10,998 bases of DNA from Promethearchaeota archaeon (lineage in GTDB: Archaea > Asgardarchaeota > Lokiarchaeia > Sigyniarchaeales > SOKP01): positions 1 through 10,998 of the forward strand of contig JAHLWH010000116.1 in NCBI GenBank assembly GCA_019058015.1. Direction: 5' to 3'. A program made the position numbers and the translations under genes. The notes under the pieces are model-generated. The model searched no databases. It saw nothing but the letters and a program-made list of their open reading frames with translations, and had not been told where the DNA came from. Numbering within the stretch: the stretch's first letter is position 1; each line of letters begins with the position of its first letter. Positions 1-10,998 of the stretch are shown here, piece after piece.

Positions 1-1
1 A

Positions 2-1246
2 GAATTAGATTCGGATTACGATATTAATGAAGTGGAAAAGGACTTTACATATCTTGGGTTGGTTGGAATAATTGATCCGGCAAGAGATGAGGTGAAAGAT
101 TCGATAATGGAAGCAAGAAATGCAGGAATTAGAACAATTATGATTACGGGTGATCATAAAATTACGGCTATGGCGATCGCACATCAAATAGGTTTAACTG
201 AATCAGATGAAGCAATTACTGGTGTAGAATTAGAGGAGATGAATGACGATGAGCTACGAGAGAAAGTTAAAACGGTCGACATTTTTGCAAGAGTTACGTC
301 AGAACATAAATTAAGAATTTTAAGAAGATTAAAAGAACTAGATATGGTTGTATCTATGACTGGCGATGGAGTTAATGATGCTCCAGCTGTAAAAGGGGCG
401 CATGTTGGTGTTGCAATGGGAATAAAAGGTACAGAAGTTACCCAAGAAGCTTCAGAAATGATATTAATTGATGATAATTATTCAACAATTGTTAATGCAA
501 TAGAAGAAGGTAGAGGCATATTTGAAATAACTAAGGGTTTCTTTCGTTACATGCTAAGCACTAATTTTGATGAGATATTTATGATATTAGTAGCATATAT
601 TGTTATGAAATTATTTGTAAATGTATTTTTAGGACCTCCAGTTTTGCCAATACAAATTCTTTGGTTAAATATTGCAACAGATGGCATACCTGCAATGGTT
701 CTGGGATTAACTCCTACAGATCCCGATGTGATGAAACAGAAACCGCGAAAAGGTTATTCTTTAATAGAAGACATAAAAGGACCAGTTCTTTTTCTGGGAA
801 TTTACACATCTATTATTGATATTAGTCTTTATTTACTTCTATGGACATGGTTAATTCCTCTTTGGAGTACTATCGATCCTAACTTAGCAAATTATTTGAC
901 CGATCCTACCGCACAACAATATGCAATTACATTATCACAAACAGTATTATTTACCAGTTTAGTAATTTGCGAATTATTGTTTGTATTCACATGTACATCC
1001 AATATAAAACCATTTTATTTATTTCCAAATAAGCATTTATTTTGGGCCGTTGGATTATCTCTTGGATTACAAATGTTATTACTTTACACACCGTTAGGTC
1101 TTGCATTTCGTATTATGCCCTTAACACAATGGTATCATTGGGTTGTGGTTATAATTGCCGCATTTAGTATTTCCGTTGTTGATGAGTTGAGAAAATATAA
1201 ATTAAGAAGGAAACAGAGAAAAAATCTAAATTCTACAATTATCTAA
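2..1246 (+). CDS. P-type cation-transporting ATPase, type IIA (Ca2+-like), 5'-truncated by window edge
   Basis: Frame is open from base 2 (ELDSDYDINEVEK...). Motifs: DPAR, ITGD, FARVTSEHK, MTGDGVNDAPA, GVAMGIKGTEV, M6-like ILWLNIATDGIPA, followed by several hydrophobic C-terminal helices. Confidence 0.95.
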   Translation, partial: ELDSDYDINEVEKDFTYLGLVGIIDPARDEVKDSIMEARNAGIRTIMITGDHKITAMAIAHQIGLTESDEAITGVELEEMNDDELREKVKTVDIFARVTSEHKLRILRRLKELDMVVSMTGDGVNDAPAVKGAHVGVAMGIKGTEVTQEASEMILIDDNYSTIVNAIEEGRGIFEITKGFFRYMLSTNFDEIFMILVAYIVMKLFVNVFLGPPVLPIQILWLNIATDGIPAMVLGLTPTDPDVMKQKPRKGYSLIEDIKGPVLFLGIYTSIIDISLYLLLWTWLIPLWSTIDPNLANYLTDPTAQQYAITLSQTVLFTSLVICELLFVFTCTSNIKPFYLFPNKHLFWAVGLSLGLQMLLLYTPLGLAFRIMPLTQWYHWVVVIIAAFSISVVDELRKYKLRRKQRKNLNSTII

Positions 1247-1257
1247 TAACGAGATTA

Positions 1258-1266
1258 TTTTTTTTT
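1258..1266 (+). terminator. Oligo-T tract, possible archaeal terminator
   Basis: Run of 9 T just after the ATPase stop, in a convergent intergenic gap. Confidence 0.4.
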
Positions 1267-1362
1267 GTTAATTTTTATTATAATTTATTTCAAGATAATT
1301 AAATGGGAAATTTTTTGTCTTAAATAATAAATTGAAAATTCTAATAAACTAAATTTAGAAAT

Positions 1363-2441
1363 TCATAATAGAAATACTGGTTCTTTATCATCTGGAATTT
1401 CTTTAAAGAACATACCAATACCTAAAATCTTAAATGTATCTTGAACATTTATATTTTCTTTTGCAGAAGTTTCTATAAAGGAACATTTCAATTCAGCGGC
1501 TTTTTTTTCTCCGTCTTCAGTAGATACTTGTCTCTTATCCTCTAAATCAATTTTATTTCCAATTAAAACAAAAGGTATTTCGCCTATCTCACTTTTCGTA
1601 TCGTTATACCAGTAATCAACCCTCTCAAACGTTTCTTTTCTTGTAACGTCATATACAATAAACACAGCCTAAGTATTGGAATAATATGCATGTCTAACAC
1701 GATTGAAAAGCTCTTGACCTGCTAAATCATAAATTATGAATCTAATTAATGAATCTTTAAATCCTTGAATAAAATATTTCGTAGTAGTTATCGATATCCC
1801 AAGTGTTGGCCTATAATCTGCAGAATATTGTTTTTTAACAAATTGAGTCACAAGAGTTGTTTTTCCAACCCCCGAATCACCGAGAATTATTAGTTTAAAA
1901 AATTTTTCTTTCTTTTTTCTTTCTATCTGAAATTCATTGTCTCCTTTTTTTTCAGCCGCTTTCATCAAATCTCCTTCAAATGTTTCACCAATACCAAATT
2001 TAGGAATTGTTAAGGTATTATATTTTAAATCAAATTTATTTTCCAATATTTGGGCTACTTTCTCAACAAGTAAATAACAATAAGGTAAAGCAAATTTTGT
2101 ATCCAATGTGAAGTAGGTTATTATGAGAACAATTGCCTCTGGACCTGCCTCTAAGAAGATTAAACGATGATCTTTTGTTTAAATGTTATTAAACCTAATT
2201 CTCCAATTCTATAATCTTTAGATATTTTTCTTGACATCGGTTCAATTGAACTAAGAAATGCACCATAAATTTCTTCTCTCTCAGACTCCTCTAATCCATC
2301 ATCTAATAATTCAGACAAGGTGTATTTACTTATTAAAAGTCCTTGACGATTATAGATCATTATAGCATCTACTTCACTTATCACCTCAATAAAATTCTTC
2401 ATCAGTTCTAAAAGCAACTTTTCCTTCTGCAATACTTTCAT
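1363..2441 (-). pseudogene. Roadblock/longin-like domain fused to Rab-like small GTPase (~359 aa when joined), interrupted twice
   Basis: Three ORF-track pieces join. One extra base near 2171-2183 gives ...GLITFxTKDHRLIFLEAGPEAIVLII...; an in-frame TAG at 1669-1671 sits in HAYYSNT*AVFIVYDVT. G1 GDSGVGKT, G2 YRPTLG, G3 DLAGQE, G4 NKID and G5 ETSAK are all intact. N-terminus VDAIMIYNRQGLLIS is roadblock-like. Confidence 0.85.
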
Positions 2442-2672
2442 GTGAAACCTTCCAAGTAAATAATTATAACTTCATTTAATCCTAAAAATTTTTGTTTTGG
2501 TTTAAAATTTCAAATGGCTTCTAGTAAAAATTATTTTACTACATTCATCATCTAAATTATCTAATAAAAAATTTTATTAAAAAATCCAAAATTTTTAAGA
2601 TTTAAAATATTTATAAGATTTAAGTTAAAAAAAACATATTATCCTCAAGAAATAGAGCAAATTTGATTAATA

Positions 2673-3359
2673 ATGAGTAAAAGTTCAGAAATCATAAAAA
2701 ATTATTTAAGTCAAGGGAAAAAAGTATTAACAGAATTTGAATCTAAAGAACTATTGGAAAAAATTGGAATACCAATTACAAAACAAAAATTAACCTCCGA
2801 TAAAAATGATGTTGTGAGATTTGCCGATGAAATAGGTTATCCTGTTGTTATGAAACTCATGGCAGATGATGTTGTTCATAAGTCTGATGCTGGAGCTGTG
2901 AAACTAAATCTTCAAAATAAAGAAGAGATCGAAAAAAGTTTTGATGAATTAATGAATATCCCATCAAAATCAGAAAAAAAAATTAATATACAAAAAATGG
3001 CTGATGAACCTATTACTGAAATAATTATTGGTATGACAACAGATCCACAATTTGGTCCCGCTCTGATGTTTGGAATAGGAGGTATCTTAGTTGAATTACT
3101 GGAGGATGTCTCATTTCGAATTGCACCAATTGAAAAATTTGACGCAAATGAGATGATTCATGAAATAAAAGGTTTTCCTTTGCTTGATGGGTTCCGAGGT
3201 AAGCCAAAAGCCGACATAGACGCAATTATTGATGCTCTATTAAAGGTTTCTGATTTAGTTATTCAAAACCCCGAGATCTATGAGATGGATCTTAACCCTA
3301 TTTTTGTATATAACTCTGGGATAGTTTGCGTAGATGCCCGAATCATCTTAAAGGATTAA
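2673..3359 (+). CDS. acdB: Acetate--CoA ligase (ADP-forming) beta subunit, stand-alone ATP-grasp
   Basis: LTEFESKELL, IGYPVVMK, phospho-His motif VHKSDAGAV, DPQFGPALMFGIGG, DLNP, VDARI; 228 aa. Confidence 0.93.
   Translation: MSKSSEIIKNYLSQGKKVLTEFESKELLEKIGIPITKQKLTSDKNDVVRFADEIGYPVVMKLMADDVVHKSDAGAVKLNLQNKEEIEKSFDELMNIPSKSEKKINIQKMADEPITEIIIGMTTDPQFGPALMFGIGGILVELLEDVSFRIAPIEKFDANEMIHEIKGFPLLDGFRGKPKADIDAIIDALLKVSDLVIQNPEIYEMDLNPIFVYNSGIVCVDARIILKD
2938..3359 (+). repeat. Direct repeat copy 1 (acdB 3' part); copy 2 at 7184-7605
   Basis: Both copies begin GTTTTGATGAATTAATGA with an exact offset of 4246 bp and no indels. About 37 mismatches in 422 bp by manual count. Looser similarity continues ~50 bp past the stops (TATTTTTCCTAATTTT). 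Confidence 0.97.
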
Positions 3360-3527
3360 ATTTTATATTTTAATTTAAACTGTTTTTATTTTTCCTAATT
3401 TTTGTTTGTGAAGTAATTTAAAAGTTAATTTCAAGATTTTCATAAAAGAAATTAATTTTTTTCATCTCTTTTTGTTATTAAATTTAAGTTTTGAAATAAA
3501 TTGAATGTTTTGACAATTATCCTTTAA

Positions 3528-3614
3528 CAGTTACTTAAAATCTGGACATCTTTAGATATCCTCTTTATTTGACCTGTAACTGAAGGTCATAACCGCCCCA
3601 TATAGGGATAGTCA
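3528..3614 (-). ncRNA. Candidate TnpB omega-RNA (right-end RNA) scaffold with pseudoknot
   Basis: Directly 3' of the tnpB remnant on the minus strand: stem UGACUAUCCC/GGGGCGGUUA (3590-3614), hairpin UGACCU-UCAGUUAC-AGGUCA (3570-3589), hairpin GGAUAUC-UAAA-GAUGUCC (3544-3561), and GUAACUG (3528-3534) complementary to the hairpin loop. The 5' end may extend into tnpB. Confidence 0.65.
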
Positions 3615-3839
3615 ATTTGATTTTATATTATATATATTATTGTTCCGGTATTTCACAATGTTTCTTGACGCATTTAAATCGGAGTCCAATTTTAAACCGC
3701 AATAGGGACAGGAGAATCGTTTACCTGTTCTGGAACCGATCTTTCCGCAACAAGAACATCTCTATGATGTATATTTTACCGGTACTTTTTGAAATTTAAT
3801 GGAGTTTAAATCGCATTGAAGTTTATATATATACCAGTT
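3612..3839 (-). pseudogene. tnpB: TnpB (IS200/IS605 or IS607 family RNA-guided nuclease) C-terminal remnant
   Basis: Manual translation: NWYIYKLQCDLNSIKFQKVPVKYTS*RCSCCGKIGSRTGKRFSCPYCGLKLDSDLNASRNIVKY... This matches the TnpB YTSQxCxxCG...FxCxxCG...DxDxNAxxNI zinc ribbon/RuvC-III signature. TAG at 3762-3764 replaces the usual Gln and the N-terminal part is missing. Confidence 0.9.
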
Positions 3840-3870
3840 TCAAGGGAGGTTAAACTCTAAGCCCCCTTGA
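3840..3870. other. GC-rich imperfect hairpin at the tnpB truncation point
   Basis: TCAAGGG-AGGTTAAACTCTAAGCC-CCCTTGA: perfect 7-bp outer stem, extendable with GGTT/AGCC. Confidence 0.55.
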
Positions 3871-4073
3871 GCTGAATCAATTGATATTGAGCTTTAAATT
3901 ATGAATCAATACAAAATTAGAATAAATCATTAATATAAATACCGACCAAGAGAATTGAGAATAAGAGCCAAACCCCCATATAATTACGAATTATCTAGGA
4001 GATTTAAATGTTTCGTTTTTGATAATATAATTAAGGATCAAAAAATTTAGTACTTACAAAAAATTTAATAAAA

Positions 4074-4811
4074 TTGACCATAGAAGACACTAAAGAAATC
4101 ATAGGAATAGTTCGTAAATCAAAGTGGAATTCCGTAAGAGAGTTTTTAAAGAAAATTATTAGTCAGACTTTGGATCAAAAAATTGGTTATATTCTTGTTG
4201 CCTTTGATGTCCGAGTAAAAGGATCAAAGAAACTTATATTAAGTGATATCATTAAAAATCCAGACCAGATAAATATATTGGATAAAATTCAAGATTTCAG
4301 TATGATGTCCCTTTACCATTCGGATGGATTAACTCATAATCATCTTAATATAACTAAAGATGATGAAGTTATCATCGTTATAGCTAAGTATCTGGGAGGA
4401 AATATTAAATATTCTGGTCTTTTTGATTTTTCTATCCAAATAGATAGTTTCAATAATCCATTTTTCACAAATGCTTCGGGAAAAACTATTAATTGTGCAG
4501 ACATAATCAATCTTGTTAATCCAAATATCACAGAACATACTATGATTAATGAAAAGAAAAAAATAGATTTAGATTTGTTTGTATTTGAAAAGTTTTCAGG
4601 AAAAAAAGCTATTTGGGGTGTAAAAGAAACTAATTCATTTACAAAATGGAAGGAGAATGCCGAAAAAGAGTATAAAAAATTATTTGGTGAGAGAAAGATT
4701 GCATATCGGGAGGGTAAGATAACTAAAGATTTTAAAATTTTTCTTGAAGGATTCTTAGATGGAAGAAAAATATCAGAAATTTTATTAAAAAGACTTTTTA
4801 AAAATAAATAA
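4074..4811 (+). CDS. Hypothetical protein, 245 aa, with two ~25-aa C-terminal repeats
   Basis: Long open frame in AT-rich DNA with a TTG start (uncertain). Repeats FEKFSGKKAIWGVKETNSFTKW and YKKLFGERKIAYREGKITKDFKIF. Confidence 0.8.
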   Translation: MTIEDTKEIIGIVRKSKWNSVREFLKKIISQTLDQKIGYILVAFDVRVKGSKKLILSDIIKNPDQINILDKIQDFSMMSLYHSDGLTHNHLNITKDDEVIIVIAKYLGGNIKYSGLFDFSIQIDSFNNPFFTNASGKTINCADIINLVNPNITEHTMINEKKKIDLDLFVFEKFSGKKAIWGVKETNSFTKWKENAEKEYKKLFGERKIAYREGKITKDFKIFLEGFLDGRKISEILLKRLFKNK

Positions 4812-4896
4812 GAATGGGATATAAATTATCTGAGGAAAAAGGCAATATATTAAGGTTAATTTACATTTCAATCGTCAAACTTATCTCAACATAAAA

Positions 4897-4917
4897 GATG
4901 TGGGTGGCACCAACATC
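4897..4917. other. GC-rich hairpin
   Basis: GATGT-G-GGT-GGC-ACC-A-ACATC: 8-bp stem with one mismatch, 15 bp before the radical SAM fragment. Confidence 0.45.
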
Positions 4918-4932
4918 ATTATATAATTTTAA

Positions 4933-5112
4933 TCATTCATTTCATCTATCAATAAAGATATTCCTTATAGTTTGTTAGTTTTTCATCCTGACTATATGAT
5001 GAGGGATTTGCCCATTACCCCAAGAAAACAAGCATTCGAGTGTTTGGAAATCGCTCAAAAATATTTAAATAATGTTCATCTAGGAAATCAATTTCTTCTT
5101 AAATTTCAGTAA
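4933..5112 (+). pseudogene. 3' fragment of an archaeal PFL-activase-like radical SAM gene
   Basis: Start-less 59-codon frame SFISSINKDIPYSLLVFHPDYMMRDLPITPRKQAFECLEIAQKYLNNVHLGNQFLL. It resembles, from memory, the IPYSLLxFHPxxxMxDLP...VxIGNxxLL C-terminus of this family. Preceded by TAA at 4930-4932; no CxxxCxxC motif. Confidence 0.75.
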
Positions 5113-5145
5113 ATTATGAGAATATCAAAAATTTATTTAGAGTTT

Positions 5146-5577
5146 TTATATATTTTCTGGAATCGGATCTATTACTTCAATTTCTGTAATTTGCTTAAAA
5201 GATTTATCATGAGTGCAAATTTTTTTAATATTATAACTCTTTAAAAATGAAATAATAGTTGCATCCCGACCACCTATGCCTAAATGGGAATAGTTGCATA
5301 ATTCAGAAAAAATTGAATCTAAATCCTCAAAATTTAAATTTTCATAATACAGAGCCATAGTTGAAAATAACTCCCACTTCTTTTTTGCAAAGGGAACTCC
5401 AAGTCTTTTTACAAGATAATGTATAACTTCGATCATTACGATTAAATTTACTGCCAAAATAGATGTTTCATAAATCTCGCTAAAGTAATTTTTAATATAT
5501 GGATGTTCTGGAGTAGTTTCATCAAAAAGATAAATCCAAAAATTACTATCAAGGAAAATTATCCTTTCATATTCCAT
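5146..5577 (-). CDS. vapC: PIN-domain VapC-family toxin
   Basis: Four acidic PIN positions in FLDSNFW, MIEVIHY, GGRDATI and THDKSF; 143 aa; overlaps the upstream antitoxin. Confidence 0.92.
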   Translation of the reverse strand: MEYERIIFLDSNFWIYLFDETTPEHPYIKNYFSEIYETSILAVNLIVMIEVIHYLVKRLGVPFAKKKWELFSTMALYYENLNFEDLDSIFSELCNYSHLGIGGRDATIISFLKSYNIKKICTHDKSFKQITEIEVIDPIPENI

Positions 5578-5816
5578 ATTTTTTTAATCGACTCTGGTGT
5601 AACAGGTTCCTTTGAGGGAGTTTTAATACATCCTACTAATTCCTTAAAAATTAATTCCTTAGAAGGTTTCTTTCGTAAAAGAATTCCTTCAGAAGTATTT
5701 ATAATTATTAATTTATCACTTGGTTTTATTTTTAATTTTTCACGAATCCTAGCTGGAATTGTAAATCTTCCTCTTTCATCAATTTCAATTTGACCCATAT
5801 TTTTACCCATACCCAT
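5559..5816 (-). CDS. AbrB/MazE/SpoVT-family antitoxin (VapB-type)
   Basis: IDERGRFTIPARIREKLKIKPSDKL swapped-hairpin signature. True start may be the ATG at 5798. Confidence 0.92.
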   Translation of the reverse strand: MGMGKNMGQIEIDERGRFTIPARIREKLKIKPSDKLIIINTSEGILLRKKPSKELIFKELVGCIKTPSKEPVTPESIKKIWNMKG

Positions 5817-5840
5817 AATATAACCCCCCAGATATTTAAA
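5793..5840 (-). promoter_or_regulatory. vapBC promoter: TATA box plus three ATGGGT direct repeats (possible operator)
   Basis: Minus-strand TTTAAATA at 5833-5840; ATGGGT at 5811-5816, 5805-5810 and 5793-5798. Confidence 0.5.
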
Positions 5841-6045
5841 TTTTTTGGATTTTAATGAAATTTTTCAAAATTTAATATTTACTTGAGATTCATATATAGT
5901 TAGCAAAAATAATAAATTCCATAAAAATTAATATCATTTGATAATATCATTAAACTCTTTATAGTTTTTACTTTATAGAAAATCTGTTGTCTTGTTAGAT
6001 TTAAAGATAAACTTTTCTTATTTATTATAAGGAAGAATTAATTTT

Positions 6046-6174
6046 GCATCGGGTCATCTCCGAGGGTATCCCTCAATTGTGGAAAAGAATTCTCATATCG
6101 GGAAAATAAAATGGAAAGTATTCCCAAATACTCTTATAGTGGATGGGATAGAGGCGTTCGGACTAACGCCACAA
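6046..6174. other. GC-enriched, hairpin-dense intergenic segment of unknown type
   Basis: GAGGG-TAT-CCCTC (6062-6074), AAGTATT-CCCA-AATACTC (6116-6133), GGCGTT-CGGACT-AACGCC (6153-6170), plus longer-range complements TATCCC/GGGATA and TTGTGG/CCACAA. Confidence 0.4.
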
Positions 6175-6303
6175 ATAATCTGTCAAAATCTGTTTGATAA
6201 TATTATTTGAAATAATTTGTATATAATTTTATTCATTTTAATAGTCTGACCAACTATATTTCTATAAAAAACTTGACTTCTAATCAGAAATATTTAAAAA
6301 AAA

Positions 6304-6747
6304 CTACAAGTTAATTTTCCAACCTTGCTCTAATTTTTGGATTTTATTTTTTTCCAAGAGATTATTAATATATTTTTTGTATTTCTTTCCCTTACCTTTA
6401 TCATAGATGATAATTCCTGTTGAAATAGCTTCTAAAGCGATTAAATGGTGGTTAGTAATCATTATTTCAAATTCAGTTGGGCTGTATAAGAAGAAATCTA
6501 TACCACCTGATGTAATAAGTTGTATTTGATATAATCTATCAAAATAATCTTCTTTTAATGAGTTTGTAACAATTAAAAGATCTAAATCGCTTCTGTAATT
6601 AAATTTCCCCTTGGCAGAAGAGCCAAAAAGAATAATAAATTCCGCAGAATATAAATTAAAAAAACTTTCCAAAAATTCTTTTAAATTTTTTATTTTTGGG
6701 TGGTCTTTTAATTTTCTTTCAATTTCAGTTAATTTTATCTCTTGCAA
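6304..6747 (-). CDS. Minimal nucleotidyltransferase (MNT), partner of HEPN
   Basis: IILFGSSAKG...SDLDLLIV (GSx10DxD) plus third Asp in GIDFFLY; TTG start overlapping the HEPN stop. Confidence 0.92.
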   Translation of the reverse strand: MQEIKLTEIERKLKDHPKIKNLKEFLESFFNLYSAEFIILFGSSAKGKFNYRSDLDLLIVTNSLKEDYFDRLYQIQLITSGGIDFFLYSPTEFEIMITNHHLIALEAISTGIIIYDKGKGKKYKKYINNLLEKNKIQKLEQGWKINL

Positions 6748-7111
6748 AATCCATTACCTCGTTTGCAAATTTTATAGCGTCTTGTGCCTGCTTTTTTGAG
6801 AATTTTTCAGAAGGAAAACCACTCGTAAAGGCATCAGGATAACGTGTTGAAATGTAATATAAATTTAAAATTTTACAATTCAATTCAATTGATGGAGGAA
6901 TATCTACTGTTTTTTTCAATTCTTTCACCAAATCCACAAGATCATGACCCCACATAATAATATTAAATTTTTCACCAATCGCTTTAAATGCTTTTTCAGC
7001 AGTTTGCTGACCAAGAAAACAGCTCCACGCATAATTTCCAGAATTTAATAAATTCTTTGCGGCTCTTAAGTCAGATTCGGCTTGATTTAACCAATCTTGA
7101 CTTCTATCCAT
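6725..7111 (-). CDS. HEPN-domain protein (archaeal HEPN-MNT pair type)
   Basis: WLNQAESDL, SCFLGQQTAEKAFKA, GHDL, YISTRYPDA; purine-rich GGATGGAG just upstream of the ATG. Confidence 0.92.
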   Translation of the reverse strand: MDRSQDWLNQAESDLRAAKNLLNSGNYAWSCFLGQQTAEKAFKAIGEKFNIIMWGHDLVDLVKELKKTVDIPPSIELNCKILNLYYISTRYPDAFTSGFPSEKFSKKQAQDAIKFANEVMDFARDKIN

Positions 7112-7183
7112 TACTCCATCCTTAAATTTTTGCTTTAATTTAATTATGGTTTAAATGCTTTAAATTTTTAACTAAAAAGTGAG

Positions 7184-7605
7184 GTTTTGATGAATTAATG
7201 AGTATCCCATCAAAATCAGAAAAAAAAATTAATACACTCAAAATGGCTGATGAACCTATTACTGAAATAATTATTGGTATGACAACAGACCCTCAATTTG
7301 GTCCCGCTTTAATGTTTGGAATAGGAGGTATTTTGGTTGAATTACTGGAAGATGTCTCATTTAGAATTGCACCAATCGATAGATTTGACGCAAATGAGAT
7401 GATTCATGAAATAAAAGGATTTCCTTTGCTAGATGGATTCCGAGGCAAACCAAAAGCCGACATAGACGCAATAATTTATACTCTACTAAAGGTTTCTGAT
7501 TTAGTTATTCAAAATCCTGAGATTTATGAGATAGATCTTAACCCCATTTTTGTGTATAATTCTGGGATAGTTTATGTAGATGCCCGGATTATTTTAAAAG
7601 ATTAA
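7184..7605 (+). pseudogene. acdB: 5'-truncated second copy of acdB (direct repeat copy 2)
   Basis: 126/135 aa identical to the C-terminal part of 2673-3359. Lacks the N-terminal ~88 codons including the HKSD His; similarity stops abruptly at 7184. Confidence 0.9.
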
Positions 7606-7781
7606 GATTTATATTTTTTATATTTAAATTCTAACTATTTTTCCTAATTTTCTTCTTGAAGAGATATAAATTCATATATTCAAAAACTAAGCATTTATAA
7701 CGTTTTTCTCATATCTCCAATAATCTTTATAATAAGACGAATTGTTTCCTTAGCCAAGAACTATTTTATTTAGAAAAAAAA

Positions 7782-10700
7782 TTACGCCTTTTTTTCATAT
7801 TCCTCTGCCTTATTTTTATATTCTTTAACTTCCTTTTGCTTCTCTGTTATTCCTAATTTAAAAATGTCCGAAGCCAATTTAGCCGCTTGTCGATATTCTG
7901 AAGCAGCTTCAATATATTGATTCGCATTTACCGCTCTTTCAGCTTTTCGAATTACTTTCCCTAACTTATCTTCTATATAAATTATATTTATTTCTCTGAT
8001 TTTCTCTTTTAATGTTATATATTCTTTTTTGAGACCCCAATTTTTAGATAAAATTAAAGCGTTTTCATATATTTCTATCACTTTTAATAGTTGATTTTCC
8101 ATAATTAATTGTTCTGCTTGGTTCTCTAAGCTTTTAAACTTCTTTCTTGCAGAAATATCATCATGAACTTCGATATCCTTTACAATCCCTCCACGTCTCT
8201 TTATAACAATAATTCCGACTCCAATTAGAACGCCTAGAATCAAAAATAATAAAATTAAGATCCAAATATTAAATGTCGGAGCTTCGGTTAAATTAATCGC
8301 ATGTTCTAAAGAATCACTACTGCACTTATAACTCCCTTCATATAAAGCAGATATATTTACATATTCCGCCCCATCGGGTATTAATATGCTAAAGCTAGCA
8401 ACCCCATCTTTATTTGTTATAATTGATCTTATTTGTGGGGCAATCCCACCTCCAAAGTTAAATATCACAGTTACATTTTCATTTGCAATAGGAATCTCAG
8501 AATATAATTTTATCTTTATATTTAATGTCTCACCAATTATGATATTATCAGGTGCTTCGTATAAAGATATGCTTACTTCATATTTTTCTGAAAATTCAAT
8601 AGTGTATAAAATAGAGCGATTAATAAAGTAATCTTCGAAAAATGTGATATTTATACTATATATTTGCGCACTGAAATCATCTGTTGGAATAATCCAATAA
8701 TATTTACTTCCTAAGGCAAGTCCCTCGTAACTCTTATCATTGATATTTAATATAACATTACTTTCATTGATATAGAAACCCGTTATATTATCTTGTAATT
8801 TTAGTTGAATAGTTAAATCGTTTCCAATATATGCATCTGAAATAATTCCATCTTGAATTTCCAACTCATGACCATAATCACTTGCACTTAAATCGGAAAT
8901 TTCCAACCCCTTATAGCCTATCGTGATGTAAAATTGAAAAGTGACATTCTCCCAATTATCTTTCATCATTGTTAATGATATCGAGTATCTGCTCGCTAGA
9001 TTAAGTGTAGGTATCTCCCACGAGTATATTCCATCTATTCCTTCATAATCATAATAATTCTCTCCATTAAAATTTAAAATTCCAGTTCCATCATTTATCC
9101 ATTCTGAATTAATCGTATCCGTATATGAAAATTTAATAGTAATATTATAAGGTTTCCAGCCTAAATAAGAATCAGATACCGTATCGTAAGTCAATTGTTC
9201 CGTAAAGCCAATATGATCTGGTTGATTAATACTTATTAGCGATCCATCAGTTTCACCAATTACTTTAATATTTAAAAACTCTGTATGATTATGATAAGAG
9301 GTAAGATTACTGTCCACTTTTAAAGCAAACCATCCATAACCATAAAAATCAGATTTGCTACAATTAACTGTAATGTTATAATATCCATTTCCATAATCAA
9401 ATATAGTGGTTGAATATGGAGATCCTTTAACTTCTATTGAAATATTCGCTCCATCGATTCCTTCATTTCTTTTTGTATCGTTATAATATACTGTTATGTT
9501 AAATGTTTCTCCTGAATAATAACTTGAAGAGTCAGGAGGGTTTGTGATTAATAACTCACTTTCTCCTAAAACATCAATGGAAAACACATCCGTGGAATTA
9601 TAATAAGAAGTAAGGTTTACATCAACTCTTATGGAAAACTGGCCATAACCATCAAAAAATGGCGAGTCTGTAAAATCGATGGTTATGTTATAATATCCAT
9701 TTCCGTAGTCAAAAATAGTAGTAGTGCCTGAGTAATCGACTCCGTTTACCAAAATTGTTATGGTTACGCCATTGATTCCTGAGTTTCTCACAATATCGTT
9801 ATAATAGACAGAAATGTTAAGAGTATTACCAGAATCGTATATTGCCTTATATGGTTCTTGAGAAACCGTTGTAGCGGTTTCTCCTAACACGTCAATGGTG
9901 AAGACATCCGTGGAATTATAATGAGAGGTTTTATTCACATCAACCCTAATATTAAATTGCCCATAACCGTCGAAAAATGGCGAATCTGTAAAGTCAATGG
10001 TAATGTTATAATATCCGTTTCCGTAATCAAAAATAGTAGTGGCGCCTGTGTAATCGACTCCATTAACCCAAATTGAGATGGTTGCACCTGAGATTCCTTG
10101 ATTTTTTACTGTGTCATTATAATATATAGAAATATTGAGAGCCTCTCCAGAATCGTATATTGCCTTATATGGCTCTTGAGAAACCGTAGTTTCAGTCACT
10201 ATAAAGATATTAATGTCAGTATAATCCGTGTGGTTAATATAAAAGATTAAATTTGTGTCAATTCTTATATTAAATACTCAATAACCACTGAATACTGGGT
10301 CGTTCAAATCTATTGTAATATTATAATAACCATCCCCATTGTCAAAAATTGTGGTATAATATGGAGTGCCTTCTACTTCTACCGTAATATTTGCTCCTAT
10401 AATTCCTTGATTTCTCGCAGTGTCATTAAAATAAACCGTGATGTTAAGAATTTCTCCAGAATCATAAACTGGCTTGTCTGGTACCTTTGTAATCGTTGTA
10501 GCGGTCTCCCCTAACACGTCAATGGAAAAGAGATCCGTTGAATTATAATAAGAGGTAAGGTTCACATCAACCCTAATATTAAAATGACCGTATCCATCAA
10601 AGAACGGTGTATCAGTAAAATCAATTGTGATATTATAATAATCGTTCCCGTAATCAAAAATAGTCGTGAAACCAGTATAGTCGACTTCATTAACCCAAAT

Positions 10701-10997
10701 TGTAATGGCCACACCGCTAATCCCAGAATCCCTCACGGTATCGTTATAACAGACGGAGATATTAAGAGCATCTCCGGAATTGTATGTAGCCTTATATGGC
10801 TCTTGAGAAACCGTAGTTGCGGTCTCCCCTAACACGTCAATGGAAAAGAGATCCGTGGAATTATAATAAGAAGTAAGGTTCACATCAACCCTAATATTAA
10901 ATTGACCATAACCGTCGAAAAATGGCGAGTCTGTAAAGTCAATTGTAATGTTATAATAACCATTTCCGTAATTAAAAATAGTAGTGGTGCCTGTGTA
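7782..10997 (-). CDS. Large repetitive single-pass cell-surface glycoprotein, 5'-truncated by window, with one in-frame TGA
   Basis: ORFs 10278-10883 and 7782-10199 are in the same frame, separated only by TGA at 10278-10280, and the frame stays open to the window edge. Beta-rich repeats with many NxS/T sequons, TM helix at 8202-8267, then KRR and a 139-aa charged tail. Confidence 0.85.
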
Positions 10998-10998
10998 A
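9252..10998 (-). repeat. Intragenic tandem repeats of 318 bp (A, 106 aa) and 309 bp (B, 103 aa)
   Basis: GE junction codons fall at about 10824, 10506, 9879, 9561 and 9252 (spacings 318, 627=309+318, 318, 309). Shared core TTIFDYGNGYYNIT. Confidence 0.95.

What the first reader, a model, noticed from the sequence alone, without database searches (positions are those of the whole stretch)
3505..3839. Unannotated dead tnpB with an apparently intact pseudoknotted omega-RNA scaffold: possible orphan guide RNA
Seen: a start-less TnpB C-terminus with a nonsense codon is followed by three hairpins and a perfect 7-bp loop-to-3'-end complement (CAGUUAC/GUAACUG). The G-U wobbles in two stems work only on the tnpB-sense strand, which favours a real RNA over chance palindromes. 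Established: TnpB omega-RNAs overlap the tnpB 3' end, and their scaffold ends in a pseudoknot next to a guide taken from flanking DNA. Inference: the element end is near 3528, the guide would start UUAAAGGAUAAUUGUCAAAA, and this compact scaffold could be used in trans by an intact TnpB elsewhere. It may define an Asgard omega-RNA family.
Basis: partly seen in the sequence, partly recalled or inferred. Interest (0 to 1): 0.8.

Follow-up and report, generated by a model that had tools for sequence, protein, structure and literature searches.

The report
Relic TnpB guide-RNA scaffold, Asgard
This is the broken-off right end of an IS607-type jumping gene in an Asgard archaeon: a dead scrap of its TnpB nuclease gene plus the complete folded guide-RNA scaffold, a real and conserved RNA design of an already known kind, and this copy looks like a slowly decaying leftover.

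Summary
On the minus strand, window 3839-3612 is the last 75 codons of a tnpB gene with one TAG nonsense codon (PF07282, E 6e-17). Window 3616-3527 folds into three hairpins plus a 7-bp loop-to-3'-end pseudoknot.

It is the 5'-truncated right end of an IS607-family element. An intact copy, 95% identical over 300 nt, lies on contig C29 of the same genome, with a serine-recombinase tnpA and a 786-aa tnpB.

The structure covaries across relatives. In 45 sequences, 89.8% of cells pair against 33-44% when partners are slid. The pseudoknot pairs in 96.1% of cells, with both-side changes in 6 of 7 pairs. G-U outnumbers A-C 209 to 48, so the fold belongs to the tnpB-sense strand.

Homology stops at 3527 against several different flanks, so the guide would start at 3526.

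Three stem-loops plus a guide-adjacent pseudoknot is the published IS607 TnpB reRNA design (PMC10711439), and stand-alone omega RNAs acting in trans are published (PMC10691335). This scan met the same kind in other Asgard genomes.

This copy has no left end and carries pair-breaking changes, and it is no better conserved than its flanks. Expression could not be tested. Verdict: new member of a known kind, probably a relic.

The parts
3612..3839 (-). tnpB pseudogene remnant: the last 75 codons plus the TGA stop, with no start codon. Homology to the intact copy begins at 3825. The remnant carries an in-frame TAG at 3764-3762.
   Evidence: Translation. PF07282 at E 6.1e-17. 95% DNA identity to G000:C29:4614-4913. 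In the coding part there are 13 nucleotide differences, 8 synonymous and 5 non-synonymous codons including the nonsense codon.
3527..3616 (-). omega-RNA (reRNA) scaffold of about 90 nt: three stem-loops plus a pseudoknot, ending in GU at the transposon right end.
   Evidence: Covariance model R1 scores 99.6 bits here against 101.3 bits for the intact copy. Fold. Covariation.
3590..3614 (-). Hairpin A, with a conserved CUAUAUG-type loop. This copy has an A-C mismatch at 3609.
   Evidence: In one search, helix 1 pairs in 90.1% of cells and 10 of 10 pairs show both-side changes. G-U outnumbers A-C 105 to 14. The mismatch is shown.
3570..3589 (-). Hairpin B. Its 8-nt loop carries the 5' arm of the pseudoknot (3582-3576).
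   Evidence: In one search, helix 2 pairs in 94.1% of cells and 4 of 5 pairs show both-side changes.
3544..3561 (-). Hairpin C. Its 3' arm is part of the conserved motif UGUCCAGAUUU (3548-3538), which also occurs inverted in the left ends of full elements.
   Evidence: In one search, helices 4 and 5 pair in 85.7% and 77.5% of cells. The motif in the window is shown. The inverted copy in the left end is shown.
3528..3534 (-). Pseudoknot 3' arm GUAACUG, one base before the element end.
   Evidence: In one search, helix 3 pairs in 96.1% of cells and 6 of 7 pairs show both-side changes. This helix was not part of the model that made the alignment.
3507..3526 (-). Predicted guide, taken from flanking DNA immediately after the right end.
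   Evidence: Homology to other copies stops at 3527. Contig loose ends lie at 3527 in runs X1 and X14. Guide length and use are inferred by analogy.
3826..3879 (.). Unrelated short repeat that abuts the truncation point of tnpB.
   Evidence: 80-84% matches in G002 contigs C30, C45 and C225. Loose ends at 3823 and 3879 in run X1.

Best explanation
Window 3527-3825 (minus strand) is the 5'-truncated right end of an IS607-family insertion sequence of a Lokiarchaeia-type Asgard archaeon. Full elements have this order: a left end starting GUGU.., a serine-recombinase tnpA, a large tnpB of about 780 aa, an omega-RNA scaffold, and a right end finishing ..GU.

The scaffold is a real RNA on the tnpB-sense strand. 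It has three stem-loops. The loop of the second pairs with the 7 nt just before the element end, forming the pseudoknot that positions the guide. The guide is read out of the flanking DNA, here 3526 downwards.

In a full element the TnpB-omega-RNA complex would cut sites that carry a TAM followed by the flank sequence (homing and retention). That step is inferred by analogy with ISXfa1, ISFba1 and ISDra2.

The window copy lost its left end, tnpA and about 90% of tnpB, so it cannot move and encodes no protein. Its scaffold is still near-intact and 96.5% identical to that of the intact C29 copy. If it is transcribed, it could load that TnpB in trans. The evidence nevertheless fits a neutrally decaying relic better than a maintained guide. 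My odds are about 0.2 that it is used and about 0.8 that it is a relic.
For: Shown:
- The remnant is a TnpB C-terminus.
- An intact copy lies on C29 and C58 of the same genome. It has a Resolvase plus MerR-HTH tnpA and a 786-aa tnpB. D540, E683, D763/D765 and three of the four zinc-finger cysteines (C739, C742, C755) are invariant in 23 homologues, and the fourth, C758, is nearly so. The predicted fold matches Cas12f and TnpB structures at probability 1.0.
- The structure covaries. In A1 (13 sequences, plain MAFFT alignment) 88.9% of cells pair against 30-44% when slid, and 0 of 500 shuffles reach this. In A2 (45 sequences) 89.8% pair against 33-44% when slid, and the pseudoknot pairs in 96.1% of cells.
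- The fold is strand-specific: 209 G-U cells against 48 A-C cells.
- The boundary is at 3527, seen against at least five different flanks.
- The family is spread in the order: R1 gives 94 hits in 12 of 41 genomes.
- Relic status: there is no left-end motif near 3826-4300. The window has an A-C mismatch at 3609 and L116 has a C-U mismatch at 3598. The scaffold differs by 1.1-2.2% between populations, against 1.4-1.9% in the dead coding part and 0.7% in the left intergenic region.

Inferred: the guide length, the TAM, cleavage and homing.
Against: - No RNA data exist: no RNA run holds the stretch. Transcription, 5' end and processing are therefore unknown.
- The motif UGUCCAGAUUU and the terminal GUAACUGU have inverted counterparts in the left end. 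Part of the sequence conservation, and possibly part of the apparent pseudoknot covariation, may therefore reflect TnpA binding sites in DNA.
- For the pseudoknot alone the strand bias is modest: 10 G-U against 3 A-C.
- Sequences in A2 are kin, so the cell counts are not independent events.
- Five of the 50 sources searched gave no R1 hit at E 0.001: L013, L015, L036, L046 and L057. These are four GC-rich relatives and one of the L018/L057 type.
- A point in favour of use and against 'mere relic': the truncated arrangement persists in contigs of four runs from four studies and in two metagenome contigs. The one scaffold change shared by all of them (3557) is pair-neutral.
Confidence: 0.85

Rival explanations
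1. Maintained orphan guide. The fragment is kept because its omega RNA is transcribed and used in trans by the C29 TnpB. The tnpA of that element has lost its nucleophile serine, so the fragment would give the host or the element one extra programmed target.
For: - The scaffold scores as high as the intact one: 99.6 against 101.3 bits.
- Two of its three differences from C29 keep pairing.
- The arrangement persists across populations.
- The C29 TnpA reads RVLSHKQ where 6 relatives read RVSSHKQ, while the C29 tnpB is intact.
- Stand-alone omega RNAs that work in trans are published (PMC10691335, passages read, citing Altae-Tran 2021).
- Effector-less scaffold copies are common in relatives. Twelve copies with 430 nt or more of upstream sequence were checked: 11 show no TnpB remnant and one (L097) shows only weak fragments.
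Against: - There are no expression data.
- The scaffold is not more conserved than the dead coding part or the left flank.
- Pair-breaking changes are present at 3609 and, in L116, at 3598.
- The guide has no second site in its own genome at 2 mismatches or fewer.
- The only outside matches are one family of AT-rich giant-virus-size contigs, where the site is not preceded by GT, and one unrelated contig. Both are consistent with chance.
Confidence: 0.2
2. A DNA-level feature only. The conserved hairpins and the loop/3'-end complement are transposase (TnpA) binding repeats of the IS607 right end, not an RNA structure.
For: - IS607-family ends carry subterminal repeats and short inverted sequences shared by both ends (PMC6188088, passages read).
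- Here the motif TGTCCAGATTT and an AGTTAC-type word recur inverted in the left ends of 6 elements.
Against: - G-U outnumbers A-C 209 to 48 over the four helices, which only makes sense for one transcribed strand.
- Hairpin A has both-side changes in 10 of 10 pairs with no fixed sequence, unlike a protein-binding word.
- IS607 moves as double-stranded DNA (PMC10711439, passages read), so single-strand hairpins are not needed for transposition.
- The same three-stem-plus-pseudoknot layout was shown by mutation and rescue to be needed for ISXfa1 TnpB activity (PMC10711439, passages read).
Confidence: 0.04
3. An assembly artefact: the truncated tnpB is a chimeric join at a repeat in the metagenome-assembled genome.
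For: The IS is repeated, and the intact copy is itself split over two contigs, C29 and C58.
Against: Single contigs from other runs span 3278-4056 and 3279-4045. Metagenome contigs L116 and L122 carry the same arrangement at 98% and 96% identity.
Confidence: 0.01

Closest known systems
reRNA/omega RNA of IS607-family TnpB, e.g. ISXfa1 of Xylella fastidiosa (Yoon et al. 2023, PMC10711439; passages read)
   Same: - It lies just 3' of tnpB in an element with a serine-recombinase TnpA.
- It has three stem-loops plus a pseudoknot between a loop and the bases next to the guide.
- The guide is read from the flank beyond a fixed terminal dinucleotide.
   Different: - The host is an Asgard archaeon.
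- The TnpB is 786 aa, about twice the usual size, with a helical REC region of about 410 aa.
- Both termini carry GT, not GG.
- No detectable sequence or Rfam similarity.
- This copy has no effector or transposase.
ISFba1 TnpB reRNA with a RAGATH-18 core (Ren et al. 2024, PMC11061315; passages read)
   Same: It is an IS607 TnpB guide RNA that lies outside the coding sequence and contains pseudoknots.
   Different: There is no RAGATH-18 match at E up to 10. The scaffold is about 90 nt against 187 nt.
ISDra2 TnpB omega RNA (Nakagawa et al. 2023, PMC10097598; passages read)
   Same: A pseudoknot is formed by the bases immediately 5' of the guide. The RNA runs to the right transposon end.
   Different: ISDra2 is an IS200/IS605 element with a Y1 transposase. 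Its 116-nt scaffold overlaps the tnpB coding end, and it has four stems.
Stand-alone omega RNAs of OMEGA systems (Altae-Tran et al. 2021, as summarised in the introduction of PMC10691335; passages read)
   Same: A scaffold without an adjacent effector sits in a genome that also holds a compatible effector.
   Different: Those are described as evidently mobilised. The window copy is a single truncated end without a left end. The gene-less mini-elements of about 0.4-0.6 kb in G007 and G019 fit that description better.

Membership tests
IS607-family TnpB reRNA/omega RNA | Lies directly 3' of tnpB on the same strand and runs to the right end of the element | tested here: met
   This holds for the intact copies at C29, G002:C396, G019:C51, G007:C82 and others. 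In the window it follows the tnpB remnant.
IS607-family TnpB reRNA/omega RNA | Element encodes a serine-recombinase TnpA (MerR-type HTH plus resolvase domain) | tested here: met
   L004 1771-2358 matches PF00239 at E 3e-17 and MerR/HTH_17. TnpA homologues stand beside relatives' tnpB genes. No tnpA is present at the window copy itself.
IS607-family TnpB reRNA/omega RNA | Stem-loops plus a pseudoknot pairing a loop with the bases next to the guide, supported by covariation | tested here: met
   the pseudoknot pairs in 96-98% of cells, and 6 of 7 pairs show both-side changes.
IS607-family TnpB reRNA/omega RNA | Same dinucleotide at both termini and no target-site duplication (GG in IS607) | tested here: inconclusive
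   The right end finishes in GT and the left end starts with GT in 6 aligned elements, so the dinucleotide is GT, not GG. No empty site was found to prove the crossover point.
IS607-family TnpB reRNA/omega RNA | RNA is made and binds TnpB; guide-dependent cleavage next to a TAM | not testable with these tools
   No RNA run holds the stretch.
RAGATH-18-type reRNA (Rfam motif) | Match to the RAGATH-18 covariance model | tested here: not met
   cmscan of window 3300-4100 at E up to 10 lists only two chance hits, mir-932 and snoZ5.
Stand-alone (effector-less) omega RNA acting in trans | No functional effector gene adjacent, and a compatible effector elsewhere in the genome | tested here: met
   The adjacent remnant is 75 codons with a stop. 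The C29 TnpB is intact and its scaffold differs at 3 of 85 positions.
Stand-alone (effector-less) omega RNA acting in trans | Evidently mobilised (both ends present, several copies at different sites) | tested here: not met
   There is no left-end motif upstream of the remnant. It is the only such fragment in its genome. The feature is met by mini-elements in G007 and G019.
IS200/IS605 (ISDra2-type) omega RNA | Y1 HUH transposase and single-strand hairpin ends | tested here: not met
   The transposase of the intact copy is a serine recombinase.

The most novel reading that the evidence does not exclude
The near-intact relic is still transcribed and loads the 786-aa, large-REC TnpB of the C29 element, whose own transposase has lost its catalytic serine. 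Dispersed orphan scaffolds and gene-less mini-elements would then serve as a scattered guide library for a host-retained nuclease in Asgard archaea. That would be an early, array-free step towards CRISPR-like or TldR-like domestication. The 21-nt identity of this guide to a conserved site in a family of AT-rich giant-virus-size contigs would then be a target and not chance.
Probability: 0.05. Interest if true: 0.75.

Novelty: new member of a known kind. Interest (0 to 1): 0.27.

Why it matters
The work gives a covariation-supported secondary structure and a covariance model for the guide RNA of a Lokiarchaeia-type family of unusually large IS607 TnpBs (about 780 aa). It also fixes the right-end boundary at a GT terminus.

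In these genomes scaffold copies outnumber nuclease genes: G007 has 27 scaffold hits against 8 protein hits. This helps annotation of Asgard genomes and anyone mining compact guides for large-REC TnpBs.

It does not open a new question. The architecture and the idea of trans-acting orphan guides are both published, and this particular copy is most likely a relic.

Tried and rejected
- Rfam scan of 3300-4100 at E up to 10: only two chance hits.
- RNA evidence: no RNA holder is listed for the stretch, so expression is untested.
- Empty-site search for the C29 insertion in four same-genus genomes, using both flanks: no usable match.
- The 20-nt guide in metagenome contigs: only occupied copies of the window locus (L116, L122), one virus-like family (7 contigs) and one unrelated contig (L125). 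No empty site was found.
- The guide in its own genome: only itself at 0 mismatches and two sites at 3 mismatches.
- The guide in viral contigs: one exact hit. It lies in a 325-kb record with terminal repeats and 27-29% GC, with several matches to the TnpB C-terminal domain family (5 above the cut-off) but no R1 scaffold. The site is preceded by AT, not GT. I estimate about 0.2 chance matches for such an AT-rich 20-mer, and L125 shows that chance 20-mer hits do occur. I therefore treat this hit as probably chance.
- Orthologous loci in same-genus G004 and G001 share only the ATP-grasp gene and then diverge, so they give no pre-insertion state.
- TAG reassignment as an explanation for the nonsense codon: rejected.
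- Test for selection on the scaffold: differences between populations do not distinguish it from the dead coding part or the left flank.
The same segments were then located by computed coordinates.
- The GC-rich subfamily (for example L013, L015, L036, L046) is not captured by model R1. Its analogous pseudoknot was seen only by eye and by the finder.
- Supplementary files of the cited papers were not seen. They may hold reRNA alignments or archaeal IS607 TnpB clades that bear on novelty.

Full report
**What is there**

On the minus strand, window 3839-3615 reads 75 residues. They contain the CxxC...CxxC zinc ribbon and the D-x-D-L-N-A-S-R-N motif of the third RuvC segment, interrupted by one TAG. 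Pfam places it in PF07282 (Cas12f1-like TNB) at E 6.1e-17. After the TGA stop (3614-3612) the RNA fold of 3616-3527 gives three hairpins. The energy is -25 kcal/mol, z -2.73, and 4 of 200 shuffles fold as well. The loop of the second hairpin (3582-3576) is a perfect 7-nt complement of 3534-3528.

**Where it comes from**

The same genome (G000, 283 contigs) holds a copy that is 95% identical over 300 nt, at C29:4614-4913. It continues into the start of contig C58. That copy is a complete element. It has a 195-aa TnpA with MerR-type HTH and resolvase domains and a 786-aa TnpB-like ORF.

The catalytic D540, E683 and D763/D765 and the zinc-finger cysteines C739, C742 and C755 are invariant in 23 homologues, and C758 is nearly invariant. 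The AlphaFold model (mean pLDDT 78.5) shows a helical insertion of about 410 residues between WED strands. It matches Cas12f, TnpB and other Cas12 structures at probability 1.0. About 40 clusters of such proteins, mostly about 700-800 aa, exist, and one is named 'Candidatus Lokiarchaeota archaeon' transposase. The nearest genome records are titled 'Promethearchaeota archaeon'. This is therefore an IS607-family element of an Asgard archaeon, and the window holds only its last 299 nt.

**Boundaries**

Homology between the window and C29 runs from 3825 to 3526/3527 and then stops. Other copies show the same stop against different flanks:
- G002:C302 and G019:C51 break at the same base.
- Contigs of runs X1 and X14 have loose ends exactly at 3527.

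The element therefore ends ...GUAACUGU at 3527, and the guide would begin at 3526.

At the other side, 3825/3826 joins the remnant to a different short repeat, which has matches in G002. No left-end motif lies upstream. Both junctions are spanned by single contigs from other runs (X5 3279-4045, X9 3278-4056) and by two metagenome contigs. The truncated arrangement is therefore real. It is also older than the TAG mutation, because L122 still has CAG at that codon.

**Is the structure an RNA?**

I collected the 3' regions of relatives' tnpB genes from 41 genomes of the order; 20 of the 41 have a protein match. A plain MAFFT alignment of 13 of these gave the following:
- 88.9% of cells paired, against 30-44% when partners are slid.
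- 0 of 500 shuffles as good.
- The pseudoknot paired in 97.8% of cells.

A covariance model of the three hairpins only (R1) was then searched in 50 of the loci held. It found 45 matches at E 0.001 or better. Five sources gave none: L013, L015, L036, L046 and L057. On that alignment 89.8% of cells pair, against 33-44% when slid. The pseudoknot, which the model did not know about, pairs in 96.1% of cells with both-side changes in 6 of 7 pairs. Examples of the loop/3'-arm pair are CAGUUAC/GUAACUG, CCGUUGC/GCAACGG, CAGUCAG/CUGACUG and CGAUAC/GUAUCG.

G-U cells outnumber A-C cells in the helices:

| Helix | G-U cells | A-C cells |
|---|---|---|
| Hairpin A | 105 | 14 |
| Hairpin B | 4 | 3 |
| Pseudoknot | 10 | 3 |
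| Hairpin C | 90 | 28 |

This fits a transcript of the tnpB-sense strand and not a double-stranded DNA signal. The sequences are kin, so these are not independent events, but the slid controls keep the same relatedness.

One caveat applies. The conserved word UGUCCAGAUUU and an AGUUAC-type word recur inverted in the left ends of six elements. This is what IS607-family ends do (PMC6188088, passages read). Part of the sequence conservation is therefore probably a transposase-binding signal that overlaps the RNA.

**How it most likely works**

The architecture is the one published for IS607 TnpB guide RNA. [quoted passage not shown] The ISDra2 structure shows the same guide-adjacent pseudoknot (PMC10097598, passages read).

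By analogy, TnpB binds the scaffold, the flank-derived guide pairs with a target next to a TAM, and cleavage favours retention of the element. Here both termini carry GT (right end ...GU in the aligned copies, left end starting GUGU in 6 elements), not the GG of IS607. The TAM probably contains GT. That is inference: no empty site was found.

**Is this copy used?**

Points for use:
- R1 scores it 99.6 bits against 101.3 bits for the intact copy.
- Only 3 of 85 scaffold positions differ from C29, and two of those keep pairing.
- A compatible intact TnpB is present. Its own TnpA reads RVLSHKQ where six relatives read RVSSHKQ, so it has lost the nucleophile serine.
- Stand-alone omega RNAs working in trans are published (PMC10691335, passages read).

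Points against use:
- It has no left end, so it cannot be mobilised.
- Position 3609 makes an A-C mismatch in hairpin A, and the copy in L116 has a further C-U mismatch at 3598.
- Between populations the scaffold differs by 1.1-2.2%, the dead coding part by 1.4-1.9% and the left intergenic region by 0.7%. That shows no sign of special constraint.
- The guide has no other site in its own genome at 2 mismatches or fewer.
- Its only outside matches are one family of AT-rich, 230-470-kb virus-like contigs, where the site is not preceded by GT, and one unrelated contig. I take these as chance.
- No RNA run is available.

I put about 0.2 on use in trans and about 0.8 on a decaying relic.

**Wider picture**

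R1 finds 94 scaffolds in 12 of 41 genomes of the order. G007 has 27 scaffold hits against 8 TnpB hits. Many of the scaffold hits sit at contig edges and cannot be judged. Twelve interior copies in G007, G019 and G036 have 430 nt or more of upstream sequence. Eleven of them show no TnpB remnant, and L097 shows only weak fragments. Four of these share a 58-nt left-end segment with the full G019:C51 element, 300-480 nt upstream. They are therefore gene-less mini-elements. They also carry a conserved two-hairpin module just 5' of the scaffold.

This matches what is published for OMEGA systems and what this scan reported in other Asgard genomes.

**Literature searches**

Searches found no paper in the held library that pairs TnpB with Asgard lineages, other than the aCas1-linked TnpBs of PMC10691335. 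Supplementary files could not be read.

**Verdict**

The identification is right. The kind is known. This copy is probably a relic. Interest is modest.

Noticed in passing
window 2938-3422 and 7184-7670: The 3' part of the ATP-grasp_5 gene plus 60 nt is directly repeated at 89% identity over 488 nt. The 3.8 kb between the repeats holds the IS relic, an ORF without Pfam match (4074-4811), a PIN gene (5146-5577, minus strand) and an MNT/HEPN pair (6304-7111, minus strand). It looks like an inserted island or a segmental duplication. Same-genus genomes G004 and G001 lack it. L116 shows a different order of these pieces.
   Followed up: partly
window 3826-3879 and 3937-4067: Short repeats of unknown nature abut the truncation point. 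They have 80-97% matches in G002, G004 and own contig C206.
   Followed up: partly
L004 (G000:C29) 1771-2358: The TnpA of the only intact copy of this subfamily reads RVLSHKQ where 6 relatives read RVSSHKQ. The serine-recombinase nucleophile appears replaced by Leu, while tnpB stays open.
   Followed up: partly
L004 1560-1680 and L005 (G000:C58) 47-230: The intact element sits inside a ParE/RelE-like toxin gene that is itself a pseudogene in G000. This is read from translations by eye, with no family search.
   Followed up: no
L084-L100 (G007, G019): Gene-less mini-elements of about 0.4-0.6 kb have a left-end segment, a conserved 5' module with two small hairpins (GAGGAUUUCCCUC and UUCUCAAAUCGAGAA) and the scaffold.
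   Followed up: partly
L110 5499-5519; L117-L124: A 21-nt stretch identical to the predicted guide (plus the last element base) is perfectly kept in a family of AT-rich contigs of 230-470 kb. Its flanks vary among them. The one record searched has several TnpB-domain matches of its own (5 above the cut-off). I read this as probably chance.
   Followed up: partly
window 1363-2106, minus strand: A Ras/Roc-type small GTPase gene is split by a single in-frame TAG (..YYSNT*AVFIVYD..). TAG behaves as a normal stop genome-wide.
   Followed up: partly
G000:C130:4376-6691: A second, divergent element of the same family lies in the own genome. It has 32% TnpB identity, an 842-aa frame, a TnpA with an intact RVSSHKQ, and its own scaffold (43 bits) with a CCGUUG/CAACGG pseudoknot.
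   Followed up: partly
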